DNA of 64,000 nucleotides from Yuukianura sp. NJ FZ-2021 (lineage: Eukaryota): assembly GCA_046563655.1 (NCBI GenBank), contig CM102290.1, positions 11,842,001 through 11,906,000 on the forward strand, read 5' to 3'. The translations under genes and the position numbers were made by a program. Under the pieces are notes generated by a model. The model saw nothing but the letters and a program-made list of their open reading frames with translations, ran no database searches and had not been told where the DNA came from. Shown here in pieces: positions 1 to 64,000 of the stretch (positions within the stretch are counted from its first letter, which is position 1; each line of letters opens with the position of its first letter).

Positions 1-100
1 AAGAATTGGCTGGATAAAATAGATATAAATCAATACTTCCGGATACTTCCACGTATTTTGATGTAGGTGGAAGAAATATTTTATCCATCCACCAACACTG
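1..100. mobile_element. Right end of a hAT-like non-autonomous element, truncated by the window edge
   Basis: 88-100 is tccaccaacactg, identical to the right TIR of the complete element at 29482-29880. The subterminal sequence is similarly rich in tgga/tcca. Confidence 0.6.
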
Positions 101-3100
101 CCGTCCGGACATAAGTTTGTCCAGAAAACTTGGACATAAAAGTGTCTGTACAGATTTGATGTGTACAGAAGTAAGGTTAGGTCGTGCATGAATGTCCGTC
201 CAAGGGACTCCGGTTACGCAGTGGACAAAAAGACAAATGAAAAAGTTTATGGTCCTGTCTGCCTCTGGACTTGGAATTTGTGTCCAACTGTAGTGAAAGT
301 AATCAGAAGTGGATTAAAGTACACAATTTGAAGTTGGTTCTAAAAGTGTATAGGTGGGGTCATGAACTTGGAGAGGTCATTAATGACCTCCCCTTCCAGA
401 AATTCCTACTGGAAATGTTACTGCGACCTTCCAGGAAGGAAGGTGAGTGGGGGATGTTGATGAGATCGTTTGGGTGCATGGAGTAATCATGATTCGACTA
501 CTGGAAATCTTCTAACTTCTACCTTCTTGTTTTCTTTCCATCATAAAGTTCAATTAGAACATCGAAGTTGTACTGCAGCTACAACAGTAATGACTACAAT
601 TGGAGCTGCAACAGTGTCTTAGGTCCAGAAGGGACTTTTGTATGCATGGGTGCAAACAGTGTGCTTTTAGAAATAGTAAGGAAAGTTGCGGGTTTGTCAT
701 CAAAAACACGCTTTTAAGCGACATGTTTTGTAGAAATGCCAGAACATCTATTATTACTTCTATTTTTTTTTCATTTTCCCGCTCACATGTCAAATTTTCC
801 AACTCAAGACAATGCAAGGTTTTTAATCCAAATTTTACATTTGGCGAAAATTTATTTTCCCAGCAAATTTACAGTACGCGGAAAATTTTGTGTCCAGAAG
901 GTAAATTTTATCCTCCGCAAAAAAATTATCATTCCATTTTTGGGATGATCGGAATTTAAAATTGCGAAAATTTTATAGTAATTAAAATCAAATTAATTAA
1001 GGTTAATGCATCTTAAAGTGCAGTTAAAGCTAAGTTGGCTATAAAAGAAACATTTTTTTATTGTTGTAACCAAACTTGCACATTGATTTTGCATGCTTAT
1101 AATTTTCATCGTTAAATTTTTGAATTGTCGAAAACTCCTCCGCACAACACTCCACTTATGGAACCGTTGCCAATTTATTTTGAAAAAAAAAATTTGTTGC
1201 CTGAAATGTTTTTGTTTTTATTGAGCGTCTTTTTGGTTTATGGCAAGAGCAGTTTTATGATTTTGTTTCATTTTTCAAAAAAAAAATTACGCCAAACGTT
1301 GGCTTTTCAGAACTTTATGATCAAAATATATTTGAAAATGTTGGTTAGCTTGTAACGGCCAAATTTCGCTTTTTCTTTGAAACTTTGATAACTTTTGTTT
1401 TAGTTCTATGAGTCGTGGTTGAAATTTTTCTTTGAAATGCTAAATATGGGTATTGAAAAAAACAATGTTGTTGATTTACGCTGGTCATTGATTGGACTTT
1501 GTCTTTGCTCAGAAATTGAAAGTATGAAAGGTTTCTTTCGATTTGTCTAAATGACAGCAGAAATATACGGTTTCCCCTCTACTGCTTTTCTTTTGGCTGA
1601 AATGACCTTAGTGTTGCCCACTATTTTCTTTTTCTTGCCCATTTATGGACTTTGTTTTGTCCATATTTGGACACAACTTCCAACCAGGCCATCTTCATCA
1701 TCTTCTCATCGGATTCATCAGATCTACTCCAATGGACCACTTTCCAGTAGTTACAACCTGCAACAGGAAGCTCATGAACGGAAACTGGTGAACCTGAGTT
1801 GTTAGACGTAACCTTTGTGGACGGGAATAATTTTATGGACGGTTTGTGAACCAATGTACTAATGAATGTATTTTTAGACGTTCTATAAAACGATGCACTA
1901 ATGGACGTATTTTGGACGGATATAAACTTTATGTACTGAAGACAATGGTACATAGCTAATTGATGAAATTTTTATGTTAGGTTAGACAATGTGCCCATTT
2001 TCGCAAAAAAAGCGCCAATACGAATTTAATATGAAATCGCCAGTATTCATCTGTCGCTATTCGTTCATATTCGATTCCGTCCAGACCGACCCGTACATTA
2101 GTGTCCGGAATTTTACTTCTATGATGGATTTAGTTCATCTCACCAAATAAATCTCTGAACTCCACAACTCCATTTTCTCTTCCAATTTGCGCAACTGCCA
2201 ATTTGTGTCCAGACAATAAAGAACATAGTTTGAGGAAGTTGTCCAAAACGAGAGATCTCATAAGCACCTTGATTTTGGTACAAGTTGAACAAAGTGCGAG
2301 GTCATGTTGGGTGATCTTGGAGGCGGTTATTTCAAAATCTCCCACTCCTAAACTCTCCTTGGACACCAAATCCTATTGTTCTCTCAAACGCACCTGAGAC
2401 AGTTTCTTGGGAATGGCAGGGGGTACAGAGATGTAATTAAAGGCAGTAATAAAGGTGTGAACGCTCATGCGCGTAGGAGGATCATACAACATCAATTGGA
2501 TCCTTGGAAGTGGATTTTAAATGCAATTTTACCAATTTCCAACAAATGCTCCTCACCTGGGCTTCTGGAGTACAAAGCATTTGCAATTTTTTGTTTTGCT
2601 AAATTTGCAAAACGGAGTTTAAATCACGAAGTCCTGACTTTGTCTGACCCTGACTATGTCTGATCTCTCTTGTGTCTCAAAATGGGCAAAAAGTGACATC
2701 ATAGTTACTAAAAGTCTTTGCAAGGGAATCAAAAGCCTTGGAAATGTTTGACACTTCTGAGCAACTTTGAACTTCAAACAAAAATTTGCACAACATTCGA
2801 CAAAATTGGCCCACTTCAAATTTCTTGTGCAAACTTTTGCAAATAATCGGCGTGGGAAACCGCAAACAATTTTTTGTGTGTTTAGTGTTTTGAAGCATAG
2901 ATTTCGTCTAATAGTGCACAAAAATATGCAGAAAGTCAACACGGAAATGCACAAACACGAAATGCACAATGCACAAAATTTGTATTGCGGATGTAATACT
3001 AGGGCTATTGCGTCTGCGCGTCCTTGTTTCGTAACACAGTGACTCATAGGCGTCTTAATTTGAACTATTTGCTGATGACTGAATTTATAAAATACAATTT

Positions 3101-4321
3101 GGAATTAATTGAGCTCTCGAATGGAGTAAAAAAACTAAAAGTGTTTTGTTTCTTGATTGTGTGAAGGTGTGAGTTAGCTTAAGCTAATTAACACTCATCA
3201 CTCCGTAAAGTTTATGCAAAATTTTGATGACTAAACTCAAGTTCACAGAAACAGGATTCAAAAGATTAAAACGATCAACCTGACCATGCATAAAGATCAC
3301 GGCAAAGTTTTTGTTGAATGATGGCGCCAATCTGAGTGTAAAATTACTTCCTGTTTGAAAATACCGCGATGTGTGCGACATGGCGATTCGAATTTTCTTG
3401 GTAACGAAGTATGTAAATGCAAATATAATGCAAGTTATAGGTAAATCTCCTATGTTCTAAACTTTTCCGTAATGGTTTCCCTCAAACTTAAATTAAGAGG
3501 CGAAAAAGGAGATACTATATGAGTTTGATTTGACACGGTAAAATTAATGCAACATTGTTAACTACCACATCAAAAATTATGCAAAATCAAATTTATACTG
3601 GACGCCGGTGGTTAAAACCTAAGAGGAACAAATGTTTACACGACAAGGTTGAAGTACTAGTGTAAAGTACAAATGATTTACCGAGATTAATGTTGCGATA
3701 AAGTCCTAAAATTTGGATTTGTTTCTTATTTTGTCCAAATAAGGAATTTTGACGGAGGTGCACAGCGGCAGTAGAGAAGGTGCAATTTGTATGTGTGGCC
3801 TGAATCTTAATGAGACTTTCCTTTAAGGAGTGGTCAATCAATTACACAAAATGGAAGACATTTTGATCTCCCTGTGTGGGAACAATTGATTTCCACAACT
3901 ACAATAAATTTCATAAAAGTTTGCGACAAAGGATTTCCTTTAGGATTCTGCATCTCATAAACTATTCATAAATCATTTCAATTTTGACAAGTCACCACCA
4001 ACAGAGAAATGAGACCAATTCAATCATCATCAAATTTCTTACGCATGCGAATGAACAACGACGCTTTTGTTTCAGTTCAAAATCATTCCATCAAAATCTT
4101 AACCAAAATAGGTGCAGAAGTAGAGCAGAATTCGGAGTTTTTCGGATTATAATAACTTTTCCAAGACTGAAAGTCAAAATTTTTAGAACTTAGGCAAAAT
4201 TATTTACGCAGCCAAATTATGATGCTAATTTTTGTTTCATAGGTCAAAGGTCATTCCAGGCTAAAAATCATTTTTATTTTGTTGACCATTAGGCTTCAGC
4301 GTCTTGTTTGAGGTTGGGATT

Positions 4322-19248
<14,927 letters not shown>

Positions 19249-19704
19249 ACTCGACCTCGAAACAAAATCTCAAAATCAAACCGGAATCAAAAGCTGAAAC
19301 TCAAAAAACTGAAAATCAGAAAACTGAAAACCATAAAACTTGGAGTCGAATAGACCGTTTTTTAACTTTAAGAGTTTCGAAATTATTTAAACTTAGAAAA
19401 TTCTACGTTCATCATGTTTTTAAAATGTTTAAATCATTTCCGTAAAAAAGTGAAAATTGTGTTACGTTACACTTGTTAATGTAAAAATTGTTTGTCTTTT
19501 GGATTTAAAATGCAAAAAAAAATTAGCGGTGCTGTCCTGGAATGTAGAAGATCAATTCAAGTATTTCACAAAATGTAAAACGCATGATGTTAATGCCAAA
19601 ACTCAAACGTTACATAATACTTTGCTAATTGTTCGGTAGTAGTAGTTTTCTGCTCTTCCAGAATCCTTTGTTATACTCTTTTACCTTAGTAGTTTAGCAG
19701 TAAT

Positions 19705-19810
19705 CTTACCAATGAAATGACATACTTCTGGACTTGTCTCAGTTTGCCCCGTACGAACTTACCAATGAAATGATAAACTTCAGGACTTGTGTCAGTTTGC
19801 CCCGTACGAA
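19705..19810. repeat. 53-bp tandem duplication
   Basis: cttaccaatgaaatga...cagtttgccccgtacgaa occurs at 19705 and 19758 with about 4 mismatches. Confidence 0.9.
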
Positions 19811-20991
19811 CTCACTAACTAATGTCAATTGAAGTGAATTATGGCTTTGAGATACTGTGGAATTGTAAAGTATAACGGAAGGAAGTGAGATCTATAGAGT
19901 ATGAAACTAAAAATTATAATTATACTTGAAGTGTATAACTCTCCTGATGCGTCTTTTTACTAATTAACAGCTTTCAGCGGATTTTAGTAATTTTAAATAA
20001 TCCTAAAACTTACTTCAGTGCATGATGTAGAAAACAAGAAAGTAGTAAAGTATGGTTTTAATCATCAACAACGTAACTTCCAGCATTAATAAAAATCAAA
20101 TTCTACATGAAATTTTAAAAACGCTGAAACCCAATTTTTGCAACAATCGAACCACAGTTCCAAAAAAAAGTAGTTCGATTTTCTAAAAACTCTTTTTGTT
20201 GATATTATATAAATTACGAAAAATTTAGTTGCGGTAAATTTTGACGACCATCGATGTAGCCACTTAGAGGCTACACTGTGTGGCACCTTATACCGCTTTA
20301 AGTTAGATCTCTTAAGTAGCAAGACCTAATTTAGTTGCCACCATAGCGTAGCCACACGAGATGGCTGCAGTGGCTACAATGAGGGTCGTAAAAGATTACT
20401 TCAACCACAATTTTAGGCCGGAGAAAACTCTTGTCGTAACAAATAAAGCTGAGGTTCTTAAGTTTGACTTAATTTTTGTTAGCACACTCAATCAATTAAT
20501 TAGTATTTGAACAATATTCCTTGAGAAAATAGGTTAAGACTTACTTCACTCATCAAATCCAGTGAGCAAATTAGCACAGTTGAGTTCACAGGTCCCATTT
20601 CATTCTTAAATTAACGACATCGGGGAACTTAACACATAAAAAACGAAATATAACCTGAAGAGTCAAGTCATTTTTACCGGTAAGGATGGATGTCAACTGC
20701 CCATGATCTAGAAATGTACAAACTTACGCGTTATAGGCCCGGAAATACGGTAATAATTAATTGTAAGATTAGTGAGAACGGTTCTAAAACAGGAACTAAC
20801 ATGGCAACTTTTGGCTGACATGTCACATGACTATGGGATAACAACCATTAAGAAATGCAGCACTGGCACATTATGTACTAATGAGAAGAGATATTTTGTC
20901 TTACTTTGTCAACTACCATTTAAAGGCAATGACGTTTTGAGAGTTAACTAATCGATTGAATTGGTAGAAATTAGATGTAAGATTCTTGTGT

Positions 20992-22928
20992 TCATGCAGT
21001 CTCGATTCGGTCGTAGAAGAGCATGTAGGCATGCTGCAGTAAGACTTGCTCTTTCGGCACTTCTTTGATGAACGTGTCGCTGACCAGGTACCAGCTAAAA
21101 CAGACAAGATTTAACGTTAGTCATAACCACAATTGGTAAATGTGCACAGAACAATTAAAATTGACTACTTACGCTTCCTCACAACCGGGCATTTTAGAAG
21201 GACTCAGTCTGTAGGCAACGAAGTGACCCGTGTCAACACTTCCCCGATGACAAACGACTGCCATCAACTTGTACAATATCGGTGTTCGGTGGAATACGGG
21301 TGGAGGTGGTGCCTTGATTGCTTCGATTTGGATTACACACGGTTCTCCCGACGGTCCAGTCAAATCTAGATCTCTCATTGGCTTCATTTTCATCAAATCG
21401 GTAAAGGTACTGGCAACGGACATGTCCAATTCCAGTGGAAATGAGATAAAGTCAAACCGCTTGCTGGAACACCCATTTTTTCCCCATTCGGCTCGATTCA
21501 CATGGATACAAAGACTTCGAGGAAACTAAATACAAAAAAAAATTGTTAGTCACGAAAAGTAAGAAAAACAGTCACAGTAACCTTTACCTTGCTGATACAA
21601 GTTCTCTTATAAAATGTGGATTTGGTAGGTTTCTCCATAACGTTTGAGCAATTAGCACAGTCGACGGAATGAACCATAGCTGGAACAAAGTAGTGTTCAA
21701 TGAGATCATTTAGTGTTGGGGCAACCTTGGACGGAAGCATGAGCGTAAGGTCGGCAAAGTCTTCAAACTTAATAGGAAGCTGAAAAATGAAAATTTTTAC
21801 TTCAAAATATTAAAATTGCTCCAACAGAGAGAAAAGTTGAAAATGATACCGTGGATTGGCAGCAGATACATTCAAATGATGAAGCAAATCGACCGACGAA
21901 CGGGTTGTTCCAGTCAATAAGGTTTGTTGGCGTTCTAGGGCATTTCGGCACTTCTAGCATAGACCCCTTTGTAACAATGTGTGTACCCATAGCACTCTTG
22001 GATAAAAGATTGGCAATTCCAAGTCCTGCGTCTAAGTCGTCAGTAGTCAACGAGGAAACGCCAGAGTCTGGGAGCGACGAAGGCTCACAATCCGAAACTC
22101 GGTATCGGTATGAGAAAGACAAAGTAGAGTCCTCCACGCTCTTAGCAACTTCCATAAAATCCGGACGGGCCTGCAGTGTTTTCTGTTGTTCAAATAGCCT
22201 GAAAGATTGAGAAAGTGTTTCGTTAGCGAATTGTACTAAACAGCAACCCAATTCAATATGAATTTTAATAGGGTACGGTCACGTACGCCCCCATAATGGT
22301 GTTGAAGAATTCATGGACGTCCTGTTCCTGGTGTGTAGCCAAAGACACTTGGCTCCAATTCTTGAACGTCGTGATAACGTTTTCTGGAATCTGACGAGAC
22401 AATTCTGCAGGCATTTCTCCGACGTCACAGTTTATATCTGCATTTGAATTTTATGTTGCTCAGTTTAGTAACTTTCTTTAAAATCTAAAATGTCAACTCA
22501 CATTGGTTTGAAGCAGCAAGAGCCGAAACAATTTGAAAGTCTGCATGGTTGTCATCACCTTTACAACAACGTTGTTTCAGTTCAAAGTAATTGTTGATGT
22601 AACGGACATTATGCCGGGAAGCTGCAAGAGCTTGAAGGAGTGAGTTAATGTAGCAAGAATTCCCCAAATTATAATATCCTCGAAGATTGCCTTGAGATTC
22701 TGCAAGTAAAACAATCCAAGTAAATTCATGATACTGTCAAATACTGGGTAAATTAAGAACTAGTATGATCGAGAACTTACGGATTGTTGGCTCCCAAATG
22801 ACAGTAGACGATGGAATAGTACGTCGTGGCGGAGGCTTATTACCAAGCCAAATGTAAGCAAGGGCTGCAGCAGTTGCCGAAAACAATCCCACGTTAAAAA
22901 CTAGTCTTTTACTCTCAACGTTTCCCAT
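20992..22928 (-). CDS. USP30: Ubiquitin-specific protease, USP30-like (N-terminal hydrophobic anchor plus USP domain)
   Basis: Exon 1 (22928-22781) encodes MGNVESKRLVFNVGLFSATAAALAYIWLG, a TM-like segment. Cys box GYYNLGNSCYINSLLQALA, then QEQDVHEFF, His box YKLMAVVCHRGSVDTGHFVAYR, and WYLVSD...AYMLFYDR. Stop TGA at 20994-20992. Confidence 0.8.
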
Positions 22929-23689
22929 ACCAAAGCGAGTAGCTGTTCCAACCGTTGATGATACGATGATGATCTGAAATAAAACCGAAACAATTACGTT
23001 CTTAACAACGTAACATTTCGCAATCTCTCGTTGTAATATGACAGTTCAATGCAAGTTACCTTTGATCAAATTCCGAAAACGCAAGAAATGGGTCTATCGA
23101 TTGACTTTCAATTCCTATTTTCAGTGTCAACCCGCTTCAATTAATTCCTGTTCAGAGGTTAGGTCGGCGGTGCCGCACAGGCCCGACGGCCCGCGCCCGA
23201 GTCCGTTATCCTGTTACTCAAATTAGTTCAATCGGTGCTAACAGCAGGCAGTTGTCGCAACGTTAATTCACTATTTCTTGTGTAGTCAATAGTTTAATTG
23301 ATTAGGATGAATAATGAGGCCAGTAAAACAAAAAGTAATTGATTTGAGTAACTTTTTGTTGGATCGCTATCGTTCGTCTGAAAAATTCTTAGAAATGGGA
23401 AATGTTGTTTGTTATTTAGGTTACATGTTTTTGTTCACATGTTTTCATATATTTGGCGCCGTTTCCATGCAGCTGTGACAAATAATTTCGATTTTCGTAT
23501 GGACAGTAACCGTATATTATATTTTTAGAATTGAATAATTTTTTTGATCAACGTATTACGTATTTTAGACAAATAGTGGTAAGAAATTAGCAATAGGGAC
23601 ATCTGCTAGCACACAGTAGAGTCGTCTAAACCTTTAATCATAACTAAAAACCGACTGAGGGAATAACCTCACGATATCCAGGATTCATC

Positions 23690-24811
23690 CTACGCATGTG
23701 GTGGGCTATTCGGTGGGAGTTGTTGACTGGCCAAGGCTCTAAATGCTTCTGCGATTAAGTGGGGGTGTGAATCTACCTGGAAAACAAAAAATCAGAAATT
23801 TTGAATGAAGTTGTTTGGAAGGGGTCCATGTTTTTGTGGATGATGAACGACTGACCATGGATTTCCAGCGGGTAGTGTCCTTGACCTCCGCTGCATGGAC
23901 GCTGATAAACTCTATAGCTTTGGTTTTGAGTTGATTGGCAGAATGGAGATCGGCTAAAATCAATAGATCACTGACTGTGTCAATCTCGAGTCTAGTCCAC
24001 AGATTCTCTTCGCACATCGCTTTCAAACCCTCCAGGGCATACCTGTCCAGAAAAAAAAAGCAATATTTTAGCAATCTGGTTGAGCACGATTGAACTGATT
24101 GATAACCGAAACCTACTTATCAGCTGCGACTAACAATTTGTCAGGCATTTTGTGCAAGGATTTGCTCTTTCCAGTGTACATGAATCGTAACATTTCTCTA
24201 ACAACACCAACTTCAATGTCCGTGATTTCAACTCGATTATTCTTTTGTTCCTCCATTTCATGTTCAAACATTGCGGCAAAAACGCGAGACCTCGCAGCGA
24301 GGATTGCCTTATGAGCTTGTAATTCCCTACCTACAAAAATAACAAGATGGAATTAAAAAATCGTTTCATCAATGTGAGATGCTAGATGCTGGTTGACACA
24401 TCTTACCTCCAACAGATAACGTAACATCACTAAATCTTCCATTTCTAAGCAGATCATCAAGGTTCTCGCTAAGTAGACATTCTGGTGCTGAAAACAATCA
24501 AACACAGTGAGTAGTTCAATTGTGAAATCGATATAGGTAGTATAAACATCAAACATATACTATGATCGAGTACGGATTGTTCGGTCCAAAATGGCAGTAA
24601 TCCACGGAGTACGGCAAAACACATTAACACATAGCTGTCCAAGAAGACAAAGAAGATATTGGGTGGCCACACATAGCCTTCCAAGAAGATATATGGTGGC
24701 CACACACAGCCTTCCCAGACGACAAAGGATGGCCTTGATGTTGAACGCAATCTTCGCAACTAAAAACAATACTACCAAATTCCCAACCACAGCGAAGAAA
24801 GCATCACCCAT
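23690..24811 (-). CDS. SPOP/roadkill-like BTB-BACK protein lacking MATH, with a hydrophobic N-terminal exon related to USP30 exon 1
   Basis: Exons 24811-24574 (weak GTACTC donor), 24487-24407, 24330-24117, 24042-23856 and 23776-23690 are phase-consistent. Translation [54 protein letters not shown]...[14 protein letters not shown]...[13 protein letters not shown]...[23 protein letters not shown] matches the SPOP C-terminal half. Confidence 0.8.
24627..24726 (-). repeat. Internal 33-nt-period repeat encoding LG(R/Q)LCV units
   Basis: ggtggccacaca(t/c)agccttcc at 24662 and 24695, with a third partial copy at 24627. Confidence 0.8.
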
Positions 24812-26661
24812 ACCAAACCAAGTGGAGCAAGCTATTGGCACGTAACGTTCCAACCGTTGCTGATCTGAAATAAACCAAAACTGAAACAATTATGTGAAAA
24901 GAAAAAGAAATCAACCTTTGTTAATTCATGGTCAATGACGCATAATCATAATCAATGAAACTAAAAGTTGTATTTATGAGTCATAACTTATGACTCATAA
25001 GTTATTTATGACTTACCGTTACACCTATATTTGTTCACATGTTTTGAAATATTAGGCGCCATTTCCATTGGTCAAGTAGACAAATCATTTCCAACGTTTG
25101 TAGACAATAGTAGACGACAACTATTTTCAACCATAGGGATTTCCACTTTGAAATTAAATGGACAACTTAAGGAATTAAATTTTAATTAATTGTATTGAGC
25201 AATTTACAATTACAGGTATAAAAAATTCGTTCTCTCTAATGATGCATAAAACGTCAACAATGTTGATTCATGATATCAATAAAGTCATGAATCTTCATGA
25301 CTCATGATTTAGTAAGTTTTTCACTATATCATTTTAATTTTCTATAAATAATAATTAACTGCCATTTTGCATTTGAGTTGTACACCATATACTAATACCA
25401 ATAATAAGAATTAAACAATGATTGTCATTTACACGAGCAGCAGAAATGCTTGTTAAAACAATCGAAAAAATAAAGAAAAACATCGGTTAAACTTACACAA
25501 TCAATTAACTTGATGACCACCAATCCCTCTTCTCTAAAATTAACAACAACAAATTAACTAATACTAACGAAAATAACTTAAATTAAAAAGTAATTAGATT
25601 TTTTTCATATCTTATAGGTCACTACTTTCAGCTACCCTCAAGTTGCGGCTTGCGGTACTTCAAAATCTTTTCTTTAATAAATCAAATGCCATCACCAATC
25701 TGGGAAAAACTTACAAGAAAAAATAGTCCTCATTTTTCTAAATTTCGAAAAACAATCAATTTGAACTGTTGTTTGCTAATAAATTACTAGTGTTTACGTT
25801 TTGGGAATGATTAGTAACTTAAAATGCGATGAGTTAGAATTCGTCATTAGTAGAAAAATGTTGCAAAAATATTTTGAGGAACCATCATTGTATCTAATCT
25901 TTTTGGAAGTGCCGATTGTTTTCTACATAGAAATACTACATAACTCAAAATCCCATTCAGGATTTCCTCATCCAATCAAAAATTTCCAAATTCGTAATTT
26001 CCAAGCGACCTTGCAAAATGTTTCATTTGAAGCATTATCTCCCATAAATTGTTTTCCTAGCGCTGACGCACCCTAATCTGTCCAGGAAAAAAAATCGTTT
26101 TACGCAGTAGGATTAGCACCTCGAGTATCTTTGTCGCTGACGACATCCTTCACTAAACTTTCAAAAAAGCGTCATTTTTTGGAGTCACGCGATCAACTTA
26201 GAATGCACTTATGATAAAATTATTAGTGCTAAAGCTGCATCTAATAAAGTAAAAACGTAGGTAAAGGTAATTATAATACAGTTGAAATGAAATAACAAAA
26301 GGTGGGTATTGGTGGCAGTTACAAAACTCGGGCTTTAAAAACCGAAGCTGCTTGTAGTTTAAAAAGACAGCAATAAGGGGGTGGGAGACAAACTTACTAA
26401 ACAGTTAATTCAAACAAATTAAAACTAAGTTAACAAATCGTAATTCTCTCCGTCAGTCTTCTCAGAACTGTAAAAAATGCAATTACTATTTTCGTCTAAC
26501 TTGAGTAAATACATACTTGTATACTGCTCTTTGGTCTACAACAGTGAATCCACACTTTTCACCCATGATGTTGAAGTGATTGACCTTTGACACTATAAGT
26601 AGGATGAAGCTTTCGATGTTGGACTATGAGCATGATTCGCGTCGGAATGAGTAGGTTTATG

Positions 26662-27320
26662 CTACGTACTGGTTGGTTCGGTGTCCTTGATTCCAAACGT
26701 TTTCCTCAAGCGCATCACAAGTTTGCTGTGGAATTTTTTACCTTTCGGGGTACCAGTAGAATCGGAAGAAGACGATGCTGACGACGAGAGCGACGATCGT
26801 GACTCCGACGACGGTTGGCGACGAATCGGCGGTGCATCACCCGTTGGAGCCGAGGTGCTCGGAAGCACTAAACGCCCACCAAAATTACTACCATTAAAAA
26901 AACACGGATTAGTCCTTTCTTTACAAAAATACAATTTTTGTCAGGTTGTTTTACTTACGTCGAGTGCTGCAGTGAATATGAAGCATGAAGTGCTCCAGCC
27001 GAACCCCGGACACGTCTAGGTCCCCCCATTTCGACAGGTCTTGACCTCTGTGGATGACCTCTTCCGACATCACTGCTTCCAACCAATAGGCTCCCTCCGG
27101 GAGACGTGCTAAGGCTTTGTCCCTCAGACTTCGTCTTGCGTCTTCCTCCAGGCTGGACTCCATTGGGCCCAGTAATGGACACTTTAGGGTTACTTCTGCC
27201 ATCAACTTGTTCGGAGGTTCGACGCTGCCTCGGGTCAACACTTCCTGGTCCTCCAACGGATGATCCTGGACTGGCATACAAAGAATAGTTCTTCTTTACA
27301 ACAGGCATCATGAAGGCCAT
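26662..27320 (-). CDS. Uncharacterised Ser/Gly/Pro-rich protein (~195 aa)
   Basis: Exons 27320-26959 and 26887-26662 join in phase 2. The protein starts MAFMMPVVKKNYSLY and ends KKFHSKLVMRLRKTFGIKDTEPTST. It is GC-richer than its flanks, with a long AT-rich 3' region. Confidence 0.7.
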
Positions 27321-29481
27321 TTTTAACGATTGATGTGGTCAGGATTTGAAAGTGAACTCGGTTGATGAAATCACAGTTTGGCTGACGCAACAATCAAGCG
27401 ACAAATTTCTTCGTAGTCCACAAAAGTAGCAGCTTTGTCTGTTTGGGTAAAAAAAAAACGTAGTGTCAACGAAATCCTCGGTAAACGTTTCTCACAAATC
27501 ACAAATCTAGAATTTACCACAATAGGAAAACTGTAGCTTCGTTCTTTAACAATTTTCGAGTAATCACACTTCAATAAACAACGACATCTGAATAATAATG
27601 TAAGTAATTTATTATAGTATGTCAATTAGAAACAAAAACTGACCTGTCAAGGCAAGAGACACGGATGTGACGGAAACGTTTTGTGGTCTTGTGGTTGTCA
27701 GTTTAATAAGAAGTTGATGAATGAATGATGACAAAGCGTACAACGTGAACGTAGGCGGATCGTCTGTCCAACTCGTACTGAAACCTGAATGAAACTGTAA
27801 TCTGCTGATAGATTTTGCTGGAAGATTTTTAGGCCTGTCTGTGAGTCTGAAACGCGTTATAGTGGCCTCGTTTTTGTATAAGAAATCTAGGAAATCGATA
27901 CTCTGCAAACTCAGCTCGTCGTATCCGTATGTTTATGGCGACGACGAAAACATAAACAACGTCGGACGGGAACAATAGAAGGACGCGATATGTTTGAAGA
28001 TGAGGAACTCGCAGAGTCAAGTGATTCAATTACTCACACTAGTGTGACAAGCAATTTCCCAATTGAGCCTAACTTCTAACGTCGTCAATCCAATTATAAA
28101 CAAACGTTCAGAGTGCGAGAGGATGAAGATAAGAGCCCACTTCAGCGTATACGCTGATGATGAAAAGTGGTCCAAAGTAACGTAATGTCAACTGAAAAGC
28201 AGAAGCGACGAGACATGATAAATACATAAATCCACCTAACTTTTGTACCTAGGTTCATGTATGACTTCCAGGAAAATTTCCAATGGATTTCGTTCCGAAT
28301 CATCAGACACGGCGGAAATATTTTAACAAGTTAACGAAATATTTCAATATAATGTATTCAGTGTACGGTTTTCCCCTGGGATTTGATGCTCTCCCGGAGA
28401 AATTGTTATCAACCAATCCGCAGAGATTTGGAAGCACGCCATTGGTTCTAAAATGAATTGCTTCTAAAAGAGAATTGCTTAGAATATTTAGGATTAAAAA
28501 CAACGAAAATATTAATTTTCTAGCATTGCGGTCATAGGAATGAAATATTTCTGCCATGTCTGATAATAGTGGATCATCAGCATCATGGTTTTTAGGTTTG
28601 GGATGGCGATAATGCTGATCCTGGCACATACTTATTGGATGATTGTCATCGTGTGTTCTGGTTGGATTGGATCTTATATCACACCTAATTGACTATTGTG
28701 TCCCTCGTGATTGATTACGTGATTTTCCAAACGAGGTTTCAAAAGTGCCAATTTGTTTTCTAGGAAATAATGGCTTTGAAGTTGAGCAGCAGTTTGTGAC
28801 ACTGAAAATTGGTGTTTTTTATGATGCCATTTGAAGTGACTTCGGTTTGATAACGGCGTAAACTCATGGAGGCGTGGAGCGTGACGCGTGGCACAAAAGA
28901 TTGTGCAACGCCGAAAATTGCATGACCAAAATCTGGAAGTTCTTTTTGATAAATGATAACAAAGCGAAACTGGAACAAAGAGATGCAATTTCGCCTTGTC
29001 ATGTCAAAATAACAACAGATGTTATTGTTTTGACCAAAGTTTCCAAATTTCGAAACTTTCTGATTACAAAGTTGAGCTTTTTCAAAAGGTTTTGAAGATT
29101 TTGAAACCACAATGCATTGCATTCGTTTTTGATACTGGAAACGCCGAACGAGCAACAAGCATTTTCCACCCCTTAACAACGCTGACGCCGCTTTTAGCGC
29201 TAAAAGCATCTAACCAACGCCCACATCGTACAGATTTCAATTCACAATTTTGAAATTGCAATTGAGTCTGCGGCAGCACTTTTCCAGGAAATACTTGCGC
29301 ATGCGTTAATTGTTAAAGGCTGGTTATGGTTAAAAAACGATTTATTTACCTTAAGGGCAATGATAAAGGTCACTTGGAGGGTCGTAAGTCATCAAAAAAT
29401 TCTGTTAGAATTTGTCAGTCTTGGCAGTACATATTGCGAGGCTAGGCCGACGGCGAAGGACGGTTTCCGTTTAGGCGTCAA

Positions 29482-29880
29482 CAGTGTTGGTGGACGCTTA
29501 AACGTCCAGTGGCTTAATTGCCACTTCCAGTGGATATCCACTGGAAGAAACGCACCCCAAATGGACGAAACTAAAAGTGGATGGAAGAAATCACAAATTT
29601 TGCGCGAAATTCAAATCAATTCAAATTTAAATTTAACGAAATGATATCAGAAAGCTTTACTTTCGCGATTATAGTTAATATATTATTTAAATCGTATTTA
29701 AAAACGATATATACATAGTTTTTGAACTGTGTTTTCACGTTTTTTAGTTGTTTGTAGTCAATCAATTCAAATTCAGAGGGCAAAGCTCCGCCCCTTTGGA
29801 TTCATCCATTTCGTCCATTTCTTCCACTGGATATCCAGCCGTGGATGAAATGTCGAAAAAGTGGATATCCACCAACACTG
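29482..29880. mobile_element. hAT-like MITE, 399 bp
   Basis: 13-bp TIR cagtgttggtgga/tccaccaacactg. Perfect 8-bp TSD ggcgtcaa at 29474-29481 and 29881-29888. Confidence 0.9.
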
Positions 29881-29981
29881 GGCGTCAATAATAATCTCCG
29901 TAATTTCTGCTGTTTGAAAGGCGAGCGGGAGATTCCTTGGTAATTACATAGCTCTGGAACTATCCATCACAGAGCACTCTT

Positions 29982-31481
29982 CTAGTGTGAATTTTGATTA
30001 TGAATTCGAATTTTGCCGCTGTGACGGGTAATTTCAGGTCCAGAGGGGTAATGTCGCTGATGATCTCGTAGAGAGTCGAGCAGTCCACCATTGTTGTTCT
30101 GCCGATGTCGGTGAGAGGAACTTGGACGGTGGTGATCATCTCTGGGATGATACCGATTGTTTCTCGAGTCTTCGTTATGATGTCCGGCAGAACCGTGATT
30201 TACTGTCAGTAACTTCACATGCTAAAAACAAATTCATTATTACAAGTTTTGTTCGGAATTACTAAAGTAATCAATTTGAAAACTAGATAAAGTTGTGCAA
30301 ATGAAGTGACTTACGTCTGAGTAAGCCTCTTCTTGTTTCTTCATTTTCTTTTTGTAGTGTTTCAGATATTTTAGGATGTCTTCATTCTCAGCCTGGAAGA
30401 AACGATCAACTCAGATAAGATTTTTCGATTTACCTACGTTATTATCATAAAAGTGTTCAAAACTTGCCAGTAGATGATCCGAGCTTTTCTCTAGCTGTTT
30501 AGAACTGTGACGAAGTTCCACTACTTTGGTAAAGAATTTACAAAGCAGCCTAAGCTGTTCGTCAGATGACAAGTTAGCCAGTCTAGTCATGATTAGCTGC
30601 TTTGTTTCTTCATGGTCCTTGTAAATAAAACAAAAGCAATGAGATAAGAATGTCGATAGGTAATTCGTAGTGTAAGAATGTCAAATTCAACTAACAAGAA
30701 AATATTTTTACTTTTTCTGGAAACAGCTGAGGTGGACTGGACTCTTTTCCGCAGATGACTTCGTTCTTGTAGTCAATTATCGTGTCAATTGCTTCTATCA
30801 CTTCTTCGCATTCATACAACCATCTAGCATCTTCGTCTGACTCCGTCTAAAGCAGAAACACCATATTGCATCTCAAATTCAATTACTTTCCACACTGTGA
30901 TTACTTTTTAAGACAAATGGTTGTTAAATAACCTGCTTTAGGCGCTGCTTCACTTCTGTTTTGTGGGAAACAAAAATTTCGCGAGCAGTTCTGAGTTCAG
31001 CGATTTCATCCCTGGCCAAATCTATGGTAACTTCTGTTGTGCGTGGTGGAGACATCCGGAACTCTGCCGAATCCTAGAAATACCGTCAAAACTTATTGAA
31101 TGCTCGAGAAACTCACGACCCACGAGCATTTTTTTAGGAGTAACTTTATATTTTTAGGGTCCGGTGGCATACGTATTGTTCCGGTGTATCATGTTGCGTC
31201 TGTTGTTCTTCCTTATCCTCAATTCCCGGTTCCTGTTGTGAATGTGTAGCGAAACTGAACACATAATGTTTATGGTCGCAAAACGTTTCTGCAATCCGGA
31301 CTTTGTTATCCACGGCGGCACGGAATCTAACATTGAATTGTTCCAGATCCTCTGTCTCCTCGGAGTCTTCTGAATCTGAATTATCGTCTTCTTCATCCCA
31401 ACTGTCTGAATTGCCGGCAGAAAATTCATCGTCTTCGTCACAGTCCGAAGTTGACATGGAAGACCTTCGTACATCCGTCAT
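29982..31481 (-). CDS. Costal-2/KIF7/KIF27 C-terminal tail-like protein with an acidic N-terminus and no kinesin motor
   Basis: Six exons (first 31481-31173, second 31073-30933) give ...RDEIAELRTARE...RWLYECEEVIEAIDTIIDYKNEVICG...LIMTRLANLSSDEQLRLLCKFFTKVVELRHSSKQLE...EITRHSGKIRIHNQNSH*. This resembles the Cos2/KIF7 tail motifs as I recall them (EAIEAxDAAIE[Y/F]KNE; LMA[K/R]L..LS..E.R.LL.KYF.KV..LR). Confidence 0.7.
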
Positions 31482-31943
31482 TACCGAATCACCAGAGGTA
31501 TGGAAGAGACCTGGAAAAATGAATGAAATCATCATTGTTTTAGCCACCTTAGGAGGGTTAAACGGTCAAGATTGGCGATCGATAAATTGAAACGTTCGTT
31601 TTACCTTCTGTATCATGAGTTCAAATATCCAACACGAATCGGTATTTATATCTTACCGTGCTATAAATTACTCTATAATTTAAACTTATGAAATTCAACT
31701 GTGAATGAAAATGAAAATGTGGAGTAGGTCGGATTGTTTACATTTTCCACTTGTCTTCTTTACCGCCCCGTGTTCTCACCCCACGCTTGCAACAAAGAAA
31801 ATGTAAAACAATTAGTAGTTGATTAATCTAAGTTTAAACTTTCTGAAACGAAGTTAGCAAAAATTGATAAAAATTTTAGTCAAAACTTTATTCCTTTGTC
31901 AAACTTGGATTTTTTTTAACTTACAGTAGTTAGCAATTAGTCA

Positions 31944-34142
31944 GTAAGTATTTGTGAAATGTGTAAAATAATTAAATAAGTCGTGTTACACGTATTTTTT
32001 GATCGTTTCCAAATTTTGGGGGAATGAAATACCTTTTGAAAGAAAAATTTTGGTGAAAAAAATTTCACCCTAACGCAACCCGTTGCTGAGTTGTGAGAGG
32101 TCAAGGTCGCCATTTTGGAAATGTTCACCCGCGTGTATCTCCGGAGTTTCTTAACCGATTGAGGTCATCTTGGTGTCAAATGAAAGCCCTTAACTTGCTC
32201 CAGATGTGGTTTTTTTCAAAAATTTGGTTAAGGGCCCATGGACCCTTATTCTTTTAAATAAAGGAACTTAGGGGTTTTCAACGTAGAATTTTAATCTTTT
32301 CGTTGTAATAACGTTGAAACAGCGAGACTTGACATAGTGGACCCTTAAGGGCCCCCCTTATGACTTTAAGGGCCCCCTGAAATTTTTCCCCATTTGCTCC
32401 GAAACAACGTTTAAACAAGTTTTTAGTGAAGCAGAAAAAATTTAATGCCACTTTTTACTTCAAGGGCCCCCAAGGGACCCATTTAATTCTATCTAACAAT
32501 GAACTTGGGGACTTGACAATGTTAATGACATTAGATAAAGATTATGCGTTAATGACACTCATAACTCTGGTACAAATGACTACACTTCATTAGCACAGGG
32601 TGAATGGAGGTGTCGAACCAGAGGTGGTAGCCTGCAGGTAAACCTGCGCAGGTTGCAGGCCAACCCGCAGCCCGTGCAGGCGGGCTCAACCTGCGGTGGA
32701 TTTTTGCAGGCTGCAGGCGTGCAGGTTTTGATTTGGAAATGTTGCAGGCGGGCGGGTTCAGCCTGCAATGCTCTGCAGGCGCCTGCAGTTCGCCTGCAGG
32801 CTGCGGGTTGTGATTTTTTGAGAGTTTTATTCTCAGAAACTTCACGAAAAGATAGAAACGAATAGAAAAATTACTTTGAAATGTTGAAGAATTAAAGTCA
32901 ATGGAACTATGCAAACTTTTTGCTGCACATTCGTTGCACTATAGGGCCTTTAAACAATAAAAAATAAATCCAGAGGCAGAAATATGGTTAAGTAAAGTTG
33001 GCGTTACACTTGCCCGTGTAGACTAGGCAAGATTTGACAGTATAACTTTTGCGGATTTTTTTATGTGCAAGGATCAAGAATTTTTAAAAGTTAAACAAAC
33101 CAAAAGTACGGTAGCAGTGTCGTAAAACAATATATTACAAGGAATTTTTCTCCCTACGTGTTTGGAAAGGACAACCGACAGATAATCGAGGGTGATTGAG
33201 TAATTGCCATTATACGCAAACGAATTTACGCAGTAGTTGTAAGTGTATATTAACATTTCCGTAAATAACAGTTCGTATAAAAAAAATTGCAGGCTAACTG
33301 CAGGCAGCCTGCGCAGGCTGCAGGCTGGCCTGCCGAAGACCCTTGCAGGTGCAGGCGTGCAGGCTGCCGATTTTCGATAATTTTGCGGGCTGCAGGCGTG
33401 CAGGCTAAAATTTCGTGCAGTGCAGGCGGGGCGTGTTGGGGAAAATAGTTGCAGGCTACCACCTCTGTGTCGAACTCAGTTGTCTGTTCAAGGCCCCCTA
33501 CGCTTCATATGGGTTCAATGTGATAAATATAACTAGAAATTAATTACATTAACTTTTAGTATCTTCTGCTTTCAATTTTCAATTCATTGTTAGATAGAGA
33601 TAAATGGGTCCCTTGGGGGCCCTTGAAGTAAAAAGTGGCATTAAATTTTTTCTGCTTCACTAAAAACTTGTTTAAACGTTGTTTCGGAGCAAATGGGGAA
33701 AAATTTCAGGGGGCCCTTAAAGTCATAAGGGGGGCCCTTAAGGGTCCACTATGTCAAGTCTCGCTGTTTCAACGTTATTACAACGAAAAGATTAAAATTC
33801 TACGTTGAAAACCCCTAAGTTCCTTTATTTAAAAGAATAAGGGTCCATGGGCCCTTAACCAAATTTTTGAAAAAAACCACATCTGGAGCAAGTTAAGGGC
33901 TTTCATTTGACACCAAGATGACCTCAATCGGTTAAGAAACTCCGGAGATACACGCGGGTGAACATTTCCAAAATGGCGACCTTGACCTCTCACAACTCAG
34001 CAACGGGTTGCGTTAGGGTCAAATTTTTTTCACCAAAATTTTTCTTTCAAAAGGTATTTCATTCCCCCAAAATTTGGAAACGATCAAAAAATACGTGTAA
34101 CACGACTTATTTAATTATTTTACACATTTCACAAATACTTAC
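31944..34142. mobile_element. Foldback-type non-autonomous DNA element with ~560-bp inverted arms
   Basis: 31944-32503 is the near-perfect reverse complement of 33583-34142. The ORF track shows the same spurious 63-aa peptide on opposite strands. No clear TSD beyond a possible TA. Confidence 0.85.
32619..33467. mobile_element. hAT-like non-autonomous element nested in the foldback spacer
   Basis: 18-bp TIR cagaggtggtagcctgca. 8-bp TSD tgtcgaac at 32611-32618 and 33468-33475. Dense subterminal gcagg/cctgc repeats flank an AT-rich core. Confidence 0.92.
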
Positions 34143-34413
34143 ACTAGTGTAAGTGTCAATATGTTTCCTAGAAGTAGCATTATCGATTTCTAATCGTAAA
34201 TCACAACTGCACTTTAGTTTAGTAAAAAGAAAAGTTAATCGGATTGGCCTTACATTTTAGTTTAAAAAAACTTGGCAGTCATCGTTGGAAAGCCAAGTAT
34301 TTTCTGTCGTTTTTTCGACCCTAACATTCGAAATTTATTACACTCGGTTACGTTAACGTTACTTTGTACTTCAAAATTCAAACTTCATATGAAACCATGA
34401 GCAGCAAAAAGAT

Positions 34414-35854
34414 TCAAGATGCAGCGGTAGACGTGGCCGGGCGTTTCATTTTCGGTTTTTTGGCTTGTTCATTTTCAGTCTTGCTAGGCTCCTTAACCTT
34501 GATAAAGACACCATCACAATTTGCTCCATGGTCACTCCACCAACGATCAGATGGACCAGGAGCACGATTCATTGCACGCTTGACCATTCCGTAGAAAGGA
34601 TGTCTATGACGACAGGGACCGTTGCACTGCCACCAGTGCTGTTTGTAATGTCCAACTTCGTCATGGAACGAATGATAAATCTAGAATGAATGAGCATTGT
34701 TATTAGTGTAACATCCATCTTCTACTAAAGTGGTGAAAAGTAATTGAGAAAATAATTCAAGTTTTAATTACAGTAATTTTTGCTCCACTGGCTTTATTGA
34801 TCCGGTGCATGTGCTCCTGGAAGTTGGGTCCATGTCCATCACGATCATGGCTATCACCTTTTCCGGGTTCCAGGAACAGATAAGCGTGAATCATCTCATG
34901 CTGTGTAAAAGTAACATAATGGAATGGAAATTAATCCCAGATGAACTTTAGATTGTCAAGTACTAGTAAATGTTAATTCCTTACCAACAATGTTTCCACA
35001 AGATCCTTGCGTGGACGAAGTTTTAGTAACGGAAGTGAAAGCTTGATACGAATTTCGGAGAATCGTCCGACCCGTTTAAAATAGCACAATCCAGCACAAG
35101 TTGTCATCTTTGAGCTCCATTCAACCGTGACTGTTCCAAGTTTGTCCCAGAAGTAGGTGGCGTTGTAAAGCAAGAACAGAGCATGTATGTCGGGATTAGG
35201 ATCGATCAATTCCCAGGAAGGGTCTATGACCGAAGTTGGTTTGGTTTGGCGATGTTGATATGGATCAAGAGTAGTTAGTGCACGAGATGGAGGTGACCGT
35301 GGTAGAGGAACTGGACGAGTAGACGCAGATTGTGGTAATGGAACAGGTACTGCACGAGACAAGGAAGGAAATGACAGGGTAGGCTCAGTTGGAATTGTAA
35401 TTGCGGCTGGCGCAGGCGTATTCCAAAATTCTCGTCGAGCAGTGATAGCCCCAGCAGCAGCGGGCCCATTCGATGATTTCGGTAAAACAGGCTGATCTTT
35501 GGAACGGAATATTGGCCAGAGATCCTTCCCTGGGCTGGATTTGGAAGTGCCTGGAGTGGTATCGCTTTGTTCCTTTCCATTAGATTTAGTTTCAATTCCA
35601 AGGAGCGACTTTGGAAAAACTTGCCATCCGTTTTCATCGACATCGATCTCAACAATTTCAGTCTTTGTACGTTTCGTGTGTCCATTACGTAACTCATCTC
35701 CTTCATGTTGATCGAGCAGTTCATGAGTCGACTCCTCTCCCTTTCTTGATGAAATAGGCTTGTTGGAAGCATTGCCGTTTCCAGCTACCATGATCTCTGC
35801 CGGAATCACTTGCCAACCATCATCATCGAGTTCAATCACTTCCACGGAATCCAT
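34414..35854 (-). CDS. SPRTN: SprT-domain metalloprotease of the Spartan type, ~421 aa
   Basis: Exons 35854-34985, 34900-34772, 34680-34414. Reads DPSWELIDPNPDIHALF...WSSKMTTCAGLC...LSLPLLKLRPRKDLVETLL|HEMIHAYLF (HExxH) ...GHGPNF...HWWQCNGPC...VKRAMNRAP...WWSDH...C.G.FIKVKEP. Confidence 0.88.
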
Positions 35855-37046
35855 CTAAAAATTAAAGGGAATCAAAAAATTCATAAATGAACCAGTAGTG
35901 AAGAGAAGATTTTGAAATCCCAAACTGTAAAACACCAACATATTAAAATAAAAACCACATTTAGGAATAATTAGTAAAGATTGTACTTTTAATTACTAAT
36001 TAAAAAGAAAAGCTGCAACGATCAAATTCAAACCATCATACAGCAGACAGCAACAGGATTTTGGGTGGGACTCGTTCGTGGGACTTACCTTTTCAGTTTC
36101 CGCTTTCAAGACCAAAACTTTGCTGTATGCTGTGTATTCAGCGTCAATCCAGTGGCAACAGGATCTAGAAATTCAAACGCATTGGAGTGATCCTTAGTCT
36201 TAGAGTACTTAGCAATCAGTGGTTGTGTTTGACTAAAATTTGTCAATCGATACTCGAAAAAGCTGGATTTGTGCGACACGATACGATAAGATTGAACTGA
36301 TTGAAGATTGAAATAAGTTCGATTCGTTTGTGTTTCTGTTTCTGTTTTCCTGTACTTTATGTTTAAAAATTTTGGCGGGAAGAGAAAAGAGAAGTCGAGA
36401 AATGACATTTTGTGGTTACGTTTGGTACTCATAATGTCTGGTTTGCAATTGATTACTACTGTAATTAAGTATTGTATAACTGTAATAATTAAGTGGCCTT
36501 TATTTAAAGTAATTAAATATTTATGCTACGTGAGCTTAGATTTTGTTAAGTTTATGTTTTAGTTAGGTTAATTTGTACACCTCCGTTTATTGTTCTAAGT
36601 TTTCGTGGTAATGATTCGAACAGCGGGAATTGCGGAAATTTGAACAACAATGTGCAAAAATTCTTCCGCGAAATAGGACATGGACAACAGGAGAGGTCAA
36701 GAATTTGCATCTGTTTCGTTCCTCAGTTGCATTCTTGGCTTGACGTTGGACACTTGCTGTGCTATCCGAATCTGCAGTGGTCACGTCACATTCGTGTATT
36801 CAGCAACAAACAGCATCGGTGAAGGGGTGAATTGTCAAGGACAATTTGTCGGTACGTAACGTGTCAAGCGACTTAAAAATCTCAAGTTCGTGGGTTACAC
36901 GTTACACCTCTCCAAGAGTCTCCAGTTAATTGTTACTGGTAATTGGTAAAGTAGTCCGTTGTATTTTGTTCGTGTAATAAGGTTTCAAAACAAATTATAG
37001 TTGGAATTAACTAAACGGACCTTTTCCATATATTTTCAGGTTCAAA

Positions 37047-38196
37047 ATGCCGGTAGATCTCAAAGGAATCGGAGCCTTCTTAAAAGATGAAACCAAACCA
37101 CTGAAAGCACGCTTTCGAGCTCTCTTCACTCTCAAAAATATCAACACTCCAGAATGCGTGGAACTCATTGGTGACTGTTTTGGGGATACCTCTGATCTTC
37201 TAAAACACGAACTCGCCTACTGTCTGGGTCAAATGGGTCGCCGTGAGGCTATTCCAATTTTGGCCAAATTGTTGCAAGACAAGACTACATCTGTGATTGT
37301 TCGGCACGAAGCGGGTAAGGCATTTACTCATATTATTGATTTTCCTTGCAGTTTGTACGTTCAAAATACGAATTCATTTGTATGTTTAAGGGGAAGCTCT
37401 TGGAGCAATTGGGGGCGAAGAGTGTGCGAAGATCGTGTCAAAGTATTTGGACGATGAAGCTCCGGATGTAGCCGAAACTTGCTTTTTGGCTTCAGTTCGA
37501 AGCAGAATAGAAGCGGATCACGGCAGTAAAGTCAATGGAGAGGCAAAAGTCCAGAACGAAGTTTTTGGAACTATTGACCCTGCCTTGCCATTGGAAGGAG
37601 TCACAGACATTGAAGAATTGGGCAGAATTGCCTTGAACCCTTACGCTGGAAGCTACACTCGTTACGCTGCTTTGTTCAAACTTCGTGATTTGAACAACGT
37701 CGAGTCTGCTTTGGTGCTAGGAAAATGTAAGTATTTCGCCGAGTTCAAGGTTTAACTCAACATGCTCAATGAATTTTACTTGTTCAGGCTTAAATTGTTT
37801 GAAATCTACTGCTCTGCAACGGCATGAAGTTGCTTTCATTTTGGGCCAAATCCGTCAAGAATGTACCATTGATGCACTTGCTGAGCGTCTAAGCGATCTT
37901 ACTGAAAGCTCCATGGTAACTGATGTTATTTCTTTCAATTACGTACTTTACATTATGTACATTCCGCTTGATTACATTGTGCTTTTTGTTCTGTCTTCTG
38001 AACATAGGTTCGTCACGAGTGTGCTGAAGCCCTTGGGTCAATTGGTACTACGGAGTGTATGGATCTGTTGAAAAAGTACTTGTCTGACACGGAGAGGATT
38101 GTAAGAGAAAGCTGTGAAGTGGCCTTGGACATGTGTGAATACGCCACAACTGATGAATTCGAGTATGCCAATGGCTTGTCACTCAATAGCTCTTGA
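37047..38196 (+). CDS. DOHH: Deoxyhypusine hydroxylase
   Basis: Exons 37047-37314, 37391-37726, 37788-37915, 38008-38196. Contains [10 protein letters not shown] and four HE motifs ([42 protein letters not shown]), plus [11 protein letters not shown]. Confidence 0.95.
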
Positions 38197-40632
38197 GTGG
38201 TTAGTGACAGGTTTCACGAAGTCAGATGAGTGAAACTTTCAATTATTTTCATAATTTCATAACTCATGAGAGTCATTCACATAATTTGTTTCAGTCAAAA
38301 GTCATTTCCGAAACTGTCCTAGAAAACCTTTACGCTAAATCTGAGAAGTAAAAAGAATTTTATACTTGTTAACTTCAACCATCAATGTTCGTCAATTCAA
38401 CATTTTTTTATCATTCATTATTTCGCCGAAACTCAAAAAAATAACATAAAAAAACCTATGCCCACTCCAGTTCCAAGCTTATTTAAGTTGAATTATTTAA
38501 AATTAATCACCCTAATTCTTAAATTGATCGTTGGGCAATTCCTAAGGAAAGGTTTGAAGCGTGACTCATTCATTACTTTCATTCTGACATGTACATGTCT
38601 ACATGTCATACTACACGTATGTTAAATCTTGACTACGCTCACAAAAAGAAATCATATCTGCGGTTTAGCGGTCTTTTACGTATGAGGTTGGTAGCCATAT
38701 ACCCGTAGGGAAGAGTTTGTTGAAAATTAATTAGGCTAACTGTGGAATTTATAAAGTCATTTAAAAAGGAAGCAACGGTAGGTGAAACGTTTGCTCAAAT
38801 TAGTAATCGACGCCCTACCAAAGAATGTGCATAGCTGGGCAAAGACAAAAGCCAATTTGCGCCTGTAAACATAATGATGGTTGAGTGAGTTGATGAGGTG
38901 AAGGATGATGCACTGCACTATGCATTCGCCTTGATTCCGTCCAGAAGTCGGCATTAGAAGCTATTTCATTATATGAATTTTGTTCCATTTTCACTATAGT
39001 TGACCTAAATTAGGTAAAGGGAAAAAGTCAAACAAGATAAAACAAAAACTAATTCCTAACAAAGAAAAATTATCAAGCAATTTTCAAGTGGGTTTGATAT
39101 AGGTAAATTAAAACTAGCATAACTAGGGCAAGTATTACCCAAATACTGGAAACATTCTGGATTGGCTTTCTGTAAACCAGGATGAAAAATATTTCTACTA
39201 TTGTTATATTTTTTTTTGTAAACCTCTTTTCCTGTAAATCAGGAGTCGTAAATGATTACTTTTAGTTTAATTTACAAAAATTGAATCGACACAACCTTTT
39301 TTTTTATCTGAAACGATGAATCAAATTTTTATTTAATTAACATGAAACGTTTTAAATGAAAAAAGTGAAAAGTGAAATTTTGAAACTTTATCGAATACAA
39401 AAATTTGGGAGAGAATCCTCCAATTTTTTTCAGTTGTAAAACAGATTAATGGCAAAGCTATAGTATAATAATACTGTATACTTCGTACACTATTGCTGTA
39501 CCATATTAAAATATATTGCATGCATATTGTAATAAAGTTATATCAAGTTTTTAAAATCCGAACGGGACTGGAACTTAAAGCAACTTTGTTGATGATCGGG
39601 TTCTGCCGACGTCTGGTGATACAAGATAGAAGACTTCAATAAAATAGGGACAGGAAGACATTTCTCCTCCTGCCTCTGTCTGCGAGTGTTCCACTCTGAA
39701 TTGTTTACTTTTAAGTTTTGATTTTATCCTCGTTAATTAATGTGTTCGTGTCGTCGATCTTAGTTCGTACTACGGGTCATCGGTTTAGGTAAGTTGAGGA
39801 TTTTCAGCGCTAAGTAGAGGCAGTACTACGCTAAAGCTAAGCAAAGTCATTTGACATTCGTTTCCTTCGGGTGGTCGTGGTGTCGTCCTCGTCTTGTTCC
39901 ACATCGCTGATGTCGTGGTAGTCCCCTTGTGTCCTACATTACAACCAATGAGACCACGATCATCGGGTGATAAAAACGGACATTTGCGGAAGCATATTAG
40001 GCCAACAGGGCTGTTGTTCCGTGGAAGTTAATTAAAGGTGGGTAATCATTCGTGACTATGGATGTTACTATTCTTTAATGCGGCTAGTGAAACAGTTTAT
40101 GTTGAGCCGCACTATGTACATCCATGTGTATTTTTTGTTGTCGTTGTGTTTAGATTAGTCATACAAAGTCTCAGAACTAACTATCAGTTTAAGCGTGTTT
40201 AAAGATTAAAGCTGGAATCAACTTTATGCTAAATGGACAAAACTACTAACCAAGAATGTATGAACTCCAAGGCAGAAATGAGACATCATTTATAGCTTGT
40301 TTCACTTGAAAATGGATGATTGGAGACTGAAAACTGGATAAGAAGGGATCATTAACCTTTTCTTGAGACATTCACTAGTTTATGGTTGCTCGAAATTGCA
40401 TATAAAATTAGTTAGTATTCCTTGACCTATTGAATTACTGTATTTTCAAGCTGCTAATTTTATATTTATTCCTTTCTTTTAGTTACTTATTCATCGGAAC
40501 GTCAATTACCAATATCCATAGGAGGCTAGGAGCGGATTCTGGGTCATACAGATTACAAACCTTAGAGATTCATCGACCAATTAATTGGAAACGCCTTGAC
40601 GTTCTTCCGTCGTCCGCTTATCGTGACACAAA

Positions 40633-41916
40633 ATGACAACAGCATCGGCCGTTCCGAAACGGAGGGCCTTCGACTCCGAAAATGGATCTCCCGACTTAGC
40701 CAGCCTATTCGAATGCCCAGTTTGCTTTGATTATGTTCTCCCACCGATTTACCAATGTCAAGCAGGTCATTTGGTCTGTTCCATCTGTAGACCCAAACTC
40801 TCATGCTGTCCGACATGTCGAGGACCTCTTGGTAAGTTCACTTGTTCTAAATACTACGACTTTTCTTATTTTTTTGTTTTTTGTTTTTTGGTTTTTACTA
40901 TAAACTTACCGATCCCTAGCATGTTGTTTTTTCTTCGTTTCCAGCAACGAAACGAAGCTGTTTTTTTTTCCTCGGATTTTTTTAGTTTTGTTCAGTTATC
41001 TTTTATCTTATGAAGATGCCACGAAACGTGAAAATTCGTGCAGGAGTAAATTCGGAAGTGGAATGGTTCTAACCAATATCTTTTATGTTTGTAGGCAACA
41101 TTCGGAACTTGGCTATGGAGAAGGTGGCCAATACTGTATTTTTTCCTTGCAAGTATTCGGGCAGCGGTTGCCTTAGTATGCTTCTACATCCCGATAAAGT
41201 TGAGCACGAGGATGCTTGTGAATTCCGGCCATACATCTGTCCCTGTCCCGGAGCTTCATGCAAGTGGCAAGGATCTCTGGAGCAAGTTATGCCACACCTC
41301 ATGATGCAGCACAAGTCGATTACTACACTCCAAGGTGACCATTAATCCTACTTTTGTTTGAAACTTGAAAGAATTACAGCTTTATATGAATATTTTTAGG
41401 CGAAGATATTGTTTTTCTCGCGACTGACATAAATCTTCCTGGAGCCGTTGACTGGGTCATGATGCAATCCTGCTTTGGCCATCATTTTATGCTTGTATTG
41501 GAAAAACAAGACAAGAACGACGGTCAGCAATTCTTTGCTATTGTGCAGTTGATTGGATCACGTAAGGAGGCTGAAAAATTTGCCTACCGGTAAGCACTCC
41601 AGTTTTCTACTCCCATTTCTACCTTAAAGCACAGAAAGCACTTTCTTGCTGAAAGCATTCCGTTTCTTTTTCACTTTTTAGGCTTGAACTAAATGGAAAC
41701 CGCAGAAGATTGACCTGGGAAGCCACTCCACGATCTATTCATGAGGGCGTAGCAACTGCCATAAATAATTCTGATTGCCTCGTTTTCGATACAAGTATTG
41801 CTCAAATTTTCGCAGAGAATGGCAATCTAGGGATAAATGTCACTATATCGTTGGTACGTAACTCATCTCTTTATTTGAGCGGTTTGGTCCGTAAACCAAA
41901 TCCACCTGAGTACTAA
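40633..41916 (+). CDS. sina: Seven-in-absentia/Siah RING E3 ubiquitin ligase
   Basis: Exons 40633-40831, 41095-41334, 41400-41589, 41682-41916. Reads [21 protein letters not shown]...[20 protein letters not shown]...[31 protein letters not shown]...[11 protein letters not shown]. Confidence 0.96.
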
Positions 41917-42579
41917 TTTATGTGCTATTATTCTATTTATGGAAATTATGAAATAATATTTGAATGATTTAGAATCACTTCTAATCCTAATCGTACGAAA
42001 TACACAATAAGTCCTCCATTTGACGCTGAGAAATTGATGGAAGAAAGTCAATGCAAACGGGACAAAGTGACAAACGTGAATTAGTGACAGTTTTTTTAAG
42101 TGTGCTATTATTTACAACTTCATTCGTGAAGCTGGGTCGGGGAAAAGACCAAGGAGACACACGCTCATTCCGGCTTCATCCCCAACTCAATTACTAATTA
42201 AGTTTAGTTTTTGTGAATCCAATTCGCTACAAAGTTCCCCCTCATAAGTGCTCTGGGTTTTGTTCTTTTCTTTGCGCCTGGCAAAGACGGAAGGACTTAG
42301 CTGTACAACCCGACATCACAATACTTCATTAATTATTTTTCCTCGTTCGCAACCTTATTTAAGTTTTTATGGCTGATTTTTTTTTTGTTATATTAACGTT
42401 AAGTAATCCTGACTACGAAATTGTATTGTATTCAGCCTAAACAGTACACACAATGCAGTCAGCATTGAGAAAGCGAGCGTTTTTGTTTGAACTACGATTT
42501 ATATTTTACGAGTTATCTAAATGTAAGCCAGTGACCTAAACCCAAATTAAAATGAACTTCATAAGTGATTTGGATCGGT

Positions 42580-42789
42580 GGTTCCATGCCATTGGGTCAA
42601 CTGAATTATGTCAACGGGAATTCTATCAACAATCAACTCTGTCAACCTCTATTTTGTATCAACGTAAGCTCAATTAAGCATTTGATGTGTTGACACAGTT
42701 GACCAGTTAGTTGATACAATTCTAGTTGATACAATTCAGTTGACGCAATGGCAGTTGATGCAATTCAATTGACACAGTGGCGTGATTCC
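42580..42789. mobile_element. 210-bp MITE with GG...CC ends and an 8-bp TSD (Merlin-like)
   Basis: TSD ggatcggt at 42572-42579 and 42790-42797. Imperfect TIR: ggttccatgccattgggtcaactgaatt versus ggaatcacgccactgtgtcaattgaatt (reverse complement of the right end). tcaac repeats fill the left half and gttga repeats the right half. Confidence 0.75.
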
Positions 42790-45436
42790 GGATCGGTCAA
42801 TCCCTAACTTAGGGAAGTTAGGGATTGCCGATTAGTATTAAATTAATTAATGTCAATTAATTTTTAGTTTGGTTGATATTGTAGTGCCATTAATGATTTT
42901 TGCCTTAGATTTCGAACCTTCATCGTTTTCCTAATCACAACCACAAATCCTTGTTCTACGCCTACCTTGAACAACGTCATGGAGCACAACAGATGAAGAA
43001 GTCAGAGGCCGATGACATGGTTGCTACTTGAAGTATGATTTTTGCTTAAATAATACATGAAATACTGATTTTGGAATTTCGGAAAAAAAATTTTGGACTG
43101 ATTTATAATTTTTTTAAAATGAATAATAATTTCCATTTCTTGTGCTAAAGCTTATCGTGATTGAGTACACGAGAACTTGAGGAAGATGCACTGGAATTTT
43201 TTCATCATGCTGCATCTAGCTTTTTAGTATGCTCGTGACCCTTGACCTTAAGTGTCAAGTGAGTGTTGTCTTTGCACATCATTTTCTCACTTGCTGTTAA
43301 TCTTGACAGATTTATGGGTTGGGTTATTTTTCTGGTAATCAGAACCAAAAACCTCCAGTTCCTCACTTTCAAATTTGAAAAGTTGCAATTTTAATTTGGA
43401 TCTGTCAAAAGTAAGTTTTTTGTTGTCTAATAGGATAGGGGTCATTGGATCATGGCGTACGAAAAAAGTTAAGTTTTGAGTGGCTCCTAGCGTGTCATTA
43501 AGGGCCTATGTACCTGGCTACATGGAGCCCTTGAGGGTGTCCCAGGGGGCACTTAAAGTGTACTTATGGGGTCCTTATGAAGGTGTGACATAAGATAAGG
43601 ATCCAGACACATTGCATTTGGCTTGAGCCAGCACCGTTTCGTTTACGAAAATCTGTAACGCGAACCAAAATGTCAAAATGGCATCTAACTTTAAACAGCA
43701 TTCAAATTTTGTTCTTTTTTTTTATTTTTAAAGTTTGATTTTAAGATTTTGGTCAACATAATTTTTGGATTTTTTTTTTGGCTTGGCTCAAAATAAATTT
43801 TCTCCGCAAGTAAGTTTTGAATAAGAAACATTTTGAGTTGAGTAGTTTTTGGAAAAGAATGAAAATATATACGATATTGAAAATTTTGAAAAGTTTACAA
43901 GGATTAAGGACATAACTTTCATTTTGAATTTAAATTGAAGGATTTGAAGGAGATCAAGGCTTGTTTAGAATGAAGGATCCAGAATAAATTGTAGAGGTTG
44001 TGAAGGGACTTGACTTTTGGATGTTTCAGGGAGGGACTTGAAGGGTACACAACGTCAAGTGTCATAAATAACTGGCAGTGTCTGGATTGTTTGGACAAGT
44101 CAAGGCAGGTACACAGAGGAGGGTCCTCCAGGGTAATAAATACAAGAGGTAAAGTTAAGTACGTGTCAAGAACTGTGGCACTTGTCTTGATTTATCTCTT
44201 GTCAAGGGTCTCTCTCTCACGAGTCACAAGGGATCTCTAGCACAGTCTCTGCCCATCAAACCGAATTTAGTACCCAGGGTACTAATTATGTTACCTCCGG
44301 AAACAATGTTTGGTACGCTAAAAATTGTTACTAAGCCGGGTATCCAAGGGGTAGTATACCTGGTACCCAACGGGTGCTAAATTGGGTATCTGAGGGTACA
44401 CTTATTTGCATGCTTTTCAAAAATATTTAATCTCCATACACACGAACTTACTTAAAAATATATTTTCCGGTGTTCGTTACGAAAAATGTAAATATTTTTT
44501 TTATTTATTAATAATGTTTAATACTAATTAAGTAAATATTTGAGAGACTTAAAAAAATAGCGAAATTTCGATACTTTTTAAAAAATTGTTGGAAGAGTTT
44601 GCTTATTTATATGCTGCCTACTAAACTTTGTGTTTTTCTCGGGTTGCGAGTTTAGTTTCCTGGGAGTACCACACTCGGTGTGGTGGGCAGCAACTGCCTC
44701 AAGGTAAGTCTGTCTCTCACTTAGGCCAAGGGGGCCCTTAGGGATGGGATTTAAAGGGCCCTTAAGTCTCCTCTGGGCTGAATGACAACAATAGTAAGTG
44801 AAGTGGTTGGAATTAAGTAGGATGTGATTTAAAGTTGAATTGAAAGTGGCAGGGGAGGGACAGTCTGGAGACAATGGGAAGAAGTGATGATGGATATTGA
44901 CATTATGACGATTGACAATGGTAATTAGGACCACTCCAACAACTTCAACTAAAGTCAACTTCATAAGCCTAACTTTTTGAGGGCACCACCATAACCTCCA
45001 GACATGTCCAAACAAACACTCCTACACTAACAGCATCCCTCCAAATCCAATCTCTGCTGGACCACTTGAGGATCTTCTGCAGTTCATTCAACACCTCGCC
45101 TATCAGTCACCAGTCAGTTCTTCAAGCGTCCTGTCACTTCCCCCTCTGCTCCGCCAAGTTTTCTCATTTTTCAAAATTTTGAAAATTCAAAATCTAACAT
45201 TTTGATTCCGGGTAGCCAAACCTAAATTTTTCGGAGTTTAAAAGAATTTGTTATCCTACTTTTGATTTGGGTGCAAAGCAGCGTCATCCGTCGAATTTTG
45301 AAGAAGTCGTCGTTATTGTCTAAAAAATTTTGAAAATTTTTGAACAATGTTTGAAAGCATCCAAGCAGTAAGTAATATCCAGAGGATAAGTTAGCATTTG
45401 GTCCAGAAACTTTTGAAAACAGTGCCAAGCGATCCA

Positions 45437-48193
45437 ATGATGACGAGGGAGCATGGATCCGAAGTGTCAGATCTCGGAACCCGACGTTCGCCGAACCCTA
45501 GAACGTTAGTTAAGTTAGGCCTAAGGCCGTTTGTGACATTAGGACACATTAGTCCGTGGTTCCTCCTTTGTTATGGTTCTCTTCTATTCAGTGGATGTGC
45601 TGGACAACAACAGTTTTTTAGTGGGACCCTTGGCAGTACCGGGATCGTGAACCTGAATGCCCATGGAGGTGGGGCCATCATGGGCGGAAGTGACGAGTGG
45701 GACGGTGGTGGGACGTTCCGCTCCGGCTATGGCAGTGGCTACACTTGCGTTAATATCCCATCCAATTTTACGCTCTGCAAGAACATGGACTACACGAAGA
45801 TGATGGTTCCCAATCTGCTGGGTCATGACTCCCTCCAGGAAGCAGAGTATCACGTAAGACAACTTCAAGTGTCAGATTCAATTGACTCTTATGTTAGGCC
45901 AACCATACAAAACTGCACACGCTCCTCCACATGTCTTTTACGGACGGTCACGCATGGACGAATCCATCGTTTTAGCACCAAACTTTTATGGCCGTGCCAA
46001 ATCTGACCTTGGAATGCCCAAAAATGGACGGTCGTAGAAATATCTTGCACGGGTGACCGGCCATAGGTGCTCTGGCGGTCCATAAGTAACCGTCCGTGAT
46101 TGTCCGGTTACGATTTAAGATAAATCGCTGTCACCCTCAGCTTCATCATCTTTTGACAACTACAGTATTTGGAGACTCGGAAGCAAATTTTGATGCATTT
46201 TTGCATTGCACTTTGAAGAGGTTCATGTGCTTATCATTGTAAACTTGTGTTGGACTGCGTCAAGCAGTTCACAATATGGCTGGGTCTGTTGAGGGATTTA
46301 CCAAAACTCTAAGTTTTTTCAAAAAAAAGTTAACAGTTACGAGTACTGACAAGTGACATACTGTGGACATGATAAAACCAAAACAGTGAATATATGCAGT
46401 AGAACTTCATTTCAACTTAATCTTAAAATTATCGGTCAATTGCGAAAATGCAACAATGCAATCTAAAATGTTATGTTTGGCAATGCGTTTCTCAAAAAAA
46501 TGTATTTTTTCATAGAATCGAAAATCTTATCTTAAGGGCCTCGCGTCTTTAAATATCAAATAACTTGGCACAATTGTCAAAATTTCATAAATTTCAACGG
46601 ATTGGATCAAATGCATAGGACGAACTTGAGGGAGGAGAAAGTGAGAGTCACAGAAGAGAAGAGAGTGAAAGTGACGCCTTCTCTGTAATCTTCAAATTGC
46701 AATAATGTAGTTACTCAATGATATCGCTTTCATAACTTTTATAACAACGTTTTTATATCCTTTGTAGTTCATATTTTTCAATTTTAATTTCATAGATGTT
46801 CCAAAGTTTAACCAAAACTGGCACAAGATCAGAAACTAACGTAAACAAAATTGAGTGAAATAGACGAGAAAGTTGCTGTTTTCATTTTCAAAGTTTCTTA
46901 AGGCCCTGCACCTTGAATTCTTAAACTTAAAATTTTGATTCTCTGTATTAATGTAAATATCAATTTATTTTAACTAATTTACACAAAACGTAACTGTTTC
47001 AGGCCAAATCCTGGATCCCACTGCTACGCCTGCAGTGCCATGCTGAGACTCAACTTTTTCTGTGCTCTCTCTTCAGCCCCATTTGTTTGGACCGACCGAT
47101 CTATCCATGTCGCTCTCTCTGTCAAGTAAGTAGTCAAGGTCAATGCTGGGTCAAAGGTCAACAGGTCAAGATTCGTGATCTGTCAATAATATTATACAAA
47201 TAATAATATTTTCATTTGATCCAGGTAGTGCAAGCCAGTTGCGAACCACGCATGCTCCCTTACAACTACCCATGGCCAAGTATGCTCAAATGTGACCAGT
47301 TTCCGGAAGACCATGACTTATGCATCCGCCCTGGAGCTGCTGCTAATACTGAACATAGGAAAGGTAAGTAGTTTAATTTTTTTCAATCCGCTTTAAAGAA
47401 TTAACTAATTGTAATTAAATTGTTTTAACAAAAGTTTCAGTTCCGGGAAACGACTTGGAGTGTCCAGCATGCAATCAAGCTCATACTTGTGAAAACATTG
47501 TGGACAACTTTTGTAGAGCTGATTTCGGTAAGTGACAACGAATTAACTAACTCACGCTAGCTTCCGTGTCACTGTCACATTGCACTTCGTTGAGTGTCCG
47601 TGAGACAGAAACTATTTTAAAATTTCAACTGAAATGCTGTATGTTTGAGCAGTATTTCGAGCCAAGTTCAAGGGCACACGAGGTGAGGATTCTTTGGAGT
47701 TCCGGAAGGGGCGGTGGTTCAAGCCAAGGGACTCGGCAGGTCGTGGAGGTCGCGGGGGAGGTGTCGGTGTCCAAGCATTTGACATTGACACTTCCAAGGA
47801 TACTTGCTGTTTTGGAAAAGTGAGAGCTGGACTTCCCTATATTGTCATGGGAGTCAACAGGGGGACTTCAAGGGTCATCACATTCATCATGCCCTGGAAC
47901 GGAAAGGACAAGGTAGATCTGTCAAAAATTACAATTGGAATATGAAATTTAAGTCCTGCTTTCTTGATTAACAGGTACTTAAGAATGCCGTGAAGACATT
48001 TCGAAGTATGGACTGCTCAAATCCTCTACCAATGTCAGTAATTGCTCCAGAAAGTGATGGTAGGCGGAATGAGACTGTTGGAACCGGAAGTGGACGGAGA
48101 CACCGAAGAAAGCAAGGGGGCGGCGGAGGGAGACGAAGAGGACGACAGTTCAGTGGAGGATGCCGAGTAGTTCCGATTGGTAGAAACCAGTGA
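45437..48193 (+). CDS. Secreted frizzled-related protein (Fz CRD plus netrin-like domain)
   Basis: Exons 45437-45853, 47003-47125, 47225-47363, 47441-47527, 47653-47912, 47975-48193. A hydrophobic leader precedes the CRD CVNIPSNFTLC...MVPNLLGH...WIPLL..QCH...QLFLCSLFSPICLDRPIYPCRSLC...WPSMLKCDQFP, followed by the NTR-like CPAC...NFCRADF...YIVMG...IMPW. No 7TM region. Confidence 0.88.
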
Positions 48194-48286
48194 AGTGCGT
48201 TACGAAATAAAGTCTTTACGTTTTTAAACCAAACTAAAACGGAATTAGTTTGTGGATTATCATTTGCGTTCTAATTGCGTTTACTT

Positions 48287-49788
48287 CTAAGAAATCACTG
48301 TAATGTCATTTGGTGTCAAGTAGCGTTTTGTTCTGGAAGGATGAGCCTCTCGAAATGGAACGTTGTCTCGTGTCAAAACTTGAGAAAACGGAATCCTGGA
48401 ACTGCTGTCTTCTCTCAAATCATCGAGAGCGATTTTTCCAAAGTTGCCTTTTCGAAATTCCTGGACAAAGTGTTGTCCGGCGATTGTTAAGTCAGGTTTC
48501 TCTTCTATTACATTTGCTAAAATAAAAGCAAATGGCATAAGAAATCAACATCAATTAACGATTTAAATTCTAAACGCCACTGACGATGATTTTTTCCATC
48601 TTACTCTGTGTACTCCTAACTTTGGCAACAAAATTGAAACGCGTGGCAATGGAGGTGAGAACTGCGAAGATAGAGTCACTTGGTCCTTGAAGGCCGGCAA
48701 ATTCTACGTAATTGAATACTTCCATCTTATTCAACGTAAAAAGAATGAAATCAGCTATGTTGACTTCTCCAACTTGATTATCAGGTAGATTACCTAAAAG
48801 TAAAAAGTGGACAATGAAGTTCAACTTGAAACATTACCGTTCATGTAATGCTGAATTCAGAGAATGTACGAACCGCAAACTGCTAGTTTCATTCCATTCG
48901 TAACTGTAGTGAAACGAGGTTGAAGAATTCCAGGAGTATCGAAAAGATATACAAGCGGAGATTCGGATATTTTGACCTTCTCGTGGACACATTTTGTAAC
49001 GCCTGCCGAAGGTCCAACTTTTACAGCTCTTCCTGTAGAGTTTTAGAGGATTGTTTCTAAGAAATAGTTAATCTGGTACAAAGAAAAAACGTTACCCTTG
49101 CTTAGATGCTTTGACCTAAGGATATTGATTAGAGATGACTTTCCTACATTGGGAATTCCGATAATCATGGCATGATTTTCAGAATGATGACTGCGATGGT
49201 AACGCTCTGACCCTTCAATAAGTTCTTTCATAGTGGGAATCAGCTATAGCCCATGAAAAAGAAACGGTTAGTAAAAACAAACCCAACGTAGTGAACAGCA
49301 GTAAACGTTTGTACGGTAAGCTAACCTTCTTTATACCCCGATCTTGATCGTTTTTGCTGTTAGTAAATACGACCCGATTGACAGTGTTAGCCTCTTTGAA
49401 GTACTTTTCGATTTTATTCTTGTAGGATTCAGAAACCAAGTCGCTTTTGTTGAGTACTAAAATATGCGGCTTTGACCCAACAATCTGTTGCCACAATGTA
49501 GGATTTCTGCCGCTAAGAGGAATCCGAGCATCGTGTACTTCCAGTACGCAGTCGACACTACGCAGCTTCGCCTGCATTTGCTTCATGCCTGTAGTAATCC
49601 AAATATACCATTTTATTTTATGTTCCTAGGTTTTCATTTAGGTAAATAGTGATTAATCAATAATACGAAGGCAAATATTATTAAAATATTTAGCTGATAT
49701 TTGACTTGCCAGTGTTCATGTGCTTGGGATACCAGTTGAGTGCTCCTGTATGGGCTGATAATGTGAATGAGTGTCTAAAATTTCCCAT
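48287..49788 (-). CDS. MTG1: Mitochondrial ribosome-associated GTPase 1 (RbgA/YlqF family)
   Basis: [39 protein letters not shown], then G4 LVLNKSDL before G1 GIPNVGKSSLIN (circularly permuted), YLFDTPGIL and FRKGNFGKIALD. Confidence 0.93.
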
Positions 49789-50541
49789 GATCGTTTCTTT
49801 CAATTCAAAAGTGCTACAACTTTAATTAATTTGTTAACAACGCTTACAAATCTAAGCACCGAAACAATAATTATTTTCAATTTGACTAAATTATCTAAAC
49901 ATTCCTTCGGTTACTTGATGTGACGCTATTCACCCGACAATACGGTATGGGCGTATAGCCTCATCGAGTTGCTCTGTAGAACGAAGTCGTTTATTTCACG
50001 TTTGTAATTAATTTGTAATACTCATTGCAAATGTAATTAATTATAATAAATGTACTTCAATTATTTAGTATATAGTGATTAGTTAAAAATTTAATTAATT
50101 TGATTAATTGAAAAAAGTATTCTCCATTCGGAGTGGTGTGTCGGGTGATGTAGGAATATGGTTGTTGAAATAATTTATGCAAAAGTAAACAAACGGCGGG
50201 AAGTTCATGTTAACAGTACACATCAATCAAGTGTCAAATCAGGTGTTTCTCTGTATTTGTTTTTGTTTGAGTCATTCATGAAGGTCAAAGGTCATTCAAA
50301 AAATTCTTCATTTGATATTTGACATTTTATTTAATCCACGTTCTGAATGGTTCAGAAGACAAATAGACCTTTGTAGACCATGTCAAGATTGAACGATTTT
50401 CGAAACTTTAACGACCACTGACAACGAAACGGGTTATGTCAGAAAACGTCAAAATTTATTGTATTGACAACCGATCTACATTTTGATACTCACTCTCAAT
50501 TAACAACACACGATTAGTAGATTGGTTCTACTGCCTTTAAT

Positions 50542-52805
50542 ATGGTTAATCAATTTAAGAAGCTCTTCTTTGGCCTCTGGTAAGTTAAGACGAGTAAGTA
50601 CTTTCAATCGATTGGGTGGTGGCTTTAGGTAGTTAGTATGTAATGGTTTTGCACTGTTTGTTGACAGGAACCATGCAAAACTGAAGCCTGTTTACGACCG
50701 GCGACAATGGGCCTGGACAGACGAAATTTGCACTCTTCATACGCATGCGCTTATTCTGAATGTCATCATTAGCTTCATCTCATTTGCTTACACGCGAACT
50801 GAATTCGTACCGGACGAAGGATGGCAATCAATGGAAGTCGCCTACCAAGTCCACACTGGGTGTGTTCAAATACATTCCTAGTTATATAACGTTTTAGAAG
50901 TTATAAATCTGATCGCATTGTTGTTCCAGGAAGGGATTCTTGACATGGGAATGGAAGTATGGACTCCGAAGTTACATTTATCCACTCTTTGTTGGTCTAC
51001 CGATGTACTTTGTGGATGTTTTGAATTCAGGATTTCCAATGGTATTACTATTTCATACTTTGCACCAATTCTTTCTAAAGATGTCGATGTCACTACTGAT
51101 TCAAACTGGATTTTTTCATTTTTCAGTTTGGATTCTCCCGCCTCATCCAAGCCATATTACTTCTTATCGGGGAGCAGTGCTATTATCATCACGTAGTGAA
51201 GCGATACGGTCTCGTGCCAGGACTATTTTCACTGCTCATTTTAATTACTACTTGGTTTGTGATGTTCGCTGGATCGAGGACCTTGACTAACTCTTTCGAA
51301 TTGGCGTTAAATTTAGTCGCTCTCTACTTCCTTTACGAAGGTAAGTGATAGACTTTTCACCTTGGTAAAACCTTGCAAAAAGCACTAATGAAATTTTTGA
51401 TTCAACAGGTCACACTGCTAGATTTGTTGCCGTCGTAGCCCTGAACTTTGTCGTTCGCCCCACTGCCCTCATTTATTGGGTAGCTTACATCCCTGAAATC
51501 TATTCTTTAGTATTCAAATCATGGCGATCTCTGTTTAGTACTCTGGTTGTTGGGTGAGTAACCGATTTCTTTGATTCTTGGTTCGATTCCTTGCAATTGC
51601 ATGCTTCTTTTTTTGTTGCAGATTTGGTGTGATAATTGGGAACTTGTGTGTGGATTGGGCCCATTATGGCCGTCCTGTCTTTCCCTGGTGGAACTTTTTT
51701 GTCTTCAACTTCCTGGAGGGAAAAAGTGCAGAGTTCGGTGTGAATCCATTGTGTTGGTACCTTTACTCTGCAATTCCTTCGATTCTTGGGCTCAACGTAG
51801 TTTTAGCTTATGCAGTCATGTCGACCTGGCCATCGCGCTATATCACTGATTTAAGAGTCATTGTTGTTTTCATTGGAATTTATAGGTAAACTTGCTGAAT
51901 TGTGCTCATTTGCCATGAAATATTATTGGAGTAAAACTACAAGTTTCTCTTTTTCATTCCAGTCTGGTGGCGCACAAGGAAATTCGATTTATGCTGCCGA
52001 TTTTGCCGCAATTTTGCTCCATTTTGGGTGATATCTGGGCCTATTTGATTCCTACAGCCTATGGAAGATTACATTCCACCCGATGGTAAGATGATTGCAC
52101 CTTCAAATCCAGAAAAATCACATTTAGAAAAATCATGCTCATCAAAATCATGGATTTTTTCAAAATTTCAAAGTTGTGATGCTAAACTTCTCAGGGTTGT
52201 GATAACTGCGTTCGCGTGTACCATGTCAGCCCAGTTTGCCGCTTCCTTCTTCTTCATGGGCTATCATCAGGCAGGTATCGCTCCCGCTGCCAACTTTATC
52301 GTACGAGATGCCGCTGCCATGCCAAATCCAATCATCTGGGTCATGATGCCCTGCTACTCTCTGCCAGTTCATACGTAATAACAATTTAACAATTTACATT
52401 CAAGCAAGCAACCAAGCATTTCAACCAATTGAATTGCGACTGACGATTGATTGTTTGCTCCGCAGATATCTTCATCATCCCAATGCATCTTTCGAGTACT
52501 TTACATGTGCTCCTCAAGGTTACGAATACGACGCTCCCAATATCCACTCCGGTGACTTCATGGACCTCGACTTAACTGAATTTGTAAAAACAAAGTTGGG
52601 CAGTGACCAAACCCTGAGTCCAGACTATGTCTTGCTCTACGACTATTCAACACAAACAGTTCTCGCTGCCTTGCGCTCCATCTCTGACCACCTCAATTAC
52701 AAAATTTGCGGAAACTACTTCCATACTGCCTTTCCATTCGATAGTGTTGGAAAGGAAGTAGAGATTCTCTGCAAACTCCATCCGGTGACGACGATGACAG
52801 AATGA
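50542..52805 (+). CDS. PIGB: GPI mannosyltransferase 3 (PIG-B, GT22 family)
   Basis: Multi-exon membrane protein with FVPDEGWQSMEVA, LTWEWKYGLRSYIYP, RTLTNSFE, VRPTA, WNFFVFN...FGVNPLCWY, HKEIRFMLPILP, YHQAG and MMPCYSLP. The start exon 50542-50579 is inferred from phase. Confidence 0.88.
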
Positions 52806-52978
52806 GCTCACAAATATGACCAGATGCAATACAACTTCTGGTTGTTCCCACCAATAAACTCACTTTCTTGGGCAACTGCTAAACTTCAAAAGCTGAGACG
52901 AGTAGGTATTTATTTAGTTAGCTTAGAAAATAATTCAGTTCAATTAACATTTCAAAAGGAGGAGTGTAACTGATTGAA

Positions 52979-54121
52979 TTATTCCGCTGCTCGGCTCTGC
53001 ACGTTTTGTCGATTCAACTTCTTCTTAGACACCTTCTTCTTTACAGGTTCGTCTTCTGTAGCTTTGGCCACAATGTCCTCCTTCTCTCCAAGGATGACTT
53101 CAATGTGACATGGGGATGACATGTAGGCTATGGAAAATTAACATTGATTGATCAAAATCAACTTTTCACATTCAGATCTACCGATAACTGCTGTGTCTAA
53201 GGATGGCGAACTGAGTAAAATGGTCTAACTTACGGTTAATTCGACCGTGAGCTCTGTATGTTCGTCGTCTCATCTTAGGAGCTCGGTTGACTTGGATGTG
53301 CTCAATGACAAGTCGGTCTGCATCCAATCCCTTTTGATCTGCATTGGATTCCGCGTTTCGCAGAAGTTGCAGGAGGAACTCGGCGGATTTCTTTGGCCAA
53401 CGTCCCTGGGTCACGCTCCATTGCTTAGCCTGAAAATACCGTACATAATCAGTGAATTACAAATCCAAACTAAAAAGTTCGAAATTCGGAGTAATGTTTA
53501 TGAGTAATTGTAATTACCTGAGCACATCTACCAACGCCACCGTTGTATCTTCTAAAAGGAACGCACTCCTTCATCTCCAGAACGTTCTTGAGGTAACGGA
53601 TGGCTCTCCTCAGGGGCATACGCTTGATGGCCCCAGCGGCTTCTCGTGTGTTCTGTAATTTAGTAAAAATTGTCATTAATTTTTGCAGAGCTCCCGAAAA
53701 TCGTCAATTCAAAGGAAGATTCTAAAGCATCATCTCTCAAACAGTAACTACACACATTTCCTTTGTGATTTACCGAAAGACAAACCCAATTGTTTTGGTT
53801 TCGTCCATTGCTGGGTTAAATGAATGTTGGCGACCATGAGGTCAGATCACAACATCGCCACACAATGGACTAACTTCTTCAATTGCCAATTATAATTACA
53901 AACCCATTTCATTCTAATTCACATAACTCAAACCGCGTGGTGTACGTTATACGTTATATACTTGATGTTTCCAAACACGCAATTGAGAAATTGAACGATT
54001 ATTTTTCGTAATGTAAACCTACACCCATGTCAAGACTTACCTTGAAGTGAACACGGAGGTTAGATCCTCGAGCCTTACAGCTCTTGGACGGGTTATCGGG
54101 TTCCCTTGAATACCGACCCAT
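52979..54121 (-). CDS. RpL17: 60S ribosomal protein L17 (uL22)
   Basis: [33 protein letters not shown]...[16 protein letters not shown]...[23 protein letters not shown]...[11 protein letters not shown]...[12 protein letters not shown]. Confidence 0.97.
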
Positions 54122-55148
54122 TTGATTAATTAGTTGTTCTAATTAAGACAATCGATGACCCTATGTCACTTGGTACTGTAGACAACCCGTGTGCGTGTTC
54201 TTAACGCTGTTTGATGGAGAACGAGAAATCCACCGGGTGCTCTTCTACACTTTTCGCCAATTCAACGGCGAGGAACCAGAAAACCAAAAATCTCCCTTCG
54301 AGATGGCTCTGGCCTCATCCAAACACAGCATTCGAATATCCATAGCCCAATTCTAGCCAACCCCACCAACTAAAATCCTATTCAAATGAATTACCTAAGT
54401 TTTATTAGTTATACATGTGTAATTACATATAATTCATCAACTATTTTCCTGTAATTAGTTCAAATTATTGAACTAACTACGATTTTCAGTAAAAACGTAT
54501 TGTTTTTATATATTTTCTAAGTTATTTTAATACGTACGGTTTTGACCCTACAGTATGTATGCTTTCATTTCTAGCACATTACAGTGCTCAAACGCATCGC
54601 AATTTGAAATGCTCTGAAAAAGGGGCGTGGTTTTCAAAGTGGCCTTAGCTTGGTTTCTTTATGCCAAAATTCGGAAGCTTATCAGGTCCAAATACTTTTT
54701 TTTTCAAACAATTCAACATTTTACAAATGAATTTGCAAAATGTGGTTTTGTTTAGAAAAGCAAATCGAAGATGAAATAAGCACAGTTTTACGTAATTTAT
54801 TCAGACACAAGTTACTTATAGCAGGAATGAAGTTGGTGCACTTCGTGGTAAACAACGTTGAACGATGAACAAAAGTAGTACATGCACTAATTACAATGTA
54901 CTTAAATAATAAGTGCGATAAAAGTGAGCAAAAATGTATCAAGGTTGTATAAGCTCGAGTTGATATTCATAAGATCCTTACTCTTCTATCAAGTAATTCA
55001 AATTTAACACTAATTAACAAAATTCTGGACGAATTTGACTTGTTTTTAGGCGGAATAGGCTTAAACTTGAACACGTTGTACTTCAGCCAGTCAAACTCTA
55101 TCTAATGAGCAAATAATTCTAAGTAAATATCATTTAACGTTTGGCTGC

Positions 55149-58100
55149 TCAAGACTTGACCCTGGGCCAATACGGGTCCTCCTCCATTTCTTGCATGACC
55201 TCTTGGTACAGTGGCCTAGTTCTTCTGAAAATCCGGATCCCCTTCACAGGTCCGCTCATAAGAAGCAGCATCTACGAGATTTTCAAATTAGCAATTGAAT
55301 TTAAACAATTTCTATTAAAATATAATAATAATAATATTAAAATAATATAGTAATTACAACACACCTCAATGGCAAGAGAGAAGATGAGATTCATGAAAGG
55401 AAAGAGGAGCAGGGACAGACGGAAAGCTGTTGTGGTGGGGTCAAGTGGCATGAGCCCCACGAAATCAGCAATCCATTCATAGGGGTACGCAGTGAGGACG
55501 AGATTCACTGTCGTGAGGACAGCCAATGTCACCACAAAATACCCTATTTTAAAAATTTATCAATTAGATACATAGTTATTGATAATTAGATTTACAAAAG
55601 ATGACAGCTTCGACTGGACATACCATTGGTATAGAATGGCTTTCTGAAGGGCGGTCCACTGGAGAATACCAAGGCAAGAATGAGGTATTGGAAGCCGCTG
55701 ATGCAAAAGAGTACTGAATTTTCCCAGCAGAGGGTTTGCATGTCATCCCCAGTGGGAATTTCGACCTCAACGTACCACGGCTGAGCTTGGAGGTAGATCA
55801 ACGCACCGATCTGAAATCCTGCAGTGATGAATATTTGGGAAAGGATGGACAGGATATTCTGGAAGGATGCAAGGTTTCCAATGGGCCGCTTCGCAATGAT
55901 TCTGTCGTAAGGTTCAGTACGTCCCATTACAATGGCCAAAGTGGTCGTAATGATAAGGTCAATGTACAGGAACTCAGCATCGGACAAATTGGATCCAAGC
56001 TACAATAGATAAACAAAATTATTTCAACAAAATAAGTCGTGGTCAATACAAACAAGTGCTTAAGTTGCAAAATTCTTACCCGGTACAGCGAGAGTACAGT
56101 GATGAATTGGACCAAACTGTAAAGTGCCATGTACTTGAACATTCTGAAAAAGTAAACAAAGCTATTGTCAAATTCTAGTTTTCAACTAAATACCGAAAAA
56201 TTTTAAGTTTCGGTGTAAAAACATACCCGAAGCTTGTGACAAGTGCACATCGTCCTTCACGAATCAAGTGCGGGACACAAGAGATATCCGGCGTCTTGGA
56301 TGTAAAAGGAGCTGCCACTGATGCTTCAGCTTCCGACAATGAAATTCCAACATGCGCCGTTTTTAAAGCCGAACCTGAAATTTCATCAAAATTCAAATGA
56401 AATTTTCGAATTTATTTTTAAAAAAAGAGTCTTACAGTCGTTGGCTCCATCGCCGCACATTGCCGTGACGTATCCAAGACTCTGCAATAACAATAAAAAA
56501 GTCAATGCTAGTTTGTTTTAAACTTTGCTCTAAATGTTTAAAAAGTTTGAATTTCAGCGATTACCTGAAGCGATTCAACTAACTGTTGTTTCCATTCGGG
56601 TGACATGCGAGCATAAACAGTTCCCTTGGCAAGAATTCTATGAAGCAGCATTTTGGGATGACAGCGAAACAGGATATCCCACGTCCTACCGGTCACAACA
56701 AAATGGTAATTGGAATCCATTGTAACAAACTCAGGATCAGCCGAATATCTTTCGCCGCCTTGAATCGGAATGAGTCTGTCCATGTCAATTCGGCTGTCAT
56801 TGCTGTCACGATCGTCTTCATCCGCACTTTGATCTGATGCGGACTCACTTCGGATTGATCCCTCACTTGGAAGAAATGATGCTGGGCACTCACTACTGCT
56901 ACTGCTCTCACTTTTGGTCATGTGAGAGAGTCTTCTTCGTTGACTGCCGCCGAAAGACGCAGTTTCACCTGCTTCGTAATGATGAGCTGCCAAGGTGTAC
57001 TCAATTTCACCATCGGCGTGAGCGTTGACAATCACGACCTTAGAAAAGTGAAAAGGTGAAGATAGAAAATGTTGAAACACATCGAAATTTTGCAATTTCA
57101 CGGTTTACCTTGTCACAACTTGGAATCATGCCGCATTCTCTGGCGACACTGAGAGCAGTCAGAGCGTTGTCTCCTGTAACCATTACACTCCGGATGTCAG
57201 CGTGTCTCAACTCCCGAATCACTGGAATAGTTGCTTCCTTCAAACTGTTTTGCATGATGAGAAACCCAGTAAAAATCAGATCACTTTCAATCTAAAATTG
57301 AATTTGACAAAAAATATTAATAAGAATCCGAAATCCTAAAAAAGTAAGTGAAATGTTTCAACTTACCATTTCACGAGAAGCACGTTGGACTTGAACCCAG
57401 CTTCGCGTAATAATTCTCCGCCTAAAATGAAATCGAGATAATTAGTTTATCTCGCTTATTCACTGCACGATATTTTTTTTTCATGGTTTTCGGAAATTCG
57501 TAAATTGAAACTTACGCCAGTGCAAGTACTCTGTATCCTTTGACAGTATAAGAATCCAGGACGAGATCATAGTCTTCAGGTAGTTCCGAGCACAAAACAC
57601 TGACTTTCTCCGGCGAGCCTTTGCAGTAAACAGTCATAGAGCTGGATTCCAAAGGCTTCACAACAACCGACATACGCTGAAGTTGCGGCGTGAATTCAAA
57701 TTCCCGAATGATACCGATTTCCGTACCTCGCTTTTTGACGTAAGTTGGAGTCAAGACGTCAAAGCGTTCCTCGTCTGCACCGCTAAGAGGTTCTACCAAT
57801 TCCTGCAAAAATCATAAATAATTAAAACAAATTAACATAATTCTTTGAATTTGAAAACAAAATGAGAATTTTTACCCATCCAGTGGCTTCAAACATCTTT
57901 AAATCCAGTGGATCTCCGACAAGGTTGCCTTTGATGTATGTCAAGGAGTGACAAGTGGCCATGCCTTGACCAATAGGCGATGATGGTGGCAAGTAACTGA
58001 CGTCGTGCTGAGCGTCTCCAAACCGCATATTGTTGTTTTCTTCATCTGCTTCCAAGGTGGGAACAACAGCAGCAAAATCTAATCCATCCTCAGTCAGAGT

Positions 58101-60306
58101 TCCGGTTTTGTCGAAGCAAATAAGTTGAAGTTTTCCACATGAATTGATTTTAGGTGGAGAGATACAGAAAATATCACGGAGTTTCAGGCGCGCCTGGGCA
58201 TAAACAGTTCCCACAGTTAAAGCGGCTGGCAAGGCGGGAGGAACGACAATCTAAAATAGGAAAACAAATATTTGAATTAAGTTTGAATGTCCTCCAGTAT
58301 TTTAGACCGTTCAGAAAGTACTGGATGATAAAAATGGCTTCTTCGCAACAAAATATTGCTCCCGTACTTCCCAGTTTACCTTCAGAACAAGCATCTTTTT
58401 GGTTAAAACTGATCACTTACCGTCACAATGTCGAGAACCCGAATAAGAATAGTTTTGAAAGATGCCTAAAAATAACAAATCAATATCATTTTTTAAAAAA
58501 ATCAATTTTCTAAATTAATTTTGTTGAAAGTAAATCGTAGACTCACGTGGCGGGAAAAGTAAATTTGCAAGCAGTAGGTCATTCCACAGAGCGCAATACA
58601 GAACAGCACGCCTACAAATCGCATTGCGTCTGCGTAGAAGTCCAATCCACTCTTCTTTGGAAACAACATGGACCGAATCAAGCCCCCTTTGAGCGTGGCA
58701 AACCCAGTTCGAACAACCACAGCACAAACCTAAACCAAATATGGTAATTTAGTCATTACTTGATTAATTGAGTTTATAATGTCAATGTTTCAGAAAATTG
58801 CCTTGTTTCCCCCGTAGAATCTAGTTTGGATGACTTGTGTTCCAGCGAAGATCGTATGACGTTTGTGCACCTCTGAGTCATAAAATTCATTCGACTCTGC
58901 AACGGGAGTTTTTCGTACTGGGACGGACTCCCCTGTCAGCATACTCTCGTTCACAATGCAGCTTCCATTCAGCACAACAGCATCACCTTAACAAATGAAA
59001 CAAAAGTCAGTCACACAAGTACTTATTAAATAACTAATTAACAGAGATTGCTAATTAATTAATTTGTAAAAATTCTTTAGCTTACAAGGCATAATCATTC
59101 CTTCCGGCGGAATAAAGATGACGTCACCCGGAACCAACTCTTGCGCACAGATCTCATCTTCCGCTGAGAAATTAAACACAAAATTAACATTATTCATTAT
59201 TTCTAAAACTTAGTTGAAACTTGATCAAAATCTAAAATTTTGAACTAAAAATCACCTCCTTGGGGCGTTCGAACTGCAACGACTAGATTCTCATGTCCCA
59301 TGGCCATTTCGCGGAGTGACTCCATCTGTCTTCGAGTTTCCACAAGTGACATTACGATGGAAATACAGGAAATTACGATGACACAGACAGCGTAGTAGTA
59401 GTAGTCGTCAAAACACCACAAAATGACACTTCCAATTTGGAAAACGTAGAAGGGGTTGAGCACTTCTTCAAAAAGCAACGCTAGATAACTTTTGACCTCA
59501 ACATTGATCACGTTGGATCCGTACATAACCTGTCTAAAATTACAAAATACAAAAGAAAAAATTAAACTGAACTACTTTTTCAAAATTCATCTAAATAAGC
59601 ATTTTTAGTAGGTTGCGTTACAGTTGTAGTCTTCGGTCCGGGAGTAGCCCAGGATAAGATTCCAGTAAATCCGAAGTTGTCACCGATTCCAGTCCCTCCA
59701 GTTTCCGGAAGTAGCCTTGCTGGTCGTCCCAGAAGTAATGCTCATGACGGAAGATGAAATGGCGGAAGTTTTTCTTGGACGAAGACAAAGCAGATCTTGT
59801 TAGTGGAGTCCTTTCAGACGTTTCTTCTTCCTCGTCATCTTCAATTCCTTGACTAGCTACTCTTCCGTCACGCTGAGCTTTGTTCGGCAAGAAGTCAATC
59901 GAGCTGTGTTGGACGGCGCACTCGAAATACTCGTCATCTTCCTGAAAATGTAGACCAAGCCAAGTTTAAAACACAATTTCGGAGAAAATTGTACACAATT
60001 TGTTAAGGCTAGCAAAGGTTAATTCACACTTACCAGGATGAGGACAGTGGTTGCATTGCGAAGATACGTTGGACTGGCACGAAGATAGACGTTCCACTGG
60101 ACATACCAGCGACAAAATAAGTAAGGAGCTCCGACGAGAACCAAGTTCAGAAGGCAGTAGAAGAACGTTTTGATGTAATTCGTTTTGTAGCCGAAGCATT
60201 TCGTTTTTGCGCTGTGCGCATCCACCAAATCCTGACTCTTCTTGTTGTAACCCTGGTTAACATGAAGAGACGAATGGGAACTGGAAGTCCTGCCGTGCTT
60301 GGTCAT
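55149..60306 (-). CDS. P5B-type P-type ATPase (ATP13A2/3-like, putative polyamine transporter)
   Basis: Many exons carrying [30 protein letters not shown] (P5B PPALP), [40 protein letters not shown] and a C-terminal DPYWP. Confidence 0.93.
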
Positions 60307-62487
60307 GGTTCCTCTGAAATCGATTATAAAACGTTCAGTTAGTTTAATTACTTTAATTGAATTAGTTACCTTTAATTGTCCAGTGTAACTCACCAGGAAG
60401 AAACCTCGTAACGTTTCAGTCGATGGAGCCCAGTGCCCAGCTTCCTTTCTCCGACGCACATGAACAATGGAGTGGACGACACTTCGGGAGGCGCCAATTT
60501 CAAACCATTCTGGACCGTGGGAACGTCCACCGTCAAGAAGAGGCCAAACTTGACACTTTAGCTAAGTTAGCTTAGTTTACCAGCCAAAGTTGTGTCAGGA
60601 GGATTACTAATGTCCACTACTACTAAAACTGGTTGTGCCAAATTCGTGTCCCACGATTAGTCAAAAAACAAATGATTCACCACAGAATAAAACTGCAAGC
60701 GTCGTCACTTTCTTGATTTCCTCACCAGCACTTAACAACTTAAGTCATAAACTGCAATTAAGTTAACCAAGTCCACTAACTAACTATGTGTGAAATGAAA
60801 TTAGTTGACCATAAGAGGGTGTTAAAGATGTTTTGACAATAGGCGATAACTAGTTTTGGTTTTCCTTATCACACGGCAATGGCCTTACTAATCACAAATC
60901 CTATCTTATTCTTCTAGTTAGTACAAAAAACGTTACACTCTTTGATTAAAATCACTGGCCTCAATCCAACGTGTTTAGTCTCTGGAGTGGTACTAATCTC
61001 CATGGCGTACTAACATTAGTCTCTTGCTTGCTAAGTACTGCCATACTTCATTTTGAAGTTCACAAAGATCAAGTGAAGTTCTTATCTGCCTCATGTCATT
61101 AACAAAACTACTTTTCAATTTCCATTGCATAAGCTATCAACTTATTCAACTTATGTAGACAACACAAATTCACGATTCAATTGTCTTCTCAACTGAAGTG
61201 TAGCACTGGCCCAAGCTCCCTCGGTGTCCCAACTAGGTTAGAGCCAAGCTAACCCCAAAGTGGTCAAACCACAATTAATTAATGCTCCAAGTGCCGATGC
61301 AAAGAGTCATATTGACTCATACCAAATTTTTTACTTTTCAATACCTAGCAAATTTATCCTTTTTAAATCTTACTTTCTCAGAAACAGTGCAATTTTTGTT
61401 TAAAAACTGGACTACCGTATTTCCTTGCCTATTACTCGCGTTTTATCTGTCAAATTTTGAATTCTGAAACAAAATCCAACGATTCTGGAAGCAAATAATG
61501 TTGGAATAAATTTTGTTTTCTTCCTGAAAAGTAAAGATTTCTGTCAATTACGTGCAAGAGTTGTTATGCTTGAGTGCAATGCGTCATATGGACAAGAAAA
61601 TACGGCAATAACCTAACGCATCAAAGGAAACGAAATACAAACTGATAACCTCGTGGGGTCAAATGGAGTTGCTGACATTATGTTATTGCAGAAAAACAAA
61701 TTACGAATGTTATGATGACGATGACGAATTGTAAACTTCGCAGAAAAAACTTTTTGAATCTCTTCCTGCCGTTTTATTTATTTTCTGTAGTTGATATATT
61801 TAAAAAGTTTTTGAGTACTTGGTAGTTGTGTGATGTAAATTTAAAAAGTTCAAGGTCAAACGTTAAATGTAAGCTGTAAAGACCAAAACGGCCTAATTGT
61901 TGACATCCTTGACCTGACAAAGGCAAACTATAAACCGAATTTGTGGTGTTTCAACATCAAACATAAACATTAACACAAAAAAGTTCGTTTTTTCGTTTGG
62001 TTTTAAGAAAGCGGCTTCCGGAATAGATTTTTTAAACCACAATTTCGTTATCAAACACCTCATTAAAGCGCGGTTTAGACTCAAGAAAACTGAAAACATA
62101 ACTCCGGTTAACTTTCACCAATTTCCGGATTTTCTTTTTTAAAAAGCTATCAAAAAGTGGCGTCCAGGTCCCAGCAATAAAGCACGAATGCAATTATAAG
62201 GAACGGAAATTTAAAATTTTACAAATTTTTTGGTCGCATATTGGTTTGGGCCGAACGGAACATGAATTTCTTTACTTATTTGAACATCCGATCCAAGAAG
62301 TAGAAGTTGTTCAACTTCTTGGTTTACAGTAGAACTTTAACTTTAAAAAAATTAAATTAAAAACTTTATTTAAAAACTTTATTTTTTTAAACGAAAGACG
62401 AAAACGCAAGTTCACAATCAATTAATGGATTATCCAAGGATATTCCAGTTTTAACTGAATGCAGCAAAGATGAACAGAATTGCGTTA

Positions 62488-63924
62488 CTAATCTTCCGAT
62501 TCTCCTTCTTCCGGAGACTCTTCTGAGAGCTCTTCGTATTTGTCCTTGGTAGGGACAGAAGGAGACGAAGTGCTCGCTAGGTCATTAGTACTGTTAGTAA
62601 ATGGAATAGTGGGACTTGCCATTAATGTTTCGTCGGGTTGGTGCTGCTGGACGGTCACTGGAGACCCTGATGACGATGGTGGTTCCAGCGTGAGTGGCGG
62701 AAACTGTTCCTTTTCCAGTGGAAACGCATCAGACTCCATCATTACTATATCACCCAACGGAGAACTTTCCCACAGCTTGCTATCTTCTTCTTCGATTCCA
62801 GCTTTGAGAGAGGTGATAGCAAAGGTCAAGGAATTCACTTGTCGCTCACGGTTCTCCACTGCAGCAATCAAGTCTTTCCGCAACTCCTGAAAATGAAAAC
62901 AAAATCAAAAAGTTTTAGTAGGGGAGGCTTATGTACAAATAACAAAATTTTTGTTAATTTCAATAAGAGCTTCTAAGGAAGATAAGCTCTGGAGCAAAAA
63001 CGCAAAACATAATACAATCCATGATCAGTTCCAGCAAATATCCAGCATATCGCACCATAAAACTCTTCAAGAGCCACACATAAAAGTCAAATCTGAGAGA
63101 AACTGAGCTCGCGTAAAGCTCAGTCAAGGTGAAAGCTAGTAATTTCTTTTTCAGATTAGTAATCTGTCTTCAGTCTTCATCTTTGAAATGCTTAGGTTGG
63201 GTATGATATGTATTCAATTACCGTGTAATTTTTCAAAGTTTCCTCCAGTTCCTTTCGTCGTATTTCCGTTGCCTTTCGATCCGGTTTGCTTTCAATTAGT
63301 TTGGAAAGTGCTTCATATTCTAGACTATGTTTCCGGTGCTTGGTCTCTTCCTCTATGACGCGCTTGGCATCCACAATTGCCCCTTTCGTCTTTTCACTTT
63401 CTTCGTGAATTGCAGTTTGGAGGGTACTGTAGACGTTTTTAGAGTCTTCATTCATCAGTATTGATGCATGTGTTCTCTTAGCAGTGTACTCAAGCTGTTG
63501 GATCTGTTGCATGATTCGACGGAAGGCCAGGTCACTGTTAAGCAATTAGTAAAAACATGAATTTTTGGGTAAAACATTTTCAGAATACGACGCTAACGTA
63601 GGATATAAAAAGCTAGTTTGGCCGCATACTCTTCAGTTGGGTTAAATTCTTCGGAAGAACAGAGTGACAGGATGGCTTTGAGGCAGGATTGGATCCGCCG
63701 ATCGTCACCACTGCCATCCCCGTCAGCGACCAACCGCCGTCGGATGACTTCATCTGAAACAGTAATAACGAATCAAGTTTAATCAATCAACACATGGTCA
63801 TTATGTTACTGGGAACGTTGCTTATTTATCAATTACCCTGCGTTAAAGTTTCGGACTTGGAGGTAGTAATAGCCGAATTTCCCTTAGTTGAATCCTTTTC
63901 CTTAGTTGACCTGTTATGATCCAT
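62488..63924 (-). CDS. THOC7: THO complex subunit 7 with N- and C-terminal extensions
   Basis: Exon 63924-63837 joins in phase 1 to DEVIRRRLVADGDGSGDDRRI, followed by RKHSLEYEALSKLIESKPDRKAT...VENRERQ and an acidic Ser/Pro-rich tail ending at 62488. Confidence 0.85.
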
Positions 63925-64000
63925 CTTGGTTCGTTAAACGATTAGTACTTGCAAGTATCGTTGTCCAAAATTATCGTGCCTGAGAGAGTAAATCTAAGAA

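Follow-up and report, generated by a model that had tools for sequence, protein, structure and literature searches.

In our 64-kb window of CM102290.1 from Yuukianura sp. NJ FZ-2021 (the window being the whole stretch of DNA that was analyzed), positions 24811–23690 on the minus strand hold a gene that, judged from its sequence, is probably a real, functional, lineage-specific chimera. Its 5′ part is paralogous to one parent, a neighboring USP30-like gene, and its 3′ part to another, the SPOP family, and the two stand in a single reading frame. The best explanation of the locus would be a lineage-specific USP30-leader/SPOP-BTB chimera whose leader is part of the product, an account that we consider about equally likely to be right or wrong. 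A first-pass annotation had proposed a USP30::SPOP chimera here, and we retain most of that proposal: there is a paralogous 5′ module, a SPOP-family BTB–BACK region with no MATH domain in the window, a USP30-like neighbor, and a strongly hydrophobic leader that is predicted to be helical. Splicing of the leader onto exon 2 is less well supported, and a mitochondrial address is doubtful for reasons given with the leader below.

In the gene model, exon 1 (238 nt) joins exon 2 at 24487 in frame and yields an ORF of 268 codons. Exon 1, hereafter the leader exon (24574–24811), begins with the ATG, contains 79 codons plus 1 nt, ends in phase 1, and is followed by a GTACTC donor. The putative intron 1 (24488–24573) starts with ∼15 nt paralogous to USP30 intron 1 and ends in a good, pyrimidine-rich acceptor, TTTTCAG; it is 86 nt long, and the other introns of the BTB and USP30-like genes measure 62–88 nt (introns mapped in the window span 56–296 nt, and most are 62–99 nt). 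Four intact exons of SPOP-type BTB–BACK sequence follow: exon 2 (24407–24487), where SPOP homology starts, with leucine retained at the positions equivalent to L186, L190, and L193; exon 3 (24117–24330), the core of the BTB domain as defined by Pfam BTB, SPOP in the PDB, and SPOP/roadkill identity; exon 4 (23856–24042), which by Pfam and alignment to SPOP homologues holds the end of BTB and the start of BACK; and exon 5 (23690–23776), aligned to SPOP homologues through the end of BACK and closed by a TAG stop. The three internal introns are all GT–AG (3/3) and all in frame. Translation could not start in exon 2, which lacks an in-frame ATG and whose frame is closed five codons 5′ of the acceptor. 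The BTB exons therefore need an upstream phase-1 exon; the nearest ATG exon upstream is the leader exon.

The assignment to SPOP is carried by several searches. The ORF of exon 3 matched Pfam PF00651 (BTB/POZ) with an E of 1.1e-19 and 71.1 bits (cutoff 20.5) and SPOP in the PDB with an E of 7e-25, and it was 73–77% identical to SPOP/roadkill proteins; this 77% on exon 3 was the best that the homology searches made yielded for the BTB part, which thus has no close relative among their matches. A single-exon ORF scored 24.8 bits against Pfam PF24570 (SPOP/BPM-type BACK), under the cutoff of 27.4; the spliced model ran gap-free through the BACK of 90 homologues, and exon 5 matched 4HS2, a structure of the SPOP BACK (E 2.7e-5). 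Overall, residues 81–266 (186 residues) aligned without a gap to the 90 SPOP homologues, with best identities of 65–71.5%, and 95 of the 111 columns that are ≥95% conserved were kept in the BTB–BACK region; three of the 16 lost sit in the leader junction. The median identity of this module to SPOPs was 64%, versus 84% for SPOPs among themselves, yet it contains zero stops or frameshifts, a combination that argues for a functional gene.

Residues that PMC4910529 assigns to SPOP self-association include L186, L190, L193, and I217 in BTB and Y353 in BACK. With SPOP numbering mapped via the 374-residue PDB chains, the positions aligned to the four BTB residues are unchanged, and Y353 is replaced by F, as in arthropod homologues. 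Relative to the human chains of 374 residues, the protein extends no further than the position of residue 369, and the basic C-terminal tail, which in SPOP homologues comes after a shared P-P, is absent. In SPOP, this tail is a nuclear localization signal. As for the MATH domain, tblastn with eight SPOP-family proteins over the whole window at E ≤ 1 gave matches at 23696–24494 only. Pfam, run on 107 of the window's 180 ORFs with a length of 75 aa or more, returned no MATH match, and neither did a Pfam run at E ≤ 1 on all 58 ORFs of 28 aa or more on the minus strand within 24850–31000. As aligned, the BTB–BACK exons are SPOP-family, intact, and without a MATH exon in the window.

The USP30-like neighbor (20992–22928, minus strand) has a complete model of seven exons and 497 codons with introns of 62–88 nt, and Pfam UCH matches fall on two of its exons. 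For three separate exons, the best solved-structure match in the PDB was USP30 (E 3.8e-10 versus 3.6e-4 for the next family; E 4.8e-4 versus 9.1e-4; and, for the third, E 0.013 with only USP30 chains listed). Its exon 1 (22928–22781), which has a GTAAGT donor in phase 1, codes for a hydrophobic segment at the N terminus. The Kyte–Doolittle 19-residue maximum is 1.65 at residues 9–28, just above the usual transmembrane threshold of 1.6, and the segment is followed by K-P-P-P-R-R.

That the flanks of the leader exon match those of USP30 exon 1 was the observation on which the first-pass annotation was built, and we found these repeats, all on the minus strand. At the 3′ flank, 22778–22818 matched 24571–24611 (78% over 41 nt) and 22761–22776 matched 24558–24573 (88%); at the 5′ flank, the pairs were 22924–22940 and 24807–24823 (88%), 22945–22962 and 24847–24864 (94%), 22964–22983 and 24855–24874 (90%), and 22970–22999 and 24866–24895 (77%). 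Pairwise BLASTN between the two 5′ regions placed two flank blocks collinearly on the same strand, with 37/46 (E 1e-7) and 40/55 (E 6e-5) positions identical. It also returned a block that the annotation did not contain, 23420–23468 in the USP30-like gene and 25018–25068 in the BTB gene (43/51 identical, E 7e-11), which lies 200–500 nt 5′ of the leader/USP30 exon 1 region. The shared DNA thus falls into three parts: the upstream block, a block spanning the 5′UTR and start codon, and one at the exon end that takes in the donor. A search of the full 64-kb window with either 5′ region recovered, apart from the query itself, these three reciprocal blocks only (E 2.7e-9 for the upstream block, then 4.8e-6 and 0.002), and the shared blocks are therefore neither a dispersed repeat nor chance. 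Outside them (the remainder of intron 1, the interior of the exon, the DNA between blocks, and the DNA upstream of block 1), there was no significant alignment (P 0.15–0.54 versus 1000 shuffles each). Because the alignable sequence has been reduced to islands, the chimera looks old.

Within the shared blocks, several processing signals can be followed. The 5′UTR block (24847–24895 in the BTB gene, paralogous to 22945–22999 in the USP30-like gene) carries an acceptor-like TTTCAG in both copies; in the BTB gene it would set an exon start at 24864, with no ATG between this acceptor and the leader ATG. The start-codon context of the two genes is identical over 11 nt. Both first exons start with M-G, end with T-I, and are phase 1, and the BTB gene's exon 1 joins exon 2 in frame, all as first annotated. 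The final ∼40 nt of the leader have their paralogue in the end of USP30 exon 1; one of the eight nucleotide differences in this exon-end block is synonymous and seven are nonsynonymous, and the peptide thus shows no evidence of constraint. By these alignments, the BTB gene has a 5′ module (upstream block, 5′UTR/start codon, and exon end with donor) that is a paralogue of the USP30-like 5′ module.

The leader itself is open for 79 codons from its ATG and for 109 codons from stop to stop. Its hydrophobic segment (residues 4–23) has a Kyte–Doolittle mean of 2.4, as compared with 1.65 for the N-terminal segment of the USP30-like protein, and basic residues lie C-terminal to it; the AlphaFold2 single-sequence model is helical at residues 2–67 and 69–78 (mean pLDDT 85). 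Since the leader segment is so much more hydrophobic than that of USP30, a mitochondrial address is doubtful, and the target membrane of the leader may differ from that of USP30. The leader exon is 90 nt (30 codons, a multiple of three) longer than USP30 exon 1, and most of this difference comes from an in-frame tandem repeat with a unit of 33 nt (11 codons), present in 2.6 copies at 24650–24734 on the minus strand (TRF score 114, 82% matches, zero indels). Shuffled sequences of leader composition stayed open in 2.0% of cases over the 79 codons and in 4.7% over the interior; with the two extra repeat copies removed, 13.6% stayed open, and one antisense frame is open too. Without the extra repeats, the open frame is only mildly unusual. 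The codon-usage log-odds of the leader were slightly negative (−0.076 per codon), whereas USP30 exon 1 and the four BTB exons gave values between +0.04 and +0.21, and the homology searches made found no relatives of the leader.

The leader's donor is weak. It had been described as degraded from GTAAGT to GTACTC, which is correct, and the BTB copy has a 4-nt deletion relative to the USP30 donor. GTACTC matches U1 at 3/9 positions and scores 0.73 bits; 18/19 reference donors score higher (leave-one-out), and among all GT sites in the window it ranks at the 61st percentile. The scoring matrix rests on 19 donors of the window, a small set that is partly of our own choosing. The 10 in-phase GT/GC sites inside the leader ORF are all weak too (≤4/9 matches). 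In favor of the leader, poor donors are also used in this genome at homology-backed junctions in the USP30-like gene (GTATCA and GTACGT) and in the P5-ATPase gene (GTAACG and GTAATC). We infer that the leader is spliced onto BTB exon 2, and we put its inclusion at roughly even chances.

A much stronger donor lies upstream. In the BTB gene, the ATG at the beginning of the upstream block starts an ORF of 17 codons that runs to a phase-1 donor (last exon base 25017). This donor scores 11.0 bits, more than any of the 19 reference donors, and ranks at the 99.9th percentile of GT sites; it is 206 nt upstream of the leader ATG and could bypass the leader. If transcription started at or before this block, the 17-codon ORF could be spliced from 25017 directly to BTB exon 2, and the product would be a soluble, MATH-less BTB–BACK protein of 206 residues, with the leader an occasional cassette exon at most. 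The skipping and inclusion products (206 and 303 codons) are both open, the leader exon counted from the 24864 acceptor (24864–24574, 291 nt) is a multiple of three and runs from phase 1 to phase 1, and the leader's own donor is, as noted, very weak. We nevertheless think this unlikely. The ATG-initiated frame of the USP30 copy of the block closes after seven codons and has no comparable donor, so the block need not be an exon; the intron would be 529 nt, as opposed to 62–99 nt for most mapped introns; and the long open frame of the leader would go unexplained. Moreover, a CCAAT motif overlaps the block's ATG in the BTB copy, and downstream of the block are two adjacent 9-mer palindromes, ATGA[G/C]TCAT, in a 14-bp hairpin (24974–25005, from motif counts and a TRF period of 14 × 2.3), which we take to approximate the consensus of an AP-1/GCN4-type bZIP site. 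With a third palindrome at 25297–25305, these (at 24976, 24990, and 25297) are the only three matches in the 64 kb, where 0.56 is expected. Such motifs would fit a promoter upstream of a start site nearer the leader, and the upstream block may serve as a promoter element or else constitute a short first exon.

The weak donor also bears on whether the locus is merely a decaying by-product of partial duplication, in which the leader is a dead exon, its donor lost to the 4-nt deletion, and either the BTB–BACK exons give no stable protein or the locus yields just an unspliced hydrophobic ORF of ∼83 codons. The donor is indeed indistinguishable from a random GT, the codon log-odds of the leader are negative, its exon end lacks protein-level constraint, its frame is only mildly unusual once the repeats are collapsed, and the homology searches made found no homologue with the same architecture. 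However, the diverged BTB–BACK region has stayed free of stops, frameshifts, and gaps over 186 residues, with all internal splice sites intact, which would be hard to reconcile with neutral decay. Likewise, three short islands of 73–84% identity, with the start-codon context and acceptor-like site among them, survive where the surrounding DNA can no longer be aligned, and look like constraint on the regulatory and processing signals of the copy. We regard decay as improbable. That the BTB–BACK exons are the 3′ half of an ordinary SPOP gene whose MATH exons lie beyond the window or were split off through a misassembly or an extremely long intron, with the leader-like exon an unrelated intronic relic, is very improbable: SPOP/roadkill genes are long in some insects and the MATH search covered the 64-kb window alone, but no MATH was found in that window, its 39 kb upstream on the same strand included, genes on both strands intervene upstream, mapped introns are 56–296 nt, and the BTB–BACK region, an outlier among SPOPs (64% versus 84% median identity) without the conserved basic tail, fits a diverged paralogue better than a canonical SPOP.

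The chimera that we favor can be compared with three known systems. Like the MATH–BTB–BACK Cul3 adaptors SPOP and roadkill (HIB), it has a BTB and a SPOP-type BACK domain with the dimer-interface positions kept; unlike them, it has no MATH in the window searched and no basic tail, its N terminus is an unrelated hydrophobic stretch of 80 residues, and the module is far more diverged. Human USP30 is described in PMC12411550 as having a transmembrane anchor at residues 36–56 and as residing in the mitochondrial outer membrane and peroxisomes. The leader resembles USP30 in being an N-terminal hydrophobic segment followed by basic residues, and its 5′UTR, ATG context, first two and last residues, phase, and intron start appear to derive from the neighbor, whereas its interior is unalignable, 30 codons longer, and much more hydrophobic, and there is no USP domain. 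In Drosophila, tandem duplications are reported to create chimeric structures and shuffle regulatory elements (PMC5460883). As in those exon-shuffling chimeras, the 5′ module of one gene (regulatory DNA and the first exon) is combined with 3′ exons of a neighbor while the donor gene stays intact alongside; here, in contrast, the 5′ exon is remodeled, there is no parental SPOP copy in the window, and the structure is known from sequence, whereas the Drosophila cases are backed by RNA-seq.

We propose that a partial duplication at the DNA level put a copy of the USP30-like 5′ module (upstream block, 5′UTR with its acceptor-like site, start codon, first coding exon, and start of intron 1) before the BTB–BACK exons of a SPOP paralogue, which would have shed its MATH exons and its basic C-terminal tail. 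As both donor exons end in phase 1, the copied exon would read directly into the BTB exon, and the leader would since have diverged and been lengthened by the in-frame 33-nt repeat. The predicted product of 268 residues would have a helical, very hydrophobic leader followed by a SPOP-type BTB–BACK region with its dimerization residues. Because the positive charges lie C-terminal to the hydrophobic segment, the protein would be held at a membrane with the BTB–BACK part toward the cytosol. That the leader exon "replaces the MATH domain," or that the product acts as a "membrane-tethered Cul3 adaptor" or as a "SPOP decoy," as the annotation has it, is likewise inferred. Membrane insertion and binding to Cul3 and SPOP are predicted: the product could still self-associate, pair with canonical SPOP, and probably also bind Cul3, and, being without MATH, its role would be to cap SPOP/Cul3 assemblies outside the nucleus or divert them. 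Alternatively, the leader itself may meet substrates.

The SPOP-type BTB-BACK gene (24811-23690, minus strand) was modelled by us with five exons, at 24811-24574, 24487-24407, 24330-24117, 24042-23856, and 23776-23690, which together give 268 open codons and GT-AG boundaries at all three internal introns. Homology to SPOP begins exactly at exon 2, and residues 81 to 266 align without gaps to 90 homologues, at 65 to 71.5% identity to the best ones. This module is an outlier (median identity to the 90 homologues of 64%, compared with 84% among those homologues). It retains 95 of the 111 columns conserved at 95% or more; of the 16 that differ, three fall in the leader junction. The BTB and BACK interfaces through which SPOP self-associates include L186, L190, L193, I217, and Y353, as given in an excerpt of PMC4910529; mapped via 374-residue PDB chains, the equivalent residues here are L, L, L, I, and F. 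The C terminus lies at the equivalent of residue 369, and the basic tail of the homologues is missing. As far as sequence can tell, a BTB-BACK module that is diverged yet intact and gapless argues that the gene is functional. No MATH exon was detected by tblastn with eight SPOP-family proteins across the whole window, by Pfam on the long ORFs searched (107 of 180), or, in the 6 kb upstream, when every minus-strand ORF of 28 aa or more (58 in total) was run against Pfam at E ≤ 1. A metagenome scan with exon 4 for relatives of this diverged BTB paralogue returned 312 pattern matches, none confirmed. The frame of exon 2 is shut five codons upstream of its acceptor, the exon contains no in-frame ATG, and the first such ATG lies inside the BTB domain; a coding exon ending in phase 1 is therefore needed ahead of exon 2.

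The window is compact animal DNA of ∼39% G+C with introns mostly of 60 to 100 nt. Pfam searches covering 107 of the 180 ORFs of at least 75 aa identified CH domain, UCH (two exons), BTB, SPOP-type BACK, SprT, HEAT, Sina (two exons), Alg9-like glycosyltransferase, ribosomal L22/L17, P5-type ATPase, and THOC7 families. In the protein collection searched, the closest named relatives of the BTB exon were arthropod SPOP/roadkill proteins (73-77% identity), and none closer was found; the species and its close kin are therefore absent from that collection. Ubiquitin- or protease-related genes are clustered within 21 kb, comprising the USP30-like and SPOP-like BTB genes (20992-24811, minus strand) and, by Pfam, a SprT-like protease (34976-35854) and a Sina/SIAH E3 ligase (40627-41913); this grouping may be coincidence. 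One open frame of 1335 codons (12430-16434, plus strand) matches no Pfam family at E ≤ 0.001, and two other long frames, 4902-6632 and 7854-8927 (both plus strand), are likewise without a family. For the USP30-like gene, a word search with its 118-aa exon gave 126 candidates, none scoring, and its 158-aa ORF had no PDB match at E ≤ 1. An Rfam search of 20000-28000 returned a single miRNA match, whose 22 bits fall short of the gathering score of 75 and which we regard as chance.

The first-pass annotation had claimed that the BTB gene, in its first coding exon (24811-24574), has flanks in common with exon 1 (22928-22781) of the neighboring USP30-like gene, both on the minus strand, and this was borne out. 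The 3′ flanks are 78% identical over 41 nt and 88% identical over the 16 nt reaching into the intron, while the 5′ flanks carry four short repeat families of 77 to 94% identity that include the start codon. BLASTN of the two 5′ regions aligned 37 of 46 (E = 1e-7) and 40 of 55 positions (E = 6e-5), and it revealed an additional block, the strongest, which the first reading had missed (23420-23468 against 25018-25068, 43/51, E = 7e-11). All blocks are collinear and on the same strand. The upstream block lies ∼500 nt from the ATG in the USP30 copy and 210 nt from it in the BTB copy. The uniqueness of the blocks rules out that the similarity stems from a dispersed repeat or a transposon: against the whole window, the sole non-self matches were these reciprocal blocks (E = 2.7e-9, 4.8e-6, and 0.002). 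The surviving blocks indicate that the duplicated unit was the whole 5′ module, from the upstream element to the start of intron 1. DNA between and around them is unalignable (P = 0.15-0.54), and of a MAFFT global alignment, which misplaced the 5′ half, the 3′ part alone was used. With islands alone remaining, the duplicate appears to be old or heavily remodeled. The leader and USP30 have the same 11-nt sequence context around their start codons, and an acceptor-like TTTCAG is kept in both copies with no ATG between it and the start codon. Differences in the exon-end block are one synonymous and seven nonsynonymous, and conservation there therefore reflects a DNA or RNA signal rather than a peptide. 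A ∼40-nt patch of very high G+C (23163-23203, minus strand) lies within A+T-rich DNA between the upstream block and the 5′UTR of the USP30-like gene and has no counterpart in the BTB copy.

The three introns kept in the BTB part rule out a retrocopy and thus point to DNA duplication rather than retroposition, and the breakpoint lies inside intron 1, between 24558 and 24488. A tandem duplication running from an intron of a SPOP paralogue to intron 1 of USP30 would produce the order chimera, then intact USP30, and would leave a parental SPOP copy upstream of the chimera. Within the window, tblastn and Pfam detected no parental SPOP copy upstream; either it was lost or the event was more complex. 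Tandem duplication that makes chimeric genes and shuffles regulatory elements is well documented, as summarized in an excerpt of PMC5460883.

The leader exon (24811-24574; its peptide is P0001) is open for 79 codons, or 109 counted between stops, and its phase-1 end coincides with the site homologous to the USP30 donor. Relative to USP30 exon 1 it has 90 extra nt, most of them contributed by a 33-nt in-frame tandem repeat of 2.6 copies (24650-24734, minus strand), with an 11-residue period and one arginine per unit. Such 11-residue periodicity is typical of amphipathic, lipid-binding helices, and AlphaFold2 without an alignment modeled the leader as one long continuous helix (mean pLDDT 85). 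The hydrophobic segment has an acidic residue ahead of it and lysines and arginines behind it, an order that, under the positive-inside rule, would leave the BTB-BACK part on the cytosolic side, as in USP30. USP30 itself is anchored by a transmembrane segment at residues 36 to 56, according to an excerpt of PMC12411550. The leader is hydrophobic throughout, with a Kyte-Doolittle maximum of 2.4 (residues 4-23) versus 1.65 for the USP30 leader, and its target membrane may be nonmitochondrial, given how much more hydrophobic it is than the USP30 segment. Relatives of the leader were not recovered by a word-based search of longer proteins (268 candidates, none scoring), by a metagenome scan (537 pattern matches, none confirmed), or in the ESM Atlas (no usable match), and neither leader matched a Pfam family. 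The USP30-like protein (P0004) begins M-G-N-V-E-S-K (22928-22908, minus strand), whose Gly2, Ser6, and Lys7 we take to resemble an N-myristoylation signal; the BTB leader retains this Gly2 without the serine.

Splicing of the leader to exon 2 (the 24574/24487 junction) has roughly an even chance. In favor of inclusion, the intron would be 86 nt long, inside the 62 to 88 nt span of the other introns of the two genes, and its acceptor is good. Length changes in the leader are multiples of three, and both the start-codon context and TTTCAG are conserved. Given its composition, the open frame is unusual, as just 2.0% of shuffled sequences remain free of stops across 79 codons, and 4.7% across the interior; however, collapsing the repeat copies raises the share of open shuffles to 13.6%, and one antisense frame is open too. 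Against inclusion, conservation at the peptide level is missing from the exon-end block. The leader donor, GTACTC, matches U1 at three of nine positions, and no more than 4/9 is reached by any of the 10 in-phase GT/GC sites within the leader exon. Scored with a matrix built from 19 junctions (six from the USP30-like gene, three from the BTB gene, and 10 from the P5-ATPase gene), this donor has 0.73 bits, below 18 of the 19 references in leave-one-out comparison and at the 61st percentile among all GT sites of the window. Five full-length homologues served to map the P5-ATPase junctions, which were kept with at least four of five votes, along with two single-vote junctions that split one long candidate; other low-vote candidates were dropped. 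Poor donors are nevertheless tolerated in this genome, as the USP30-like gene uses GTACGT and GTATCA (first intron bases 22286 and 21849, minus strand), the latter junction being fixed by alignment of the next exon to human USP30. The P5-ATPase gene apparently has a GC donor after 58802. Codon usage, slightly negative for the leader and positive for verified exons, also weighs against inclusion, though for a sequence of such hydrophobicity and repetitiveness the measure does not discriminate clearly.

Alternatively, the leader could be omitted and the upstream block joined directly to exon 2 (24487), giving a soluble BTB-BACK protein of 206 codons. In the BTB copy the block (25018-25068) has an initial ATG, 17 open codons, and a phase-1 donor at its end whose score, 11.0 bits, exceeds those of all 19 references and reaches the 99.9th percentile. 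The block can also be spliced via an acceptor at 24864 to the leader, giving 303 codons; with a length of 291 nt, the exon 24864-24574 leaves both products open. Against this structure, the frame of the USP30 copy of the block stops after seven codons and the strong donor, as read by eye, is absent there; in the BTB copy a CCAAT motif, presumably a promoter element, overlies the block's ATG. The palindrome ATGA[G/C]TCAT occurs three times in the window (at 24976, 24990, and 25297, where 0.56 would be expected in the window), each time within a 330-nt stretch upstream of the leader exon (24976-24998 and 25297-25305), and two of them make a 14-bp hairpin. They resemble AP-1/GCN4-type bZIP sites, which would suggest a stress-responsive promoter at the BTB gene that is missing from the USP30 copy. 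A scan for bacterial-type promoters and terminators, a method ill-suited to an animal gene, re-found the palindromes alone. CCAAT and the palindromes would fit a promoter ahead of a start site nearer the leader. Given this promoter-like arrangement and the absence of the block's frame and donor from the USP30 copy, we rate skipping below splicing through the leader.

Taking the leader-containing and leader-skipping versions together, we consider it probable that the locus is a functional, lineage-specific chimera of a USP30-derived 5′ module and SPOP-derived BTB-BACK exons. We read it as a MATH-less SPOP paralogue with an anchor borrowed by exon shuffling, the chance that the anchor is included standing near one half. 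Its product may be membrane-tethered, may bind Cul3, and may act as a decoy, as the first-pass annotation had proposed. A more ambitious scheme, which we think unlikely, would make it one half of an evolved E3/DUB pair, in which the anchored MATH-less SPOP paralogue, as a Cul3-adaptor scaffold, and USP30 would sit on one organelle surface under common control, their shared promoter elements and anchor exon having the same ancestry, or else an extranuclear cap limiting the growth of SPOP oligomers, its 11-residue-repeat helix lying in or on a membrane. Among the literature matches listed, there was neither a natural USP30/SPOP fusion nor an SPOP-type adaptor with a transmembrane leader, which does not prove that such proteins are unpublished.

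Even in the skipping version, the locus exemplifies a partial gene duplicate that captured a promoter and first exon, and either way the mechanism of origin is already well known. With the leader spliced in, the locus would amount to a natural domain-swap experiment in the ubiquitin system, in which an E3 adaptor exchanged its substrate-binding domain and nuclear tail for the membrane anchor of the neighboring deubiquitinase. It would mean that neighbor-to-neighbor exon shuffling can re-address a ligase scaffold, and it would provide a natural MATH-less SPOP for studying SPOP/Cul3 oligomer capping or dominant-negative control.

Follow-up and report, generated by a model that had tools for sequence, protein, structure and literature searches.

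Can the stalk and tail of a signalling kinesin persist as a gene of their own, apart from the motor? The question is raised by a locus on the minus strand of a 64,000-nt stretch of the genome of Yuukianura sp. NJ FZ-2021 (GCA_046563655.1, CM102290.1, positions 11,842,001-11,906,000; this whole stretch is called the window below, and all positions are given in its numbering). A first-pass annotation, made from the letters alone, had read the locus as a motorless tail protein of the Costal-2 (Cos2)/KIF7 type. Our own reading is close to this and is tentative: with a probability of roughly 0.4, the gene encodes a motorless stalk/tail protein derived from a kinesin-4 of the Costal-2/KIF7/KIF27 type. 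The observations of that annotation proved largely right, and its interpretation is partly supported.

The locus holds a frame of 360 codons that runs through six exons (29982-31481) without an internal stop, from an ATG at 31481-31479 to a TAG at 29984-29982. All five introns are of the GT..AG type and in phase 0, with lengths of 99, 86, 94, 45 and 93 nt, which agrees with the coordinates and the intact, in-frame exons first reported. Likewise, the acidic segment of about 100 residues that had been noticed ahead of the coiled coil corresponds to exon 1, whose 103 residues include 22 Asp or Glu among the first 60; the GT donor of this exon is present, and its frame was read from the sequence. 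The middle part of the product is helix-prone and has heptad-like spacing. Over the last exon, two open frames of 79 codons overlap on one strand, of which the His-rich one fits the splice phase. The other 79-aa frame (29960-30199) is out of phase 0 from the AG at 30222-30223 and is without a relative, and it was rejected. An assignment of the exons to the C-terminal part of SPRTN was rejected as well, since the relatives are without a SprT domain and the zinc-binding exon of SPRTN ends in a stop.

Exon 4 alone was run with HMMER against 1.84 billion cluster representatives at E ≤ 0.001 and retrieved three relatives only (E 1e-8 to 2e-4). Two of them are assembly ORFs, P0001 (114 aa, 63% identity) and P0003 (71 aa). 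The third, P0002, is an uncharacterised protein of 567 aa from the springtail Orchesella dallaii (Collembola; CAL8081910.1 / UniRef100_A0ABP1PY16); it is the only named relative and is referred to below as the Orchesella protein. Residues 105-265 of the spliced product align with its residues 188-352 at 36% identity (E 5e-24), over a core of 160 residues. A metagenome scan with the family motif yielded two contigs, L001 and L002, with collinear exons (E 1e-17 to 7e-19), and exon 3 is 56% identical to its counterpart in L001; a scan of genome contigs gave no relative. Exon 1 is matched too, by L001:538-810 in tblastn (31254-31409, E 2e-4) and by residues 63-118 of the Orchesella protein (31239-31409).

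The relatives also agree in exon structure. The intron positions after exons 2 and 3 and ahead of exon 4 match, with GT/AG, in the window, L001 and L002. The intron between exons 4 and 5 is present in the window, L001 and P0001, the last of which aligns across exon 4, the read-through intron and exon 5; it is absent in L002, where the two exons are fused (665-880). By alignment, this difference reflects the gain or loss of an intron in the family. Because the significant relatives have the same exon structure, 29982-31481 is, judged by sequence, a real protein-coding gene and more than a chance set of frames. It belongs to the family of CAL8081910.1 by the similarity of the exon 2-5 core, including the CK[FVY]FxKVVELR helix, and by its exon-intron structure. 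The coordinates of the exons and of the adjoining features are collected in Table 1.

Table 1. The six-exon gene and the features immediately upstream of it, in window positions
Feature	Positions	Strand	Description
Exon 1	31173-31481	-	103 aa; ATG, acidic Ser/Asp/Glu-rich stretch, then a short helix-like segment common to the relatives
Exon 2	30933-31073	-	47 aa; first core helix; ..LKQ right before the intron, likewise in L001
Exon 3	30712-30846	-	45 aa; second conserved helix, followed by a linker with Gly/Pro
Exon 4	30438-30617	-	60 aa; most conserved helix; family motif CK[FVY]FxKVVELR
Exon 5	30315-30392	-	26 aa; basic helix, also in P0001
Exon 6	29982-30221	-	79 aa and TAG; His/Arg/Asn-rich low-complexity tail
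5' flank	31482-31943	-	between the ATG and the foldback element; read by eye
Foldback element	31944-34142		arms 31944-32503 and 33583-34142, 560 nt each, 99% complementary; spacer of 1079 nt
SPRTN-like gene	34417-35854	-	Pfam PF10263 SprT-like (E 1e-12 and 5e-10); PF22934 SPRTN_ZBD (E 6e-26)

The window gene retains the 12 columns that are invariant among the four sequences of the exon-3 alignment (A3), and 17 of the invariant columns in the exon-4 alignments, which have 17-18. Over 122 aligned codons, third-position identity is 0.36-0.37, which is the chance level, and dS is not computable (saturated); over the same codons, dN is 0.34-0.51 and 47-60% of the residues are kept. Since synonymous sites are saturated while this share of residues is kept, the family is, by codon comparison, old and constrained, with the constraint measured at family level. 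In the window product and the Orchesella protein alike, an acidic segment is followed by a short helix, two helices, a linker, a long helix that is conserved and a His-rich tail, and both are without a kinesin domain in Pfam. The Orchesella protein, however, is 207 residues longer and has an extra coiled segment (353-430), and the two fail to align at their termini; the Orchesella protein is, moreover, uncharacterised, and the start annotated for it may be incomplete. A His-rich tail also occurs in L002 (ORF 1150-1788). Neither residues 353-430 of the Orchesella protein nor the matching segment of L002 have a counterpart in the window. Among the sequences compared, the window copy is the shortest form seen. 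Its short exon-5 form is common to P0001, which suggests that more than one genome has this form.

Where does the gene begin? The frame remains open beyond the ATG up to 31565 (84 nt upstream), with an in-frame ATG ATG at 31535-31530. Inspection by eye revealed a candidate acceptor at 31512-31511 (ttttccag) and a candidate donor at 31604-31603, which would delimit a 5'UTR intron of 94 nt, in the same size class as the other introns of the gene; TATAAATA is found at 31650-31643 (by eye). If the candidate intron is spliced, the coding frame is closed by a stop in the upstream piece, which would leave the ATG at 31481 as the first in-frame one. With the same splicing, the TAA that closes a 13-codon upstream ORF from 31615 would overlap the main ATG (TAATG, 31483-31479; by eye). 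A stop/start overlap of the TAATG type is a layout typical of termination-reinitiation. In L001, an extra open exon at about 181-491 can be spliced in frame to the acidic exon through a 74-nt intron; a candidate acceptor for this extra exon is present at 180/181, and L001 ends a short way upstream. For this upstream exon (L001:125-496), tblastn found no counterpart anywhere in the window (best E ~1).

The reading frame starts 463 nt from the foldback element. The near identity of the arms points to a recent insertion or a possible hazard for the assembly, and the ORFs of the element match no Pfam family. Next comes the SPRTN-like gene, followed further upstream by genes for a deoxyhypusine-hydroxylase-like HEAT protein, Sina, an MTG1-like GTPase, mitochondrial L22, a P5 ATPase and THOC7, where the names deoxyhypusine-hydroxylase-like and MTG1-like are our reading of Pfam domains and ORF sequences. 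Downstream, an inverted-repeat element is followed by a SPOP-like BTB gene and a UCH protease gene. The first-pass annotation had placed only a foldback and SPRTN upstream of the gene and had concluded that kinesin motor exons were not nearby. Both features are confirmed, by the 99% complementarity of the arms and by the SprT-like and SPRTN_ZBD matches in Pfam. As for the motor, PF00225 was matched by none of the 119 ORFs that are 50 aa or longer on the minus strand of 31500-64000 (E ≤ 0.01), by none of 58 other ORFs (E ≤ 0.001; 58 of the 221 listed ORFs of at least 62 aa), and by none of the six exons of the gene. A six-frame motif scan of the window found the kinesin P-loop, switch I and switch II in no plausible ORF, and the sole SSRAH match lies in a 90-aa plus-strand ORF without a Pfam family. 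These scans, which cover 32.5 kb upstream, bear out the claim about the motor exons, and a motorless gene within this 64-kb window is supported.

Does the motorless product descend from Cos2, KIF7 or a related kinesin? No named Cos2, KIF7 or KIF27, nor any other kinesin, was matched significantly by any sequence search used. Pfam returned only junk for the six exons of the window (E > 0.2) and nothing relevant, including no kinesin domain, for the Orchesella protein. Searches of the PDB by sequence and by profile, for which exons 3 and 4, the Orchesella protein, the L002 exon-3 ORF and the profiles A3 and A4 were used, retrieved no kinesin, and the best sequence matches were chance ones (hibernation factors and GCN4 constructs). 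By word index, exon 4 and exon 3 each gave 0 matches to longer proteins, and the core of the Orchesella protein matched none of 557 candidates among proteins of 994-2835 residues at E ≤ 0.1. These negatives are weak evidence and of low power, because the queries were single exons of 45-60 residues or used a 5-residue word index; with the thresholds applied, a stretch of 25-40 residues at 40-50% identity would be missed. The ESM Atlas returned assorted coiled-coil clusters for residues 195-420 of the Orchesella protein and no usable match for the L001 upstream ORF. A literature search gave nothing bearing on the motif LLCKYF, on DUF7376/PF24091/PF23203 or on motorless kinesins, and for Collembola, Hedgehog and kinesin combined there was no springtail paper among the matches listed.

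A weak pointer to kinesin-4 came from the exon-3-type sequences. Among 24,736 Pfam models, PF23203 (“KIF21A-like domain”) was the sole family matching more than one exon-3-type sequence; it matched two of the four, below threshold, with a best E of 0.17 and a score of about 12 bits against a curated cut-off of 28.5. The exon 3 of the window itself matched neither PF23203 nor any other Pfam family. Exon-4-type sequences match the unrelated DUF7376 at E 9e-4, and the noise among coiled coils is therefore high. As the family type had been named beforehand, we regard the PF23203 match as suggestive of kinesin-4. In addition, Cos2 and KIF7 presumably have similar motifs in the same order as this gene. 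The proposal of a “motorless Cos2/KIF7 tail” thus holds in its first part, by the PF00225 and motif scans of the window. The second part, a resemblance of the exons to the late coiled coil and extreme C-terminus of Cos2/KIF7, was not confirmed: the single-exon and word-index queries, of low power, gave no significant kinesin match. Cos2/KIF7 ancestry of the gene is nonetheless plausible.

The structural comparison was carried out on the Orchesella protein and not on the window protein, using a single-sequence AlphaFold2 model of low overall confidence (mean pLDDT 49.6, pTM 0.23). In this model, helices 200-233 and 240-270, the equivalents of exons 2 and 3, are predicted with a block pLDDT of 65-84 and form an antiparallel helix-turn-helix of about 75 residues. 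The hairpin (194-275) superposes on KIF21A's regulatory antiparallel coiled coil (5nfd_B) with a Z-score of 10.5 and an rmsd of 2.0 over 75 of 78 residues, at 11% sequence identity. Because CHMP4B, seryl-tRNA synthetase and designed hairpins, all unrelated, fit equally well (Z 10-10.8), the superposition indicates a common fold only. A Foldseek search of the PDB with the model gave no match at E ≤ 0.001, and the PDB sequence and profile searches do not retrieve 5nfd. By analogy, exons 2 and 3 of the window gene may encode a similar hairpin.

In comparison to Costal-2 of Drosophila, KIF7 and KIF27, the window gene lacks a motor domain and a significant sequence match, and what we propose to be common is the layout only: an acidic segment, then stalk coiled coils and an unstructured tail. 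The product is also much shorter, at about 360 residues, than Costal-2, KIF7 and KIF27, which have roughly 1200-1400. One report describes KIF7 as having a highly acidic neck coil, further stalk coiled coils and an unstructured C-terminal tail, and states that the neck coil binds the GLI zinc fingers as well as the microtubule-binding face of the motor (PMC12919046). For KIF21A, another study has the regulatory coiled coil binding the motor domain and suppressing microtubule association even as a separate polypeptide, and a BLAST search there connects this coiled coil with the KIF7 and KIF27 C-terminal stalk (PMC4971492). In KIF7 the similar stretch comprises residues 998-1077, and constructs that retain the stalk are autoinhibited, according to a preprint (10.1101/772327). 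Cos2 forms the arthropod branch of the KIF7/KIF27 group and binds Smoothened (PMC9695228).

We hypothesize that a kinesin-4 stalk and tail gave rise to the gene and that the motor was lost or never carried. The product would then consist of an acidic N-terminus, an antiparallel hairpin (exons 2 and 3), a Gly/Pro linker, the exon-4 helix and a basic His-rich tail. If kinesin-4 descent holds, a protein without a motor would be unable to bind microtubules or to hydrolyse ATP, and it would act through its coiled coils only. It could pair with the stalk of a full-length kinesin-4, it could compete for the partners of that kinesin, or its hairpin could be used like the regulatory coiled coil of KIF21A, docking on the motor domain and blocking microtubule binding. 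A narrower proposal, which we consider somewhat unlikely, is that of a stand-alone motorless Costal-2/KIF7-type gene of the hexapod lineage that acts in trans on the full-length Hedgehog-pathway kinesin or its partners. Such a protein would have retained an acidic neck-coil-like segment, an antiparallel coiled coil of the autoinhibitory kind and the conserved helix of the late stalk, and would either damp the microtubule binding of that full-length kinesin or compete for its partners. In nature it would correspond to the regulatory coiled coil which, in isolation, inhibits KIF21A in vitro.

Could the resemblance to kinesin-4 stalks be no more than what charged heptad repeats generally have in common, in a coiled-coil family restricted to springtails and their kin, without kinesin ancestry and with an unrelated scaffold or adaptor role? 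The three relatives among 1.84 billion representatives, none of them a kinesin, fit such an orphan family, and so do the missing matches to long proteins and to any Pfam family at its cut-off, the assorted coiled-coil proteins that resemble it in the Atlas, and the generic hairpins among the structural matches. We consider this unlikely, however. The sole family out of 24,736 models to match two exon-3-type members is of the kinesin-4 stalk type that had been named beforehand, the negative searches, run with exons of 45-60 residues or by word index, have low power, and the motif order that we take Cos2 and KIF7 to have favours the kinesin reading.

The exons might also be the 3' part of an ordinary full-length kinesin gene, with the motor exons far upstream or outside the window, or split off by a misassembly at the foldback element, whose arms are 99% identical. 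Near-identical inverted repeats are classic misassembly sites; moreover, the frame is open for 84 nt beyond the ATG, with a good acceptor (ttttccag) at 31511, and L001 has its further in-frame upstream exon with an acceptor, the contig ending 180 nt before the exon. What makes this distinctly improbable is that the 463 nt between the ATG and the foldback are without an upstream exon of the L001 type, which in L001 is one 74-nt intron away, and that the next 32 kb contain at least five other genes including SPRTN on the same strand, whereas the introns of the gene itself measure 45-99 nt. There is also no motor motif on either strand, and a candidate TATA box and the 94-nt candidate 5'UTR intron (both by eye) fit a local start. 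Alternatively, the locus might be a decaying or non-functional truncated duplicate whose frame is still open by chance, given that its relatives extend further at the N-terminus and beyond exon 5 (the segment of Orchesella 353-430 and L002 being absent here) and that it sits between transposon-like repeats. We regard this as very unlikely: 360 codons are open over six exons, all ten splice signals are intact, the conserved columns of the family are retained (17 invariant ones in exon 4 and 12 in exon 3), and P0001, from another assembly, has the same short exon-5 form.

If descent from a kinesin-4, the reading that we prefer, is true, the gene would be a natural, conserved motorless copy of the stalk and tail of a signalling kinesin. 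It would allow genetic tests of two ideas that have so far been probed with engineered fragments only, namely that a late-stalk coiled coil inhibits a kinesin-4 motor as a separate polypeptide, and that the scaffolding by Cos2/KIF7 is separable from microtubule binding. It would also bear on the divergence of the arthropod Cos2 branch from KIF27-like ancestors. If the ancestry fails, the gene would represent a small, rapidly evolving coiled-coil family, seen so far only in a springtail, two assemblies and environmental DNA.

Several further features of the window may be recorded. The spacer of the foldback element contains two copies of a 33-nt GC-rich direct repeat (at 32702 and 33381). About 150 nt past the stop codon of the gene lies a MITE-like inverted-repeat element (29531-29837) with arms of 25 nt that are 88% complementary, and a perfect 24-nt palindrome is located by it at 29524-29547. 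On the plus strand, the regions 4902-8930 and 12430-16437 carry long Ser/Pro/Lys-rich frames of 577, 175, 184, 358 and 1335 aa, which match no Pfam family at E ≤ 0.001. These frames precede a calponin-homology exon (18686-19048) and probably make up a single large gene for a disordered cytoskeletal linker.
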